Origin: a virus
Length of the DNA stretch: 64,000 nt
IMG/VR virus record: IMGVR_UViG_3300020027_000005
Location: 1-64,000 of that record
Reading direction: 5' to 3' (one strand)
Shown here: positions 1 through 64,000 of the stretch, piece after piece
How the letters are laid out: every line of letters begins with the position of its first letter
Position numbering within the stretch: the stretch's first letter is position 1
Position numbers and translations under genes: made by a program
Notes under the pieces: model-generated
What the model was told of the DNA's origin: nothing
Database searches by the model: none
The model's input: the letters and a program-made list of their open reading frames with translations, nothing else

Positions 1-3000
1 TACGGGGCGAACGCCCTCCCTTCCACCCTCGCTTTTGGAGCCACTGCTGCGGGCATGGCCGGTGGCTTCCTTTCTCTCGGAGGTGCGAGTCGAGGAATGC
101 GGGGACTCGGCACGGCGATGAACTTCCTCGATCCACTCTCCTTCCCGGTCGAGATGGGATTCAGAGGAGCTGGCATCGGATGGAATGCAGGCCAAGCTGC
201 CGGGGCTGCTCGTGGATTCGGGATGTTGGGTCAGGGGATGATGGGCGGACTCTACGGAGCCGGGTCCGCCGCTGCTTCTTTCGCACTCCCGGCTGCTGTT
301 GCGTATGGCGGCTACAAAGCCGCTCAATTCGCGACTTCGAATATGTGGCAGGGGGCCCAGAATCTGGCCATGGGCCAGGGCCTGGCCAATCAGATTGGCG
401 GGTACGTCTCTCCGCAGCAGAACATGGCCGGCCAGGGCGCAGGCATGGCGAACATGCTGCGGGAGGTGTCGTTCGACACGAAGGTGGACACCGAAGACCT
501 GGGTCGACTCGCGAAGGAGTTCACGGCCCAGAAGCTGTTCCAGACCACCCGAGACATGAAGGAGTTCAAAGAGAAGTTCGCTTCGACCATGAAGGCGGTG
601 AAGGAAATCGCCCAGATCACCCAGGGCACTATCGACGAAGCCGCGAAGATGTTCGGAGACCTGCGTCAGCAGGGTTTCTACCAGACTGCTGACATCAAGG
701 CCCAGGCCACTCTCATCTCGGCCCGAGCGGCTGCTTCCGGACTCTCGGAAGACACGATGATGGCGATCGGTGGTGCAGGTTCGCAGATGGCGAGAGGGAT
801 GGGGTACCGCGGGAAGACCGGGTCTGACCTCGCCACTCGAAACGCCCAGATGATGGCCACTGCAGTTCGGAGAGGAGGGGCGGCCTTTGAAGAGATGGTC
901 ATGGAGAACGGGGGCATCGAACAGGTCGCTCTTCAGCAGACCCAATCTCAAATGTCCTACCTTGGAAGTGCTCGAGGTCGAGCCACTATCGCGGCTCTCA
1001 TGGGGCAGGGAGGGGCTCCAGATCCGACCAAGCTTCGGAACTTCCTCGGCGGAGGAATGTCCCTCGAAAGTCTGGTCACCTCGGCCGCAGAAAGTGGAAT
1101 CGGAACTCTGACCCAGGCCGGGAGACGCGAGTCGAAAGAAGCGATGATGAAGTACGCCCCCATGGCCATGATCAGCATGGCGGCGTCTCAACAGCAGCAG
1201 CTCTTCGGCGAAGGGTCCGTGAATCAGGAGAGCATCGTCCGGATGCTCGGAACGATGGGTCAGAGTCGCGAACAAGCCGCGATGATGATGGCCTCGGTTC
1301 AGAACCTTCCCGAGCAGATTCGACAGGATCGAATCGGTCAGCAAAATGCAGCGAACCAATTGGCTGGCGACGCCCAGGCTCGACGTCAATCTGTTCGAGG
1401 GAAGCTGGACCGCCAACTCCGACCCTGGTCCGAAAGCTTTCAGGATGCGGGGGCGAGTGTCGTTCAGGATGTCTCGGGTGCGTACACCCGGACCATGGGG
1501 GCCTACTTCGGAGGCCGAGAGTACCGAGGTGGGGACGACGAACTCGTCAAGGAGGGGTTCGCTCGTCTTCGTGGTGGTGGAGCTGGTCCCGGGCGAAGTG
1601 GGTTCGCCACAGAGACTTGGTTCGGGAACAGCGCCGACCAGGACATCCGCGAGAACTACTACGGGTACGCACAGAATGCCGGCAGAGTCATGGGCGGGCG
1701 TAGCGGAACACTCGAGGATGCGATTTCTCGAGGAGAGGTTCAAGACGTGGGGCGCCAGGGCTGGCTCGGACGTCGGAAGTACGTGGATCGGGGAATTCTT
1801 GAAGGAGTTGCAAGAGCTCGACAGAGAGGTCTCGACGCTGAAGGATTCAGTGAAGGAGCTCAGTCCACTCTCGACATGCTCGGAGGAGACAACACTCTTT
1901 TCTCCCAGATGAAGGCAGCTCGAAGCGACAACGTCGGTTTCGGCTCTCAGGCCCGTCGGTCGATTCTCGGAATGGCGGACGCCTATGGAGTCGCAGGGGG
2001 CAGGTATCAGGAGTACCGGGCGGCCGAGCAGAACTCCGACACCTTCTTCCTGGCCAAGAAGGCTGGAATCCTCAGCGATGGAGCCACCTACGAGCAGTAC
2101 ATCAGCAATGAGCTTCGCCAGAAGGATGGCCAGGTCATCGACCAGAACGCCCGGGAAGCTCTGAAAGGGCAGATGGCGACCTGGGCGGGGAAGGTTGGAG
2201 GCTCGGTCGGTCAGGCGTTCCAAGATGTTCGGGCTGGCGGCACAGGGGCCATGGACATCGAGAACCTTCGAAAGAGCTCGGGAGCGAAGACCAACGAGTT
2301 CTTGATGAAGTTCGGGTCGAGGGGGATGTTCGGAGGAATGTCGGTCAAGGCGGCGGACCTCGGTGCGACTCTCGAGAGTGATGGGAAGGCCAGAAAGGCT
2401 TTCGTGACCTTCACGGACGCCATCTCGAAGCTCGACAAGAACGATCCGAAGTCCAAGAGAGACTTCGCCGCTGCGAAAGACAAGGCCGTGGAGGCTGTCG
2501 GCGGAGCAGACTCGAACCCAGGAAAAGAGATTCTCAACATGTACGCGCGGGCCATTAACGAGCCTGGCTACGCAGTCGACATGGGCTTCGAGACAAAAGG
2601 CCTGCGAGAGGAGTACCAGAATCGGGCGATGGGAGAGGCGCTCGTCGAGCACACGGCTGCGACCGAAAAAGTCGTGGAGGATATTGACGAAGGCCGTCTC
2701 CAGGCATCTGATCAGGTGAAAGACCTTCTCGGGAAGATGGTCAGCTCCACTCGAGCGGGTCGCGCTGATCAGCGAGTGAAGCAGGCAGACCGATTGCTCC
2801 TGGAGATGATGACCGATCAGTCGCCGGGAGGGGCCAAGATCGATGACTCCGAGCTCGAGGTTCTTCAGCGAGTCGGAATCGGTGGTGGTGGAGGAAAGGT
2901 CGGTCTGGCCCTCAATGCAGGTCTCGAAGGGAATGTCTCGAAGATCGAGAATCTTCTCGGAGAGAAGCTCACGGACGAGGAGAAGGCGGCAGTCGCTTCC

Positions 3001-3267
3001 AAGGATCCTCGCAAGATCTTGGAGATGATGACCAAGAGGGGTTCTGGTCTCGACGAGATGGGGGCTTCTACAGAAGGTGCCATCTCCAGGGAAGGGACTC
3101 AGCAGGACTACGTCGAGGCGAACACCAAGTTCATCACTGCCGTAGACTCCTTCATGTCGAAGTGGTCGGACACTCTCGGGCTCAAACCGTCCGAAGGGAA
3201 GACCTCAACTCCGGGAGCTTCGACTACTGAGGATAAAAAGCCAAACCTCTGGGGGCCGTTCAGATAA
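1..3267 (+). CDS. Tape-measure-like tail protein (5'-truncated)
   Basis: Frame is open from position 1 (first ATG at 55). Over 1070 aa, Gly/Ala/Met-rich and helical, with hydrophobic N-terminal stretches. Lies upstream of baseplate hub-like genes. Confidence 0.6.
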   Translation, partial: YGANALPSTLAFGATAAGMAGGFLSLGGASRGMRGLGTAMNFLDPLSFPVEMGFRGAGIGWNAGQAAGAARGFGMLGQGMMGGLYGAGSAAASFALPAAVAYGGYKAAQFATSNMWQGAQNLAMGQGLANQIGGYVSPQQNMAGQGAGMANMLREVSFDTKVDTEDLGRLAKEFTAQKLFQTTRDMKEFKEKFASTMKAVKEIAQITQGTIDEAAKMFGDLRQQGFYQTADIKAQATLISARAAASGLSEDTMMAIGGAGSQMARGMGYRGKTGSDLATRNAQMMATAVRRGGAAFEEMVMENGGIEQVALQQTQSQMSYLGSARGRATIAALMGQGGAPDPTKLRNFLGGGMSLESLVTSAAESGIGTLTQAGRRESKEAMMKYAPMAMISMAASQQQQLFGEGSVNQESIVRMLGTMGQSREQAAMMMASVQNLPEQIRQDRIGQQNAANQLAGDAQARRQSVRGKLDRQLRPWSESFQDAGASVVQDVSGAYTRTMGAYFGGREYRGGDDELVKEGFARLRGGGAGPGRSGFATETWFGNSADQDIRENYYGYAQNAGRVMGGRSGTLEDAISRGEVQDVGRQGWLGRRKYVDRGILEGVARARQRGLDAEGFSEGAQSTLDMLGGDNTLFSQMKAARSDNVGFGSQARRSILGMADAYGVAGGRYQEYRAAEQNSDTFFLAKKAGILSDGATYEQYISNELRQKDGQVIDQNAREALKGQMATWAGKVGGSVGQAFQDVRAGGTGAMDIENLRKSSGAKTNEFLMKFGSRGMFGGMSVKAADLGATLESDGKARKAFVTFTDAISKLDKNDPKSKRDFAAAKDKAVEAVGGADSNPGKEILNMYARAINEPGYAVDMGFETKGLREEYQNRAMGEALVEHTAATEKVVEDIDEGRLQASDQVKDLLGKMVSSTRAGRADQRVKQADRLLLEMMTDQSPGGAKIDDSELEVLQRVGIGGGGGKVGLALNAGLEGNVSKIENLLGEKLTDEEKAAVASKDPRKILEMMTKRGSGLDEMGASTEGAISREGTQQDYVEANTKFITAVDSFMSKWSDTLGLKPSEGKTSTPGASTTEDKKPNLWGPFR

Positions 3268-3270
3268 ATC

Positions 3271-3483
3271 ATGGCTCAATCTACAGAACAGGCAACTACG
3301 CGAATCATCACTCGAGACGGGGTGGTGACTGCCACGATGTTCGACAAGGTCAGCGTGGATCAGATCGCCATGGTGCTCTTCAAGGGCTCGGCCGCCTCTT
3401 TCTTCCGTGGCTCGACGGACGGAACTCGTCTGGTGAGCCGAAGCATCAAGGACTTGCTGGTCTTCCCGTTCTCGGAGCTCTGA
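3271..3483 (+). CDS. Hypothetical protein (70 aa)
   Basis: Fills the gap between neighbours; TGATG coupling to the next ORF. Confidence 0.65.
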   Translation: MAQSTEQATTRIITRDGVVTATMFDKVSVDQIAMVLFKGSAASFFRGSTDGTRLVSRSIKDLLVFPFSEL

Positions 3484-4562
3484 TGAGCATCATTCTTCTC
3501 GTCAAGGATCCGTTCGTGGAGGCCGAAGGTCGGTCCTTTACAGATCCGAAAGCCGAGCAATTCAACATCCGTCGACCCTTCTTCGGCATCTCGATCAAGG
3601 ATCCGAGGCATGCGTTTCTCTCCATCTACCAAGACGGAGGGAACGGGAACCTGGTCCCGATCAGCATGAAGGACAGCTCGGCGCCCGGAGGTTGGTCCAA
3701 CGCCAACCACAACTTCCTTCTGATGAACGTCACCGAGTCGAGGCAGGAGAAGGTCCAGATCATCGAAACCTTCGGGGACCACTTCGCCTTTTTCTACGGA
3801 GAAAAGCCGATCGTCCTTTCGGTTCAGGGAATTCTTCTGAACACCATGGACTTCAACTGGAAGAACGAGTGGTTCTACAACTACGAGAACTTCCTCCGTG
3901 GGACGAAGTGCGTCGAGAACCGGGCCCGTGTCTTTCTGGGCTACGACGACACGCTGGTCGAAGGCTACGTTCTCAACGGGCAGACGGCGAACAGTTCGGA
4001 GACTCCGTACTCGGTGCCCTTCTCGTTCTCGCTTCTGCTGGCGAAGCCTCCCCTCGACTTGTCCCCTGCAGCCGCAGATGAGATCCCCTCTGCTGGAGCG
4101 AACGAGTACGTCACCCAGGCTGAAGAGGCGAGGACCTACGTCGGGACGGCCTCTGGAGAGGTGGTCGAGTATATCGGCTCACTCAAAGGTCAGGACGGAA
4201 CAGAGGAGAATGCCCGTTACGCGGTGAATCCCCTGACCGGAGATTCTGAAATCGTGAGTCTCGGTGGACCTGGAGCGCCTGCTGGAGCTCCATGGCTTTC
4301 GGAAAGAGACCCGGCCGAAAACCAGTGGAAGACCGAAGACCAAGCCCTGGTCGCACTCTCGACGAACCTTCTCGCACAACAGGCTGGGACAGACGCAACT
4401 ACGGCCCGTCTCGCACAGAGGAGCAGTCCGAGTCCCCTCCTTACCAGGTCTGACGACTCCGAGGCACTCGGGTCAGTTCTGGGGGAAGGGACCTCCAGCG
4501 GTATGTTCGAGGGTCCTGACCCTACGAATTTCGAGGGCTTCATCAATTCCCTTTCAGAATGA
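3483..4562 (+). CDS. Putative tail tube initiator / baseplate-tube junction protein
   Basis: Beta-rich N-terminal domain (ESRQEKVQIIETFG..FFYGEKP..LSVQGILLN); position after the tape-measure-like gene. Function inferred from context. Confidence 0.45.
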   Translation: MSIILLVKDPFVEAEGRSFTDPKAEQFNIRRPFFGISIKDPRHAFLSIYQDGGNGNLVPISMKDSSAPGGWSNANHNFLLMNVTESRQEKVQIIETFGDHFAFFYGEKPIVLSVQGILLNTMDFNWKNEWFYNYENFLRGTKCVENRARVFLGYDDTLVEGYVLNGQTANSSETPYSVPFSFSLLLAKPPLDLSPAAADEIPSAGANEYVTQAEEARTYVGTASGEVVEYIGSLKGQDGTEENARYAVNPLTGDSEIVSLGGPGAPAGAPWLSERDPAENQWKTEDQALVALSTNLLAQQAGTDATTARLAQRSSPSPLLTRSDDSEALGSVLGEGTSSGMFEGPDPTNFEGFINSLSE

Positions 4563-4577
4563 CGTGGGAGACCTCGT

Positions 4578-6848
4578 ATGGCGATGATCGCGCACCGCTT
4601 GAACTTGCGGTGTCTCATCGACGGGATCGAAGTTCCCGTCATCGCAGCCAGGGCCACTTTCTCTGAAGGTGCTCCGGCCACGGCTGAAATCCAGCTGGTG
4701 GCGACGGACGAGGTCTACGACATCCTGCCTCGAGCGTTCGTGACGCTCTTTTTCTACGAGACCTATGACTTCGACCGGACCCCTTCGTCTTCTGTCGAGA
4801 TGCTCCGACTCCCGCCGAAGGACCTCCGTCGTTGGAAACTTCTGTTCTCTGGTGAGTACATCCAGATCTCGTTCCAGAAAGAGGCTGGTGGTCGGGCTTG
4901 CTCGATCGTGTGCGCCGACCTCACGAACTACTGGGACTTCATCAAGCAGTACTACATCAACTTCGCGAACGGAGGCATCGAGCTCTTCGAGAATGCCTTC
5001 CTTGGCGTGAAGAACGATCGCATCAAGAACTACGACGTGATCGGAAAGGACATGGCCTCGAACCTCTTCGTTTGGCTCACGAAGAGCAAGGGCCCGGACG
5101 GGAAGCCGAACATCTACCTCGGAGTCCAGCGAATCCTTCGAGAGATGTGGTTCGCCTCGAGCGATTTCTACGCAAAGGCGTTCAACAGAACTCGGGCAGG
5201 GGATCAGATTGTCGGAGTCCCCGGAGACCAGACAGCTGCGAAACTGTTCCAGCTGGAGTTCTTCAAGAAGTTCATCGAGAACCAGATCGGTGGCGGTGGA
5301 GACGAAGTCACAGCCAGAGGGATGGTTGAAGCGCTTCTCGGGAACGTCTTCCACACCTACGTTACCGTGCCCTGTCCCTTCTTCGACAGGACTGGGAAGG
5401 CTCGGGGATTCTCTCCGACTTCTGGCCAGGCCCAGGACGATGCCCTTCTCTCGGAGAACATCGACAGGAGCAACTCGTGGCCGGAATCGTCACTTAACTC
5501 TACCATCATCAAGCCCGACACGTGGTTCACGATGCCGCCAGCTTGCAACGTGGTTTTCCCGCACCAGTACACGAGTATTTCGTTTCAGCGGAACTTCCTG
5601 CAAGAGCCGACTCGGATGTTCTTGCGGACGAACTTGCTGTTCGGCGGGACGAACGACAAGTGGCTCACCGAGCGGTTCTACGCCCCGGACTTCGAGACCT
5701 TCAACCAGCAGCTCTACAAAGAGGGCGGCTACTACCGTCGGATGTCCTCGACCCTTCTGGAGCACGAAGAGTTCGTCGGCATCAATGCAGTTCAGGCCTG
5801 GACTTCGGACATGGGAGCCTACGCCCAGAAGGGGAAGCGTCGGGAGTACCTCGCCCGAGTGGCGGACTACCTGTTCTGGAAAATGAGGTTCGCCCCGCGG
5901 TCGGCGAACGTCTCTGGACCTTTCAACCCGAACATCGTTCCGGGGTACCCAGGTCTCGTCATCAACAATGTCTCCAGGCCGGGACAGGCGACGAAGCATT
6001 ACCTCGGGAACATCCAGACGGTCACCCATGTGATTTCCCAGGCCGAAGGCGGCTGGACGCATTTCACGATGGCGGGTGCCCACGTCCATGACGAGACGAT
6101 CGATTTCGACAAGAAGGGTCGGTCTCTAGAGGAGGTGGCGAATCGTGGAGCTGATGGCTTCATCGATGACCGGTACGATTCGACCAGGATTGGTCCCGAG
6201 GTCTACCAGACCCTTTTCGGGTGCGACAGCATCTTCGAGACCTACCTGACCACCGGAACGGGTGGAGATGATCCGCTCTCCCTCCGGCTGAGCGCTCTCC
6301 AAGCTGCAGGTGCGGGCGACACCATCCTCTCTGTGGAAGCGATTCACGGGCTGTACCAGACGGCGGTCCGGGAGAAGATGGACCTCAACGCCTTTTCGCA
6401 GTCCATCTCCTGGCGTCCGAAAGCCAACATGCTCGAGATGCTGGGAGTCCAGGTTCTTCAGGCTTCCGGAACAGGCGCTGTCGTGACGGACCTCATCGAC
6501 TTCAACAAGCTCAACGATGAGGATCCGGAACTGGTCGTCAATGACGGGTTCTTCGCCTCCTGCACAGATCCGGAAGCTTCAACGACTGTGGATGCGACTT
6601 TCGTGGCAGTGAAGTCGAGATCGGTCGGGGTCACGACGACGACTTCGATTCCGGAGATCTCGGAGAGTGTCGGAGACGCGGACGAAGAACGCATCATCCA
6701 GTCGGCCTCGACCGTGACCTCTACGACCTACAAGACGGTGACCGAGAAGTCGACTGGGAACTATGAGCTCGCTGCCCATCTCGAAGCCCGTCGGGCTAAG
6801 GTTCTGGCGTACACTGAGAGCCTCAAATACCGGGGTCTTCGGGGATGA
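4578..6848 (+). CDS. Putative baseplate hub protein (gp27/GpD-like)
   Basis: N-terminal IDGIEVPV...LFSGEY...CADL; late segment ANVSGPFNPNIVPGYPG...YLGNIQTVTHVIS...THFT resembles hub proteins; GGAG RBS. Confidence 0.55.
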   Translation: MAMIAHRLNLRCLIDGIEVPVIAARATFSEGAPATAEIQLVATDEVYDILPRAFVTLFFYETYDFDRTPSSSVEMLRLPPKDLRRWKLLFSGEYIQISFQKEAGGRACSIVCADLTNYWDFIKQYYINFANGGIELFENAFLGVKNDRIKNYDVIGKDMASNLFVWLTKSKGPDGKPNIYLGVQRILREMWFASSDFYAKAFNRTRAGDQIVGVPGDQTAAKLFQLEFFKKFIENQIGGGGDEVTARGMVEALLGNVFHTYVTVPCPFFDRTGKARGFSPTSGQAQDDALLSENIDRSNSWPESSLNSTIIKPDTWFTMPPACNVVFPHQYTSISFQRNFLQEPTRMFLRTNLLFGGTNDKWLTERFYAPDFETFNQQLYKEGGYYRRMSSTLLEHEEFVGINAVQAWTSDMGAYAQKGKRREYLARVADYLFWKMRFAPRSANVSGPFNPNIVPGYPGLVINNVSRPGQATKHYLGNIQTVTHVISQAEGGWTHFTMAGAHVHDETIDFDKKGRSLEEVANRGADGFIDDRYDSTRIGPEVYQTLFGCDSIFETYLTTGTGGDDPLSLRLSALQAAGAGDTILSVEAIHGLYQTAVREKMDLNAFSQSISWRPKANMLEMLGVQVLQASGTGAVVTDLIDFNKLNDEDPELVVNDGFFASCTDPEASTTVDATFVAVKSRSVGVTTTTSIPEISESVGDADEERIIQSASTVTSTTYKTVTEKSTGNYELAAHLEARRAKVLAYTESLKYRGLRG

Positions 6849-8614
6849 GCCGTTGGATGGAGAAGCTGTCTGCCTCGATCCCCGTTGGGGAGAGACAGAC
6901 AATTTCGCCTCCTCCAGACCTTCCGCATATTCGACAGTTGATTCGGGAACTGGCGAAAACTGCGGAGACTGGTGGGCACTGGAGAAAGCTCGATCCGGGA
7001 CAGGAGGGTCACGGCCAGGGCGGAAGTCAGGAGGTGGGCCGAACCTGGGTTCATCGGGACAACACGTTGCCCACGGCCGAGCTCAAGCCGCACCAGATGG
7101 ATTTTCAGAAAGCTGTCACAGACATGGAAGATACGGGCGGGATTATCGCTGCCCATGGAACCGGAACCGGGAAGACCTTCAGCGCCATCAATGCTTTCGA
7201 GAAGCTGAAGGGTCTGGGTAGGGCTGAACGGGCTCTCGTCATTACCCCTTCAGGGTTGCGAAACAACTTCCTGACCAAGGGCATTCAGAGGTTCACGACC
7301 TCGAAGGGTCAGATCATCTCTAGGCCTACCGAACTCTCTCCGGACACGGAGTACGCCATCGTCTCTTACGATGCGTACCGGAGGCGTCCGCAGGAGTTCA
7401 TCAAGGCCTTCAAGCCCGACACCATCATCGCTGATGAGGTTCATCGGGCCTCAAACCCAGATTCGAAGACCTTTCAGGCGATGCAAGAGGGGAGACGTGA
7501 AGTAGACCGCTTCATGGGTTTGACTGCTTCCATCACCCAGAACAAGCCGGATGAGATCGTCCCTCTACTGGAACTCACGACGGGAGGGAAATCGGACATC
7601 CCCTCCAAAAAAAGCTTCAGAAAACACCACATCTCCACGACCCAGAAGCCTGGAAAAGGCATCTTCGGAGGGAAGACTTACGAGGAGAACCTGATTCAGC
7701 GGGTCCTTCTGAAGTCCACGGTCGGAGCGAACATCCACTACGTCGAAGACTTGGATGCTTCCGAGAAGCCCCAGAAGATCGTCGAGTCGATCCAGGTTCC
7801 GATGTCCGGAGAGCAGATCGACCTTTATCGAATGTCGATGAAGGGGGTCGATCCTGTCATCGTGAAGAAGATCAAGGCTGGAGAACCTGTCTCACAGAAG
7901 CAGGCCATGGAGTTGTTCACCCGACTCCTGCGAGCTCGACAGGTCTCGAACAGCCTGAATTCCATCGACCCGTCAATGGCTCCGGAAGAAGCTGCTCGAC
8001 GGACTCCGAAGATCAAGCGCATTCTGGATGATGCGGTCGACCACATCGGGAACACGTCCGACGGCCAGGTCATCCTCTACACGAACCTGGTCCACGGCGG
8101 AGTGGACGTTCTCGCAGCCGGTCTAAAGGATCGAGGGATTCCATTCGGCGTCTTCGCCGGGAAGGGAGTCAAAGGGATGACCGAGGAAGTTCGGCAGGCA
8201 GCTGTCGAAGACTACCTTGCAGGCCGAAATCGGGCGATCATCATCACGGGGGCGGGGGCTGAAGGTTTGTCTCTCGGGAACACGACGATGGTCCAGCTCG
8301 TGGATGGCCATTACAATCCCGAGCGAATCGCACAGGCCGAGGCTCGCGGAATCCGTGCAGGTGGGCTTTCGCAGCGGCCTATCGAGGAACGGAAGGTTCA
8401 GGTCAAGAGGTACGTCTCTTCTCTTCCGAAGAGCTTCTGGCAGACCATCACTTTCCAGCCTCCAGAGAAGGGCGTGGAAGAGTGGGTCTACCTCACCGCC
8501 GAGCGGAAGAATCGGCTGAACAGACAGCTTCGTGATGTTCTCGCAGAGCGAACCGCTCACGAGAAGAAACAACGAGATTCCGTGTTGTACCGTACGTTCG
8601 GAGGCGGCCCATGA
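6845..8614 (+). CDS. SNF2/SWI2-like SF2 helicase/ATPase
   Basis: Walker A AHGTGTGKT, IIADEVH, motif III LTAS, AGAEGLSL, motif VI QAEARGIRAG. Confidence 0.9.
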   Translation: MSRWMEKLSASIPVGERQTISPPPDLPHIRQLIRELAKTAETGGHWRKLDPGQEGHGQGGSQEVGRTWVHRDNTLPTAELKPHQMDFQKAVTDMEDTGGIIAAHGTGTGKTFSAINAFEKLKGLGRAERALVITPSGLRNNFLTKGIQRFTTSKGQIISRPTELSPDTEYAIVSYDAYRRRPQEFIKAFKPDTIIADEVHRASNPDSKTFQAMQEGRREVDRFMGLTASITQNKPDEIVPLLELTTGGKSDIPSKKSFRKHHISTTQKPGKGIFGGKTYEENLIQRVLLKSTVGANIHYVEDLDASEKPQKIVESIQVPMSGEQIDLYRMSMKGVDPVIVKKIKAGEPVSQKQAMELFTRLLRARQVSNSLNSIDPSMAPEEAARRTPKIKRILDDAVDHIGNTSDGQVILYTNLVHGGVDVLAAGLKDRGIPFGVFAGKGVKGMTEEVRQAAVEDYLAGRNRAIIITGAGAEGLSLGNTTMVQLVDGHYNPERIAQAEARGIRAGGLSQRPIEERKVQVKRYVSSLPKSFWQTITFQPPEKGVEEWVYLTAERKNRLNRQLRDVLAERTAHEKKQRDSVLYRTFGGGP

Positions 8615-9231
8615 TCCCGTTCAAGTTCTTGAAGGCCGCCAATGTCTCCGTCGGAGGTCAGACCGTCGAAGCCCCGGGTTCCCAGAACATGCCGGGAGCT
8701 GGGTACAAGGTTCCGGCTGGAGGAGCTGATATTCCAGGAATGTCGATCCACTGCCTGTCCTGCGGGAAGAAGAACGAGAAGGGCGCTCTTCAGTGCAAGT
8801 ACTGCCACAACGACCTTTCTCGAATCGCTGAAGATCCGAAGAAGACCGAGGATGCGGAGTACCCGGACGGAGGGGCTCCAGGGGTCGAGGCGGCTCTTCA
8901 AGATACCAATCACGACATGGCGAAGTCCTCGGCCGTAGCAACGGAACTCGCGAAGCAGGTGATGGGAGGAGCCTCCGCACTGACGGCGAGTGTAGGAGCC
9001 TGGAAGATCGGGAAGGGAAGTCGTCAGGGTCTGAAAGAGGAGCGAAAGACCGAGGCCGAGAAGCTGGTCATGGAAGGAAAGCTCCCGGAGACCGAACTCA
9101 CGAAATACCAGCACCTGATCGAGAAAGTGGCTCGGTCTGGGAATCCGATTCACAACCTGAGGGCCGCCCTCAAGAAGTTGAGGAACTCCTCGGGCAAGTT
9201 CCGAGCGAGCATGGTTTTCGGCCCGAAGTAG
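8611..9231 (+). CDS. Hypothetical protein with zinc ribbon
   Basis: CLSCG-x9-CKYC; ATGA coupling to the helicase. Confidence 0.75.
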   Translation: MIPFKFLKAANVSVGGQTVEAPGSQNMPGAGYKVPAGGADIPGMSIHCLSCGKKNEKGALQCKYCHNDLSRIAEDPKKTEDAEYPDGGAPGVEAALQDTNHDMAKSSAVATELAKQVMGGASALTASVGAWKIGKGSRQGLKEERKTEAEKLVMEGKLPETELTKYQHLIEKVARSGNPIHNLRAALKKLRNSSGKFRASMVFGPK

Positions 9232-9253
9232 TGCTACTCTCGAACGGACAGTT

Positions 9254-9269
9254 CAGACCCTAGGGTCTG
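9254..9269. promoter_or_regulatory. Perfect 16-bp intergenic palindrome (candidate operator)
   Basis: CAGACCCTAGGGTCTG is its own reverse complement and lies in one of the few intergenic gaps. Confidence 0.4.
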
Positions 9270-9309
9270 TCGGACAGCACTTCTGCTGGTACCGCTGTCG
9301 GGAGTGAGC

Positions 9310-9942
9310 ATGTCGAGTCCGAAAGGTAAGGCGATCCTCCAAGGCATCACGGGCCACGTCGTTCTCGGCTGGTTCACCCGCGAGTTTCCTCGTCTCGTGA
9401 ACCAGATCATCTCTTCGTTCCAGCACCGGAACGAGGTCGTTTCGGGTGGTGTGGTCACTGCCGGGACCGTCACCGCTTCCGCTCTCGGCCTGTCCGTCAC
9501 TGCAGTCGGTCTGATTCTGAACGGTCGGATCAAGGCGGCTCTCGGAGCCCTCGCGAACGTCGACTTGTTCACCACGGCTGGGAACGTGGCACAGCCGATC
9601 TACACGAACGGTGCGACCGCAGCTGCCATCTCGCTGGCCACCGACGAGATCGCTCACGTGGCGATCATCGCCTGCAATTCCGGCCAGGACGGAACGGCAG
9701 TCGACACCGACAACGGAGCTCCGCTGTACTTGGCGGTCGTGAACGGCACTGCGTCGACCTTCGCCGCCCAGACCGGTCCTCCGACGAGTGTGCAGATCCA
9801 GGCGGCTCTCGAGGCTTCGACTTCGAAACACGCGGGTGTGACGGGCTGGGTCTGGCTCGCTTCCGTCGTGTGGGACGAGAACAGCGCCTCCCCGACGGGC
9901 GTGGTCACGCTGAATCGGAACAACGTCGTCCAGGCCCTCTGA
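9310..9942 (+). CDS. Putative virion structural protein
   Basis: Ala/Thr/Gly/Val-rich beta protein; GGGAG RBS; strongly biased codons. Confidence 0.6.
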   Translation: MSSPKGKAILQGITGHVVLGWFTREFPRLVNQIISSFQHRNEVVSGGVVTAGTVTASALGLSVTAVGLILNGRIKAALGALANVDLFTTAGNVAQPIYTNGATAAAISLATDEIAHVAIIACNSGQDGTAVDTDNGAPLYLAVVNGTASTFAAQTGPPTSVQIQAALEASTSKHAGVTGWVWLASVVWDENSASPTGVVTLNRNNVVQAL

Positions 9943-9955
9943 TTCGGAGGGCTAG

Positions 9956-11620
9956 GTGTCCGTCTTCCTGACGGCCTTCTCTCTGGAGCTCATGAAGAGC
10001 GCCGAGGAGAAGAAAGAACAGAGGCCCAGCTACCTTCACTCGATGGTGGCTGGGATTCCTGTTCTCACAGGTCAGGCACTCTCGGACATTCCAGAAGGCG
10101 CGATCGAGGGGACTATCGAGCACTCGATCCGCAACAAGAAGTTCACTCCACGGGTGGACGTTGGAGCTCTTCGGTTCGGAAGTCGAATGGCTGCTGGACT
10201 TGGGACGACTCCGGTTTTCTTGAGCGGAATGCACGACATCACCAATGCGAAGTCCAAGAAGGACGAGCACGTGGGGATGGCGAAACTTGTTGCGGCCGGT
10301 GGTGCTTATGCAGGGGCTCGGGGAGCTATCGAAAGCAAGTTCTCCAAGGACATCGCGAAGAATCCGAAGTCCTGGAGATACGTCGCAGCTCGGACAGGGA
10401 TGGGCGTTGGCGGAGCCGCTCTCACCGGTTTGACTGTCGGACGTGCACTCCGACACGAGAAGAAAGAGCCGACCTTCCGAAAGAAGTACGTCGAGCCAGC
10501 CCTTGTCGGTGCAGGTCTTTCCTCCGGAAAGGCACTCATCGAGGAAGTGGCTCTCGAAGGAGGGAAGGCACTTCGAACTGCAGAAGGTCGCCGAGGTGTT
10601 GTCGGAAAGGCGGTTGGAAAGGCAGGAGCCGGAGCTGTCGGAACTCTCCTCCTCTCCGAGATCATGAGAAGAGCCCTCAAGCCGAAGTCTGGGAAGGAGA
10701 AGAAGTCCGCAGCCTCCATGGGTCCGACTGCAGAGCTGAACTCCCAGACCGATGACTGGGCCAAAAAGGCGAGCACAGAAGAGCTTCTGAAGTTCTACAA
10801 GGAACTCGAACTACGAGGCGGAGAACGGTCTCCTTCAGCCCGAGCGGCCTTCTACCCACTTCATGACGAACTCTCGAAGAGAGGAGTGTCTCTTCCGAAA
10901 CTCAAGGAGCGGGAAAACACAACCGGCTTGGTTCGAGCCCCGAATCGCTCGAGCCTTGTGGCACCCGCCGCTCTGCTCCTCACTCCGACTCTCGCCTACT
11001 CCGCTCTCACCACTCTCCCTTTGACCGACCGAGATCGGGTGCTCACGGACGCACTCGATCGGACCTACGTGCAGGGGAAGATCAACGTCGTGAGACACAG
11101 CAACGACGGAATTCTTCTGAGGCGTGGAGACGGCTTCGCAATTCCGGATACTGAAACTATCGGAGTTGCGGCGGAAACTGATCCAGCCGAATTTGCACAC
11201 GAGATTGGGCACGTTCGTCGTGGAGATATCCGAGGCAGGACCATCGGACACGCTGGAACGGTCGTGATCAGCAGAATCTCGAATGCTGCAGTCGCGTTCC
11301 TGAGTCTCGGAATCTTGGCCACGACTTTCGATCGCTCTTTCGCAACCAAGGAAGAGCTGGAGTCTAAGAGCCGGGCGGTGGCTGCAATCGGAGTCGTCGG
11401 AGCTGCGCTCTCTTCCCCGGTCCTGGCGGAAGAGGCGATGGCCAGTGTCAAGGCAACGAAGTATCTCTCGTCGGCTGGGGCTTCGACTTCTGAAATCGCA
11501 GGGAAAGTGGTCAAGAATCTCGGACCTGCTTTCGCTACATACGCAGCACCTGTCGCTCTTCCTTTCTTGATTGCTCGGATGCTGAAGAAGCGTTCACAGG
11601 CAGAGCCGGAAAAGGCCTAG
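9956..11620 (+). CDS. Membrane protein with C-terminal zinc metallopeptidase (YugP / Zn_peptidase_2-like)
   Basis: FAHEIGH, two hydrophobic helices, then EEAMAS (third ligand) and AFATY. N-terminal half has repeated glycine-zipper helices. GGAGG RBS. Confidence 0.75.
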   Translation: MSVFLTAFSLELMKSAEEKKEQRPSYLHSMVAGIPVLTGQALSDIPEGAIEGTIEHSIRNKKFTPRVDVGALRFGSRMAAGLGTTPVFLSGMHDITNAKSKKDEHVGMAKLVAAGGAYAGARGAIESKFSKDIAKNPKSWRYVAARTGMGVGGAALTGLTVGRALRHEKKEPTFRKKYVEPALVGAGLSSGKALIEEVALEGGKALRTAEGRRGVVGKAVGKAGAGAVGTLLLSEIMRRALKPKSGKEKKSAASMGPTAELNSQTDDWAKKASTEELLKFYKELELRGGERSPSARAAFYPLHDELSKRGVSLPKLKERENTTGLVRAPNRSSLVAPAALLLTPTLAYSALTTLPLTDRDRVLTDALDRTYVQGKINVVRHSNDGILLRRGDGFAIPDTETIGVAAETDPAEFAHEIGHVRRGDIRGRTIGHAGTVVISRISNAAVAFLSLGILATTFDRSFATKEELESKSRAVAAIGVVGAALSSPVLAEEAMASVKATKYLSSAGASTSEIAGKVVKNLGPAFATYAAPVALPFLIARMLKKRSQAEPEKA

Positions 11621-11647
11621 GTACTGTACACTGCAGGCGGAGAAAGC

Positions 11648-12964
11648 ATGACGATCAAGGCCGGTGCCCGCAGGTTCGACATCGAAGCGGTCGTCCAGTT
11701 GGCGGGGACTGCGAGAAACCTCGACACCGTTGTGCACTTCTTCGACGAAGAGCTGGAGAAAATCGCTGCGGGTGTTGGTGCTGCTGCCGGTGAGGGGGTG
11801 GAGAAGCTGCTCCAAGCTCTTAGAGGACGAGGTGCTGCTCGTGCAGCTGCGAAGGTGAAAACTCCGAATCCTTCAAACAGAGCTGCTCTCGAACAGGCAC
11901 TCGACAAGGTTCGGCAGCAGGGTTCGACCTCGGCCTACAACGCGACCCCGGCCGGTCACATCGAACGACCCACCGGAGCTACTCCCACAGGTTTCCAGAC
12001 TCCCATGATGGCCCCTCCGAGAGAGGGTCCTCCGGCTCGGTCTGCGCTTCCTACCATGGCTCCGGATACGACCCAGAGAATCTCCCCTCCCCTGGGAGCA
12101 TCTCCGGCACTTTCGACTCCTGCACCTTCGTTGCGAGCCCCGGCTCCTGCACCGGCCCCGCAACCTGCGTCGGCAGTTCATGCAACGCCGCCTCCGACTC
12201 CCCCGCCTGTTGTTCCACCTCCGGTAGCGCCGGCTCCGGCCCCCGGTCGTGTTGCGACAATCTCCCAGACGCCTGTTGCGCCTCGACCGGCTCCGGTGGC
12301 CTCTGCAAGTGCTGCCGGAACCCAGGGCCCGGCCCAGGTTGCAGTTCCGAAAACCCCTCCTCCTTCTCCGACCCCCGGCCCGTCGACTCTGGCTCCTCCG
12401 ACCCCTTCGATTCGACCACCCGAAGGTGGACTCCCCCGTCCGACAAATCCGCAAGCGGTCCCTCCCCCGGCCCCACCGCCATTGCCCCCTCCCGCCCCGA
12501 CGGGACCCGCGTACGCTCCTGCGCCAACGTCGGGTCCCGTTCACGGACCGGCTCCTCTCGGAGCTACTGCAACTCCGGCCGCTACCGGAGCGATGGCGGA
12601 TCTCAAGACCGAAGCGCAGGCACTCCTCAGTGGAAACAGGGTGGGAGAGCAGCGCGTCCTCAACACTTCAGGTGGCTCAGTCGAACAAGCTGGAAATGCC
12701 ACCCCTTCGAAGAAGGCCCCGAAAGGTCCCTCTACACAAGGGCGTCCGGCTCCTCCAGTGCCAAAACCCGTTCCGACCACCGCGGCACCAGGAACTCCGT
12801 CTCCCTTCATCGACCAGGCGAAGGCCCAGGCGATGATGGGACAGAAGTGGTTTCAGGATCTCCCTCCCGAAAGGAAGCAGCAGATTCTGATGGCAGCAGG
12901 GATGGCTGGAACTGGTGCACTGGGTCTCGGAGCAGGCGTGGTCGGCTCAAGCCTCATGAACTAG
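11648..12964 (+). CDS. Pro/Ala-rich protein with C-terminal glycine-zipper membrane anchor
   Basis: Long P/A/T low-complexity core; C-terminal AAGMAGTGALGLGAGVVG; N-terminal FFDEELEKIAA. Confidence 0.8.
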   Translation: MTIKAGARRFDIEAVVQLAGTARNLDTVVHFFDEELEKIAAGVGAAAGEGVEKLLQALRGRGAARAAAKVKTPNPSNRAALEQALDKVRQQGSTSAYNATPAGHIERPTGATPTGFQTPMMAPPREGPPARSALPTMAPDTTQRISPPLGASPALSTPAPSLRAPAPAPAPQPASAVHATPPPTPPPVVPPPVAPAPAPGRVATISQTPVAPRPAPVASASAAGTQGPAQVAVPKTPPPSPTPGPSTLAPPTPSIRPPEGGLPRPTNPQAVPPPAPPPLPPPAPTGPAYAPAPTSGPVHGPAPLGATATPAATGAMADLKTEAQALLSGNRVGEQRVLNTSGGSVEQAGNATPSKKAPKGPSTQGRPAPPVPKPVPTTAAPGTPSPFIDQAKAQAMMGQKWFQDLPPERKQQILMAAGMAGTGALGLGAGVVGSSLMN

Positions 12965-12973
12965 GGAGCGGAG

Positions 12974-13495
12974 ATGAACGAATTCGAACTGCACGGCCGG
13001 GTTGTCGCACAGGCCTTCTTCCTCGAGCTCGAGAAGATTGCGATGGCCGATCCGATGGACATCGTTCACGGTCTTCGAGCAAACCAGGCTCTCCGGAGTG
13101 CAGCCTCTCCGAGTCTTGTGCAGAAGCTCAAGCCGGGAACGGGGAGCTTCTTCGGGGCCGTGAAGGACAAGGTCCGTCTTCACTTGAAGGGACGGAATGT
13201 TCGGAAGAGTGCGATCAAGGACCTCGATAGCGCTTCCAAGTACACACCGGGGGCGGATGACATCGAGGACAACGCCAACCTCGCCAGGGCTGCTCGAGGT
13301 CGGGAAGCCGAACATGAACTTCACGGGAAGCCGGGTGAGTCGAGCTTCTTCGGCGGAAAGAAGAAGAAGGAGCCGGTGAGGGGTCACCGGGCCAGGCTTC
13401 GGGACCTCGCCTTCGGTGCGGGAATCGGTGGAGCAGGCGTGATCGGCACCAGCATGTACCTGAAAGGTGGACAGGCTGAGCCCGGCTACGAGTAA
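12974..13495 (+). CDS. Basic protein with C-terminal glycine zipper
   Basis: N-terminal AFFLELEKIA; C-terminal LAFGAGIGGAGVIG; GGAG RBS. Confidence 0.8.
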   Translation: MNEFELHGRVVAQAFFLELEKIAMADPMDIVHGLRANQALRSAASPSLVQKLKPGTGSFFGAVKDKVRLHLKGRNVRKSAIKDLDSASKYTPGADDIEDNANLARAARGREAEHELHGKPGESSFFGGKKKKEPVRGHRARLRDLAFGAGIGGAGVIGTSMYLKGGQAEPGYE

Positions 13496-14214
13496 TGGAA
13501 AAGGCCGAAAAGAAGACGAGGGCGGCCCAAGAGCTCGAACTCTGGCGCGACTGGAAGGCCAACCCTTCTGACGCCACGCTCGAGCCCTTGATGGCGTCCA
13601 TGCAAAACGTTGTTCAACAGCGGGTGAACCAGTTTCGTGGAGCTCCCGTTCCACCTGCCGCTGTTCAGGGTTTTGCAAACGTCCAGCTCAAAAAGGCCTT
13701 CCATACCTACAGCCCGGACAAGGGAGCTTCTCTCGCGACCCATGCGAACTGGTACTTGAAGAAGGTCCAGACCTTCGTCATCAAGCACCAGAACATCGGG
13801 AAGATTCCAGACCAGCGAGCGAACAACATCGCCGAGTACCGAGCTGCGAAAGAGGAACTCCGAGAGACGCTGGGGATGGAGCCAGACGCTCTCTCCTTGT
13901 CGGAACATCTCGGCTGGAGTCAGCGAGAGGTCGAGCGGATGGAGGCAGAGCAGAGAAAGGACCTCATCGCTTCCAAGAACCCAGAAGCTGACCAGCTCGC
14001 CGAAACCTACTCGAACCGAGAGAGGGAAGTTCTACGGTACATCCACTACGACCTGACCCCGGATGAGCGCCTGGTCTTCGAGTACACTCTGGGGTTGTAC
14101 GGAAAGCCGCAGATCTCGGCCACCGAGATTTCGAGAAGGATGAGTATCTCTCTTCCGAAGGTCAGCCGAATTCGAGCGAAGATCGACAAGAAGCTTCGTG
14201 CCCGGGGTGTGTAG
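13495..14214 (+). CDS. Sigma70-family RNA polymerase sigma factor (group 3, FliA/SigF-like size)
   Basis: Region 2 (LKKAFHTYSPDKGASLATHANWYL), region 3 (LRETLGMEPDALSLSEHLGWS), region 4 HTH (LTPDERLVF...SATEISRRMSISLPKVSRI). Confidence 0.88.
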   Translation: MEKAEKKTRAAQELELWRDWKANPSDATLEPLMASMQNVVQQRVNQFRGAPVPPAAVQGFANVQLKKAFHTYSPDKGASLATHANWYLKKVQTFVIKHQNIGKIPDQRANNIAEYRAAKEELRETLGMEPDALSLSEHLGWSQREVERMEAEQRKDLIASKNPEADQLAETYSNREREVLRYIHYDLTPDERLVFEYTLGLYGKPQISATEISRRMSISLPKVSRIRAKIDKKLRARGV

Positions 14215-14420
14215 TGGCTTTGTCCGCAGAAACCATTACCAACCTCGAGATCGCAAAGATTGCGATTCAGGAGTACCTGGACAACCGTGTGGATGAAATC
14301 GACGACCTCGTCTTCAACCTGAAGGCATACGGGGTCCCGCTCGACTCTCTGTCGGTCAGCACTACGGAAGCTGCGACGGACGAGGCCATGGCCACCATCT
14401 CCAGCCTTCTGGCATTCTGA
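14214..14420 (+). CDS. Hypothetical protein (68 aa)
   Basis: Coupled ORF filling the gap. Confidence 0.65.
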   Translation: MALSAETITNLEIAKIAIQEYLDNRVDEIDDLVFNLKAYGVPLDSLSVSTTEAATDEAMATISSLLAF

Positions 14421-14426
14421 GGAACC

Positions 14427-15017
14427 ATGGAGTCCGTTACTCTCGTCTTTCTCGATTCCATGATCGGAAACCAGGTTGTCCCCAACCTGTTGATCACGGT
14501 CTATGAAGAAGACGGGATTAACCTCGTTACCTATGGACGAACTGGGCCCGACGGTACGGTAGAGCTGCTCGCGCCTGTGGGTAACTACGTCGTCCGAACC
14601 TTCAAGATCGGAGTGACTCCGACAGAAGAGACCTTGACCGTCGAAATCGGGGGAGGTTCTTTCACCTTCTACGTCTCGACCATCCTGGTGGCCCCTCCTC
14701 CCTCTCCGAGGGTTTGTCGGCTCTTCTCGAACTTCGTGTCGTTGAACGGACGGCCTTGGGTTCAGTTCAGACTTCAGGTCTCCAACATGTTCGACCCGAA
14801 GGCGGCAGAGGGTCTCGCGGTCGTCGAGAACACGTTGACCCTCGAGACTGACGCCGCAGGCCATGTGGAGTTCGACGTCGTTCGAGGGGCCAGAATCCGG
14901 GTCACGTTCATCACCACCCCCTTCAGCCGGGAGATCGTGGTTCCGGATAAGGCGGTCGAGAACCTTATGACTGCGCTGGGGGAGTCTACGGACAACTTCC
15001 GTGTTGTTCGGAGATAG
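14427..15017 (+). CDS. Beta-sandwich (carboxypeptidase-regulatory / prealbumin-like) virion protein
   Basis: Two T-x-x-x-G-x-V motifs (RTGPDGTV, ETDAAGHV). Confidence 0.6.
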   Translation: MESVTLVFLDSMIGNQVVPNLLITVYEEDGINLVTYGRTGPDGTVELLAPVGNYVVRTFKIGVTPTEETLTVEIGGGSFTFYVSTILVAPPPSPRVCRLFSNFVSLNGRPWVQFRLQVSNMFDPKAAEGLAVVENTLTLETDAAGHVEFDVVRGARIRVTFITTPFSREIVVPDKAVENLMTALGESTDNFRVVRR

Positions 15018-15025
15018 GAGCCTGC

Positions 15026-17083
15026 ATGCCGATCAATAAGACCATCGCCAGGCTCTATTCCGCATCGCGGAACATGCTCATCAACCCCTACTTCGAGGGG
15101 ATTGACGTCAACCTGGCTGCAGCGAACCTGAACCAAGACTTCCTCCCGGTTCCCCATGGGGATCTCTTTCGGTTCGCCCCTGGTTGGTTCCCCTACGGCG
15201 GAGCCGCAAATGGCGATTACGCTCGCCCCGACACCTACACTTTCTCGACGATCGACAATCCGTTCGCCAACAACACGAGTGGCGAGCGGGTGAACCAGGC
15301 CGAGACGACTTCCGACCAGCGTTACGGGAACGGCATCATCATCGAGCAAGAGTCTGGGAAGGACTTCGGAATCGTCCAGCCCATCCTGCGGGGAGCTGCA
15401 CTCAAGCGGGCGACGAAGGTCCGTATCACCGGGTGCTACCAGATCCTCCAGAACGATGGAGCTGGTGGAATCGGGTCTGATGTTTCCGGGATCCACATCT
15501 ACTTGAAGAAGGAACTTCGGGCGATCAACATCGGAACCGGGAAAGTCGCCGAGGCTGCGTCGACTTCGAGCAGTGTGGATGCGAACACACTCACTTCTCC
15601 AGGAGGAACTACCTGGATTACCGACGGGGTGGCCATCGGGGACACGCTAGTCGTCCCGAACGAGGGCTACTTCACGATCACGAGTGTGGTTTCGGAAACC
15701 AACCTCGATGTGACTCCGAACATGACCCACCCTACCGGGCTCGAGGCCGGGGTCTACGTTCTCGGTCCTCCCTCGGCTACGACGGGTCGGGCAACTGAGG
15801 ACGGTCAGAGAATCGTTCTTCCTCCAGAGACTCGGTTCGTGGCCCATCTCATGCCGACCGATACCGACTTTCTTCACGCAGATGGAGAGGCCGGAATCAC
15901 GGGTACCGAACAACTCATCCGAGCGTACGACTTTCTGGCGGTGGCTCCAGGAGGGAATGATGCGCAGTACAAGCACCTGGTTCTGGGGCCATCTACGGCA
16001 CTTCCTGGGGATCGAAGAGGTTTCCGGAATCCCGAAGTTCTGACGAACTTCACGGCTTGGATTCTCGAAGACCAGGTCGAGACCAGCAACGGGAAAGGCG
16101 ATGTTCTCTTCTCGTCTGACGACTCGGTCGGCGGGACCGTCACCCCGACGGAAGATCTCATCTTCTTCGACGAGATCATTACCCTGAACGAGACCGCACC
16201 GACCAGCACCCAGGGCGAGTACTTTCTGATCATCCAGCCAGTGAAGCCCTCGCTCTCGGCATCGATCAATGGCTCGGTTTCGATCGTGATCTGGGGAGTC
16301 TCGCTTCAGATTCTCGATAGCGCGGAGGAAGGAGAGTCAAATCTCATCACGGAGTTCACTGCCGGTCGTCGGAACTCGTCGGTGAACATGGACGGGTGGC
16401 CTGCGAAGTACCTGGCGTCCTACCCGATCTACATCCCGACGGTGCTACCCCTCAGTGTGAACTTCCGTCAGGGACATGCCGATACCCAGGACGGGAATCC
16501 GGTCTACGCCACCACGAAGTCTTCGAACAAAGGTGTCCCTCAGCCGCCCGTCTTCCGTTTTCGGGATGGAGAGAACCCGGACACCGTCAACGAAGAGATC
16601 TACATCGCAGAGCAGGTTCGCTATCCTCCAGGCCTGGTCGTCGTCGGTGGCGGAGTTCCTGTCGAAGACCGGAGTGCGACGTGGTCCACGAACATGAACC
16701 TTCGACTCATCGAAGGCTTCTGTCCGCCGCCCTACAACGACAGCGATCGTTACCTGGGCGCCTTCCTCACCCACGAAGACTCGCTCGGGAGGCTTGTCGC
16801 AGAGCTGGACATTCTCCCCGCAGCAGCGGACAGCACGGTTCTTCGCTTCGACACCGTCTTCCGAAACAAGATCGGGCTGTATGACGGCGGAGCGGACGGT
16901 GAGGCGCTGGTGAATCTGGAACAGACCAACTTCCAGCGAATGGGAGCTTCGTCCTTGTTCTTCGTGATGGTCACCCCGCTCCACAACGACACCCCCTCCA
17001 CGTCCATCATCAAGCTCCGGGACGGGTGGGTGTACGGGGTCTACGATCCACGCTGGGGCCTGGCCTCCACACACTGGGACTGA
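15026..17083 (+). CDS. Hypothetical virion protein
   Basis: 685 aa; AGGAG RBS; one copy of the shared GVxxGD module. Confidence 0.7.
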   Translation: MPINKTIARLYSASRNMLINPYFEGIDVNLAAANLNQDFLPVPHGDLFRFAPGWFPYGGAANGDYARPDTYTFSTIDNPFANNTSGERVNQAETTSDQRYGNGIIIEQESGKDFGIVQPILRGAALKRATKVRITGCYQILQNDGAGGIGSDVSGIHIYLKKELRAINIGTGKVAEAASTSSSVDANTLTSPGGTTWITDGVAIGDTLVVPNEGYFTITSVVSETNLDVTPNMTHPTGLEAGVYVLGPPSATTGRATEDGQRIVLPPETRFVAHLMPTDTDFLHADGEAGITGTEQLIRAYDFLAVAPGGNDAQYKHLVLGPSTALPGDRRGFRNPEVLTNFTAWILEDQVETSNGKGDVLFSSDDSVGGTVTPTEDLIFFDEIITLNETAPTSTQGEYFLIIQPVKPSLSASINGSVSIVIWGVSLQILDSAEEGESNLITEFTAGRRNSSVNMDGWPAKYLASYPIYIPTVLPLSVNFRQGHADTQDGNPVYATTKSSNKGVPQPPVFRFRDGENPDTVNEEIYIAEQVRYPPGLVVVGGGVPVEDRSATWSTNMNLRLIEGFCPPPYNDSDRYLGAFLTHEDSLGRLVAELDILPAAADSTVLRFDTVFRNKIGLYDGGADGEALVNLEQTNFQRMGASSLFFVMVTPLHNDTPSTSIIKLRDGWVYGVYDPRWGLASTHWD

Positions 17084-17086
17084 TCC

Positions 17087-17908
17087 ATGGACATCTACAA
17101 CGCGGTCGTCGGAAGAGAGATGGAAGTCCCGTTGTGGTTCGGAGTCACCACGGGTCTGACTCTGGCCACTCTCGACTCTGTCGACGCGATTGACGGAACC
17201 GAAATCATCGACTTCGAGGACGACCTCGGTGCAAGCCTCGAAGAAATCGGCGGCGTTCCAGGGTACTATCTTCTGACCTTTGTTCCTCGTAGATCGGGCA
17301 CCCTGTACTTGAACCTCGTAGATGGCGCCGTCGTGAACGAGTTCGTGGTTCAGTCGGTTCTGCCGGTCCCTCCCATGGTGGCAGACCCGTCCATCGAATC
17401 CGACCACACCATCACGGTCCAGGTCGGAGGAGACAACGTTCCGGGAGCGACGGTCCGGGTCTACAACGAAGCAGGGACGACTCTCCTGGCTCGAGGACTC
17501 ACGGATTCCCAGGGACAGGTCACATTCGTGCTCGAGGCGGGTGCGTACCAGACCCGGGTGAGCAAGGTCGGGTACGACTTCGCCAGCGTGAACCCGACGG
17601 ACATCATCGTCATTCCGAACGACAACATCGTTCCGAGGCTGGACGAGATCCTCCCTTCTTCGGCCTCGATCGGAGACACCGTCACCCTGCTGGGCCAGTT
17701 TTTCGACGACGAAGAGTCTGAAGTCATGTTCGGGGCAGCGACTCCGGAACCCGCTCTCTTCGTGAGTCCAGTGACCCGAGCTCTGATGGTGGTGGTTCCC
17801 GCAGGGCTCACCGACCTCGCCATTCCTGTTCGTGTGAGGAAGCCAGACCCGGAGAATCCGGGAGAGTACTTCCTCTCGAATGTGGTGACCCTGACGAGGG
17901 TTCCGTGA
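17087..17908 (+). CDS. Prealbumin-like plus IPT/TIG domain virion protein
   Basis: VPGATVRVY...TDSQGQVTF; PRLDEILPSSASIGDTVTLLGQFF...VVVP is IPT/TIG-like. Confidence 0.7.
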   Translation: MDIYNAVVGREMEVPLWFGVTTGLTLATLDSVDAIDGTEIIDFEDDLGASLEEIGGVPGYYLLTFVPRRSGTLYLNLVDGAVVNEFVVQSVLPVPPMVADPSIESDHTITVQVGGDNVPGATVRVYNEAGTTLLARGLTDSQGQVTFVLEAGAYQTRVSKVGYDFASVNPTDIIVIPNDNIVPRLDEILPSSASIGDTVTLLGQFFDDEESEVMFGAATPEPALFVSPVTRALMVVVPAGLTDLAIPVRVRKPDPENPGEYFLSNVVTLTRVP

Positions 17909-18636
17909 GCGGGAAGGCTCGGACGATCGAGGCACTGGTCGGGGCTGGTGTAGGAGCTCTCGGTGGTGCTGTGGCCGGAGGTCTCTCCTACGAATCCAAG
18001 GACCCAAAGGAGTGGACCGACGAACATGGACTCACCTACGCCCGAGCCCATACGTCAGAGGAGAAAGCCGAACGTCGAAAACGGATGCTCACGGCCGCTC
18101 TGGTGGGTGCTGGAGTCGGTACAGGGGCTAGCCTGGGCGGGAGTGCTTTCCGGCGAATGCATCTGGACAGTGCAGAAGCAGCGGCGGCCCCCGAGCTGAT
18201 CAGAAACCGACTCGGTCATCTTCGAAAAATGGTCGATGAGGCCGAGGCAGGTGTCTCGGATGTCGACCAGTTCGGTCGTCGACTCATGGAACCCGAAGTT
18301 CTGAAGAAGCGGATGGTCCTCCAGGACCAAGAACATGAGTTGCACGGTCTTCTGGGGAAGGCTCGGGAAGCGAGAAGCGACTCGCCCTGGGGCGGCTACA
18401 CGCAGCTGAAGGACAAAGGTCCCCGAGAGGACCTCACCCACGAGGGTCGAGTCAATCGGCACTTCAAGGAGTTGAGGGCCAGACATGGACTCCCCGGGAT
18501 CGTGGACGAGGAGTTCTTTAAGCAGCTCCTCCACAAGAGCGCCAGCATCTCGACCATCCTGGCGGATCTGCCTTCTTCTGCGGGAAAGGCTTTCTTCAGC
18601 GAACTTCGGGAGATCAGCTCCCATGCGAGAGGGTGA
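17905..18636 (+). CDS. Glycine-zipper membrane protein
   Basis: Two ALVGAGVG helices; C-terminal AFFSELREIS. Confidence 0.75.
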   Translation: MSGKARTIEALVGAGVGALGGAVAGGLSYESKDPKEWTDEHGLTYARAHTSEEKAERRKRMLTAALVGAGVGTGASLGGSAFRRMHLDSAEAAAAPELIRNRLGHLRKMVDEAEAGVSDVDQFGRRLMEPEVLKKRMVLQDQEHELHGLLGKAREARSDSPWGGYTQLKDKGPREDLTHEGRVNRHFKELRARHGLPGIVDEEFFKQLLHKSASISTILADLPSSAGKAFFSELREISSHARG

Positions 18637-19307
18637 TGGCCACCACGATCACCGGCACCATCATCTCTCCAGGAACTGATCCAGAACTGAACCTGTGTCG
18701 GGTGTCCGGCTACTTGCGAGATGTGGGCGGAGTTCCGTTGAGGGGACAGGCCATTACGGTCCGCCACATCTACAACCCGATCGGAATCGCCCCCGACACT
18801 CTCGTATTGAGCGAGAGAAAGGTCTATCGTACAGACAAAGACGGGTACGTCCAGTTCGACCTGCTCCAGGGAGCTTTGGTTGATTTCGAACTCCCGAACC
18901 GACTCGCCGATCACGTCCTTCATCGCCTCGTCCCCAGTGTCGTCAGCATCGACCTGGTCGACCTCTTCTTCCCCTACATCCTCGCGATCGAGTTCGTTAC
19001 GACCACCCCACAAGCCCTCGAGGTCGGGGACACACTCACGATCGCCGCCGTCGCTCTCCTTTCGAATGGCGAGACCGTGGTTCTGGCATCTACTTCGACC
19101 ACGCTCGAATCTTCAGACGAAGAGGTTCTTGAAAGAACGTCGGGCTTCCTCTTCACGGCGTTGACCCCAGGATCGATTCTCATCTCGATGACGGACTTCG
19201 ACCCGGAGCCTCTGAAGCTCCTGCTCGAGCCGGATGGGGATGCGATCTACATTCAAGCTCAACCCGCCCTGGCCTTCCCGGACGACATCGTGGTCGTCGT
19301 GTCCTAG
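18633..19307 (+). CDS. Virion protein with Ig-like (Big_2-like) domain
   Basis: TDKDGYVQF; LEVGDTLTI...ESSDEEVL...ALTPG. Confidence 0.65.
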   Translation: MMATTITGTIISPGTDPELNLCRVSGYLRDVGGVPLRGQAITVRHIYNPIGIAPDTLVLSERKVYRTDKDGYVQFDLLQGALVDFELPNRLADHVLHRLVPSVVSIDLVDLFFPYILAIEFVTTTPQALEVGDTLTIAAVALLSNGETVVLASTSTTLESSDEEVLERTSGFLFTALTPGSILISMTDFDPEPLKLLLEPDGDAIYIQAQPALAFPDDIVVVVS

Positions 19308-19330
19308 GTCGGAGGAGATAGAAGACTGCG

Positions 19331-22300
19331 ATGTCTATCTCCAGAGACGATGTTCGGGAGGCCGTAGAGAGGTACATCCCCCGAACTGCGAACTTCGCCC
19401 GGTCTGCGGACCTGGGGGAGTTGAATCGCGAAGAAGTCTTCGACAGACTGCTTCACATCGTTCTGTCTGCACTCCTCGTCGATCCTGATGCAGTTTTCTT
19501 TTCCGTGTACTTGTCGACGCAGCGTCTGCTTCAAGACATTCAGGTTGCGCTCGACGCACTCATCGACTTGGATTCCATCGACCAACTTCGAGGAATCTCG
19601 CCTCTCCCTCCGATTCGCCTCGAGGATTTGAGCAAGCTCGAAGACGCGCAGAGTTCACTCATCGGAATGAGTGCCGCCCTCGTCGACAACCTCTTCGGCA
19701 TCAACCAGTTCAACGCATTCTCGGAGGACATCACTTCCTTCCTGGTCGAGAGCGTCGTCCCGAACGTTCTCAACGGAGGGAACAACGAGAAGTCCTCTGC
19801 GGCGATTCGAGGGTCTCTCCAGAAGGTGGCGGATGCCTGGGACGCAGTCCTGGAGCGGAGAGCCCAGATCCCGACGGCAGTGGAGGAGTACGAAAATCTG
19901 GACTTGAGAGTCCAGGTTTCCTCCACCGTGATCTCTTCCATCCGGGAGAAGATCATCGAACTCCGGACCACGCTTCCGACTCTGGCTACGACCGAACACG
20001 GGAAGCAGTCCGAGCAGATTCTGGTGGATCTGGCCGCAGCGGTGGCCTCTCTTCGGGTCATCGCCCTTTCGCCTACGCCCTTCGGTCAACAGATTTTGGG
20101 ACCGTTGGACGACGGCTACACCGACGCCGAGTACTTGTTGACGGAGGGAACTGCGACTATCGAGCCTCTTCGGCCTCTTCTGAAAGGCGATGACGGGAAG
20201 CTCTTCTTCGACTCGGTTCTGGTGAGTTCCGCCGGGCAGACGGTCACCGACGGAGACGACTTCACAGCTGAGTTCACGGACCCCGATGTCTCGGACTTCA
20301 CGACGGTGGTGTCTGCTGGACAGTTCCTTACCCTCGTGAACTCAGGGGAGAGGTTTCAACTCAACGCGGTCGTAGCCGCTGCGTTGACCTTGGACGGGGA
20401 GACCCGACACCTGGCCGCCTCTCCGCAGCGCTACGTCGTGACAGAGACGCCTCCAGGGACATTCTTCCGGAGCCTCGAGACCGACTTCTGGGACGAATAC
20501 ACCGGAGGTAGGACCGCGAGCACCGTTCTTCTCTCGGGTACGAACGGGTCCTGGGTTCGTATCGACAAGGTGGTGGGCAGTGACGGACGGAACATCAAGG
20601 CTCAAGGAACTGCAGGAGTTGCTCGACCCTTCAAGGCCGAGGGTGGTTTCGGTCTCCAAGACGGAGGGGGGACCGCATTCCTTGATGTTACGACCCCCGC
20701 CGCCTTCCTCTCTGACGGGGTCCTGCCGGGAGATCATCTCCTGGTGGACGGGGCGAACGCCACCGGAAACCCCTACACCGTCCTCTCCCTCGTAGCGGAA
20801 GAGGCGCTCTTCGTTGTCGAGACCTTCCCAGGTCCTGGAGACTTCTCTTCGGACTGGATTGTCGAAGAAGCGGATGCCGATCATCTCTTTGTCGTCGACG
20901 AGGATGTCTTCGAAAGAGGGGTTGTGGTCGGGGATGTCATCTTCTTCCTGAACGTCGGGCCGATTCTCACTGCCGAAATCACAGAGATTCGAGGGGTCAA
21001 TCTTCTCCTCACCGACTTCTTCTTCGACGAGAATCAGGCGGGTATTGAATGGGAGATTCGCTATTCGGACCTTTTGTTCATCTCGGACACGGCGAACTTC
21101 CTTTCGAACAACGTAGTTCCGGGCGACATTCTCGAGGTCCAGGGTGTGGAGGACTACACCATCGTTTCGGTCGACTCCCAGACCCAGCTCACGGTCGACC
21201 CAGAGATTGACTCCTTTTTCGTCGGAAAGAATTTCCTGGTTTACCCGGACCCGACGATTACTACAAAATTCGTTCAGACCGATGTGGACTTCGAAGCCCA
21301 CGGCATCGGTGCCTTCTTCGAAGGTGTTCAGGTCATCCTGAATGCGGAGACTGGAGATCTGAACGTGGTTCGGCTCGATCCAGACGACCCGGTGCAGGCA
21401 CTTCGCGTCGAGACTCCGGTGTCGGTCGATGCGGGTCCGTTGAACTGGACCCTTCGTGCAGGCGACGAGACGGATCTATTCAACGATCCGAGCGGTCCTT
21501 TCGCCAACTACGAAGCCGGCGACATCATCGTCTACAGGCCGGGGACTGTCGACGAAAGACGTGTCGGCATTCAAGAGGTCCTTGGCCCGCAGTCTGTCCG
21601 GCTGGCTGGAACTCTCCCGCAGGGTGAGGTCGACATTCCCTATGCCGTGATCTCGGTCTGCAAGGGAGGAGTCCAGCTCATCGTTTCTGGTCGACGGCAC
21701 TCCGTGATCAGCGTGGTCGACCGGCACACGCTCCAGGTCCAGCCTCCTCTCGCATTGACCATCGGCAAGGACGTGGAGTTCCTCATCGTTCGGAGTGGAA
21801 GCACTCCGCTTGCGTACCACCTCGTCGATGAGGTCACGGCCCAGACCTTTGGCGTTCAGGGTTTCCCTGCCTCCATCGTAGGGTCGGACTTCGAACTCAT
21901 GAGCGGGCAGCAGGTGAAGGGAAGGGTCACCGCTCGGGTCGATGCGAATGACGATACCCGTTTCGAGAGCTTCAACATCACGGCCCAGCTGCGCATTGGT
22001 CAGAGAAAGGCAGCCTACAGACTCCGAACCCTCCTCTCGAACACGACGAACAAGTTCAAGACCGATTCCTCCAGCCCACTCCCAGCTGCCGGAGACATCC
22101 TCACCGTCTGGGGCCAGGCTCGGACTTTCGAGATTCTGGAAGTGGCGCTGGTTGGTTCGGACATCGTCCTCACGATCGACGGACTTCTTCCGGCCAGGCT
22201 CGAGGAGCAGTCTTTCGTCGTAGTAAGAGGAGGTTCCAGAAACCACGGAAGGTTCCTCCTCCTCCAGCAGAAGTTGGCGACTCTCGCCCAGGATGACGAC

Positions 22301-23314
22301 ACGTCCTCGCTTCGTCTGGCTGTGGCGGAAGTCCTTCTCGATTTCGGTTCAAACACTCAGCCGATCGCTGCTGGAGTGGGTGCCGACCTGACGTTCGACG
22401 AGGACGGAGATGGGCTTACGGACACCATCACCGTCAGCACCGCCACCTTCGTGACTGACGGAGTGGAGTTCGGGCACCGAGTAGACGTGGTGTATCCAGG
22501 CCCGACTTCTCGGCGTTCATACGTCATTGAGGTCGTGAGCGAAACGGTACTTAAAGTGGACCCTGCCGTACCGGTGTCTGTCACTCCCTTGGCTTGGGCC
22601 ATCGTTCGATCGAGCGTCTCGAACGCCCTCGACGATGTGCTGCAGCTTCGGACACAGATGGAAGATCTCCAGGAGATCGTAAATCTCTACGTTGTCGAAC
22701 AGAACGCCACGGTCTTGAACGCCCTGAACATGTTGAAGAAGCATCGGATGGACCGGGCCATCGACTTGTTCTACGACGGGCAACTCGCAGAGTTCGTGGC
22801 CATGGAGTCCACGGACAGCAGCTACGCGAGTCAGGCTCGCAGCTCCATCCAGACCGTCGGAGCTGCGACGACTCCATCCGAGGACGTTGTTTCCAGTTCC
22901 TCGCAGCAGGTGAGTTCCGGAAACAACCTTTCTGGAGTGGATCCGGTCACAGGGAAGGCGGCTCCGAGTAGCACCTTTGCTTCGGCTACCCAGAGCCAGG
23001 CCATTGGCACAGACGAAGTCGAGACTCGAATCGCCTTGTCGAAGGCTGTGACCGAACTCGTGGCCGATGAACAGATTCGATCGATGCTCACGCTCAGCCT
23101 GGATGAAGCACGAAACAGAGGAATCTACGAGCTGAACGGGGAGATTCAAAGTGGTGTAATCTCCGATCAGGACTCGACCCTTCCCTGGCTCGATAAGACA
23201 GGGTCCGTGAAAGACAGGCTCATCGAGAAGGCGCAGGCTGCCATGGATGCCATCCAGTACATGCTGGACCATCCAGATGAATTCGACGACGTGGCTTCAG
23301 AGGACTCCGGATGA
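19331..23314 (+). CDS. Large acidic baseplate-associated protein with tandem beta modules
   Basis: 1327 aa; helical ends; several F..F..GVxxGD.L...Y.I..V repeats in the middle; directly upstream of the gp25-like gene. Confidence 0.7.
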   Translation: MSISRDDVREAVERYIPRTANFARSADLGELNREEVFDRLLHIVLSALLVDPDAVFFSVYLSTQRLLQDIQVALDALIDLDSIDQLRGISPLPPIRLEDLSKLEDAQSSLIGMSAALVDNLFGINQFNAFSEDITSFLVESVVPNVLNGGNNEKSSAAIRGSLQKVADAWDAVLERRAQIPTAVEEYENLDLRVQVSSTVISSIREKIIELRTTLPTLATTEHGKQSEQILVDLAAAVASLRVIALSPTPFGQQILGPLDDGYTDAEYLLTEGTATIEPLRPLLKGDDGKLFFDSVLVSSAGQTVTDGDDFTAEFTDPDVSDFTTVVSAGQFLTLVNSGERFQLNAVVAAALTLDGETRHLAASPQRYVVTETPPGTFFRSLETDFWDEYTGGRTASTVLLSGTNGSWVRIDKVVGSDGRNIKAQGTAGVARPFKAEGGFGLQDGGGTAFLDVTTPAAFLSDGVLPGDHLLVDGANATGNPYTVLSLVAEEALFVVETFPGPGDFSSDWIVEEADADHLFVVDEDVFERGVVVGDVIFFLNVGPILTAEITEIRGVNLLLTDFFFDENQAGIEWEIRYSDLLFISDTANFLSNNVVPGDILEVQGVEDYTIVSVDSQTQLTVDPEIDSFFVGKNFLVYPDPTITTKFVQTDVDFEAHGIGAFFEGVQVILNAETGDLNVVRLDPDDPVQALRVETPVSVDAGPLNWTLRAGDETDLFNDPSGPFANYEAGDIIVYRPGTVDERRVGIQEVLGPQSVRLAGTLPQGEVDIPYAVISVCKGGVQLIVSGRRHSVISVVDRHTLQVQPPLALTIGKDVEFLIVRSGSTPLAYHLVDEVTAQTFGVQGFPASIVGSDFELMSGQQVKGRVTARVDANDDTRFESFNITAQLRIGQRKAAYRLRTLLSNTTNKFKTDSSSPLPAAGDILTVWGQARTFEILEVALVGSDIVLTIDGLLPARLEEQSFVVVRGGSRNHGRFLLLQQKLATLAQDDDTSSLRLAVAEVLLDFGSNTQPIAAGVGADLTFDEDGDGLTDTITVSTATFVTDGVEFGHRVDVVYPGPTSRRSYVIEVVSETVLKVDPAVPVSVTPLAWAIVRSSVSNALDDVLQLRTQMEDLQEIVNLYVVEQNATVLNALNMLKKHRMDRAIDLFYDGQLAEFVAMESTDSSYASQARSSIQTVGAATTPSEDVVSSSSQQVSSGNNLSGVDPVTGKAAPSSTFASATQSQAIGTDEVETRIALSKAVTELVADEQIRSMLTLSLDEARNRGIYELNGEIQSGVISDQDSTLPWLDKTGSVKDRLIEKAQAAMDAIQYMLDHPDEFDDVASEDSG

Positions 23315-23973
23315 TCGATGTGCAGTTCATCTCTCTTGTGGATGAGCTTCAGGTTCTGGCCGCCGTAGAGGTGCCGGATGCAGAACCTCGAGCCATTCGA
23401 CTGCAGTCGAGGGGCGGTTTCTTCGACGCACAACGGGTTCTCATTAATGACTTTGGAGTCGACACCTTTACGGTGGTGAACGACAACTTCCTCCTGGTGA
23501 ATCCCCCGAATCAGTTCTCTACAATCACCGTGGCTCAGATGGACTTCGCGGTGGTGTCGGGTTCCTACACGGGCGGTCGATCTGCCCGTCTGGTCTTCGG
23601 TCCCACGAAGACTGTTCGGAAAGTCGAAGGACTTCAGAAGCTGGTCCAGCAGGTGGTGAAGACCTTCTTGTCGAACGTCGGGTCGAACAAGTTCGCACGC
23701 AACGACGGGGGAGATCTTCTCCGGTCCCTCGGGGCCACGCTAAGCCCCGAGGGCCGTGCAAAAGTGACGGCCTCCGTTTCGCAAGCGGTTTCTCGAACGG
23801 AGGAACAGGTTCGAGCAGCGCAGCTTCGTGTACGGGGCCTGCCGACCGTGGAGAGGCTGCTCTCGCTCCAGCTCGACGGCGTCGTCTACCTCGCGGACCA
23901 GTTCAAGGTAGAAGCCAAGGTCAGGCTCGTGACGTTCGCTGGAAAGGCGATCGACATTCCACTGACTTTGTAA
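23311..23973 (+). CDS. Baseplate wedge protein, gp25-like
   Basis: VEGLQKLVQQVVKTFLSNVGSNKF..GG.L...ERLLSL; precedes the baseplate J-like gene. Confidence 0.65.
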   Translation: MIDVQFISLVDELQVLAAVEVPDAEPRAIRLQSRGGFFDAQRVLINDFGVDTFTVVNDNFLLVNPPNQFSTITVAQMDFAVVSGSYTGGRSARLVFGPTKTVRKVEGLQKLVQQVVKTFLSNVGSNKFARNDGGDLLRSLGATLSPEGRAKVTASVSQAVSRTEEQVRAAQLRVRGLPTVERLLSLQLDGVVYLADQFKVEAKVRLVTFAGKAIDIPLTL

Positions 23974-23982
23974 AGAGGGCTC

Positions 23983-26586
23983 ATGGCAACGGACGCAACT
24001 CTTCAGGAGCTGGCCCTCGAGCTGATGGCTGACTTCGACTCGACCATCGACACGTCGGAAGGCTCTCCATTTCGCACGAAGTTCCTGACCCCCTTCCTCA
24101 CCCGGGTGGGTGGGAATCCTCTCGATGGAGACCTGGAGACCTTCCTCGTTTCGCGTCTCGAGACCGAGATTCCGAGCATCGATGTGTCCCCGCTTGCGGG
24201 TATGCGAGACCTCGTCATCCGAGCGTGTACGGCCATCCTGGCTCCGTTCCGTCGGGAGATCTCGGCTCTCAAGCTGACCCAGAGTCTCTCGAAGTACCAG
24301 AGCATGACGAGGGCCGAGCTCAACGCCCTCCTTGCAAACTTCTTCACCGAGCTTCGGGAAGGGTCGGTCTCTGTGGGCATCGTCCGGATGCTCTTTCCCT
24401 CTCCCCGGTCGGTGACGGTGACTCCGCTCACCCAGTTCTCGACGGGGACGGGTCTGAACTTCTTCCCACAGACCGCCCAGTCGCTGACCTCGGTGCAGAT
24501 GTCCTTCAACCAAGACGGAAGCCTGTTCTTCATGGACATCCTCGTCCAGGCGGAGAGTCCAGGAGAGGCCTACAACCTGGAGCCTGACTCCATCACTTCG
24601 GTGATCGGAATCAACGGGGTCACCAGGGTCACGAATCTCGGGAAATTCGAGGACGGTCTCTCGGAAGAGACGAAGGACGAGGGCGTCGCCCGGACTCAGA
24701 ACTCCATTACAATCCGGAACCTGATCACCGACCGCGGCGTAAAGTTCGTTCTTCCCGAGAACTTCCCTGCGGTCGAAACCCTCCAGGTGATCGGGCATGG
24801 TGATCCTGAAATGGACCGGGACGTGGTCTACGGGCCTGTCGCCATTTCCGACATTCCAGGAGGTATCACCGGAAAGGACGACCCCGGTCTCGGCGGAGGG
24901 GAGCAGATCCACATCGGAGGTAAGACCGACATCTACGTCTACCAGGCCGTTCCGGATCAGGATGACGTAGATATCGAAGACCTCACCGACAAGGGGTTCC
25001 GGATCTTCGCAGGAGTCCATGGCTATACAGATGCCGGTTCTCCCACGACAACGTTCAAGGATGATTTCGGGTTCTTCGACAAGCGAGGAGTTGCAGCAGG
25101 TGATTTCCTTCTCCTCGACAACCTCGTCAACGAGGTCGTGACTGTCGGAACATCAAACCTCGAGGTGATCGATCCTCTCGACGCTTCGCAATTCGGAAAG
25201 GTCTACGAGATCATCCGGAAGGTTCCAGGCTTCCTGACCGTCCCCCTCTACGACCTGGTTGCAGAGGACGCTGATGGGAACCCGGTCATCGATGCGGACG
25301 ACGACCCGATCTGTCCGATCCCCGGTTCCACTACCAAGGTCCCCCTCGTCCTCTCTTCGGTCGAGGTCAAGAAGTCCACAGTCGACTGGTCGAGCATCGC
25401 CAGGTCGAATGTGAAGCTTCCGCTCCTGCGGGTGGTGTCTGTCGAGCGGTTGGACCCGATCACCCTCGAAGGTTCGGCCCTCTTCATTCCCATGAGAGAC
25501 CCGATCTTGGCTGTGGTCATTGGCGACGATTTCGCAGGTGGAACCGTCAGTACGAAAGCCCAGGGAACCATCAGGGTCTACTTCCGAGATCCGGTGAACG
25601 CCTGGGTAACAAGAGCGGACACCCGGTTCCTGAGCGCGGAGACTTTCAGCTTCCGTCCCATCACCGAGGTGTCGGGCACGGACCACACCAGCACAGCCTC
25701 TGGAACTTCGGGAGGGAACACCATTACCCTTACGAATGGGAACTTCTCGGCAGCGGGTCTCGACGTCTTCCGTCCTGGATACCGCATCGAGATTCCGAGT
25801 GGAGCCGGTGCCGGGACCTACACCGTTGTCTCCGGGGTGTTTTCCACTCCGAATACCATTCTCACCATTCGAGAAGATCTCCCGGCTACCTTCTCCTTGG
25901 CGAACTGGGGTGCGCACGTTGGCCGACTCGAGTCTACGGACCAGCTCGACGAGACCCTGGGGCTCTCGTACCTGGACGTGGAAGTCGAAGCGATGGTCAA
26001 CGGCACGAACATGAACTTGGCTGAAGACACTCCGTTCCCAGACATCGTCTCTCTGGATTCGGAGGGCTGGTCTCTCGAAACGACGAAGAACGTCACCTCT
26101 TTCTCGACTCGAGAGCTTCCCTACATCCAGTTCACGGAGTGGGTGAGTGACGATCTGTTCCTCGGCGATCCGCTCGACGCACCCGCAGTCCGTGTCTCCT
26201 ACGAACATGCCAGCACTCTGAAGGATCTGCAGACTTTCGCGGATGCTGCAGCAAACCGAATCGTCGCCGAGGAAGTTCTGATTCGGCACTACCTCCCGGC
26301 CTACGTCCGGACAGTTGCAGTCATTGGTGGAATCTCGGTGGAGGACAGCAAGGAGAGAGTCGTCGAGTTCATCAACGCTCTCGATCCACTCGTTGAACTC
26401 CAGGTCTCGGACGTGATCGGCGACCTCACCAAGGCGGGTGTCACGAGCGTCGAGCTTCCTTTGTTCCTCGTGTCTTTGGCCCAGGACTCGTTTCGAAACT
26501 GGACCGGACTCATCAGCCAGAACACTCTCGGATCCAACAGGATTCAACACTTCATCGCGGACGAGTCCGCAATCGTCATCTCCTAG
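23983..26586 (+). CDS. Baseplate J / gp6-like wedge protein
   Basis: LNALLANFF..REG..SVG.V; VQAESPGEAYN...VTNL..FEDGLSEET...R pattern typical of baseplate J. Confidence 0.8.
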   Translation: MATDATLQELALELMADFDSTIDTSEGSPFRTKFLTPFLTRVGGNPLDGDLETFLVSRLETEIPSIDVSPLAGMRDLVIRACTAILAPFRREISALKLTQSLSKYQSMTRAELNALLANFFTELREGSVSVGIVRMLFPSPRSVTVTPLTQFSTGTGLNFFPQTAQSLTSVQMSFNQDGSLFFMDILVQAESPGEAYNLEPDSITSVIGINGVTRVTNLGKFEDGLSEETKDEGVARTQNSITIRNLITDRGVKFVLPENFPAVETLQVIGHGDPEMDRDVVYGPVAISDIPGGITGKDDPGLGGGEQIHIGGKTDIYVYQAVPDQDDVDIEDLTDKGFRIFAGVHGYTDAGSPTTTFKDDFGFFDKRGVAAGDFLLLDNLVNEVVTVGTSNLEVIDPLDASQFGKVYEIIRKVPGFLTVPLYDLVAEDADGNPVIDADDDPICPIPGSTTKVPLVLSSVEVKKSTVDWSSIARSNVKLPLLRVVSVERLDPITLEGSALFIPMRDPILAVVIGDDFAGGTVSTKAQGTIRVYFRDPVNAWVTRADTRFLSAETFSFRPITEVSGTDHTSTASGTSGGNTITLTNGNFSAAGLDVFRPGYRIEIPSGAGAGTYTVVSGVFSTPNTILTIREDLPATFSLANWGAHVGRLESTDQLDETLGLSYLDVEVEAMVNGTNMNLAEDTPFPDIVSLDSEGWSLETTKNVTSFSTRELPYIQFTEWVSDDLFLGDPLDAPAVRVSYEHASTLKDLQTFADAAANRIVAEEVLIRHYLPAYVRTVAVIGGISVEDSKERVVEFINALDPLVELQVSDVIGDLTKAGVTSVELPLFLVSLAQDSFRNWTGLISQNTLGSNRIQHFIADESAIVIS

Positions 26587-26749
26587 GAGGGCATCCGGGG
26601 CATTCGTTGAATACTTGTCCGTTCTCCAGCTTGGGGACGAGGAGTTGGCCACAGTCCTTGCACCGGAGAGGTTCCTGAAGTGAGGGCAGGGTCGGTTCTT
26701 CTTCCAGAATTTCCCGAACTTCTTCCTCTGTCAGAGTGCGGATGGGCAT
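26576..26749 (-). CDS. Small zinc-ribbon protein, antisense to the late operon
   Basis: CKDCG...CPGC; GGAG RBS before the ATG at 26749; occupies an otherwise empty gap. Confidence 0.65.
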   Translation of the reverse strand: MPIRTLTEEEVREILEEEPTLPSLQEPLRCKDCGQLLVPKLENGQVFNECPGCPPRR

Positions 26750-26803
26750 CAGGTCTCCAGGCGAGAACATCGGGTAGGATAGCCTTCAAAATCAGGTAGG
26801 TCG

Positions 26804-27487
26804 ATGCGCCACGAAGCACAGCACTGGGATCGGATTCGGGCCACGGTCGAAATGGTCCGGCCCATGGGCAATGGCCTCACAGGGTTGACCCCTGTCGTGA
26901 CCATTCAGCGGCTTTCCGATGGCCAGTTCCTGGCGAACGGCGGGGCTTCCTGGGCTGCAGGTGTTGCAACGAACAACATGGTCGAGGTCAGTTCTTCAAA
27001 TCTTCCCGGACTCTACTCTTTTGCAATCCCTTCCGGCGCTTTGACCTATCTCCAAGGCTTGGCCGGGTACAGGTTCAAGATCACGGAGGCGACAGAGAAC
27101 CTCCTCGAGTACGTGTCCGTCGCTGGCCTTCGGTCGGAGTGGGACGAACTCACTGCTTCTCACGTCGTGGCGAATACCTTCGGAGTCGGGTCTCTCCCTC
27201 CCTCGGCAGCGGCCATCGCCGACCAGGTCTGGGACGAAGACATCTCCGGCCACACCTCGGCTTCGAGCGCAGGTCGAATGCTGCACATCATCATGAGTCT
27301 CGGTCACGGAAACCATCGTCTCCGGAATCCTGTGTTCGACTCTGAAGGTCGCATGACGGAGTGTGAACTCCGGACTTTCGCCAACACTTCGGATGCGAAT
27401 TCTGACTCGAACGCGCTCGCGACCTTTACCATGGAAATGACCTACGACGCCTTCGGGAATCTCGCCTCGCTGCTCTCGAGGAACTAG
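26804..27487 (+). CDS. Hypothetical virion protein
   Basis: GLTGLTP...EV...LPGLY; IADQVWDE motif. Confidence 0.7.
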   Translation: MRHEAQHWDRIRATVEMVRPMGNGLTGLTPVVTIQRLSDGQFLANGGASWAAGVATNNMVEVSSSNLPGLYSFAIPSGALTYLQGLAGYRFKITEATENLLEYVSVAGLRSEWDELTASHVVANTFGVGSLPPSAAAIADQVWDEDISGHTSASSAGRMLHIIMSLGHGNHRLRNPVFDSEGRMTECELRTFANTSDANSDSNALATFTMEMTYDAFGNLASLLSRN

Positions 27488-29175
27488 TGGCTCACGTCGG
27501 TCTCGCCACTGCCATCGCAACGAGGGGCATCACGAACGTCAATCCCATCGGGGGAGGCGGTCGTGCGACGTGGGGCTACATCACCCAAGGAATTCCAGTC
27601 GACCTGGAATCCATCGTCCCTGCTCCTCTGCTTTCTACAGCAGCGCACGACGAGAACGGCATCCAGCGGCTGCTAAACAATAACGTCGTCGACATCCGGT
27701 ACACGGAGGTCTTCCGCAGTGTTTTCTGGCATCCGGACCGGGAATATACCGGGTTCGCTGCAGACGGATTCTGGTACACCGACGGCCTCCTGGACCCGAC
27801 CCACGTTCCCTTCAAAGCGACCTGGGCTCAGGAAGGAGAAAGCGAAGCGTCGATCAATAGAGGAGACCTCGACCGGTTCCCGAAGAAGATTCTGGTCGTG
27901 GCGACGGTTCAGGAAATCGCCATCTTCAATGCTGATGACCTGACTCTTTGGATGCGGTTCAACCTGGCGGTGGTCTCTCCTCCAGGTTTCGGCCCCTTCC
28001 TCGGGGCCCCCTCCTTCGAGATTCGGTCGGTCAGCTTCGACAACGGATTCCTCGTCGTGGCGACGAATGGGGGACTCCGAATCGCGGACTTCCGTACCGA
28101 CAAGGCTTTGGCACTGGGGTCCGCAAGTTCCAAACGTTCTGTGACCACGGGTCTCGCAAACAGAAATTCCAGCACCTACATGGATGGCTCCACCATCAGC
28201 CTCTTCATCTCGTCGGATGACTGCTTGATGGTGGATACCGAGATCCTCTCTCTTCCTTCTGGTGCGGTGAAGAGGGGCTACACGGTCTGTGCTCTGGCTC
28301 ATCCTGTCGGGTTCGACGGGATCATTCTCTCGAAGCCTGGCATCTCCGCACCGACCGTAAAGGCGACGATCATCGACAAGAACGTCACCAGCGCCTGGGA
28401 AGTGGACGACGACGAAGACGGGGACACCGAGAGCCCCTTCTTCATCGACGCTGGAACCAGCTGGCTCGGTCAACAGGTCGCACCCGGGGACATTCTCAGC
28501 ACGGATGCCGCAACCGAACACACGGTCGTCGCGATCGAGCAGATCGTTCCGGGGTCTCATCTCGTTCTCGATCCCGAGCTCGAACTCGACCAGGCAGGGG
28601 CCGAGTACACCATTCGTCGCCAGGTACCCGTCGTTCGGATCAACGCACAGGCTGGTTGTTACTTCGCAAATGGCGAAAACAGAGTAACCAGTGTCCAGAC
28701 TACCGACTGGTTCGAGGGTGGGACACCCATCTTCACGAACCTCTCCACGGGTCATGCGACCGCAGGGCTCAATGCCACGGTCGATTCCATCAACGACCTG
28801 TTCGTGACCGCGACGGGTGACGTGTACATCGCCACCTCCATCGGCATCTTCTACATCTCGGCGGAGGACCTCGACGAAAACCGGACGGCAGTCTTCACCT
28901 ACTCCTCGACTTCCGTGGCCACAGGAACGGCCACCTACCAGATCCTCGAAGGGGTTGGAGAGTCCTGCCCGGCAGTGGCTGTGGACCCGGAGACCGGAAA
29001 CGTTCTTGTGGTTCTGGACGAGATCGAAGGGGCGGTCACCGTGAAGTCGGTCATCTCCGAAATCAACCCGAACATTCACCAGACTTTCCGGTACTTCGAC
29101 CAGGTGGGGATTGTCCGAGCCCTTGTTTCGTACCGGAACCCGACAGGGCCTCCAGACAACACCGAGGTGGAGTGA
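27487..29175 (+). CDS. Hypothetical virion protein (possible beta-propeller)
   Basis: LVVATNGGL and VYIATSIGI propeller-like blades; one GVxxGD-like module. Confidence 0.65.
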   Translation: MAHVGLATAIATRGITNVNPIGGGGRATWGYITQGIPVDLESIVPAPLLSTAAHDENGIQRLLNNNVVDIRYTEVFRSVFWHPDREYTGFAADGFWYTDGLLDPTHVPFKATWAQEGESEASINRGDLDRFPKKILVVATVQEIAIFNADDLTLWMRFNLAVVSPPGFGPFLGAPSFEIRSVSFDNGFLVVATNGGLRIADFRTDKALALGSASSKRSVTTGLANRNSSTYMDGSTISLFISSDDCLMVDTEILSLPSGAVKRGYTVCALAHPVGFDGIILSKPGISAPTVKATIIDKNVTSAWEVDDDEDGDTESPFFIDAGTSWLGQQVAPGDILSTDAATEHTVVAIEQIVPGSHLVLDPELELDQAGAEYTIRRQVPVVRINAQAGCYFANGENRVTSVQTTDWFEGGTPIFTNLSTGHATAGLNATVDSINDLFVTATGDVYIATSIGIFYISAEDLDENRTAVFTYSSTSVATGTATYQILEGVGESCPAVAVDPETGNVLVVLDEIEGAVTVKSVISEINPNIHQTFRYFDQVGIVRALVSYRNPTGPPDNTEVE

Positions 29176-31853
29176 TGGCCTACATCTTCGCCTCGAACTC
29201 CGGAGGGATCTTCGCGGCATCGGTGGTTTCCGAAGAGGTGTACGACCCGGTCTTCGATACTCCGATGGACGCAGACTTCATCTACCAGCTGCTCCCGTCG
29301 TTCTACAGAGACCTGATGGACGACAAGGAAGTCTTCTCCGTCACCTGGTCTGGCTTCATGCAGCAGGTGGCGGGCGACCTTCTGAACCTCTGGCAGATCG
29401 ACTACGCGAAATCTTTGCGGGATGTCCCGGTCATTGCTCAACGCAAGTGGGTGCAGCTCGACCTGGTTCGTGAGGTTCCTTTTTCGGAGGAGCCGGGCCT
29501 CGAATTGTCAGGTGCCGCCAGTCAGCTCTTCACGTTCGACATCAATACCGAGCTTCTGAACGGCGTCTACGTCAGTCGGTCTCGCTTCGATGCGACCTAC
29601 CTGCAGCTGATCCGTTTCGTGAACGAGCGGGCTTCTCTCTACTTCTCGGTCGATGTCACCGTCGAGAGTGCTGAGAAGTTCAGCGGGGCGCTCTTCGGGT
29701 ACTTCGGAAATGGGAGTCAGCTCACGGACGGTCTCGTTGCTGCGATTCTCGGGAGTGAGACGGAGGTAGATAAACCCCGAGCTGCAATCATCCATTTCTC
29801 CCCTTCCGGGATGCCGACCGTAGCAGTGTCGGCGCTCACGTTGTCCCTCGACGAGGGCTACAGGCTCGACCTGAACTACACGTCGGGGACAGGCGTAGCT
29901 GTGCTCGAGGTCTACGAGCTGAGGCATCTCAAGGTTGAGGGCACTGCTGGAACTACGGAAGGTGATGAATCCGAGCTCCTCACAAACTTCTTTACGGACG
30001 AATCTGTCGACTTCGAAGCTCTGGAAGTCGTACCCGGCGACATACTCATCGCTTTCGAAACCGAGTACGAAGTTCTGTCGGTCGATGGATCTACGCTTAC
30101 CACGAAGACTATCGGACTCCCTGTTGAGGTTTCCTCAATCGCCTATGAGGTTCGAGGAAGTGCCGTGGTCACTTCCTGCGCGCTCGATATCCCCGGCGAC
30201 GCTTCGGATCCGTCTTTCACCGCCACCAGGTTCGGGACCGCGACTCTCGACATTCGTTCGACGACGGCAGCCATCTTCTCCTCGCTCGCGAGTCTGAAGA
30301 TCAAGGAGCTGCGAGCGGCCACGACGAACTGGCGATTCCTAGATCCCTCGTTCGAGGAGGACGTTCTCACGCTTCCTCGGCTCCAAAATGTCGTTACCTC
30401 GCCTGACATCCTGCTCACCGAGGGAACGGACTACTTCCTCGAAGACTCCACCATCTTCTTCCAAGAACCACCGCTCGAGGGATTGTGGGCAGAGTACGTC
30501 GGCTACGACGAAGCATACATCGCTGACAACTTCGGAGCGAATGTCGGCTTGGTTGCCCCCTCTTCTGACCAGTACAAAGCACGAGTGCGTGGGTTGAACT
30601 TCGCTTTCTGGCAGGGGCCCACGGTGGCTGCTATCCAGAAAGGCGTTCACATTCTCATCGGCCTTCCGATCGCAGAGAAGGCGGGCGTCGTAGAGGTAGT
30701 GAACGAGGCCTTCTCTGGCACCCTCGGCCTCATCACGGTCTCTGGTATCGACTACCTGTTCCCGGTTCTTGTAGGGACCGAGCTCCAGGTCGGGGATGAG
30801 GTCAGCACCTTCGATCCACTCTGTCTCGGGGTGGAGGTGGTCGACTACGTCATCGACCCAGAATGGTTCGTGAACCTCAACATCAACGAGCTCCGGAAGT
30901 TCCACACCTTCGCAGTCCGCATCAACCTCGATGCGTTCTCTCTCGATACGCTCTCTCTGGCGGGGGAGTTCGTTACTCGAATTAAGCCGACTTGGAAGGA
31001 CGAACTCTTCATCGTCTTCAAGGAGCTCGAGGACGACATCATCGTCACGGACGACCTGCTTCTCAATGTCGTTCTGAAACTCTACGATCAGCCGTGCGAA
31101 CTGTTCGTGGCCTATGACTCTGTGGAGTTCGGCGGCGAAGAAGCAGACTGGAAGTACGACCAAGGTCTAGCGGACTGGGACGGGACGAGTGCTGCAATGC
31201 GAGGCACCTCTACCCTTCTCACTGGCATCCTGACAATCACGAATGGTTCCGCCGGTGGTACCGGAGCCGGGAGTGCTTTCCTCGGAGAAATCGGTGGGCC
31301 GGGGGTTGTCGTCGGAAAGAACCTCGCCGTCGGGCTCTATACGACCAGTGCTTTCGGACACACCGTCGCAGGAAGCAACACTTTCACCGACGGATCGGGG
31401 AAGCTCGCCAACTGCGTTGTCGGAGACACTATCGAGATCACCGGAGAAGGGGTTTTTGAAGTCCTCTTGGTGAACTCTCCCATCGAGATTGTTCTCGACG
31501 CTCCTACGGTTTCGGACAACACTGGGGTCACGTGGGAGAACTTCGGCAGGCTCAACAACTGGTCTTCGCTCGCGAGTGTGGCTTCGAACACGGCCCTGAC
31601 CTTCGGCACGATTTCGAGTCTGCCGTCGGGGACCTACCACTTCGCGTTGTTGAACAACGACTACCTCACGGTCTTCTACGATCAGTTCACCGAGTCGTGC
31701 CCAGACGAAGAGTTCGAAATCATCCTCACCTACACCGGAGGAGCGGCTCCTTTCGGGCCCGTTACGGTTCCCGCGGCTACAGGGACGACGGCTCACACCT
31801 TCGCAACGAACGGGGAAGCCTACTCCGTCGTCATCGCGGAATTGACCCCCTGA
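29172..31853 (+). CDS. Baseplate wedge protein (gp7/GpI-like)
   Basis: LLPSFY; NFG..VG...YKARVRGL...QGPT..AI; RIKP motif. Confidence 0.6.
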   Translation: MMAYIFASNSGGIFAASVVSEEVYDPVFDTPMDADFIYQLLPSFYRDLMDDKEVFSVTWSGFMQQVAGDLLNLWQIDYAKSLRDVPVIAQRKWVQLDLVREVPFSEEPGLELSGAASQLFTFDINTELLNGVYVSRSRFDATYLQLIRFVNERASLYFSVDVTVESAEKFSGALFGYFGNGSQLTDGLVAAILGSETEVDKPRAAIIHFSPSGMPTVAVSALTLSLDEGYRLDLNYTSGTGVAVLEVYELRHLKVEGTAGTTEGDESELLTNFFTDESVDFEALEVVPGDILIAFETEYEVLSVDGSTLTTKTIGLPVEVSSIAYEVRGSAVVTSCALDIPGDASDPSFTATRFGTATLDIRSTTAAIFSSLASLKIKELRAATTNWRFLDPSFEEDVLTLPRLQNVVTSPDILLTEGTDYFLEDSTIFFQEPPLEGLWAEYVGYDEAYIADNFGANVGLVAPSSDQYKARVRGLNFAFWQGPTVAAIQKGVHILIGLPIAEKAGVVEVVNEAFSGTLGLITVSGIDYLFPVLVGTELQVGDEVSTFDPLCLGVEVVDYVIDPEWFVNLNINELRKFHTFAVRINLDAFSLDTLSLAGEFVTRIKPTWKDELFIVFKELEDDIIVTDDLLLNVVLKLYDQPCELFVAYDSVEFGGEEADWKYDQGLADWDGTSAAMRGTSTLLTGILTITNGSAGGTGAGSAFLGEIGGPGVVVGKNLAVGLYTTSAFGHTVAGSNTFTDGSGKLANCVVGDTIEITGEGVFEVLLVNSPIEIVLDAPTVSDNTGVTWENFGRLNNWSSLASVASNTALTFGTISSLPSGTYHFALLNNDYLTVFYDQFTESCPDEEFEIILTYTGGAAPFGPVTVPAATGTTAHTFATNGEAYSVVIAELTP

Positions 31854-31862
31854 GGTGGTAGG

Positions 31863-32042
31863 ATGCCCCGAGGTCTCAGATTCAAGGACATTCTGGCCCC
31901 GAAGGGGGACACCTTCCAGGTCAGGCTGAAGAGAAAAGGCGAGGCGGTCGCCGGACTCTACAAGGAAGACCAGAAGGATGAGATTCGGTCCCCTTCTCTC
32001 GACGAGGTTCAGAGTGATCCGAAATCTCCTCACGACGGCTAG
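31863..32042 (+). CDS. Small hypothetical protein (59 aa), not in ORF track
   Basis: Hand-translated MPRGLRFKDILAPKGDTFQVRL...; GAGGTGG upstream; fills the gap. Confidence 0.55.
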   Translation: MPRGLRFKDILAPKGDTFQVRLKRKGEAVAGLYKEDQKDEIRSPSLDEVQSDPKSPHDG

Positions 32043-32052
32043 ACGCTGGTGG

Positions 32053-32589
32053 GTGAACTTCCTGAAGAGGGGAGAGGACTTTACTGACCTCTTCAAACCA
32101 AGGGGAGAGGTCGAAGCTCGGCTCATCTACGCGCACGGTCCGAGGAAGGGAGAGGTTGCCCGTGTCATCCATGGACGCAACATCGTCACCAGCTGGCTTT
32201 CTTCGGGAGGCGCTGCTCCGACATCCGGACGAGACCTTCTCCGTCGAATCCTGGCACCTGCAGCTTTTTCAGGCTCCCTCGCAGCTGACGCTGATGCAAC
32301 GATTCAGCAGGCCTGGCTCGGTTCTGGTACCACCGCGGAGACTTCCAGCGACGAAGGTCTGGAGACTCTGATCGGTGGTTCGGAGAAGATCGTCTCCGAT
32401 GTGGTGTTCGACGCTCTGAATCCCTACGTGACGTTCGTGTTCGAGTGGGACGAGAGTGAAGTGAACGTCTCCATCTCAGAGGCTGGGCTTCTTTCGGGGC
32501 GAGACGACTTCATCGCTCGCAAGACTTTCGGGACCTTCACCAAGACCAGCGATTTCACTCTTGAAATTCGCTGGACGATCAGGTTCTGA
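32053..32589 (+). CDS. Tail-collar / fibre attachment protein
   Basis: NIVT...GR.LL...LGSG...ISEAGL...ARKTF..FTKT....IRWTI. Start uncertain (31978 in the ORF track). Confidence 0.7.
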   Translation: MNFLKRGEDFTDLFKPRGEVEARLIYAHGPRKGEVARVIHGRNIVTSWLSSGGAAPTSGRDLLRRILAPAAFSGSLAADADATIQQAWLGSGTTAETSSDEGLETLIGGSEKIVSDVVFDALNPYVTFVFEWDESEVNVSISEAGLLSGRDDFIARKTFGTFTKTSDFTLEIRWTIRF

Positions 32590-32591
32590 CC

Positions 32592-34346
32592 ATGACCACC
32601 TACAAGACCCTCGACGAGATCACGACGGACCTCGAGCTCATCCAGTACCTGGAACAGCTGAAGTCCGGCAGTCTTCTGGGCAACGTCGGGATCAATAGAT
32701 CTCTCGAACGGCTGGCCACGAACCTCGATGTGGTTCTCGAAGCTCTTCAGGGAGCCAAGGCCACCTTCATGGAGGGGGGCGGAACCATCGGGTTCACCGC
32801 CAACACCCTGACTTTCTCGTCCAACCTCACTCTGCATTTTCCTGGGATGCTGGGCTCGGTCAAGACGAATGTGATCAGTACTGTCGACTCCCCGGTGGCG
32901 ACGCTCACTGCCGGGAAGGTCGGGTACGTCATCCTCGATCGAAACACGGACGGAGCGACTGTTGCTCTCGACGTTGCAGCTTCGATGACGGCTTTCATCA
33001 CGCTGCTCGCAGGAGATACGGCCCGACTCGACTACCAGATCATCTTCATCGCCACGACCGATGGCCTCACCTTCTTCGATGGTCGGAGACTTCGAGAGGG
33101 CTTCTCCATCACGGCGGATGGGTTCGTCGACTCGCAGTACGGCCAGCAGTCCGAGGTCACGACGGTTCACGAGAACCAGAAGGAGAATGTCCGGTTCTTC
33201 CTCACGGGAGGCGGAGACATCTCCTGGGACGTGAGCAGCACGTTCTTCACCTGGTCTTCGGCGATCATCATCGAGTTCCCGAGTTCGGTTGGAAACAACC
33301 GAATCCTGGCGGGTTCTTCCCCTGCCACGATTCCGGCAGGCTCGTTGATGTACGTCACCCTCACTCGAGACCCCGGAGGTGTGGTCAACGTCTCTCCGAC
33401 CATCGCGGTCATCGGCTCGGCCCCAGACACGGACAACGTCCTCGTTCTGGCGATGCACAAGTCCGACGGGAGGCTCTACCTCTGGAACGGCCAGAGCCTC
33501 GTCGACGGAGAGACGACCCGTCTCGGAGGCGTCCAGTCCGGCATTCAGTGGATGTTCCGAGCTCTGGGGACGGGGACCCAGTCTGCGGACTTCACGGTCG
33601 GTGGAGCCTTTCCGAACCGCTCGTACCGGGTGGGAACCGGGGAGCTCATGGTCTACCGAAACGGGTTGAAGCAGCGTGCCTCGAACGCGTTTTGGAACGG
33701 AATCAATCCCGCAGGAGCTCTGGTTGGCTCCATCACCGAGTTCGACCACTACGTGGAAGAGAGACAGGACGCTTCAGGAACGGGGATTCGGATCTTTTGG
33801 CTTCGAGACGACGGGACTGCACTCGGTCATCCGGACGCCACCCATGATCCCGAGTGGGAATGGCCCGACAGTGACGACTATGTCGAGGCCTTCATCGGTC
33901 TTCAGGGAGAAGGGTCGGACGAGACCGACCTCTCTGCTTTCCAGGGGACCTCTTCCGTCAGCGTGACCGAGGTCGCCCCGGGGGTCTTGGAGTTCGAAGT
34001 TCCCGCTCCGAGAGGGGCAGGGCTCGCGAACTCTTCGACTCCAGGCGTGGGGAACCCTTACGCGGTCTGGAGCGACTTCGACCTGATGAGCGGGTTCGAA
34101 ACCGTGTGGTCCACCCAAGGAACGACCCGGGCCATCTTCACCGGAGGTGGAGTTCTTCGGTCGAATGGAGTGGCCTACAGAAGCACGACTACTGCAAACC
34201 GAGTCTCGATCCTCGATTCCCAGATCTTCCCGGCCGACACTCTGACCCCGAGTGCGTGGAACTACGTCTACCTCTACCCGGCGGTCACTTCAGGAGATCC
34301 GCCTCGAGGCGTGGTGGCGAGCCTGGCGCCCGACAACACTAACTAA
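32592..34346 (+). CDS. Tail fibre-like protein, N-terminal part (ends at an in-frame TAA)
   Basis: Two GGG.I.(F/W)...T(F/W)SS modules; LMVYRNG module; the frame continues past the stop. Confidence 0.75.
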   Translation: MTTYKTLDEITTDLELIQYLEQLKSGSLLGNVGINRSLERLATNLDVVLEALQGAKATFMEGGGTIGFTANTLTFSSNLTLHFPGMLGSVKTNVISTVDSPVATLTAGKVGYVILDRNTDGATVALDVAASMTAFITLLAGDTARLDYQIIFIATTDGLTFFDGRRLREGFSITADGFVDSQYGQQSEVTTVHENQKENVRFFLTGGGDISWDVSSTFFTWSSAIIIEFPSSVGNNRILAGSSPATIPAGSLMYVTLTRDPGGVVNVSPTIAVIGSAPDTDNVLVLAMHKSDGRLYLWNGQSLVDGETTRLGGVQSGIQWMFRALGTGTQSADFTVGGAFPNRSYRVGTGELMVYRNGLKQRASNAFWNGINPAGALVGSITEFDHYVEERQDASGTGIRIFWLRDDGTALGHPDATHDPEWEWPDSDDYVEAFIGLQGEGSDETDLSAFQGTSSVSVTEVAPGVLEFEVPAPRGAGLANSSTPGVGNPYAVWSDFDLMSGFETVWSTQGTTRAIFTGGGVLRSNGVAYRSTTTANRVSILDSQIFPADTLTPSAWNYVYLYPAVTSGDPPRGVVASLAPDNTN

Positions 34347-34835
34347 AATAAACACCCCTCGGATGAGGACTACAAATTCCTCACGTCTGTCTTCGTTGGC
34401 GGTGGGCAGTTCCGATCCTTCGTGAAGCAAGGGAGTCTCGTCACTCTCGGCTTCGACCACGACATCGTGACGGCTTTTGCAGCCCTCTCCTTCTCTGGAG
34501 TCAGCTCCTTCACTGCGGTGGACTTCACCGGAGCTTTTCTGCCGAAAGGCGTGCGCCAAGCTCGCATCAAACTCTTCCTGACTCTCGACTCGGTGGCAGC
34601 TCCGGTCGGGACCCGAATCACCGTTCGGGGTCGAATTCCTGGGTTCAACACCTTCAGGTCCTACTCGGCAGTTCGAGGCTCTGACGCTAGCGTGATCATC
34701 GAGATGGACCTGTTGCTGGACCACAATGATCGGATGGAGTTCAGCGGAGACGCCTCCATCACTGCGATTTCGGCCGCAGCTCTGATCTCCTACGTCGAAG
34801 GTCGGTACACCGTGGCCGACAACATGGGGGCGTAG
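34347..34835 (+). CDS. In-frame C-terminal continuation of the tail fibre-like gene
   Basis: Same frame as 32592 and open from 34347; no convincing RBS before GTG 34422. Confidence 0.6.
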   Translation, partial: NKHPSDEDYKFLTSVFVGGGQFRSFVKQGSLVTLGFDHDIVTAFAALSFSGVSSFTAVDFTGAFLPKGVRQARIKLFLTLDSVAAPVGTRITVRGRIPGFNTFRSYSAVRGSDASVIIEMDLLLDHNDRMEFSGDASITAISAAALISYVEGRYTVADNMGA

Positions 34836-34838
34836 GCC

Positions 34839-36128
34839 ATGCCGGGACTCAAGAGAGAACAGGGCAACGATCTCGAGTCTGCGACCACAGCGCGGCAGGA
34901 TCGGAACTTCGCACTCACCGACGGTGGAATCATCACCTGGGACGCGGGAACCGGAGAGTTGGCCTGGGCCGGAACTCTCCGAGTCCGAATCCCAGGAGAG
35001 ACCGTTATCGGCATTGCAGCTGGAAGCGTGACGGGTCTCACCTCCGCCAATGACACCATCTTCATCGACGTGGACCGAGATGCTGGGACCATCAGTGCCC
35101 CGGGTCAGTCCGAGCTGGACAACGCTGGCAATCTCTCCGACGGACGCGTCGTTCTGGCGGTTCGAGGCATCGATGGGAAGCTCTACTTTCGGAACGGAAC
35201 GGTCTTCACAGACGGGGACGTCAAGACCTTCGGGTCTCTGAATTCTGCGACCGATCGGAACGAGCTCATCGCCAACGGAGCGGCTGTCAAGAACGTAGGT
35301 TTCACGTTCCTTCCGGCCAGCAATCAGCTCGTGGTCTACGTTGGCGGCATTCTTCAGAAGCTCGGTCTTCACTACGTCGAGACGGGGACAACCCAGGTCA
35401 CCTTCGAGGACGAGTACATCCCGTCGGTCGGTGAGCTCGTCACGTTCATGAACGTGGTCGGCGGAGAGGGTCCTCCAGGAACGAGCAGTCTTCAGTCCGC
35501 CTACGACAATGGAACCTTGATCGAGGCCGTGGATGAAGCTCCGGTTCAGCTCAAGTCTGGGGACGAAGGTACGGAGGTCCTCCTCCAGATCGGACATCCC
35601 TCCAGTACTGGAGGTTTGGCAGCCGCCAAGGTCGACCGAGACGGAGAGCTCACGGTCAACCGGATCGTTCTTCGAGATCTCACCAATGGAACCAAGGCTT
35701 TCATTTTTGAGGTCGACCAAAATGGTGCTCTTCGGATTCGTGCTTCTGCATCTGGGGCCGAGTACGGAATCCGACTCAACGACGACGACACCGGAATCGA
35801 GTTCGGGAAGTTCGAAGACGTCAATGACGCCGGAGAATCTGGCGGAGCCTTCCGAACCACAACCTTCAGCGGAACGACCTCCGGAGTCGCAGAGACGAAT
35901 GTCGCAACCGGATTCACGACCATCCGAGGAGTGATCGTCTCCGTCTTCCACTCCACCCTGGGGCGATACCTGGTCAGCGGCTTTGCCGACGCTGCTTCCG
36001 CTTCCCGAGAGTTCTACGTCTCCTGGACTGCGGCAGGGGTCGTGACTGTCTCCGGGGCTTCGAATGGGACTGGAGTTTTGCCGACTGCTCTTCAAGGGCA
36101 GAATTGCAAGATCCTGGTCTTCCACTAG
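34839..36128 (+). CDS. Tail fibre-like protein
   Basis: Shares LTDGGIITWD and LVVYVGGILQ...YVE modules with the preceding gene; SLQSAYDNG motif. Confidence 0.75.
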   Translation: MPGLKREQGNDLESATTARQDRNFALTDGGIITWDAGTGELAWAGTLRVRIPGETVIGIAAGSVTGLTSANDTIFIDVDRDAGTISAPGQSELDNAGNLSDGRVVLAVRGIDGKLYFRNGTVFTDGDVKTFGSLNSATDRNELIANGAAVKNVGFTFLPASNQLVVYVGGILQKLGLHYVETGTTQVTFEDEYIPSVGELVTFMNVVGGEGPPGTSSLQSAYDNGTLIEAVDEAPVQLKSGDEGTEVLLQIGHPSSTGGLAAAKVDRDGELTVNRIVLRDLTNGTKAFIFEVDQNGALRIRASASGAEYGIRLNDDDTGIEFGKFEDVNDAGESGGAFRTTTFSGTTSGVAETNVATGFTTIRGVIVSVFHSTLGRYLVSGFADAASASREFYVSWTAAGVVTVSGASNGTGVLPTALQGQNCKILVFH

Positions 36129-36136
36129 GAGAAGTC

Positions 36137-36475
36137 TTGTACAACTGCCTCATCGACGCCAAGACCGGAGAAGTCATCGTCTGTACTCGTGGAAGAGTCT
36201 TCCTCCAGGCAGGGCAGTCGCTCGTTCAGTCTCCAGAACCTCTCGAGCCGCCGTCGGACTACATCTACGACTTCCACACCCAGATGATCTTGGAGAAGAC
36301 GGACGAGCGGAAGCAGCAGGAACGCGCGCTTTCGAAAGCCATCTCTGAGGGTGCCGAAGCCGAACAAGTCGTTCGTCTGGAGGACCTGAAGGCGAAGGTC
36401 GAGGCCATCAAAGATGGGAAGACGAAAGACGCCATCAAGTCTCTGGCCGCCTACCTGGGCGTAAAGCTGGACTGA
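36137..36475 (+). CDS. Putative tail fibre assembly chaperone
   Basis: Small ORF after the fibre genes; AGGAG RBS before a TTG start. Confidence 0.5.
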   Translation: MYNCLIDAKTGEVIVCTRGRVFLQAGQSLVQSPEPLEPPSDYIYDFHTQMILEKTDERKQQERALSKAISEGAEAEQVVRLEDLKAKVEAIKDGKTKDAIKSLAAYLGVKLD

Positions 36476-36480
36476 AGGCG

Positions 36481-36517
36481 AAAAAAGGAAGGGGGATGGA
36501 TTTCTCCACCCCCCTTC
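36481..36517 (-). terminator. Intrinsic terminator between convergent operons
   Basis: GAAGGGGG-A-TGGA/TTTC/TCCA-C-CCCCCTTC stem preceded by A6, which gives a U-tail on the minus strand. Confidence 0.75.
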
Positions 36518-36576
36518 GGTTTCACCACCACCACCGACAACCCTCGACCTAGCCGTTGCTAGTCAGGGTCGTAACC

Positions 36577-37671
36577 TCACTCGCTGGGCGCTGCCCATCC
36601 GAGCTCGGCGTGGATCTTCCGACGGACGACCTTCGGGAAGACGATCTTGTGGGCTTCCTTCACCCCGACCTGCTCGGCGAGCTTCCGAAGCTCCTCGAGG
36701 GACAGCTTCTTGAGGCTCTCCGGGGTGATCTCGAGCTCTGCGATCAGGGCCGCCTTGTCCGTGTCCCCTGCCTCGGGCGGGAGCTTGGTCTCGGTTGCGG
36801 CTGCCCGCGCCTTCATGGCCTTCGTCGGAGTGGGGGTCTTGGTCGACTCCGCCTCCTCCACCTGCTCGACCTTCGCGGCCTTCGTCGGCTTCACGACCGG
36901 AGTCGGCCGCTGGGCCGGGCTGTCGGTGACGTGGGTCTCGACGGGGTTGAGCTCGATCTCCCCGTAGAACTCGGAGAGCTTCTTCAGGGTCTGGTTCAGA
37001 GCCTCCTGGTTCCGGAGAACCGTGTCGAGGTAGGCACGGAGAACCGTGTAGTTCGCGTCTGCCGAGTTCGACACCGCCTCGAAGGCGTCCGCCAGACCCT
37101 CACGGAGAGTCCGGAGCTCCTCGAAGACCGGGCCGACATCCTGGGCCTCTTCCACTGCAGGATCGGGCTCCTTCTTTCGGAACTCGACGACCTTGCGCTC
37201 TTCCTTCTGTTCGTTCACCTGGACTTCCCCCTCGGCCACCGGAGCGGCCGTTTTCTGCGGCTTGTGTACTCCGTTGGTCGCGCCGTTCTTGAGCACGATC
37301 TTCGGAAGGAGTTCGGCGGACTTCTTCAGGACCTCTTCGTTGAGAGGTCCCTGGGTGTACATGGCTCCGATGTCTTCGGCCGTGATGGCCTCACCGGCGT
37401 CCGACTTGTCGAGGACCGCCATGACTCCTGCGACATTGATCGGGTACTTGGTTCCCCCTCCGATGTCGTAGATCGCGGCCCCGTAGTCGAAGGTCCCCGC
37501 CCGCTTCGCATCGATCAGACGGGCCAGGTCATGCTGCTTGGAGAACTGGCCGAAGGCCCGGACGACGGAGGGCTGAGCCCTTCCGAACACTTCCTGGGCC
37601 AGCTTGATCATGGTCGGGCGGTTGTCGAGGATGTTGTTCGTGGGGGTGTTCACATCGATTGCGGTACTCAT
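36577..37671 (-). CDS. Hypothetical protein with C-terminal Rho-N / HeH-like domain
   Basis: LKKLSLEELRKLAEQVGV; coiled-coil middle; strong codon bias. Confidence 0.7.
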   Translation of the reverse strand: MSTAIDVNTPTNNILDNRPTMIKLAQEVFGRAQPSVVRAFGQFSKQHDLARLIDAKRAGTFDYGAAIYDIGGGTKYPINVAGVMAVLDKSDAGEAITAEDIGAMYTQGPLNEEVLKKSAELLPKIVLKNGATNGVHKPQKTAAPVAEGEVQVNEQKEERKVVEFRKKEPDPAVEEAQDVGPVFEELRTLREGLADAFEAVSNSADANYTVLRAYLDTVLRNQEALNQTLKKLSEFYGEIELNPVETHVTDSPAQRPTPVVKPTKAAKVEQVEEAESTKTPTPTKAMKARAAATETKLPPEAGDTDKAALIAELEITPESLKKLSLEELRKLAEQVGVKEAHKIVFPKVVRRKIHAELGWAAPSE

Positions 37672-37689
37672 CTTCTTTTCTCCCCTTCT

Positions 37690-38094
37690 TCAGTCAACCA
37701 GGTCATGGTTCACGGTGTAGCATTCGATCACGATTCTAGAGGGGCAAGCCGGACAGTCCAGATTGCACGGCATGGAACTGGCCATGAGCCGTTGATTGTC
37801 CTGTACGAACTTTGCGGTCCTCTCACGGATCGATTGAACCTGGTCTTCGGGGACAGGACTTTCCCGCTGGAACCAGACCAGGTCCACGAGTTCTTCCCTT
37901 GGAAGGAGCCGAGACGCGGTCTCGAATCCTACGAGATGTGCGAGTTCTACTAACTCTGACTCGCTCATTTCTACTACATCTTCAGGGTCATATTTCAACC
38001 CTGCGGGCTCCTTCTTTTTCTTCTTTGGAGCCTCTGGAGCTTTCTGATGAACGGTTAGCAGCTTTCGCAGCCGATCATCGGTTTTACCAGCCAT
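37690..38094 (-). CDS. Hypothetical protein with C-terminal Cys cluster
   Basis: CNLDCPACP...C. Confidence 0.7.
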   Translation of the reverse strand: MAGKTDDRLRKLLTVHQKAPEAPKKKKKEPAGLKYDPEDVVEMSESELVELAHLVGFETASRLLPREELVDLVWFQRESPVPEDQVQSIRERTAKFVQDNQRLMASSMPCNLDCPACPSRIVIECYTVNHDLVD

Positions 38095-38542
38095 CTTCGT
38101 CACTCTCGATGATCACCCCTTCGAGTGGTCTCAACCAAGCCACCAACCTCTCTTCTCCAAGAGTGATCCTTTTGTGGGCGTGGACGTCGAAGTTGTTCCG
38201 GTCCCGTATTCCGACGACTGTCGCAATGCAGTCTTCCGCGAGCTTGATCAAGTTCGTGGTATCGATGTCGGCGAATGGGGATTTCACTCTCTTGTCCACG
38301 CCGTACGTCAGGTTCAAGACCGTTTCTTCGAGCATGTAGAAGAAGAGGTTGAGCTCGTAGGGTTCGTTCTGTTGAGGGTTGAACGCCATGAGGTCCGCAG
38401 GAGGAACTCCTCCACCTCGGAGGATGAAGTCGTTCTTGTACTTCCTCCCCTGGGTCGTAAGAATCTTCCGGCCACCTTTCACCAAGTACAGGTGGTTTAC
38501 AGATTCCGGCAGTCCTACATACTCGAATCGCAGAGCTTTCAC
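38084..38542 (-). CDS. rusA: RusA-like Holliday junction resolvase
   Basis: P.SVN.LY; DIDTTNLIKLAEDCI...IRDR matches the RusA D-x-D-N-x-x-K-x-x-x-D motif loosely. GTGA overlap gives the start at 38542. Confidence 0.75.
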   Translation of the reverse strand: MKALRFEYVGLPESVNHLYLVKGGRKILTTQGRKYKNDFILRGGGVPPADLMAFNPQQNEPYELNLFFYMLEETVLNLTYGVDKRVKSPFADIDTTNLIKLAEDCIATVVGIRDRNNFDVHAHKRITLGEERLVAWLRPLEGVIIESDEDGW

Positions 38543-39156
38543 CTGCGGAAGTCCGGAGCACTCGAACCACCTTCGTGAATATCCCGTTTCAGTTCTTCGC
38601 CTCTGCGGGTCTGCTCTCGGGAGATGTTGTTCAGAGTCCTCTTGAGCTGCTCGTGCCGACTTTCCATCGCCTTGTAGTAGGTCTTGAGGCGGAGAAGGTC
38701 GGCGTCGCACTGAACGAACCTGGCGTCGGTGTTGATGTAGTCGTCTGCCAGGTTCGCCGGGATGTTCTTGTCTTTGATGTAGTAGACCCGAAGAGCCGAA
38801 CGGATGATGTCGTTCCGGCTCGTCTGGATGTCGAGGTGGCTCTTCGCCCTCGAGCATTCAGCGGTCACGTAGTTCGCCCAGTTGTGAAAGAACGTGAAGA
38901 GCTTCCCGATCTGGACCTGGTCGATCGCGGTCAGGTCCTCGGGCGGAAACGGGTCACCGTTTACTCCGAGGAGGACGATTCCTTCGAGCTCGTCGGGTGC
39001 TCCCGGGATGGCCAGGGTGTGGGAGACTCCGGCGTCGGCCAGAGCTGCATCCACATCCGGGAGAATCCCATCGTAGATCTGGAGGAGTTCCTCCACCTTG
39101 AGGTTCTTCGCAACCGAGAACCTTCCTCCCCCGCCTACCTGCGTGTCGTCGCTCAT
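38539..39156 (-). CDS. Helical protein, possibly UvsY-like recombination mediator
   Basis: C-terminal DYINTDARF...coiled coil...ISREQTRR; in the same operon as recA. Confidence 0.45.
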   Translation of the reverse strand: MSDDTQVGGGGRFSVAKNLKVEELLQIYDGILPDVDAALADAGVSHTLAIPGAPDELEGIVLLGVNGDPFPPEDLTAIDQVQIGKLFTFFHNWANYVTAECSRAKSHLDIQTSRNDIIRSALRVYYIKDKNIPANLADDYINTDARFVQCDADLLRLKTYYKAMESRHEQLKRTLNNISREQTRRGEELKRDIHEGGSSAPDFRR

Positions 39157-40397
39157 CGTTGAAACATCCTGTCGACGCTGGGTGGAACGAGTTCTGGCTT
39201 ACAGATCCAGCTGTACTTGCAAGCCTTGCAGTAGGAGTCTTTTCCAGAGATTCTTTGAGGAAGCTCCTTTTTGTCCACGGCCTGGATGATTCTGGTCGCC
39301 CGAGTAGCGATGCGATGCCAGACGTTCCTGTCTACGGGGATTCGGTAGACCGTGATTTCTGCGGTCTCTTTGCACACGTAGATGTACGAGACAGCGTCCA
39401 GGCCGAGGTTCGCTGCGTAGATGGTCGCCTGCTCGATGTGTTCTTGTTTCGGCTTCGTGAGTGTCGAGTGGCCGAGAAGGGAGATGGTCTTGATCTCCAT
39501 TCCTTCTTTCTGGTCGACCCCGTCGCAGCTGCCGAAGATCCGGAGATTCTTGTTCTTTGCAGGAACCTCTGCTCTGAAGTGCGGGAGGGACCAGGACAGC
39601 GCCTTCTGGACGATGTCGTGGTAGATGTGGCCGAGGTCGAAGATCCTTCGGAGCTTCTTGAACCGAAGGGATTCCCGCTCCAGTTCCTCCTCTCCCGACA
39701 ACCCGTAGGCGATCTTCCGGTCGCAGGGGGATGTCGAAATTTCGGAGGGATGGATGACGTTCCTCTCCCGGTGCTTCGTTCCTCCGTCGAGGTTCTTGTC
39801 TGTCCCGATGGAGGAAATGAGGGTGTTCATCTTGTCGGTGAGAGGCTGGTTCGGAGTCGTGACCAGGCCCGTCCAGGCCGGGACAGAGTCTCCTCGAACT
39901 GCGGCCTGCATGTAGGTGTGGGCGGTCTCGAAGTCACCGGTCACCGTGTACCAGAACCACGACTGGTTGCTTCGGTCGAGGGCCCCGATGTTCAGCTTCT
40001 GGAACCCTTCGATGTGAGCTTTCGCTCCCGCGGGGATCGCCAGTCTCGGGTCCAGGAACCCCGTCCTGAAGTCGAGAGTGGATACGACCGCCACGTCGAG
40101 CATCGTGTCTCCAAGGCTGCCCGCGAAGGTCGTGAAGGCCTTGTCCGACATCGTGAGAGCGTGGCCACGGGAGAAGGTTCCTCTGTTGGCGGCAGCGAGG
40201 TAGTTCGTGAGCAGTTCTCTCTGCTCGAGTTCGGCTGCTCGCATCAACGCGAAACGCTTGTTCTCATTCGTGGGTACAGCACTCTGGCTGAACGCACGCT
40301 CTACCGAGGAGGGCTGGACCAACTCCTCCCACAGGTACTGCCCCTGTGCCCCGTACTCGGCCCACAGGGAGTCATAGATCACTTCCCGAAGATTCAT
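39153..40397 (-). CDS. Cas4-like PD-(D/E)xK exonuclease with N-terminal extension
   Basis: HPSEI..C.RK; G.IYH; GSCDG..EIKT; Q...Y; C-terminal CKACKYSWIC (four-Cys Fe-S staple). Confidence 0.85.
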   Translation of the reverse strand: MNLREVIYDSLWAEYGAQGQYLWEELVQPSSVERAFSQSAVPTNENKRFALMRAAELEQRELLTNYLAAANRGTFSRGHALTMSDKAFTTFAGSLGDTMLDVAVVSTLDFRTGFLDPRLAIPAGAKAHIEGFQKLNIGALDRSNQSWFWYTVTGDFETAHTYMQAAVRGDSVPAWTGLVTTPNQPLTDKMNTLISSIGTDKNLDGGTKHRERNVIHPSEISTSPCDRKIAYGLSGEEELERESLRFKKLRRIFDLGHIYHDIVQKALSWSLPHFRAEVPAKNKNLRIFGSCDGVDQKEGMEIKTISLLGHSTLTKPKQEHIEQATIYAANLGLDAVSYIYVCKETAEITVYRIPVDRNVWHRIATRATRIIQAVDKKELPQRISGKDSYCKACKYSWICKPELVPPSVDRMFQR

Positions 40398-40989
40398 TGG
40401 CAGCCTTGAAGTCGATGAACTGTTGTTCGGTGAGGGCTACTGCCGGTGGGTGCAGAGGAAGTGTTCTCGGGTAGAGACCCAGTAGGGTATCGACCCACGG
40501 ATGAAGACCCTCGATGCACCTGGTTCCTGACTCGTCGAACCACTCTTTGAGAACGACGACGAACCTGTAGGTCGGCTCTCCGGGAAGCCCGCGAAGCTCG
40601 ACGTGGAGAATGGGCTGTTCTCCTACCGCCATGGCTCCGTTCACCAGTTTCGACCAGATTTTTGGAGTGACGGTAAAGTGCCCTCTACTTGTTTGCTTTG
40701 CTTCCACTCGCCACACTCCGAATGTCCTTCCGTCTCCATCCAGCCCTAAGGCACCAGAAGCTGGGGTAGCTCTGGCACCGACCAAGGCGTTGGCGCGCTT
40801 TTCTTGAGCACGCCAACTACTCTTGTTCCGAAGATGGATGGGTTGAGGCCGACGGAAGCGACTGCAATCTTCCTTATGCCGGATGTTGTCCGACACCTGG
40901 ACTTTGTCTCGTCCAATGCTCTTGCCGATGAAGAGGATTCCGCCTTCACCGCATTCTCGACAAGTCACTTTTCGTGGGCCTTTCTCCAC
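40372..40989 (-). CDS. Hjc-like PD-(D/E)xK nuclease with N-terminal Zn module
   Basis: QEKR...TPASGA...GDG...VEAKQT; CREC...H...C. Confidence 0.65.
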   Translation of the reverse strand: MEKGPRKVTCRECGEGGILFIGKSIGRDKVQVSDNIRHKEDCSRFRRPQPIHLRNKSSWRAQEKRANALVGARATPASGALGLDGDGRTFGVWRVEAKQTSRGHFTVTPKIWSKLVNGAMAVGEQPILHVELRGLPGEPTYRFVVVLKEWFDESGTRCIEGLHPWVDTLLGLYPRTLPLHPPAVALTEQQFIDFKAANESSGSDL

Positions 40990-42098
40990 TACCGGGTCAA
41001 CTTCTGGGCCAGGAGTCCGACCAGTTCCTCCGCCAGAGATTCATTTCCCTGGAGAGTGAGGATGGCGTTTTCCTTTCCCTGACCCAGGCGAATGTCCCCG
41101 TAGTTGTACCAGGAGCCGCTCTTCTGGATGAGGCCGTACTGGCTTCCGTAGTCGAGGAGTTCCCCGAACATCGAGATGCCCTTTCCCCAGATGATGTCCA
41201 CTTCGCAGGACCTGAAGGGAGGGGCGACCTTGTTCTTCACGACGTTCAGTCGAGTCCGACTTCCGAACTTCTCGTCGTTGGCCGAGAGGGCTCCGAGCTT
41301 CGTCGTCTCAATCCGAATCGAGGCGTAAAAAGGCAGAGCCTTCCCACCGCTCGTCGTCTTCGGGCTCCCGAAGGTGACTCCGATTTTCTCCCGCATCTGG
41401 TTCAGGAAGATGACGACCGCGTTGCTCCTCGCGATCTTCGGGGTCATGATCCGAAGCGCCTGACCCATGAGACGAGCCTGGCCACCTGGATTGTGGTCCC
41501 CGATCTCTCCGTCGAGCTCCTTCTGTGGAACCAACGCTGCGACGGAGTCGATGACGACCAAGTCCACCTTCCCCGTCTCGACGAGGTGGGAGACGGTCTG
41601 AAGGGCTTGTTCACCGTTGTCCGGTTGATAGCCGAGGGTCGAATCCAGATCGACTCCGAGGGCCTGGGCGTAGTTCGGGTCCAGGGCGTGCTCGACATCC
41701 ACGAACGCTGCAATACCACCCGCCTTCTGACACTGATGAACGCAGTGCAAGGCCAGGGTGGTTTTTCCCGAGGCGTAGTCCCCGTAGATCTCGACGATTC
41801 GCCCACGAGGAAGTCCACCAACTCCGAGAGCGATGTCGAGGCCGAAAGAACCGGTGTGGATGACTCCACGGACCTCTTCTCTGAGTCCGTGAACTCCTCG
41901 CAGGGTGGACATCTGGATGCCCTTCCCGAAGGTCCTCCCGCAGATCTCATCGAGAGCGGCCAAACGCTCTTCTGGAGTCTTGGCCTCCGTCATCATGTTC
42001 CGTTGTTCGGCGAGGTTCGCATGCTCGTTCGTCTTCGGAATCATCGGATTCTCGGCGACGAGCTTCGGACCGAGGGTGTCCCGACTCTTGCGGCCCAC
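40989..42098 (-). CDS. recA: RecA recombinase
   Basis: TGSFGLDIALGVGGLPRGRIVEIYG..ASGKTT; VVIDSVAALVP; QARLM; IFLNQMREKIGV; KNKVAPPF. Confidence 0.98.
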   Translation of the reverse strand: MGRKSRDTLGPKLVAENPMIPKTNEHANLAEQRNMMTEAKTPEERLAALDEICGRTFGKGIQMSTLRGVHGLREEVRGVIHTGSFGLDIALGVGGLPRGRIVEIYGDYASGKTTLALHCVHQCQKAGGIAAFVDVEHALDPNYAQALGVDLDSTLGYQPDNGEQALQTVSHLVETGKVDLVVIDSVAALVPQKELDGEIGDHNPGGQARLMGQALRIMTPKIARSNAVVIFLNQMREKIGVTFGSPKTTSGGKALPFYASIRIETTKLGALSANDEKFGSRTRLNVVKNKVAPPFRSCEVDIIWGKGISMFGELLDYGSQYGLIQKSGSWYNYGDIRLGQGKENAILTLQGNESLAEELVGLLAQKLTR

Positions 42099-42272
42099 CT
42101 ACTGTTCCTCCCGAAAGAGTTCCTGCTGGCAGTCCTCCTTCTGGACGATTTTGTCCTCCTGTTGGCCCGTGTTGACCACGGCCCTCTCGGTTCTCGACTT
42201 GTCGACTACCTTGGAGGCTTCCACGTGAGCCTTCTTCTCCTTCGGCGTGTTCACCACTGCGCGCTTTTCCAC
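42099..42272 (-). CDS. Small hypothetical protein (57 aa), not in ORF track
   Basis: AGGAG RBS plus GTG start; fills the polymerase-recA gap; RAVVNT occurs twice. Confidence 0.55.
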   Translation of the reverse strand: MEKRAVVNTPKEKKAHVEASKVVDKSRTERAVVNTGQQEDKIVQKEDCQQELFREEQ

Positions 42273-42280
42273 GGTTTCTC

Positions 42281-44197
42281 CTACTTTTCGGCCCAGTTTT
42301 TCGCAATCTTCGGTTTCACCACGAGAGGGACTCGCAGCGGAGGGTTGAGGGGCGTCGACATGTAGTACTCCATGATCTCCCTAGCCTCTGATGCCGTTTC
42401 AATCGGCCCTTCTCCGATGAGCTCGTCATGGACCTGGTGGATGAGAGCCCACCCCAAGTCTGCGAATCGTCCATCTGCGGCGAGGTTGATCATGGCTCGT
42501 TTCACGATGTCGGCAGCAGACCCCTGGATCGGGGCATTCTGTGCTTGTCGAAGTGCATGGCCGATTTCCCTGCTTCGGCCATACTTGGCTTTCGAAAGTC
42601 TGCGGAAGCGCCCGCAGATCGTTTGAACATATCCCCGACTCTTCGCCTCGTAGTGTTTCTCGGCGATCCAGCGACGAACACCAGGGTAGGTGTTGAGGTA
42701 TTGGTTGATGAAGGTCTGGGCTTCGTCTTGAGAGACGTACCGACCGAGCTCTTCGGAGAGCTGTGCGGCCAGACCAACCTTTGACTCGCCATAGAGAATC
42801 CCGAACCCGGTCTTCTTCATTGCGGTTCGTTTCTCTTCTATCCAGCTCTCTCCCCGTTCACGAGCTGCGACACATTCGTCGTAGTCAGCGTTTTCGATGG
42901 TGCTGACCGTGAAGATGTGCATGTCCCGGCCATCGAGGATGGCATTGATCATCGTCTCGTCGCCAGACATGTCGGCGATGATTCGCATCTCCAGCTGCGA
43001 GTAGTCCCCGATGATGAAGGCGTTCCCCTCCTCGGGGAGGAAGGCTTCCCGAATTCGGTAGGGGTCGTCCTTCGTGATTTGAGGAACGTTCTGCAGGTTC
43101 GGGTTCGAACTCCCGAGTCGGCCCGTAGTCTTTGTCGGGCTGTAGTCGGTGTGGACCCGGCCATCGAGAAAGAGGAACTTCAGGATTCCGTCGACGTAGG
43201 TGCCACGAAGTTTGCTGCACTTCTTGTACACCATGACGAGCTTGGCGACGGGATCCTGGGTCTTTCCGAGAGCCAGATGGGAAAAGAGCGTCTCGTTGAC
43301 CTGCGGGACCTGCTTCTTTTCGGTGAAGGAGAGCGGGGTGTACTTCTTCACGTTGAAGAAGTACTCGCCCATCTGGTCGGTCGAGTTCGGGTTGATGGGG
43401 TAGCCGACGAGCTTGTTGATCTCGAAAGCCGTTTCTTCCATCTTCTCTTCGAGGACTGCTCTCACCTTCTTGAGATGGTCGACGTTGACCCGCATTCCGC
43501 GGCGTTCCATTCCCCAGAGTGTCTTGAGCTGCGGTTCCTCGGTGTCCCAGTACATCTGGGTCAGCGTGTAGGGATCGTTCTCGTCGTCTGCTGGCCAGAC
43601 TTCGATCTTGTCGAGAAGTCCGAACAACTTCATGGCCAGGATTCGCGTGGCCCATGGGTCGAGGGACGAGTAGTCGAGGTACTTCTGCCACGCAGGGTGT
43701 CCGGGTTTAATGGCCCGCGGGTCCTCGCTTCCGAACAGCTCCTTGTACTCGTTCATCGGGTAGTCGAAGTAGTCGGCCATGCAGTCTTTGAGGCCGTGCC
43801 GGTTTTCTCGGCGGTCTTCATCTACAAGGAAGTCGAGAACCACGGTGTCGATCCAGGGACCGCCAACTTTGATGCCCGAGGAGTTCATGATCCTGTGCAC
43901 GTCGAACTTTGCGAAGGTCAGCGCCTTCGGTACATCCGATTCCAGAACAGGGCGGAAATAGTTGAGGTTCACCCTCGGGACGAGGTATCTGACATCGTCC
44001 CGAGGGCTGAGCCCCATGACCACCACTTCGTCGGTCATGTTGAAGCGCTTGGACCCGTCCTCGTTCTTGAAGAGACCCAAGGTCTCGGTGTCGACGCCCA
44101 GCATCACCTCTGCATCCAGGCAGTCCCGGATGGCAGTTTCGATGAGCTGGGGTGTGTCGACGTAGATCGGAGGAGGGGCGAAGGTCTGAAATCTCAT
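42281..44197 (-). CDS. polA: Family A DNA polymerase (3'-5' exonuclease plus polymerase, no 5' nuclease)
   Basis: Exo I DTET; motif A DYSQLEMR; motif B RTAMKKTGFGILYG; motif C HQVHDEL. Confidence 0.97.
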   Translation of the reverse strand: MRFQTFAPPPIYVDTPQLIETAIRDCLDAEVMLGVDTETLGLFKNEDGSKRFNMTDEVVVMGLSPRDDVRYLVPRVNLNYFRPVLESDVPKALTFAKFDVHRIMNSSGIKVGGPWIDTVVLDFLVDEDRRENRHGLKDCMADYFDYPMNEYKELFGSEDPRAIKPGHPAWQKYLDYSSLDPWATRILAMKLFGLLDKIEVWPADDENDPYTLTQMYWDTEEPQLKTLWGMERRGMRVNVDHLKKVRAVLEEKMEETAFEINKLVGYPINPNSTDQMGEYFFNVKKYTPLSFTEKKQVPQVNETLFSHLALGKTQDPVAKLVMVYKKCSKLRGTYVDGILKFLFLDGRVHTDYSPTKTTGRLGSSNPNLQNVPQITKDDPYRIREAFLPEEGNAFIIGDYSQLEMRIIADMSGDETMINAILDGRDMHIFTVSTIENADYDECVAARERGESWIEEKRTAMKKTGFGILYGESKVGLAAQLSEELGRYVSQDEAQTFINQYLNTYPGVRRWIAEKHYEAKSRGYVQTICGRFRRLSKAKYGRSREIGHALRQAQNAPIQGSAADIVKRAMINLAADGRFADLGWALIHQVHDELIGEGPIETASEAREIMEYYMSTPLNPPLRVPLVVKPKIAKNWAEK

Positions 44198-45303
44198 CCA
44201 GGTCTCCTAGGCCCTTTCATGTGTTCTCGAATCCAGGCAATGGCTTCCTTCTCGCTGGCCCCGTACACGAAGCCCTCGAGTTCCAGGTCCTGGAGTTCTC
44301 GTTCCATCCCGTTCAGCGTGACCTCTCGGAGGGACCACTCCTTGGGTTCCATCTGAAAGAGGTCGACGTAGCCCTGCAGTTGTCGGAGCAGTTCGTTCTT
44401 CCGACCCTGAAGGCTTCCTTCTTTCCCCTCGCGGTGCAGCGTGTCGATCTCTACGTCGGACAAGCCGTGCCATCGGAGAATGGCGACGCCCTCGACGAGG
44501 CTGTTGCTGGCGTTTCTCTGAACCAGCGTCGTGGCAGTTGACCGACTTCCGGGCGTGTAGCTCGTGTATTTTCGAAGCGCCTGAAGACCAGACTCTGGAG
44601 CTTCCCAGCTCACCTGGGCCACGTCGAGGTACAGCTCCCGATCCTTATGGGTGTGGACCCCGATCTTCAGAAGCGGGACCAACATTCCGAACACATCAGG
44701 TTCGTTGTCCCTCTGCATCATGCCGAGGAAATCCGGACGCCCGACATTCGTAGGACAGGTGATCCCGAACTCCATTTCGTAAAAGGCCTTGAAGTGCTTG
44801 GCGTTGACCCCGAGGATTCTTCCGTCGAGATCGAAGGTGTAGATGTGGGCCGTCGGTTCAGGAGCGAATCGACTCGAGGTAGGATCCGGTCTCTGGTACT
44901 GGACTCTCGCAGCTCCTCCTCCGAAGAGATCGGTCAGGTTGTAGAGCGGCTCTTCCCAGATGTTCTGGTTCTCGGACAGCAGCTCTCGGACAGTCTCTGC
45001 GGTGAACCTCTGGTACATGGCGTACTTGTCGGCTGACAGGTAGATGTCGAGCGCCCTGGCTCCACGGTCTGGGACGAACTTCTTGGCCTCGGCGAAGACT
45101 TCTTTGGCGTTGATTACTCGCCAGTCGACGAGAGTTCCGTCGGGGGCATCGTTCAAGATTTCGAGAACGTCACTCGTGAAGTAGTGATCAGCTCCGGAGG
45201 TGACGATGAGCCACTTTCCGGAGCTGATGTAGATCGTGTCTTCGTCGACGAGCATGACTGCGTCACCCAGCGCAGCCATGTGCTCCGAAGAGATGTTCAA
45301 CAT
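44194..45303 (-). CDS. Hypothetical protein
   Basis: 369 aa; GGAG RBS; ATGA coupling to the polymerase. Confidence 0.75.
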   Translation of the reverse strand: MLNISSEHMAALGDAVMLVDEDTIYISSGKWLIVTSGADHYFTSDVLEILNDAPDGTLVDWRVINAKEVFAEAKKFVPDRGARALDIYLSADKYAMYQRFTAETVRELLSENQNIWEEPLYNLTDLFGGGAARVQYQRPDPTSSRFAPEPTAHIYTFDLDGRILGVNAKHFKAFYEMEFGITCPTNVGRPDFLGMMQRDNEPDVFGMLVPLLKIGVHTHKDRELYLDVAQVSWEAPESGLQALRKYTSYTPGSRSTATTLVQRNASNSLVEGVAILRWHGLSDVEIDTLHREGKEGSLQGRKNELLRQLQGYVDLFQMEPKEWSLREVTLNGMERELQDLELEGFVYGASEKEAIAWIREHMKGPRRPG

Positions 45304-45317
45304 CGTTCGCTCCGTGT

Positions 45318-45355
45318 AGGTAGGCGGAAGGGTGAACTTCCCTTTCCGCCTACCT
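45318..45355. terminator. 15-bp stem-loop downstream of the SSB gene
   Basis: AGGTAGGCGGAAGGG/TGAACTT/CCCTTTCCGCCTACCT (one bulge). No U-tail, so it may be a processing or stabiliser stem. Confidence 0.45.
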
Positions 45356-45362
45356 TATGCGC
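45350..45362 (-). promoter_or_regulatory. Candidate phage promoter motif GCGCATAAGGTAG
   Basis: Identical 13-mer at 53533-53545; both copies are intergenic and lie about 45 nt upstream of minus-strand starts. Confidence 0.6.
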
Positions 45363-45371
45363 GGAACCGAA

Positions 45372-46571
45372 CTACACTCGACGGAAGCTGCGAGCTCCGC
45401 CACCGCCCTTGAAGCCACCCGCAGGGCCCGTTCCCCAGGGGTTCACCTTCTTGATGGCCTCGGCCTGGGCGTCGAGCACGGCGTTGACGTACTCCTCGTC
45501 TTCCTTGTGGTCGTTCGGGTTGATCCACTCCGGACGGAAGGTCCAGGAGAAGTCGATCGGAGCGAGGATCTTCTTGATTTCCTCGTCTTCGAATCCCCAG
45601 GCTTGCAGCGTCTCTTCGGCGGTCTCGAAGATCTCGCAGTTCGTGTCGAAGGTGAAGACCTTGTCCTCGTACTTCTTCTTGTCCCAGGTCTCCTTCATCT
45701 CGCCCGAGCACATCACCCGTACGGACTTGTCGAAGATCGAGCCGGGCTTGGCCTCGTGTTCTCCTCCCCGACAGGCGAAGACCTGGGTCGGGCTGTCCTT
45801 GCTGGTGCAGTTCGGGCAGACCACGTCCTTCTTGGACTTGGCCTCGATCTCCTTCGTCGGCATCCGCCGGACCTTCTCCGGGTCCTCGAGGTTGTGACCG
45901 CACTCACGGCAGTTGAGCTCGATCACGTAGGCCTCTTGTTCGCAGAGAGACCCGTCTTCGTGCTGGAAGATGCAGATCTTTTTGAGGCGCTGATGTGCAG
46001 CGAAGATCTGCCCGAGGTGGTCGTCCTTCAGCTCCCACCGGCGAGCACCGCCGAAGAGCCGGGCCTTGGTCGCCTCGTCTTCGTCCGCACACTGCTCACA
46101 GCGGTCGGGGTCTCCGTCGGGCCCTTCGACGTTGCAGACGATCACGTCCTTCCCTTCCCCGGTGCTGGACGCGCTGATGTGGTAGTACCGGAAGTCGGTC
46201 ACCTGCATCATCGACCGGGACTGCTGGTTCAGCCGAGACTGGACCTTCTTGTACTGCTCCTTCTTGCTCCGAGCCTCCTCGAGCTTCCGCTGCTCGTTGG
46301 TCTTGTGGTCGGTGTCGTAGTGGCAGTAGCAGCACTTCCCGCTGAAGAGGGCCATCTCGGCCGTACAGGTCTTCGGCCCCGTTCCTTCGGGCCAGTGGTA
46401 CTTCCGAACGTAGGGCTGTTCCCCGGTCGGGTGGAACCGGCAGAGGGCCTGCTCGTCGACGGAGAGGCGGAACTCGCTCATCTCCCAGGGCTTGAGGCCC
46501 TTCTGCTTCCGAGCGGCGCGCTCCTTCTCACGGTTCAGTACGTGGGCACGGAATCCATCGAATTCACTCAC
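45372..46571 (-). CDS. gp32-like single-stranded DNA-binding protein with extra Zn ribbons
   Basis: F.L......CRF...YH......TC.......CCYC; several CxxC pairs; between primase and polymerase; GAGG RBS before GTG 46571. Confidence 0.6.
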   Translation of the reverse strand: MSEFDGFRAHVLNREKERAARKQKGLKPWEMSEFRLSVDEQALCRFHPTGEQPYVRKYHWPEGTGPKTCTAEMALFSGKCCYCHYDTDHKTNEQRKLEEARSKKEQYKKVQSRLNQQSRSMMQVTDFRYYHISASSTGEGKDVIVCNVEGPDGDPDRCEQCADEDEATKARLFGGARRWELKDDHLGQIFAAHQRLKKICIFQHEDGSLCEQEAYVIELNCRECGHNLEDPEKVRRMPTKEIEAKSKKDVVCPNCTSKDSPTQVFACRGGEHEAKPGSIFDKSVRVMCSGEMKETWDKKKYEDKVFTFDTNCEIFETAEETLQAWGFEDEEIKKILAPIDFSWTFRPEWINPNDHKEDEEYVNAVLDAQAEAIKKVNPWGTGPAGGFKGGGGARSFRRV

Positions 46572-46580
46572 AGGAACCTC

Positions 46581-46628
46581 ACTTAGGATCATTTGAATTA
46601 CGTAGGGTCTTTGGAATTACTTAGGATC
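46581..46628. repeat. Three direct repeats with exact 19-bp period
   Basis: ACTTAGGATC (46581), ACGTAGGGTC (46600), ACTTAGGATC (46619), separated by ATTTGAATT and TTTGGAATT. Confidence 0.85.
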
Positions 46629-47628
46629 AAAGGCGAAGTTGAATTGGGCTTTGGGCCTCGTCGATCATATCCTGAACTTCTTTTTCGTTCAGGGAATCTG
46701 GCTGCGTATTGATGGTCCGAGACTTGTACTGGCAGATCAGGGCCTTCCCTGCTCGGCCTAGAGCCTCCGCAATCTGTAGCGCAGCACAGCGCCCAAAACT
46801 GTCCGGGAATCCTTTTCCAGCTTGATGGTCGAGCATCACGTAGAAGGGACCTGCCAATCTTTCCAGCAGGGTTCTCTGCGCCCGTGAAAGGGATGAACCT
46901 TGAAGCGCGACCGTGTGAGGGAATCCGAGCTGTCTCAACCAGAGACACGCTTTGTACCCTTCAACCAGAATCAGAGGCGAACAACCGGCCTCATCCTTAA
47001 AGAACCGTTCCGGGTACACGGTGTGAAACCCGTAGAGGTGTCGACGGTTGTCCGGGACGTACTTCTCAACGACCCCGTAGAACTCTCCGCCTTTCCGCGC
47101 GTCGTACACCTTGTAGCGAGGACTCATCCAGTTCTCGATTGCCCTCCCGTTGATTGCCGCCAGCCGGCCCGCGAAATCGCGAACCGGAAAAGTGATCCTC
47201 TGGCGTTGCGCGTCGTACCCTACTTCATGGGCTCGGAGGATTTCTTCTGAAAAGCCCTTTCGTAGAAGTTGAGCAGGCGGCCCCCCGTAAACTCCCAGGA
47301 TGTATTCGGGAAGGAATACGGGCTCCTTGGCCAGCTCGGCCCTTATGCGCAGAAAGTCTGGAACCGCGAGCTTCGGCTTGACGTTCTGAACCGTCCTGTC
47401 GATTTGTGTTGGCGACAGGCCGAGTTTTCGTAGCAGCGTGACGAAGGACCCGCTCTCACCGCAGTCTCGGTGAAAACAGATCCAGGCTCCGGATTCCAGA
47501 CTGATGCTGAAAGTTCGGTCGTCCCCCGAGTGGAAGGGACAGACGGCCTTCAGGTTGCTCTCTCCCATGGGCCGTACTTCCGAGAAGTACAGGTCCATGA
47601 TTTCTTGAACCCGGACCTCGAGGCTCAC
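46627..47628 (-). CDS. dnaG: DnaG-like DNA primase
   Basis: CPFH...CF..DC zinc finger; RITFP...GR...RY; TOPRIM LVEGY...VALQG...LD. Confidence 0.9.
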   Translation of the reverse strand: MSLEVRVQEIMDLYFSEVRPMGESNLKAVCPFHSGDDRTFSISLESGAWICFHRDCGESGSFVTLLRKLGLSPTQIDRTVQNVKPKLAVPDFLRIRAELAKEPVFLPEYILGVYGGPPAQLLRKGFSEEILRAHEVGYDAQRQRITFPVRDFAGRLAAINGRAIENWMSPRYKVYDARKGGEFYGVVEKYVPDNRRHLYGFHTVYPERFFKDEAGCSPLILVEGYKACLWLRQLGFPHTVALQGSSLSRAQRTLLERLAGPFYVMLDHQAGKGFPDSFGRCAALQIAEALGRAGKALICQYKSRTINTQPDSLNEKEVQDMIDEAQSPIQLRL

Positions 47629-48293
47629 TTCTTCTTGGGGTTTTCGACCATCAGCCCACGCTCACCGGTCGTGTACCCGATGCTCTCCGGAGTGATCGAC
47701 TGACCTGCAGCACCGGCCTTCCGGGCCCGAGTGACCATGTTGCTGTGGGAACCGTAGGCCGCCTGGGCGTTCGAGCTCTCTGCAGCGAACCGAGCGGCCA
47801 TGGCCGGGTTCACTCCGAGATCTGCGGCCACGTTCATCGCGTCCAGGGTGGCCCCGAGGTAGGACACCTTCCAATCGAGTTCTTTCGAGACCGACTCGAT
47901 GAGTTCCCGGATCTGGGACCGGGTGTACTCCTTGGACTGGTTCTCATGACCATCCGTGAGGATGGCGATCATCACCACTCCGGGACGCTCTTCATCGGGC
48001 ATCCCCGCGAGCTGTTCCTTCGTGGTGGCGAGTCCCCGACCGATGGCATCGAGGAGTGCCGTTCCGCCGCGGGGCGTGTAGTTCTGGTTGTTCCGGAGGG
48101 GGACATCGGCGATCGGGACGAAGCTGTAGACCTCCTCGTAGATGTCGTCGAACTGGATGAACGACATCGTGCACTTCCCGGCCTCGAGCCGCTGGGTCTC
48201 GACCAGGTTGTTGATGCCACCGATGGCGTCGTCCTTGATGGAGTTCATGGAGCCCGAGCGGTCCATGATGAAGGTGATGTGGGTGTAGTTCAT
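47625..48293 (-). CDS. vWA domain protein
   Basis: MIDAS DRSGSM; GGTALLDAIG; ILTDGHEN. Confidence 0.92.
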   Translation of the reverse strand: MNYTHITFIMDRSGSMNSIKDDAIGGINNLVETQRLEAGKCTMSFIQFDDIYEEVYSFVPIADVPLRNNQNYTPRGGTALLDAIGRGLATTKEQLAGMPDEERPGVVMIAILTDGHENQSKEYTRSQIRELIESVSKELDWKVSYLGATLDAMNVAADLGVNPAMAARFAAESSNAQAAYGSHSNMVTRARKAGAAGQSITPESIGYTTGERGLMVENPKKK

Positions 48294-48309
48294 ATCCACG
48301 GCGATCTCC

Positions 48310-49665
48310 CTAGGTTCTGCGCATACCGTTCTTTGCGGCCAGCTTTCCGATTTTCGACTTGATGTCCTCGGAGGACACCCCCGCCGCGTCTGCCGCTTCT
48401 TTCGTCTTTCGAGCGGCGACGTTTACGCTCTCCATGTCGTCGATCCATGAAGTGTCGGAGGTCATGAAGGTCCCGAAGTTGGCATCGAGCCTGGCGTCGA
48501 TGGTCCACGACAAGAACTTCTGAACGTTCCGACCAGCATTGATGATGAGGCCCATTCTTCCGGCCACGTCATCCACGATGACTCGAATCGCCATGTCTGC
48601 TCTTCTTACGATGTGGTCCGAGTGTCCGATCTCTTCTGTCCCCTGACCCTTGAGCTTGATCCCTTCTCGATTCGCGTGGCCGCACGCAACGATGGGAATC
48701 TTCTTCTTGGGGTTCTGGGCGATCTTCTTCACCAGGTCTGCGGTTCGGGCGACGTAGGCGTCTTGTTTCGTGTTGAACTTGTCGCCCATCTCGTCGTCGG
48801 CGATGGCTTTCATGTAGTCGAGAATGACTACATCAGGTTGAATCTCCTCAATCTTCGCTCGAAGACCAGCGATCCCCCCACCTGCTTCCGAGACGATGAT
48901 GTTCTTCTGCTCGTACAGCGAGTCCATCGCCATTTCGAGCGTGTACATTCCGTCCGTTGAGACGTGGCCTTTCGTCATGTCTGGGTAGGACAGGCCGGCG
49001 CGCATCGGGTAAAGGCGCCAGGCAATCTCCTCGCGCGACATCTCTCTGGAGTTGAAGAGGACTCGAAGTCCGCAGGATTCCCAGAAGAGAGCCAGGTAGA
49101 GAAGAAGGAAGGTCTTTCGAGATTTTTCGCGACCGTAGATGTAGATGAAGTTCCCGGGCATCAAGCCCATGGAGTTGTTGTTCAAGTACTCCCACGGCCA
49201 GGCTAGCCCCAGAAGACCTCCGGAACGTTGAAGGAGGTGCAACTGGTTGAGGACTTCTCTTTTGTCCTCGCCTGCGATGAGGTCAGTGTTTCCCTGGAAG
49301 AGTTCGAGACTCAACCCCTCTGCGATCCGGAGCATCTCTGCTTTCGCGACCCAGGGATTGATGTTGTTGGCCTCGGCGATCCTTTTCAGGGCCTCGTTCA
49401 CCTCTTCGTGGAGATACCGAGTTCTGACCTCGTCGATGATGGACTCGATGTTGTTCGTCGGCGGGACGTGGACGTAGGAGGGGACCATCCCTTTGAAGAA
49501 GGTCACATCCGGAACCTCATGGAACCGGTTGTACCTGTCCATGATGATGTCCCAGTACGTCTGGGCTTCCTGACCTAGCATCTTGGCTTTGAAGCCCAAT
49601 TTCAGTGGGACACTAAGATCTCTGCTCTCCAGTACGGATGCGACCAGACTCAGGTCGTAGTTCAC
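48310..49665 (-). CDS. dnaB: DnaB-like replicative helicase
   Basis: GLMPG..YIYGREKSRKT; SREM; VILDY; HANR; SD.I...AD. Confidence 0.85.
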   Translation of the reverse strand: MNYDLSLVASVLESRDLSVPLKLGFKAKMLGQEAQTYWDIIMDRYNRFHEVPDVTFFKGMVPSYVHVPPTNNIESIIDEVRTRYLHEEVNEALKRIAEANNINPWVAKAEMLRIAEGLSLELFQGNTDLIAGEDKREVLNQLHLLQRSGGLLGLAWPWEYLNNNSMGLMPGNFIYIYGREKSRKTFLLLYLALFWESCGLRVLFNSREMSREEIAWRLYPMRAGLSYPDMTKGHVSTDGMYTLEMAMDSLYEQKNIIVSEAGGGIAGLRAKIEEIQPDVVILDYMKAIADDEMGDKFNTKQDAYVARTADLVKKIAQNPKKKIPIVACGHANREGIKLKGQGTEEIGHSDHIVRRADMAIRVIVDDVAGRMGLIINAGRNVQKFLSWTIDARLDANFGTFMTSDTSWIDDMESVNVAARKTKEAADAAGVSSEDIKSKIGKLAAKNGMRRT

Positions 49666-49685
49666 TGGCTCTCCGAGAAAGACCG

Positions 49686-49716
49686 CCCCCCGCTCCGCAA
49701 CTAACGGAGCGGGGGG
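49686..49716. terminator. Perfect 12-bp GC stem-loop upstream of the helicase
   Basis: CCCCCCGCTCCG/CAACTAA/CGGAGCGGGGGG; weak U-tract on the minus strand. Confidence 0.5.
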
Positions 49717-49744
49717 ATGCGGGGTTTGAGGACAAGGGGTTCGG

Positions 49745-49756
49745 CTAGCTTATGCC
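49745..49756 (-). promoter_or_regulatory. Candidate promoter motif variant GGCATAAGCTAG
   Basis: Intergenic, upstream of the helicase; matches GCATAAGnTAG. Confidence 0.5.
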
Positions 49757-49789
49757 GTCAATCTCTTCAGGGTCAACGGCGAGAGATGG

Positions 49790-50083
49790 CTAGCCGAACT
49801 TGACGCCCTGATCCTCGTCTTCGTCTTCCGTGCCTTCCCCATCCCCGGATTCTTGAACGGAGATGATCGACAGGAAATCGTTCTCGATCGACGCACACAG
49901 CGCCTCGGCCAGCTTCCGACTCTCCAGACTCAAGGCGGAGAACAGCGAGAAGCTGACCGGGTTGTAGTTCTCATCGACCAGGACGATCTTCGCCATGTCG
50001 AGGGGGGTCGGTCCGAGTCGTCGGAGCCGCACCTCGCCGACCATGACCCCCGACAGACGTATGTTCCGGATGAAGGGAGTCAC
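49790..50083 (-). CDS. Hypothetical protein with acidic tail
   Basis: Coupled ORF in the operon. Confidence 0.7.
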   Translation of the reverse strand: MTPFIRNIRLSGVMVGEVRLRRLGPTPLDMAKIVLVDENYNPVSFSLFSALSLESRKLAEALCASIENDFLSIISVQESGDGEGTEDEDEDQGVKFG

Positions 50084-50421
50084 TTCTTCATCTCCGGGAA
50101 GAACTTCAGGACGACCTGGTTCGACCGCTCCCGAAGCTCACGCTCTACGTGGTCGTAGCACTCCTGGTAGGTCACTGCGACGGACTCTTCGTCCGGCAGG
50201 CAGGGAAGCGTGCACCACACGGCGACTTCGAACTTCTCGCTTCCGTATTCCTTGGCCATGCCGATGCTGGCCGAGAGTCCGACACTGGCCGTCTTCTCGG
50301 GAGACGCCTTTCCTGGGGGCATTACGATCTCCTCCATTTCATTGTGTTGCTCACGGCCCTTCTTCACCGTGACGCGGTAGCCGGTCTTGAGTGGTGCGGT
50401 AGTTCCGCGTCCAGGATTCAT
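50080..50421 (-). CDS. Hypothetical protein
   Basis: Coupled ORF (ATGA and GTGA overlaps). Confidence 0.75.
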   Translation of the reverse strand: MNPGRGTTAPLKTGYRVTVKKGREQHNEMEEIVMPPGKASPEKTASVGLSASIGMAKEYGSEKFEVAVWCTLPCLPDEESVAVTYQECYDHVERELRERSNQVVLKFFPEMKK

Positions 50422-51008
50422 TCGTCACCCAGACCTTTGAATTGAACGGAGACACTCGGGCTCCGCTCTTTGACGGCGATTCGGTACCTTTCGAGGTTCT
50501 TGATTTTCACCTCTCCAGATGCGATCAGCCTTTCGAGAACATCCGGATAGACGACTCGCCCGACCACGGGGTCGCCATCCACGTAGATCTCTTCCAGTTC
50601 CGGATGGTCTTCCAGAAGTTCCTCGGTTCTGTAGGAGACTGAGAATCTGGTGGAGCTCACTTTGACCTTCACCCGGCCCTGGTCGAAGACGAACGACTCT
50701 TGCAGGGCTTCTTCAGGAAGGTTGTGACAGTAGTTCTTGACGTCCTCGACCTTCCTCTCGATCCCTTTCCCTACCTTCGCGAGTTCGTCCACGAGGTCGC
50801 CGTTGCCTTTCTTCACCTTGGCCTGGAGCTCCTCCACTTTCTTCTGGAGAGTCTGCATGGCCGAAAAGTAGGCGGCGATTTCCCCGAAGGCGTCTTTGTT
50901 GTCCTCCACGAGGAGTGACTGAAGCAGGGCCAGGTGGTCCTGTTCCGAGGCCAGATCCTCCAGCATCTCCTGGAGGGTCTTCGCCTGTTCTGTTGAGAGG
51001 TGGTTCAT
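50418..51008 (-). CDS. Hypothetical coiled-coil protein
   Basis: GAGGAG RBS; coupled to neighbours. Confidence 0.75.
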   Translation of the reverse strand: MNHLSTEQAKTLQEMLEDLASEQDHLALLQSLLVEDNKDAFGEIAAYFSAMQTLQKKVEELQAKVKKGNGDLVDELAKVGKGIERKVEDVKNYCHNLPEEALQESFVFDQGRVKVKVSSTRFSVSYRTEELLEDHPELEEIYVDGDPVVGRVVYPDVLERLIASGEVKIKNLERYRIAVKERSPSVSVQFKGLGDE

Positions 51009-51691
51009 CTTTCTCCTCGATCCGGCGGGATGGTCCCTCGGTAGATGAGGGCGTATGTGTCTGCCACCTCGAATGCCTTCTTCCAGATCTTGAACGAGGA
51101 TTCGACAGGCCCGCCTGGTTTGTCGTTCCAGTTGTCCAGAAGGCGCTGCGGGTGGTGAGAAACGAAACCCGTTCTCGGGATGGGAAGGAGAACTCCCATG
51201 GTCGTGACCTCCACCTGCTGGCGGTGGACGTCATTCAACGCTTTCGTCATGGAGATCGGGCTCGAGCTCAAGGTCTTGAAGGCGACGTCTCCCAGAAGGA
51301 GAACGACGAAGGGGTCCACGACCTCGATGATTCTCTGGAGCCGCGCGGAGCAGGCCTTGATCTCGTCGTTGGCCGGCTTCCTGTCTTGCTTCGGGTTGTT
51401 GATCTCCGTTGCACGACAGCCCACGACATTCGTGAGGTACACGTCTCGTCTGCTCGACCCGATGTAGTGGAGGAGGCTGTCTACGAGCTCCCCAACTCTT
51501 CCTTTGAAAGGCTGCCCAGCCATCTCGTCTTCTTTCGAGGGGGCGTCGCCAACGATGAGGACCTGGGCATTCGGGTTCCCTTCTCCGAAGACCACCTGCC
51601 TCCTGACTCTACCCTCGGGCTGGCAGAGACCACACCGGGTGCAGTCTGTCCAGGCTTCTTGGGTTTCTTGGAGCTTTTGTACTTTATTCAT
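51005..51691 (-). CDS. Uracil-DNA glycosylase, family 4-like (Fe-S)
   Basis: CTRCGLC; VVFGEGNPNAQVLIVGDAPS; GQPF.GR.G; TNVVGCR; HP. Confidence 0.9.
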   Translation of the reverse strand: MNKVQKLQETQEAWTDCTRCGLCQPEGRVRRQVVFGEGNPNAQVLIVGDAPSKEDEMAGQPFKGRVGELVDSLLHYIGSSRRDVYLTNVVGCRATEINNPKQDRKPANDEIKACSARLQRIIEVVDPFVVLLLGDVAFKTLSSSPISMTKALNDVHRQQVEVTTMGVLLPIPRTGFVSHHPQRLLDNWNDKPGGPVESSFKIWKKAFEVADTYALIYRGTIPPDRGER

Positions 51692-53058
51692 GTCCCCCGC
51701 GCGATTTCGAAGGGATAACGCAGGTTTGTCAGCAGATGCCGCATCTTCTTGCAAGCAGTGTGCATGGGCCGGATGAATTCGTCTTCGAACACGATGACGA
51801 CCGGGACTTTCTTGTTGAGCACCGGTCGCTGGATTCTTCCGTAGACCTGCCGAAGCATTCCCTCGTCCGAGATCCCGAAAGGAAGGATGAGACAGTCGAG
51901 ATCCTTTCTATCCAGACCCTCTTTCGCAAGCTGAAGGATGGCGAAAATCAAGTTGCAGTTGTTGAGGACCTCGGCCCTGTCGACGCCCTTGTGCTTTCCG
52001 TGAATCATCCCTGCCTTCACGGAGGGGCGATCCTTGTAGAGTCCGAACATCTTCTCGACGTGTTCGACCCGAGGCGAAAGAAACAAAGGCTTCCTGCCCT
52101 CCAAGAGGAGGGGTTCAATCCAGGAATGGATCTGCGCATTCCGACGTTCGTCTTCGGAGAGCAGGGTCCAGAGTTTCGGGATGTTGAGTTCTCCCAGCCG
52201 GTCCATCGCCTTCGCGAAGTCGACGTGGTCCAGTCGACGGCCTGTTCGAACAAACCAGGTTTCTGGAATCACATCTTGCTCGTAGTTGGAGTAGAGCACT
52301 CCCCCCAGGTGGTGCTGGTAGAGCATGTCGCACCCGTCTCGACGACCAGGAGTCGCGCTCAACCCCCACCGGATTCCCTTGATGAGACCCGCAGTGGTGT
52401 TGAACTCTGGCGCTCCCAGGTGGTGGACCTCGTCGTAGATTCCGACGCCGAAGTGGTTCCTCATTTCTTCAGGGAACTCTTCGGAGTCCATTCTCGAGGC
52501 CAGAGTCTGAATCGAGGCGATGCAGAGAGGATGTTCCCAGTCCCACCTGTCTCCTCGAATTGTTCCGACATCTTCTGCCCGAAGAGTCGTGTGCTCTACA
52601 ATTCGATCCCGCCACTGCTGCTCGAGGTCGATGGTGTGGACGACGATCAGACCGGGCGTCTGAGCCCAGACCCATCTGTCGAGAGCGACTACCGTTTTCC
52701 CCGCGCCACACGCGAGCGAAAGAATCCCGGAGCCTCTGTCCGACATGATGGAAGCGCTGGTGAACTGCACCGGTCCCCGAAGCTCCGAGCGCATTTGTGC
52801 GCCTTCGAGCTTCGGGAACTGTGTGTACGAGGCGTCTTCGATTTCGAAGGGCAAGGTGCCCCACTCGTCGAAGGGGAGGAACTCCCGAGGAACCACGAGG
52901 TGGTTCTCCGTGAGTCCCCAAGCATCTACCCTCGTTCTGTCTGGAAGGTAGAACGTGAGGGAATTCTGAATCCCCTGGATACTCTTCATGTGTTTCAGGG
53001 GGAGCCAGAGCCAGTCCTTTCGGTAGCCCAGCTCCGGACTCAGAGTCTTTACTCTCAT
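51688..53058 (-). CDS. SF2 DEXH helicase (UvsW / ResIII-like)
   Basis: CGAGKT; DEVHH; LSATP.RRDG; EGLD; QVYGRIQR. Confidence 0.92.
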   Translation of the reverse strand: MRVKTLSPELGYRKDWLWLPLKHMKSIQGIQNSLTFYLPDRTRVDAWGLTENHLVVPREFLPFDEWGTLPFEIEDASYTQFPKLEGAQMRSELRGPVQFTSASIMSDRGSGILSLACGAGKTVVALDRWVWAQTPGLIVVHTIDLEQQWRDRIVEHTTLRAEDVGTIRGDRWDWEHPLCIASIQTLASRMDSEEFPEEMRNHFGVGIYDEVHHLGAPEFNTTAGLIKGIRWGLSATPGRRDGCDMLYQHHLGGVLYSNYEQDVIPETWFVRTGRRLDHVDFAKAMDRLGELNIPKLWTLLSEDERRNAQIHSWIEPLLLEGRKPLFLSPRVEHVEKMFGLYKDRPSVKAGMIHGKHKGVDRAEVLNNCNLIFAILQLAKEGLDRKDLDCLILPFGISDEGMLRQVYGRIQRPVLNKKVPVVIVFEDEFIRPMHTACKKMRHLLTNLRYPFEIARGT

Positions 53059-53073
53059 CCTTCCTCCCCGGAA

Positions 53074-53490
53074 TTACTCCCGGTAGTTCGTCGGCTTTCT
53101 TGGGTAGAGCCGTCGTCTCCGGAAGAAGTAGGCGATCTCTTCGCCTGCTGCGAATGCTGCCGCTGCGACTGCGACCTCGAGAACCCGTAATCCCAAGTCC
53201 TTGAGGATTTCTCCGAAGGTTGGCGGTTCCCATTCATGGAGATCTTCTTGTTTTCGAAGGACGGGAACTTCGTGCGCCCCGATTCGATCTCCATCACTGT
53301 TTCTTTCTGCACGGACGATGGTCGGCCCTTGCCTGGTTTCTGGGCGGGGGCTTCCTGCATTTGCAGGTCGCATAACCGGGGATGGTGCTCGGGAAGGTTG
53401 GACACCCGTGAACGAGTACGGGCTTGAGGATGACGTGGTCGGCCCACCACTTCGCAGGCGGGCGAAGATATCCTGCTGCTCGTCCGACAT
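53074..53490 (-). CDS. Hypothetical protein, first gene of the replication operon
   Basis: GAGGTG RBS; disordered N-terminus; Ala-rich hydrophobic C-terminal helix. Confidence 0.7.
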   Translation of the reverse strand: MSDEQQDIFARLRSGGPTTSSSSPYSFTGVQPSRAPSPVMRPANAGSPRPETRQGPTIVRAERNSDGDRIGAHEVPVLRKQEDLHEWEPPTFGEILKDLGLRVLEVAVAAAAFAAGEEIAYFFRRRRLYPRKPTNYRE

Positions 53491-53532
53491 GATTGCTTCA
53501 CCTCTCTAAAGGCGTGATACTTGGGTTGTCAT

Positions 53533-53545
53533 CTACCTTATGCGC
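53533..53545 (-). promoter_or_regulatory. Candidate phage promoter motif GCGCATAAGGTAG
   Basis: In the divergent gap heading the whole minus-strand operon. Confidence 0.62.
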
Positions 53546-53575
53546 CCGAAAATCACTTTCGGTTGGAGTGCTTCG

Positions 53576-54661
53576 ATGCGAAAGTATGAAGCGGCAACCC
53601 TGGACTTCTACGATGACCGGGGAATCCTCCTCCGAGAGTTGATCGAAGACCCGAAGGACATTCCGGACTTCGTGAAGACCGCAGAGGCTGTGGATCAAAA
53701 CGCGCACTCGGAGCTGTTCGCCCTGGTTCTTCACGAGGACGGTCACCTCTTCAAGAAGTTCGCGACAGCGGATGCAGGGAACACCTTTCTGTCGACGCTC
53801 TACTTCTCGCAGACTTTCGACAGACTGCCGGAGGAGGCCCAGAAGATCGCTGCGGTCAACCTGGTCCAGGCCTGCGAGGCCTTCGACATCGGAGTTCCGG
53901 ACTTCCTGCTCGATCTCCTCGGCGAAGCTGAAGTGGGACCGATCGGGTCGAACATCGTGGACGTCTCGGGTCGGTCTCCTCCGATGCAGAAGGTCGCCCA
54001 CGAGGACGAACCCGTGGAGTACGCCGTTGTCCGCCCGAACGGAGAGAAGTTCTACCCGCTGCGGGATGCGTCGAGCGTGAAGCTCGCGAGTGACTTCTTC
54101 GCCGAGAACCACATGAGGATGGTTCCGAAAGAGCGGAGGCAGTTCGCGGTCAAGGTGGCGAGTCTCGCCAAGAAGGGCGCCCTCCCCGTCTCCGAGCCCA
54201 TCAAGAAGTACGCCGGGACCGACTACGGAGCCCTGGTTGAAGGCCACCTCACTACCAGGTACCTGCACCTGGTGGACGCAGGGGCGAACCCGACGGTGAC
54301 GGGAGTTCTCACGAAGCTTGCGAACTTGCGGAGCAAGCTCGAGCCCGAGGACTTCGCAGCTGTCCTGGAGCAGTTCGACATCGACCAGGGTCTCGACGCA
54401 CTCTGGGACCGTGGGGTGGCCGACCCCTGGTACTCGACCTTCGCGAACGAGAAGAGGGCCGAGGCCGCACTCTCGGTCGGGTTCATCACCCGGGATGAGC
54501 TCCAGAAGCTGGCTCAACGAGCGGACCAGCTCCACCCCTTCTTCCAGGAGGAAGTGATCACGGCTTTCCGGGACGATCCGGTGGTTGTGTTCGAGTCCAT
54601 GCCCCTGCCCATGAAGCAGCTCATCGGTCGGATCTCCGAAGGCACTCTTTCGGCAGGGTAG
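53576..54661 (+). CDS. Hypothetical head-associated protein with repeated K-x-A motifs
   Basis: GGAG RBS before ATG 53576; KTA, KFA, KIA, KVA, KLA, KRA recur; two genes upstream of the portal-like gene. Confidence 0.75.
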   Translation: MRKYEAATLDFYDDRGILLRELIEDPKDIPDFVKTAEAVDQNAHSELFALVLHEDGHLFKKFATADAGNTFLSTLYFSQTFDRLPEEAQKIAAVNLVQACEAFDIGVPDFLLDLLGEAEVGPIGSNIVDVSGRSPPMQKVAHEDEPVEYAVVRPNGEKFYPLRDASSVKLASDFFAENHMRMVPKERRQFAVKVASLAKKGALPVSEPIKKYAGTDYGALVEGHLTTRYLHLVDAGANPTVTGVLTKLANLRSKLEPEDFAAVLEQFDIDQGLDALWDRGVADPWYSTFANEKRAEAALSVGFITRDELQKLAQRADQLHPFFQEEVITAFRDDPVVVFESMPLPMKQLIGRISEGTLSAG

Positions 54662-54664
54662 AAC

Positions 54665-55333
54665 GTGCCTGAGCCTCTTGTTCGCAGAGCCGGTCTTCTC
54701 GAAGACGAACAGGGTCTGCACCTCATCACTCTGAGTGTGCTTCTGCTCGATCTACTCGGGCCGGAGTACTTGTTCTGGACTTCTGAGGCGCTCCGAGAAG
54801 AGCTCCAGGAGAGGTACGGGAAAATCGGCGTCGTGACCTGGGAGCGGGTTCAGGCACTCCGAATTCTCCACGTCCATGACGCCTACTGGCAGGAGTGGGA
54901 AGTCTTCGAGAAGGTCACGGCTGCCATCTGTGGAGAGCCTCCGATCTTCAGCCTGGTTCAGCCACAGGAAGCAGAGGAAGTGTTCATCTCTCTGTCGACG
55001 GCTTCGCGAATCGACCAGCATGACTTCGACGAAGATGTTCGGAGCTACATGGTGGCGGCGTGCCTGAACGACGGGCTCTGGTATTTCGAAGAGCCCGTCG
55101 CAGCGGTCGGAAGTTCGGAGCTCGTGGAGTTGGACACTCGACAGGGGATTCAGAGACCATTCGGGCTCATCTCGGCAGAACTCGAAAAGTCCAACAAGTT
55201 CCGTCCGGAGTCAGACGACCCTGTGCTCACCCAAGTGAATCGGGTTCTAGAGGTGCGGCAGGCGCTTCGACTGTACAATGAGGCGGTCGATAGGCAGCTG
55301 CTCCAGCTCCCACAACTGCTGAAGGGTGTTTGA
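54665..55333 (+). CDS. Hypothetical protein
   Basis: Coupled to the portal-like gene. Confidence 0.75.
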   Translation: MPEPLVRRAGLLEDEQGLHLITLSVLLLDLLGPEYLFWTSEALREELQERYGKIGVVTWERVQALRILHVHDAYWQEWEVFEKVTAAICGEPPIFSLVQPQEAEEVFISLSTASRIDQHDFDEDVRSYMVAACLNDGLWYFEEPVAAVGSSELVELDTRQGIQRPFGLISAELEKSNKFRPESDDPVLTQVNRVLEVRQALRLYNEAVDRQLLQLPQLLKGV

Positions 55334-57246
55334 TGGCGGGCATTGGGACAACTGGATTCGGACCCGGAAGCGCTTCCCGGTTTTCGAACAACCAGTCGAC
55401 AACAGGGAACAACGTTCGATACCCGTCCCCCTGGTGGGACATTTCGAACATGGACCTTCCGAGGTCCGTGAAGCACCTCTTCAAGTGGTGCCTCTACCAT
55501 GTTCTCGTGAATCCACTCGTTGCTCCAGTTGTTCGGAAGATGGCGGCCTACCCCATCACCGAAATCATCATCGAGGACGAGCCGCACGAAGGCTTCCAGA
55601 AGCACAAGGAGCGGTGGGAAGACTGCCTCTTCAAGACCCTGAACATCGACCAGTTTCAGCTGGAGATCGGGCTCGACTACCACGGCTACGGGAATGCCCT
55701 GGTCTCGCTGCTCACTCCGTTCCACAAGGTTCTGACCTGCACCCACTGCAAGTACGAGGAGCGGATCAAAAAGCTGAAGTTCGGTGAGGTGTGGGACTTC
55801 AAAGAGTTCAAGTTCATCCTGCACTGTCCAAAATGCAAGATGAGTGCGACCGCGAAGGTCGACGATGTATCGTACAGGTCTTTCCGGGACTTGAAGATCA
55901 TCCGATGGAACCCGGCAGACATCGACATTGATTTCAACCCGATCACTCGAGTGGCCGAGTACGCGTACAACATTCCGGAACGGGTGAAGACCAAAATCCT
56001 CCGGAAGAACAAGCGCTACTTGGAAGAGATTCCACAGGTCATCTTTCAGGCCATGAAGGAGCAGCGAGCTGTCCTTCTGAACCCAGACAACCTGTACCAC
56101 TTCAAGGCCCCGACTCCGTCTCTGCCGTCGAGTGACGAAGGGTGGGGCTACCCGCCGATCCTTCCGGCATTGAAGGACTCGTTCTACTTGCAGCAGATGA
56201 AGAAGGCGCAGGAGATGGTGCTTCTCGAGCACATGCTCCCACTCGACATCTTCTTCCCGGCTTCAGCCGACGCGAATGCGAATCCCTATCAGATGATCAA
56301 CCTCCACGACTGGAAGCAGCGGGTGGAGGCGGAGATCACTCGCTGGAAATGGGACCCGAACTACAAGCCCATCATGCCCATTCCCGTCGGGCATCAGCGA
56401 ATCGGAGGGAACGGAAAGGCCCTCATGCTCACCCAGGAGATTCGAGCCTGGTCCGAGCACATCATCGCTGGCATGGGAGTTCCTCAGGAATTCGCTTTCG
56501 GTGGTCTGACCTGGTCCGGGTCCAGCGTCTCTCTCCGGATGCTCGAGAACCAGTTCTCGAACTACCGGTCGATGCATGAGAATTTCCTGCAGAACTGGCT
56601 CATCCCCAGGATCGCCAACTACATGGCGTGGTCTGAAATCTCCATCCATCTCCGTGACTTCAAGATGGCCGACGACATGCAGCTCAAGCAGCTGCTGATC
56701 ACGTTGAACCAGATGAAGAAGATCTCCGACAAGACCCTCCTCGCCGAGTTCGGGCGTGATGCGCTCGAAGAGTCGAAGCTGATGGAGCAGGAGATGCAGC
56801 GCCAGATGCAGATGCAGCGGACGCAGATGATGTACACGACCCAGATCCAGGTCGAAGCTTCGGCGATCCAGATGAAGGGCCAGATGAAGATGCAGGAACA
56901 GCAGATGAAGGCCCAGCAGAAGGCGATGGGTGGCCAGGCTGTGGATCCGCAGACTGGAATGCCGATGCAGGGTGCCCAGGGCGGAGGAGTTCCAGGCACT
57001 CCGGCGCAGGGTCCGCAGGGTGGACAGGAAGGCCAGAGCGTCGATGTACGTCAACTCGCAGAGGCGTACGGGAAAAAACTGGCGAACATGCCTCCAGAGC
57101 AGGCAGCCCCGATCCTCCATCGGATGTCCCAGGAGAATCCGCAGCTCCATATGCTCGTGATGCAGGCCATGCAGACGAACACGACTGCGGACATGCGCCC
57201 TCTGCCGGAACAGCGCCCTCCGACACGAGAGACGGGACTGGTCTAG
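55333..57246 (+). CDS. Putative portal protein with Zn-ribbon insertion
   Basis: NPLV..VV.KMA.YP; DY..YGNA.V; LYHFK...WGYPPI; IIAGMGVP.EF..G; Q/M-rich tail. Confidence 0.65.
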   Translation: MAGIGTTGFGPGSASRFSNNQSTTGNNVRYPSPWWDISNMDLPRSVKHLFKWCLYHVLVNPLVAPVVRKMAAYPITEIIIEDEPHEGFQKHKERWEDCLFKTLNIDQFQLEIGLDYHGYGNALVSLLTPFHKVLTCTHCKYEERIKKLKFGEVWDFKEFKFILHCPKCKMSATAKVDDVSYRSFRDLKIIRWNPADIDIDFNPITRVAEYAYNIPERVKTKILRKNKRYLEEIPQVIFQAMKEQRAVLLNPDNLYHFKAPTPSLPSSDEGWGYPPILPALKDSFYLQQMKKAQEMVLLEHMLPLDIFFPASADANANPYQMINLHDWKQRVEAEITRWKWDPNYKPIMPIPVGHQRIGGNGKALMLTQEIRAWSEHIIAGMGVPQEFAFGGLTWSGSSVSLRMLENQFSNYRSMHENFLQNWLIPRIANYMAWSEISIHLRDFKMADDMQLKQLLITLNQMKKISDKTLLAEFGRDALEESKLMEQEMQRQMQMQRTQMMYTTQIQVEASAIQMKGQMKMQEQQMKAQQKAMGGQAVDPQTGMPMQGAQGGGVPGTPAQGPQGGQEGQSVDVRQLAEAYGKKLANMPPEQAAPILHRMSQENPQLHMLVMQAMQTNTTADMRPLPEQRPPTRETGLV

Positions 57247-57366
57247 TCGTCGCTCTCTTCTTCAGCGACGACAGACCCAGCTGCTACTCTTCCTCTTCAG
57301 CCCTTGCGGTAGCGAGGGACAGCAGGAAGCCGTTCAACACACCTAGGAGAACACACCACCACCACA

Positions 57367-57552
57367 TCAGGCGGGGTCCGGAGTGCTGTCCTCGCTCTTT
57401 CCACGATCGTCAGCGTCATCATCGACGCTCCAGAGCGACTCCCGCAGTCTTTGGTCGACCACGGACTGCCCTTGAGTAGTCTCCTCCTCTTCCTGTTCCC
57501 GCTTCTTCTTCCTCTTCTCTTCCTCGGTCATCGATTCTCCAGAAGCCGACAT
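57367..57552 (-). CDS. Small charged protein (61 aa), antisense islet
   Basis: GGAG RBS; K/R-rich then D/E-rich; preceded by GCGCATAAG. Confidence 0.55.
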   Translation of the reverse strand: MSASGESMTEEEKRKKKREQEEEETTQGQSVVDQRLRESLWSVDDDADDRGKSEDSTPDPA

Positions 57553-57568
57553 TGTTGGCTCCAACATT

Positions 57569-57577
57569 CTTATGCGC
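57569..57577 (-). promoter_or_regulatory. Candidate promoter motif GCGCATAAG
   Basis: Intergenic, 16 nt upstream of the minus-strand ATG at 57552. Confidence 0.55.
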
Positions 57578-57609
57578 GATAGACTTGGGCAGCTTTCGTA
57601 GGATGGACG

Positions 57610-60600
57610 ATGTCGAACTTGAGCCCGGAAATGCAGTTCGAGTCGCTGAAGTCCAGCCTCTCCGGGACCCTGAAGGGAATGTTTCCCATCGAGACGAGGG
57701 GTGGGAATTCCATCGTCCTCGAAGAAGTGGAGTTCAAGGACGAGAAGGGCAGCGGAGACCTTCGGGAGCAGCAGAAAGCTCTCCGTGAGGCCAAGAGCTG
57801 GTCCATTCCGGTCTACGGAACCTTCAGCACGAAGAACAAGAACGGAACGGAGACCGATCGGAAGCGCGTTCTGATGATGCACCTGCCTCGTACGACTGAT
57901 CGTTTCGGGTACATCGTCGATGGGAACGAGTACCAGATCCTCAACCAGTTTCGACTGAAGTCTGGTGTGTACCACCGGATGGCTCCAGACGGAGATGCGC
58001 TCGCAGAGTTCAATCTCGCGAACTCGGACCAGTTCGCAAACGGAAAGAGCTTCAAGCTCAGATTGGTTCCGAAGACTGCGGTCTTCTACGTCGACCACCG
58101 CAATTCGAGTGTCCCGCTCTACCCCCTTCTCAAGTCTGTCGGAGTGACCGACGAAGATCTCGAGAAGGCGTGGGGAAAGGAAATCCTCGAACGGAACCAG
58201 GCGAAGGGAGCAGAAGCTCGGTCGTTCGGAGCCCTCCGTCGGGCTGTGGGTGCAGAGCTCCCCGGCGTAGATGGCTCCGAACTTTTCGGGAAGCTGCTGG
58301 CCAAGACGAAACTCCTTCCGGAGACCACGGAGAAGACTCTCGGAAAGGCCTACGCGTCCGTGACTCCGGAGTTGTTGGCCCAGAGCACGAAGCAACTCCT
58401 GGAACTCTCTCGTGGAGCTCGGGCCGAGGACGATAAGACCTCTCTCGAATACCAGGGGATGTACTCGGCGAACGACCTGCTCTCTGGCCATCTCCAGAGG
58501 AAGGCAGGTCTGATCAAAAGGAAGATTCAGACGAACCTGGAGAAGAAGAAGGGTGTTCGGTTGATCGTGCCGACGGACACGTTTGACCAGGCTCTTCGGT
58601 CCTTCTTCTCCACTTCCCTGGTCTCGCAGCCCGAGCAGACGAATCCTCTCGAGATGCTCTCTGGAGCACTCAAGACGACGATCATGGGGGAGCAGGGAGG
58701 CATCAAATCCAGCTTCGCGATCTCCGAGAATGCGAAGCTCGTGAACCCTTCTCACCTGGGATTTCTGGACCCGATCCACACGCCAGAAGGTGAAAAGACA
58801 GGCGTGTCTCTTGCGCTGCCTCTCGGGGCTGGAAAGCGAGGGAACGAGATCGTCTCCACCTTCTGGAATGCGAAGACCAAGAAGCGGCAGGAGATCTCTG
58901 CTGGAGAGGCACTCCACGCCACCGTGGCTTTCCCGGACCAGTACGTTCAGAAGGGTTCGGGGATGTCTCCGGTCGCTCCGAAGGTGAAGGCGACGAAGGA
59001 CGGGAACATCGTCTACGTCAGCCATCGGGAGGTCGACTACGTCATCCCGAGTCCGCGAGCAGTATTCGGAGTCTCCTCGAACCTGATCCCGTTCTTGCAG
59101 AACAACCAGGGCAACCGAGCGATGACAGCAGCTCGGCAGCAGGAACAAGCAGTTCCTCTTCTCTACCGTGAGGAGCCTCTGGTCCAGGTGAAGACCGACG
59201 GAAAGGCGACCTTCGAGGAGATCCTCGGAGAGAGCTCTGCTCGGAACTCCCCTGTGGATGGGGAGATTCTTCGTGTTGAGAGAGACGCCATCATCATCAA
59301 GGACAGCAAGGGCGAGAAGCACGAGATTCAGTTCTACAAGGACTTCGCGCTCAAAGGGAACACCCTCTACGACTCCGACGTGAAGGTGAAGGCCGGAGAC
59401 AAGGTGAAGAAGGGAGACCTTCTCGCCGACACGACGTTCACGAAGAATGGGAAGCTCGCTCTCGGTACCAATCTTCGAACTGCCTACATGGCGTTCAACG
59501 GGTACAACTTCGAGGATGGCATCGTTATTTCTGAGGACGCTGCCAAAAAGCTCACAAGCCTACATGTCCATCAGAAAGACATCCCGTTCGACACGGACAC
59601 TGTGCTCGACAAGAAGAAGTTCCTCTCGCAGTACCAGTATGGGTTCGGGAAGGAGCAGCTCGAAAATGTGGGCGAGGACGGAGTCATCAAGGTCGGCTCC
59701 CGCGTGAAGGAAGGAGATCCTCTCCTCCTGGCTCTGAGGAAGCCGAACGAGTCGCAGCTCCGCAAGCAGATCATGGCCTTCCGGCGAGGGCGTCCCGACA
59801 AGTTCCGGGACGGCTCACTGGCTTGGGACCACGAGGCTCCCGGCATCGTCACGGACGTGGTGAAGCGGGGAGACCAGGTCGTGGTCTACGTGAAGACCGA
59901 GGAGCCTGCGCAGGTAGGTGACAAGCTTGTAGGGCGGCACGGGAACAAGGGAATCATCACGCGAGTGGTTCCGCAAGCAGAGATGCCCTACTCCACGGAC
60001 GCGAAGGGCGAGAAGCAGCACGTCGATATCCTCATGAACCCCCTTGGGGTCCCCGGGCGTATCAACCTCGGCCAGATCCTGGAGACGGCTGCTGGGAAGA
60101 TCGCCACAAAGACCGGGAAGACCTACGAAGTCAAGAACTTCGAACACGGGAAGGACTACCTCACCGACATCAAGGCAGACCTGAAGAAGAACGGGCTCTC
60201 GGATAAGGAAGCCCTCTTCGATCCGACGACCGGAAAGCACTTCGAACAGGAAGTGATGACCGGGAATCAGTACATCTTGAAGCTGAAGCACATGGCTACG
60301 AAGAAGATCTCCGCCCGCTCGGGCTCGGGCGGTGAGGGATCCTTCTACGACGTGAACCATGCCCCGAGTTCGGGAGCCCCTCACGGTGGACAGGCCATGG
60401 ACCCGCTCGGGCTCTACGCCCTGTTGGCTCACGGAGCTCGCGAGAATATCTCGGAGATGTACACCTACAAGTCGGACAAGAACGACGCCTTCTGGGACGC
60501 TATCCGGGAAGGGGCACCGATTCCGCCCCCGAAGACGCCGTTCGTGTACGACAAGTTTCTCAAGTATATGAACGCGCTTCGCGTGGATGTGAAGAAGGAA

Positions 60601-63600
60601 GGGAACTCTCTTCAGCTGATGCCGTTCACCGAACAGCAGGTTCTGGAGATGAGCTCTGGCGAATTGAAGGAACCCTCCCTCGTGGTTCGAGGAAAGGACC
60701 TGAAGCCTCTGCCCGGAGGTTTGTTCGACGAGAAGCTCACCGGCGGAAAGGAGGGAACCCGGTGGACGCACTTCAAGCTCGCCGAGCCTATGCCGAACCC
60801 GATGTTCGAAGAGGCGATCAAGAAGTTGACTGGACTCTCTGACAACCAGTTCAGGAGCCATATCCGGGGCGATGTCGAGGTCAACGGTAAGAAGGGAGGT
60901 GAGGCGGTCGAAGAGCTTCTCAAGCGCATCAACGTGAAGAAGCTGCGAGAGGACCTCGAGTCGAAGATCGGAAAGGCCAAAGGTGCTGGTCGAGACAAGC
61001 TCCACCAGCAGTTGAGAATCGTGAAAGCCTTGGACGAGGCCAAGCTCTCCCCCACGGTCTACATGATGCGGAGTGTTCCGATCCTGCCTCCGATCTTCCG
61101 ACCGGTTTCGGCGAAGCCGGATGGTTCACTCTCGTCTGACGATCTCAACGGCCTGTACAAGGACATCGGGGCCGTGAATGAGTCGCTGACTCTTCTGAAG
61201 TCGTCCGACATTCCGCAGTCGATCGTGGCGCCCACTCGGATGGAGCTCTACGATGGGCTCCGGGCCATGACCGGACTCGGTGGCTCCCTGACTCGGGAGT
61301 ACCGCGGAATCCTGGATATCATCTCTGGGAAAACACGCAAAGGCGAGTCGGCCGGTGAAGGATCCAGCAAGGGTGGGTTCTTCCAAAAGTCCGTGATGAA
61401 GCGCCGTCAGGACTTCTCGGCTCGATCCATCATTACTCCCGAGCCCCGTATGGGAATCGACGAGATCGGTCTCCCGCAGGAGATCGCCTGGACGATGTAC
61501 CAGCCCTTCATCGAGAAGGAGCTCATTCGTCAGGGCTACAAGCCGCCGGACGCTATCGATGAGGTTCGGAAGCGGACTCTGGTTGCGGAGAAGGCGCTCT
61601 TCAGAGCAGTCGAAGACAGACCCGTTCTTCTGAAGCGTGACCCGGTTCTTCACAAGTTCAACGTGATGGCGTTCAAGCCGAGACTCGTGAAGGGAAAGGC
61701 AATCGAAATCCACCCCCTCGTCACCGGTGGGTTCAACGCCGACTTCGACGGCGACACCATGTCGGTCTTCCTTCCGGTCACCTCTCCAGCAGTGAAGGAG
61801 GCCCAGAACCTCTACCCGTCGAACAACCTCTTCAGCCCGACCACGGGCGCGGTCATGTACACGCCCGGTCACGAGGCCCTGCTCGGTACCTACCTGCTCT
61901 CCCTTCCCGGGAAGAAGACTGGAAAACGCTTCAAGAACACCGAAGACGCCCAGTCTGCTCTTCGGAAGGGAGAGCTCAAAAAGACTGACATCGTTCGAAT
62001 CGGTGGGCACGAGACCACTCTCGGCCGACTGGAGATCGAGGCGAAGCTTCCAGCCTGGCTCCAGGAGACAGGGAAGAAGCCGGTTTCTGAGATGCGGATC
62101 TACGACAACAAGACCACCAAGGGCTTGTTGATGCAGGTCGCGAAGCGGGACCATCTCAAGTACGGGGAGATTGCGAACCACCTGAAGGACATCGGAAACG
62201 AGAACTCGACGAGAACCGGATTCTCGATCGGACTCTCGGACTTCGATGTTGTGAATAAGGTGGGTCGAGACAAGATCATCGCGGCTGCAGAAAAGCAGCA
62301 GGTGAAGATCAACAGCTCGAAGCTCTCTGTGCAGAAGAAGGAGGAGAAGGTCGTCGAGGTTCTGACGAAGGCGAAGGACCAGCTCGAGGACCTCTACAAC
62401 GCAGGCCTCAAGAAGGACCCGACGAACATCTACAAGATGATGATCTCTGGTTCTCGGGTGAGTCCCGGACAGTTGAAGCAGATCGTCTCTTCGCCTGCCC
62501 TGGTCTCGGATTCGAAAAACAGAATGGTGCCATATATTATCCCCAGGTCGTACTCCGAGGGGATGGACATGGCGTCGTACTGGACGACCATGCACGGCGC
62601 TCGGAAAGGCGCACTTCAGAAGACCCAGGAGGTCTCGAAGCCTGGCGCACTCTCGAAGCTCCTCGTGAACTCGACCATCAACCAGCTGGTGACCGAGGAG
62701 GACTGTCGAGCCGGGGACGGGATCACGATGTCGGTCGACAACCACGACGTGGCCGACCGCTACCTGGCTGCACCCGCTCGATTCGGAGGAAAGCGAATTC
62801 GGGCTGGAGAGCTGATCACTCCGGAGCTCCTGGCCCAGGCCCGAAAGGCCCAGGTCAAGACGCTTACGGTTCGAAGCCCTCTTCGGTGCCAGGCAGAGCA
62901 TGGTGTCTGCAGACACTGCATGGGTCTGACGGAGGGAGGGAAGAGCTACGACATCGGAACGAACATCGGGGTCATCGCCGCACAGGCCGTAGGTGAGCCT
63001 AGCACCCAGCTCTCACTGTCGGCATTCCACACTGGAGGAACTGTTGGTTCCCGCGGTTCGCAAGCAGTTTCGACCTTCGGCCGGTTGAGCCAACTCCTCA
63101 CCGTTCCTCGGAACATTCCGAACGAGGGGGCTCTGGCGCTTCATGCAGGGAAGGTCACGAGCATCGAGGATGCTCCGCAGGGCGGCCAGTACGTCTACAT
63201 CAACAAGACCCAGCACTACGCCCCTGCGACACAGAAGCTCCAGATCAAAAAGTTCGACACCGTGAAGGCTGGGGATGAGCTCACCGACGGAGTCACTGAT
63301 CCGAAGAAGCTCCTGGCTCTTCGGGGTGTTCGGGACACGCAGGACTACCTGACGAGGTCGATGATGGAGGTGCTTTCGGAAGTAGCACCGGTGAAGCAGC
63401 GCAATGTGGAAGTCGTCGTTAGGTCGATGACTGATATCGCCACGGTCGAGGATCCGGGCGGGCATCCGGACTGGACCTCTGGAGATGTTCGGCCGGTTTC
63501 CATCATCGCTGCATGGAATGCGAAACATCGAGGCAAGGGGAAGCCGGTCAAGTACTCCACTCTCGTGAAGGGCGTGGACGTTCTTCCGAATGAGATGCAG

Positions 63601-63780
63601 GAGGATTGGATCGCTCGACTCAACTTCCAGAACCTCTCTCGAACTCTGACCCAGGCTTCTCGAGAGGGGTGGCACGCCAACATCCACGGCTTCAATCCCA
63701 TTCCGGCCGCAGCACAAGGTGCAGAGTTCAACAGAGCAGAGCGGAAACTCAAGCCGGGGGAACATAAAGGCCAGTACTGA
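57610..63780 (+). CDS. rpoBC: Fused DNA-directed RNA polymerase beta-beta-prime (single chain, 2056 aa)
   Basis: Beta motifs: HLGFLDPIHTPEG, LIPFL, GYNFEDG, GDKLVGRHGNKG, NPLGVPGRINLGQ, KLKH, GGQ. Beta-prime motifs: LPP.FRP, DFSARS.I, NADFDGD (61735-61755), HGARKG, RSP..C...GVC..C.G, AAQAVGEPSTQ...FHTGG. No internal stop. Confidence 0.97.
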   Translation: MSNLSPEMQFESLKSSLSGTLKGMFPIETRGGNSIVLEEVEFKDEKGSGDLREQQKALREAKSWSIPVYGTFSTKNKNGTETDRKRVLMMHLPRTTDRFGYIVDGNEYQILNQFRLKSGVYHRMAPDGDALAEFNLANSDQFANGKSFKLRLVPKTAVFYVDHRNSSVPLYPLLKSVGVTDEDLEKAWGKEILERNQAKGAEARSFGALRRAVGAELPGVDGSELFGKLLAKTKLLPETTEKTLGKAYASVTPELLAQSTKQLLELSRGARAEDDKTSLEYQGMYSANDLLSGHLQRKAGLIKRKIQTNLEKKKGVRLIVPTDTFDQALRSFFSTSLVSQPEQTNPLEMLSGALKTTIMGEQGGIKSSFAISENAKLVNPSHLGFLDPIHTPEGEKTGVSLALPLGAGKRGNEIVSTFWNAKTKKRQEISAGEALHATVAFPDQYVQKGSGMSPVAPKVKATKDGNIVYVSHREVDYVIPSPRAVFGVSSNLIPFLQNNQGNRAMTAARQQEQAVPLLYREEPLVQVKTDGKATFEEILGESSARNSPVDGEILRVERDAIIIKDSKGEKHEIQFYKDFALKGNTLYDSDVKVKAGDKVKKGDLLADTTFTKNGKLALGTNLRTAYMAFNGYNFEDGIVISEDAAKKLTSLHVHQKDIPFDTDTVLDKKKFLSQYQYGFGKEQLENVGEDGVIKVGSRVKEGDPLLLALRKPNESQLRKQIMAFRRGRPDKFRDGSLAWDHEAPGIVTDVVKRGDQVVVYVKTEEPAQVGDKLVGRHGNKGIITRVVPQAEMPYSTDAKGEKQHVDILMNPLGVPGRINLGQILETAAGKIATKTGKTYEVKNFEHGKDYLTDIKADLKKNGLSDKEALFDPTTGKHFEQEVMTGNQYILKLKHMATKKISARSGSGGEGSFYDVNHAPSSGAPHGGQAMDPLGLYALLAHGARENISEMYTYKSDKNDAFWDAIREGAPIPPPKTPFVYDKFLKYMNALRVDVKKEGNSLQLMPFTEQQVLEMSSGELKEPSLVVRGKDLKPLPGGLFDEKLTGGKEGTRWTHFKLAEPMPNPMFEEAIKKLTGLSDNQFRSHIRGDVEVNGKKGGEAVEELLKRINVKKLREDLESKIGKAKGAGRDKLHQQLRIVKALDEAKLSPTVYMMRSVPILPPIFRPVSAKPDGSLSSDDLNGLYKDIGAVNESLTLLKSSDIPQSIVAPTRMELYDGLRAMTGLGGSLTREYRGILDIISGKTRKGESAGEGSSKGGFFQKSVMKRRQDFSARSIITPEPRMGIDEIGLPQEIAWTMYQPFIEKELIRQGYKPPDAIDEVRKRTLVAEKALFRAVEDRPVLLKRDPVLHKFNVMAFKPRLVKGKAIEIHPLVTGGFNADFDGDTMSVFLPVTSPAVKEAQNLYPSNNLFSPTTGAVMYTPGHEALLGTYLLSLPGKKTGKRFKNTEDAQSALRKGELKKTDIVRIGGHETTLGRLEIEAKLPAWLQETGKKPVSEMRIYDNKTTKGLLMQVAKRDHLKYGEIANHLKDIGNENSTRTGFSIGLSDFDVVNKVGRDKIIAAAEKQQVKINSSKLSVQKKEEKVVEVLTKAKDQLEDLYNAGLKKDPTNIYKMMISGSRVSPGQLKQIVSSPALVSDSKNRMVPYIIPRSYSEGMDMASYWTTMHGARKGALQKTQEVSKPGALSKLLVNSTINQLVTEEDCRAGDGITMSVDNHDVADRYLAAPARFGGKRIRAGELITPELLAQARKAQVKTLTVRSPLRCQAEHGVCRHCMGLTEGGKSYDIGTNIGVIAAQAVGEPSTQLSLSAFHTGGTVGSRGSQAVSTFGRLSQLLTVPRNIPNEGALALHAGKVTSIEDAPQGGQYVYINKTQHYAPATQKLQIKKFDTVKAGDELTDGVTDPKKLLALRGVRDTQDYLTRSMMEVLSEVAPVKQRNVEVVVRSMTDIATVEDPGGHPDWTSGDVRPVSIIAAWNAKHRGKGKPVKYSTLVKGVDVLPNEMQEDWIARLNFQNLSRTLTQASREGWHANIHGFNPIPAAAQGAEFNRAERKLKPGEHKGQY

Positions 63781-63789
63781 GAGGAACCT

Positions 63790-64000
63790 ATGCCCCCTCG
63801 TCCGTCCCTGTTCATCGATCCGAACACGGCTTCCGCAGCTGCAGCCAAGGCCCTCAAACCTACAGATCCGCACGGTGCTGCCTGCATCGAGGTCATCTCG
63901 AGGAGGCCCGTAGCAACGTGGCTCGGGTCGTGGCTCACCGATGTCACGAAGACTGTCGACGACAGGATCGACGCAGCCGGAAGCGCCCTCTGCACTTTCG
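63790..64000 (+). CDS. Probable glycoside hydrolase family 6 (3'-truncated)
   Basis: LFIDPNT.SA...DP..AA.I..I...PVATWLG.W...V...V....AAG resembles the GH6 N-terminus; GAGGA RBS; only 70 aa visible. Confidence 0.55.
   Translation, partial: MPPRPSLFIDPNTASAAAAKALKPTDPHGAACIEVISRRPVATWLGSWLTDVTKTVDDRIDAAGSALCTF

What the first reader, a model, noticed from the sequence alone, without database searches (positions are those of the whole stretch)
57610..63780. Phage-encoded single-chain, streamlined bacterial-type beta-beta-prime RNA polymerase
Seen: one uninterrupted ORF carries the conserved beta blocks (about aa 1-995) and runs directly (ALRVDVK-KEGNS-LQLMPF, about 60575-60627) into beta-prime with an intact NADFDGD. 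At 2056 aa it is roughly 700 aa shorter than E. coli beta plus beta-prime. Known: rpoBC fusions occur in Helicobacter and Wolbachia. phiKZ-like phage RNAPs are split into more pieces, and crAss-type single-chain enzymes are far more divergent. Inference: this is a distinct phage RNAP lineage captured from bacteria, fused and minimised. Its location beside the portal-like gene suggests it could be virion-packaged. No alpha or omega gene is in the window.
Basis: partly seen in the sequence, partly recalled or inferred. Interest (0 to 1): 0.92.

Follow-up and report, generated by a model that had tools for sequence, protein, structure and literature searches.

The report
Single-chain phage RNA polymerase with sigma
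An uncultured large phage encodes both big subunits of a bacterial-type RNA polymerase as one 2056-residue protein next to its portal gene, plus its own sigma factor and no alpha or omega; it probably carries the enzyme in the virus particle to start transcription without the host enzyme.

Summary
Window 57610-63780 (+) is one uninterrupted 2056-aa ORF, collinear with bacterial beta (aa 1-998) and then beta' (aa 999-2056). All catalytic motifs are intact.

The contig is viral: an IMG/VR record that is about 44% of a roughly 175-kb phage.

The enzyme belongs to a large clade with more than 120 metagenomic protein clusters. The clade includes cultured Salmonella phage Arash and Vibrio phages D69/D148/D181. 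In those phages the enzyme is split in mid-beta'. In Arash it is the most abundant hit in the virion proteome.

In my trees the clade lies outside all 24 sampled bacteria, so no donor can be named. The Arash-type split is nested inside the single-chain forms, so it is secondary.

About 470 of the roughly 690 residues "missing" relative to E. coli are E. coli lineage-specific inserts. True losses are the beta' zinc-binding domain and the termini. The only four cysteines are the second zinc site.

No alpha or omega gene exists in this contig or in five complete relatives. A sigma-70-family gene (13495-14214) is conserved in all of them.

The best reading is a virion-carried, sigma-dependent, alpha-free polymerase.

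This scan found the same family before on other genomes. I found no paper describing the design.

The parts
57610..63780 (+). Single-chain beta-beta' RNA polymerase gene (2056 aa, P0001)
57610..60603 (+). beta module (aa 1-998). It is collinear with bacterial beta and lacks the E. coli inserts 228-345, 936-1046 and 1123-1176.
58603..58701 (+). Rifampicin-pocket cluster I equivalent (aa 332-364). Substitutions at the E. coli positions: D516E, H526G, R529K, S531T.
59917..59952 (+). beta double-psi barrel motif GDKLVGRHGNKG (aa 770-781; E. coli K1065 and K1073 are conserved)
60577..60639 (+). beta/beta' junction (aa 990-1010). The end of beta joins beta' residue about 18 through K-E-G. G998 and P1005 are invariant in the family.
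60604..63777 (+). beta' module (aa 999-2056). It lacks the ZBD, beta' 139-171, SI3 (942-1132) and the last 27 aa of E. coli beta'.
60748..60759 (+). Site of the deleted beta' zinc-binding domain. E. coli C70/C72/C85/C88 are replaced by GGK-EGT.
61735..61755 (+). Catalytic NADFDGD (aa 1376-1382)
62704..62919 (+). Second zinc site, C1699/C1760/C1767/C1770. These are the only cysteines in the protein.
62965..63045 (+). Trigger loop (aa 1786-1812). H936 equivalent is kept, M932L and R933S are substituted, and there is no SI3 insert.
55330..57246 (+). Portal protein (638 aa). It is 30% identical to Arash portal gp204 (E 1e-93). A homologue lies upstream of the RNAP on the same strand in 35 of 49 family loci.
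13495..14214 (+). Sigma-70-family factor (239 aa), the probable specificity subunit of this polymerase
53540..54661 (+). Conserved 373-aa gene upstream of the portal (22 family loci). Function unknown; mixed helix and beta-hairpin model with no informative fold match.
54665..55333 (+). Conserved 222-aa gene upstream of the portal (24 family loci). The model is almost all helical (two short strands), unlike my recollection of the alpha/beta alpha-NTD fold.
57569..57575 (-). One of seven GCATAAG motifs, all on the minus strand: a candidate phage promoter element. The others are at 53537, 49749, 47342, 45354, 40873 and 10305.

Best explanation
The gene encodes the complete catalytic core of a bacterial-type (two double-psi-barrel) RNA polymerase as one polypeptide. 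The end of beta joins beta' residue about 18.

It belongs to a large clade of roughly 175-210-kb tailed phages. These phages carry one such polymerase gene next to the portal gene. They also carry a conserved sigma-70-family factor and no alpha or omega.

Most likely mechanism. The covalent beta-beta' link replaces the alpha-dimer assembly platform. The phage sigma docks on the retained clamp helices and flap tip to give a two-polypeptide holoenzyme. That holoenzyme is made late, packaged in the capsid and injected with the DNA. It then transcribes phage genes independently of the host polymerase. Candidate promoters are the GCATAAG-type sites in front of the minus-strand replication genes.

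What is shown here: the ORF, its domain content, the intact catalytic motifs, the phage context, the clade, the sigma gene, and the absence of alpha and omega genes.

What is inferred: alpha-independence, the sigma partnership, packaging (by homology to Arash only), the promoter identity, and rifampicin insensitivity (from substitutions at the D516, H526 and S531 equivalents).
For: - ORF and domains.
- Catalytic residues, the second zinc site, clamp helices and flap tip are all present.
- Viral record, 44% complete. Phage replication genes and a baseplate gene. Portal orthologous to Arash gp204.
- Family size and architectures.
- There is one RNAP locus in each of five complete relatives.
- No PF01000, PF01193 or PF01192 match over cut-off in this contig or in the five complete relatives; controls matched in 14 of 14 genomes.
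- Sigma gene. It is conserved in 5 of 5 complete relatives at 35-43% identity. It is homologous to the Arash sigma gene (E 3e-12); the paper lists a sigma, Gp10, in the virion. Its profile hits 61 sigma chains in PDB, best 2e-11. It matches phrog_351 at 1e-10.
- Arash gp206, gp216 and the sigma Gp10 are abundant in the virion proteome (PMC10585845).
- The protein has only 4 Cys in 2056 aa, all zinc ligands. The family median is 4, against 22 in E. coli beta plus beta'. This would fit an enzyme kept in an extracellular particle, which is my inference.
- GCATAAG occurs 7 times, all on the minus strand, against 1.26 expected; 0 of 100 shuffles reach 7.
Against: - Packaging rests on one cultured relative at about 30% identity. 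The Arash authors themselves note that abundant enzymes might be carry-over.
- Alpha-independence is untested, and the host alpha dimer could still be recruited.
- The sigma-polymerase pairing is inferred from co-occurrence only.
- The clamp helices and flap tip are strongly diverged.
- The contig is a fragment, so further transcription genes of this very phage cannot be excluded.
- The GCATAAG sites have no mapped transcription starts, and two of the seven lie inside genes.
Confidence: 0.6

Rival explanations
1. The single chain still needs the host alpha dimer (and perhaps omega). It would be a phage-encoded replacement for beta/beta' that assembles on host alpha2 after infection, not a self-sufficient enzyme.
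For: The protein is much closer to bacterial beta/beta' (E 1e-104) than phiKZ-type enzymes are. By my recollection, cellular RpoBC fusions (Helicobacter) still use alpha.
Against: If the enzyme acts from the virion at time zero, it would have to find host alpha after injection. By my recollection of the literature, phiKZ/AR9 enzymes work without alpha, and a recent review states that phage multisubunit RNAPs lack alpha, sigma and omega homologues. Identity to all bacteria is a uniform 26-30%, which argues against co-evolution with one host's alpha.
Confidence: 0.2
2. It is a non-virion polymerase, made during infection for middle or late genes. Early genes would then be read by the host polymerase.
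For: There is only one polymerase per genome, so it must serve at least the later classes. The Arash authors caution about carry-over of abundant proteins.
Against: It is the top spectral count in purified Arash virions, with sigma also present. The gene sits beside the portal on the same strand in 35 of 49 loci. Cysteine is depleted to the four zinc ligands.
Confidence: 0.15
3. It is a recent capture of a host rpoBC operon, later fused and trimmed.
For: It is collinear with bacterial beta/beta' and keeps the gene order beta then beta'.
Against: All 24 sampled bacteria (about 14 phyla, including CPR) form one side of a 100%-supported branch that excludes the phage clade. The best bacterial identities are uniformly 26-30%. 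Divergence within the clade is itself deep, down to 28-34% identity.
Confidence: 0.05
4. It is an artefact: a cellular contig, or a chimeric assembly that joins rpoB to rpoC.
For: None found.
Against: IMG/VR virus record. Phage hallmark genes. The same junction occurs in more than 100 independent assemblies, with invariant junction residues.
Confidence: 0.01

Closest known systems
RNA polymerase of Salmonella phage Arash (gp206 + gp216, with sigma Gp10; OQ632216, PMC10585845) and of Vibrio phages D69/D148/D181
   Same: Same clade in both trees. The same beta-to-beta' junction. The same portal-then-polymerase gene order. A homologous sigma gene. The beta' zinc-binding domain is also lost.
   Different: Arash and the Vibrio phages split the protein after the equivalent of aa about 1465, into roughly 1525 aa plus 606 aa. 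The window's enzyme is one chain. Identity is only about 30%. The paper annotates 'beta' and 'beta'' subunits and reports their virion abundance. In the RNAP passages I read, it does not describe the fusion, the missing alpha or the class.
Cellular RpoBC fusions (Helicobacter and Wolbachia, from general knowledge; a Paceibacterota example at L105)
   Same: The beta C-terminus is fused in frame to the beta' N-terminus.
   Different: Those are cellular enzymes with alpha and omega and with full-size subunits. The CPR fusion groups with bacteria, not with the phage clade.
phiKZ/AR9-type multisubunit phage RNA polymerases (PMC7598289, PMC7824862)
   Same: Phage-encoded relatives of cellular beta/beta' with no alpha or omega. 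One set is virion-packaged for early transcription.
   Different: Those are split into 4-5 polypeptides, come as two paralogous sets, have no sigma-70-family factor and are far more diverged. Here there is one chain, one set and a recognisable sigma.
Cobetia phage Carin-5 / Yersinia phage YerA41-type polymerases
   Same: Phage-encoded, near full-length bacterial-like beta and beta' with an adjacent sigma gene.
   Different: They have separate genes in the order beta' then beta, keep the zinc-binding domain, and form a separate branch.
Coliphage N4 virion RNA polymerase
   Same: A functional analogue: a giant single polypeptide packaged in the capsid and injected to transcribe early genes.
   Different: It is a T7-like single-subunit fold, unrelated in sequence and structure (general knowledge; PMC4496689).
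crAss-like gp66 / YonO single-chain two-barrel polymerases
   Same: Both barrels lie in one chain. crAss gp66 is virion-packaged.
   Different: Those keep only the barrels and a DFDxD motif. Here the whole bacterial domain series is recognisable by Pfam.

Membership tests
Bacterial-type multisubunit RNAP catalytic core (beta + beta') | beta' Mg-binding NADFDGD | tested here: met
   aa 1376-1382, invariant in the family
Bacterial-type multisubunit RNAP catalytic core (beta + beta') | beta barrel motif GDK..GRHGNKG (E. coli K1065, K1073) | tested here: met
   aa 770-781
Bacterial-type multisubunit RNAP catalytic core (beta + beta') | Collinear Rpb2 and Rpb1 domain series above Pfam cut-offs | tested here: met
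   Rpb2_6 224 bits, Rpb1_2 96, Rpb1_5 75, Rpb2_3 29 and Rpb1_4 29 are over cut-off. Rpb1_1 (38.3 against 39.7) and Rpb1_3 (22.5 against 28.9) are just under.
Bacterial-type multisubunit RNAP catalytic core (beta + beta') | beta' N-terminal zinc-binding domain (four Cys) | tested here: not met
   E. coli beta' 66-100 is deleted and there are no Cys there. The same holds in all clade members shown in the alignment.
Bacterial-type multisubunit RNAP catalytic core (beta + beta') | Second beta' zinc site (C814, C888, C895, C898) | tested here: met
   C1699, C1760, C1767 and C1770, invariant in A1
Bacterial-type multisubunit RNAP catalytic core (beta + beta') | Alpha dimer and omega encoded alongside | tested here: not met
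   No PF01000, PF01193 or PF01192 match over cut-off in the contig or in five complete relatives; controls matched in 14 of 14. Use of host alpha is not excluded.
Arash-like phage RNAP clade | Groups with Arash gp206+gp216 to the exclusion of bacteria | tested here: met
   Support 100 (FastTree) and 99 (IQ-TREE SH-aLRT)
Arash-like phage RNAP clade | Gene lies downstream of the portal gene on the same strand | tested here: met
   (35 of 49 loci)
Arash-like phage RNAP clade | Cognate sigma-70-family gene | tested here: met
Arash-like phage RNAP clade | Enzyme present in purified virions | not testable with these tools
   Known only for Arash itself
Arash-like phage RNAP clade | beta' split into two polypeptides after aa about 1465 | tested here: not met
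   The window enzyme is unsplit. The split clade is nested among single-chain forms.
phiKZ/AR9-type phage multisubunit RNAP | beta and beta' each split into two or more polypeptides | tested here: not met
   One ORF
phiKZ/AR9-type phage multisubunit RNAP | Two paralogous sets (virion and non-virion) | tested here: not met
   One locus in each of five complete relatives. The window's own contig is a fragment.
phiKZ/AR9-type phage multisubunit RNAP | No sigma-70-family factor | tested here: not met
   Sigma is present
crAss gp66 / YonO-type single-chain two-barrel RNAP | Only the barrels are recognisable; there is no beta/beta' accessory domain series | tested here: not met
   The full domain series is present
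Cellular RpoBC fusion | Cellular genome context and placement within bacteria | tested here: not met
   Virus record, outside the bacterial branch. Helicobacter and Wolbachia themselves were not in the tree.

The most novel reading that the evidence does not exclude
This would be a self-sufficient bacterial-type transcription machine made of just two polypeptides: the beta-beta' single chain plus a small sigma. It would need no alpha or omega and would travel in the virion. It would be injected with the DNA and read GCATAAG-type promoters, insensitive to rifampicin. The lineage would be as deep as the bacterial radiation itself. That would make it the simplest natural sigma-dependent multisubunit-type polymerase, and a window on how the alpha platform can be dispensed with.
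Probability: 0.4. Interest if true: 0.85.

Novelty: new variant of a known kind. Interest (0 to 1): 0.68.

Why it matters
The phage multisubunit-type polymerases characterised so far (phiKZ, AR9) are fragmented, lack sigma and are very diverged. The single-chain ones (crAss, YonO, P23-45) keep little beyond the two barrels.

This clade is the opposite case. It is a near-complete bacterial core in one chain, paired with a recognisable sigma, without alpha or omega, and probably packaged in the virion.

- It offers a tractable two-component system for asking what alpha, omega and the beta' zinc domain are for.
- It is a candidate orthogonal sigma-dependent polymerase for synthetic biology.
- It is a deep branch that is useful for the history of RNA polymerases.
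- The clade is abundant in aquatic metagenomes and has cultured members (Arash, Vibrio phages), so experiments are possible now.

Tried and rejected
- Megablast of window 40000-64000 against the phage collection gave no match.
- PHROGs gave nothing for the portal or for 18 other large ORFs, most of them probably structural. The portal was identified only by BLASTP against Arash gp204.
- The search for related loci with the single protein found only one locus. The alignment query was needed.
- The first MAFFT run timed out. I redid it with a faster mode.
- Search for a hidden alpha-like subunit. I took the two genes conserved upstream of the portal (222 aa and 373 aa). Their profiles had no PDB sequence hit. 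Their models are almost all helical (222 aa) or mixed helix and beta-hairpin (373 aa). Foldseek gave nothing at E <= 0.001. VIA-align wide, run on the 373-aa model only, gave just generic helical-bundle matches at Z < 6. This is inconclusive and no alpha-like fold was seen.
- tblastn of the 373-aa protein against phages gave no match.
- Five literature searches and three reviews gave no description of a fused beta-beta' phage polymerase with sigma. The 'moraphage' paper (PMC12619734) concerns phages without any polymerase gene.
- A sigma-70-type promoter and terminator scan around the gene was at chance level.
Full report
**1. Observation.**
Window 57610-63780 (+) is one ORF of 2056 codons with an ATG start. 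Pfam finds the beta domains Rpb2_3 and Rpb2_6 at aa 342-904. It then finds the beta' domains Rpb1_1 to Rpb1_5 at aa 1126-1946.

phmmer against all PDB chains returns only bacterial beta' (best 1e-104) and beta (8e-90). The beta half aligns to cyanobacterial beta in one stretch (aa 56-994 to chain residues 70-1054). It aligns to Thermus beta in three collinear pieces. The beta' half aligns to Clostridioides beta' residues 169-1131, plus a weak N-terminal piece.

**2. Context.**
The whole assembly is one 76,482-bp contig without terminal repeats. It is an IMG/VR virus record that CheckV rates 44% complete, which implies a genome of roughly 175 kb.

The window carries a DNA polymerase A, a primase, a DnaB-type helicase, a UvsX-like recombinase, other helicases, a Cas4-like exonuclease and a baseplate wedge protein.

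The ORF just upstream (55330-57246) is 30% identical to the portal gp204 of Salmonella phage Arash, E 1e-93. So the contig is a phage fragment, not cellular DNA.

**3. Relatives and architectures.**
The protein database holds more than 120 clusters of full-length homologues. They are 2030-2100 aa long and 41-73% identical, on contigs of up to 199 kb. IMG/VR adds dozens more at 28-58% identity, several on complete genomes of 178-210 kb.

I surveyed the ORF structure of every locus:
- Most members are single chains.
- Some are 2372-3008 aa because of inserts of 300-500 aa at catalytic motifs. The sites are after aa about 394, 435, 784, 955, 1385 and 1808. LAGLIDADG or intein Pfam hits mark several of them, so they are inteins.
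- Two loci (L023, L044) have in-frame TGA codons only. This suggests TGA is read as sense there.
- One sub-clade is cut after the equivalent of aa about 1465. It includes the cultured phages Arash and Vibrio D69/D148/D181. The two pieces are about 1525 aa and about 610 aa.
- A different class has separate genes in the order beta' then beta. It includes Cobetia phage Carin-5, and I group Yersinia phage YerA41 with it from the hits. Carin-5 also has an adjacent sigma gene.

**4. Phylogeny.**
I concatenated the beta and beta' parts of 61 sequences. These were 25 single-chain, 6 split, 6 Carin-5-type and 24 bacterial sequences from about 14 phyla including CPR. The alignment kept 1958 columns.

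FastTree puts all bacteria on one side of a branch with support 100. The single-chain plus split phage sequences form one group, also at 100. The split sub-clade is nested among single-chain forms. IQ-TREE (LG+G4) on 37 taxa gives the same picture, with SH-aLRT values of 100, 99 and 96-100.

The best bacterial matches among 185,579 species genomes are uniformly 26-30% identical and come from many phyla.

Three conclusions follow:
- The clade is a distinct lineage.
- No bacterial donor can be named.
- Rooting on the bacterial branch, full fusion is ancestral and the Arash-type split is secondary. In D181 and D148 a homing endonuclease gene lies under the match that spans the two pieces, which hints at how the split arose.

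Caveats: these are quick tree searches, many rows have a biased composition, and the root is not inferred.

**5. What is missing.**
I aligned the protein to E. coli beta and beta' through the family alignment. The gaps are:
- beta 228-345 (betaSI1), beta 936-1046 (betaSI2) and beta 1123-1176;
- beta' 942-1132 (SI3);
- beta' 66-100 (the zinc-binding domain) and beta' 139-171;
- a few gaps of 12-18 residues;
- beta residues 1-23, beta' residues 1-17 and the last 27 residues of beta'.

The four large inserts (471 aa) are lineage-specific by general knowledge (Lane and Darst 2010). 'Streamlined' is therefore mostly 'core only'. The real losses are the zinc-binding domain and the termini.

**6. What is kept.**
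- NADFDGD and GDKLVGRHGNKG.
- The bridge helix and the trigger-loop histidine.
- The four cysteines of the second zinc site.
- The clamp helices, rudder region and flap tip. By general knowledge the clamp helices and flap tip are the two sigma-docking modules. Both are diverged here.

The four zinc cysteines are the only cysteines in 2056 residues. The family median is also 4 (range 0-5, n = 107). E. coli beta plus beta' has 22.

At the rifampicin pocket the positions equivalent to E. coli D516, H526, R529 and S531 read E, G, K and T. By analogy with known resistance positions, this predicts insensitivity to rifampicin.

**7. Partners.**
PF01000 and PF01193 (alpha) and PF01192 (omega) give nothing over cut-off in this contig or in five complete relatives, two of which have terminal repeats. 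The same searches match 14 of 14 control genomes. Each complete relative has a single polymerase locus.

A 239-aa gene at 13495-14214 was flagged by other first-stage notes on this genome. I tested it in several ways:
- Its Pfam hits are weak sigma-70 regions 3 and 4.
- It matches phrog_351 'sigma factor' at 1e-10.
- It is conserved in all five complete relatives at 35-43% identity.
- It is homologous to the Arash gene annotated 'RNA polymerase sigma factor', E 3e-12.
- A six-sequence profile hits 61 sigma chains in PDB, best RpoS at 2e-11, covering regions 2 to 4.

I treat it as the specificity subunit.

**8. Virion packaging.**
The Arash paper (PMC10585845) reports Gp206 as the protein with the most spectra in purified virions (3516). 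Gp216 has 1210, and the sigma Gp10 is detected at 100% coverage. The authors suggest early transcription but also mention possible carry-over.

Three observations here fit packaging without proving it:
- the conserved position beside the portal gene (35 of 49 loci);
- co-orientation with the plus-strand block that also holds the baseplate and sigma genes;
- the cysteine depletion.

**9. Candidate promoters.**
GCATAAG occurs seven times in the window, always on the minus strand, against 1.26 expected. In the whole contig 12 of 13 G[CA]ATAAG sites are on the minus strand. Several lie 1-90 nt upstream of minus-strand starts, often followed by nTAG. This lead came from earlier notes. I tested only the enrichment and the positions.

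**10. Search for a hidden alpha.**
Two genes conserved upstream of the portal (373 aa and 222 aa) gave no PDB sequence hit and no informative fold match. Neither model looked alpha-like. This is inconclusive.

**11. Literature.**
Searches and three reviews did not turn up a description of this design. The passages of the 2026 jumbo-phage review that I read state that phage multisubunit polymerases lack alpha, sigma and omega homologues.

This scan has met the same family on several other genomes. Other follow-up agents reached the same reading. I arrived at mine before reading theirs.

**12. Verdict.**
This is a real and interesting variant of phage-encoded cellular-type RNA polymerase. It is not unique to this window, and the Arash annotation and proteome partly anticipated it. 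As far as I could find, it has not been characterised.

Noticed in passing
window 57367-57567 (-): A small minus-strand ORF lies in the 363-bp gap between the portal and polymerase genes. It is 66 aa, or 61 aa from a second ATG with a GGAG 8 nt upstream, and is very acidic/basic. It starts 1 nt after a GCATAAG motif. Arash and D69 have a small plus-strand gene at this position instead.
   Followed up: partly
L012, L016, L028, L031, L042, L051; P0010, P0032-34, P0065, P0093, P0099, P0102, P0106, P0107, P0118: Family members carry one to four 300-500-aa inserts at catalytic motifs: after aa about 394, 435, 784, 955, 1385 and 1808 of the window protein. Several have LAGLIDADG or intein Pfam hits. 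This clade appears to be an intein hot spot.
   Followed up: partly
L023:10178-15953 and L044:10148-14327: Two relatives have only TGA as in-frame stops inside the polymerase gene (four or five and three, respectively). This suggests phages or hosts that read TGA as sense.
   Followed up: partly
L105:163-7014: A Candidatus Paceibacterota (CPR) MAG contig has rpoB and rpoC as one 2284-aa open frame. It is a cellular fusion that groups with bacteria in the tree, not with the phage clade.
   Followed up: partly
L145: A contig of a MAG labelled 'uncultured Gammaproteobacteria' carries a short beta (1082 aa) and beta' (1275 aa). It branches at the very base of the bacterial group, far from the other Proteobacteria. 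It may be mis-binned or from an unusual lineage.
   Followed up: no
window 53540-54661 and 54665-55333 (+): Two genes of unknown function are conserved upstream of the portal in 22-24 family loci. The 373-aa model contains a repeated beta-hairpin plus two-helix unit. No structural match was found.
   Followed up: yes
L170 (Cobetia phage Carin-5, PV155638) and IMG/VR loci L050, L052-L057, L061-L063: This is a second, separate class of phage polymerases. It has near full-length beta' and beta in reversed gene order, a retained zinc-binding domain and an adjacent sigma gene. Contigs range from 25 to 277 kb.
   Followed up: partly
window 39153-40397 (-): A Cas4-domain / RecB-like exonuclease gene sits in the replication module (phrog_1706 4e-25).
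   Followed up: no
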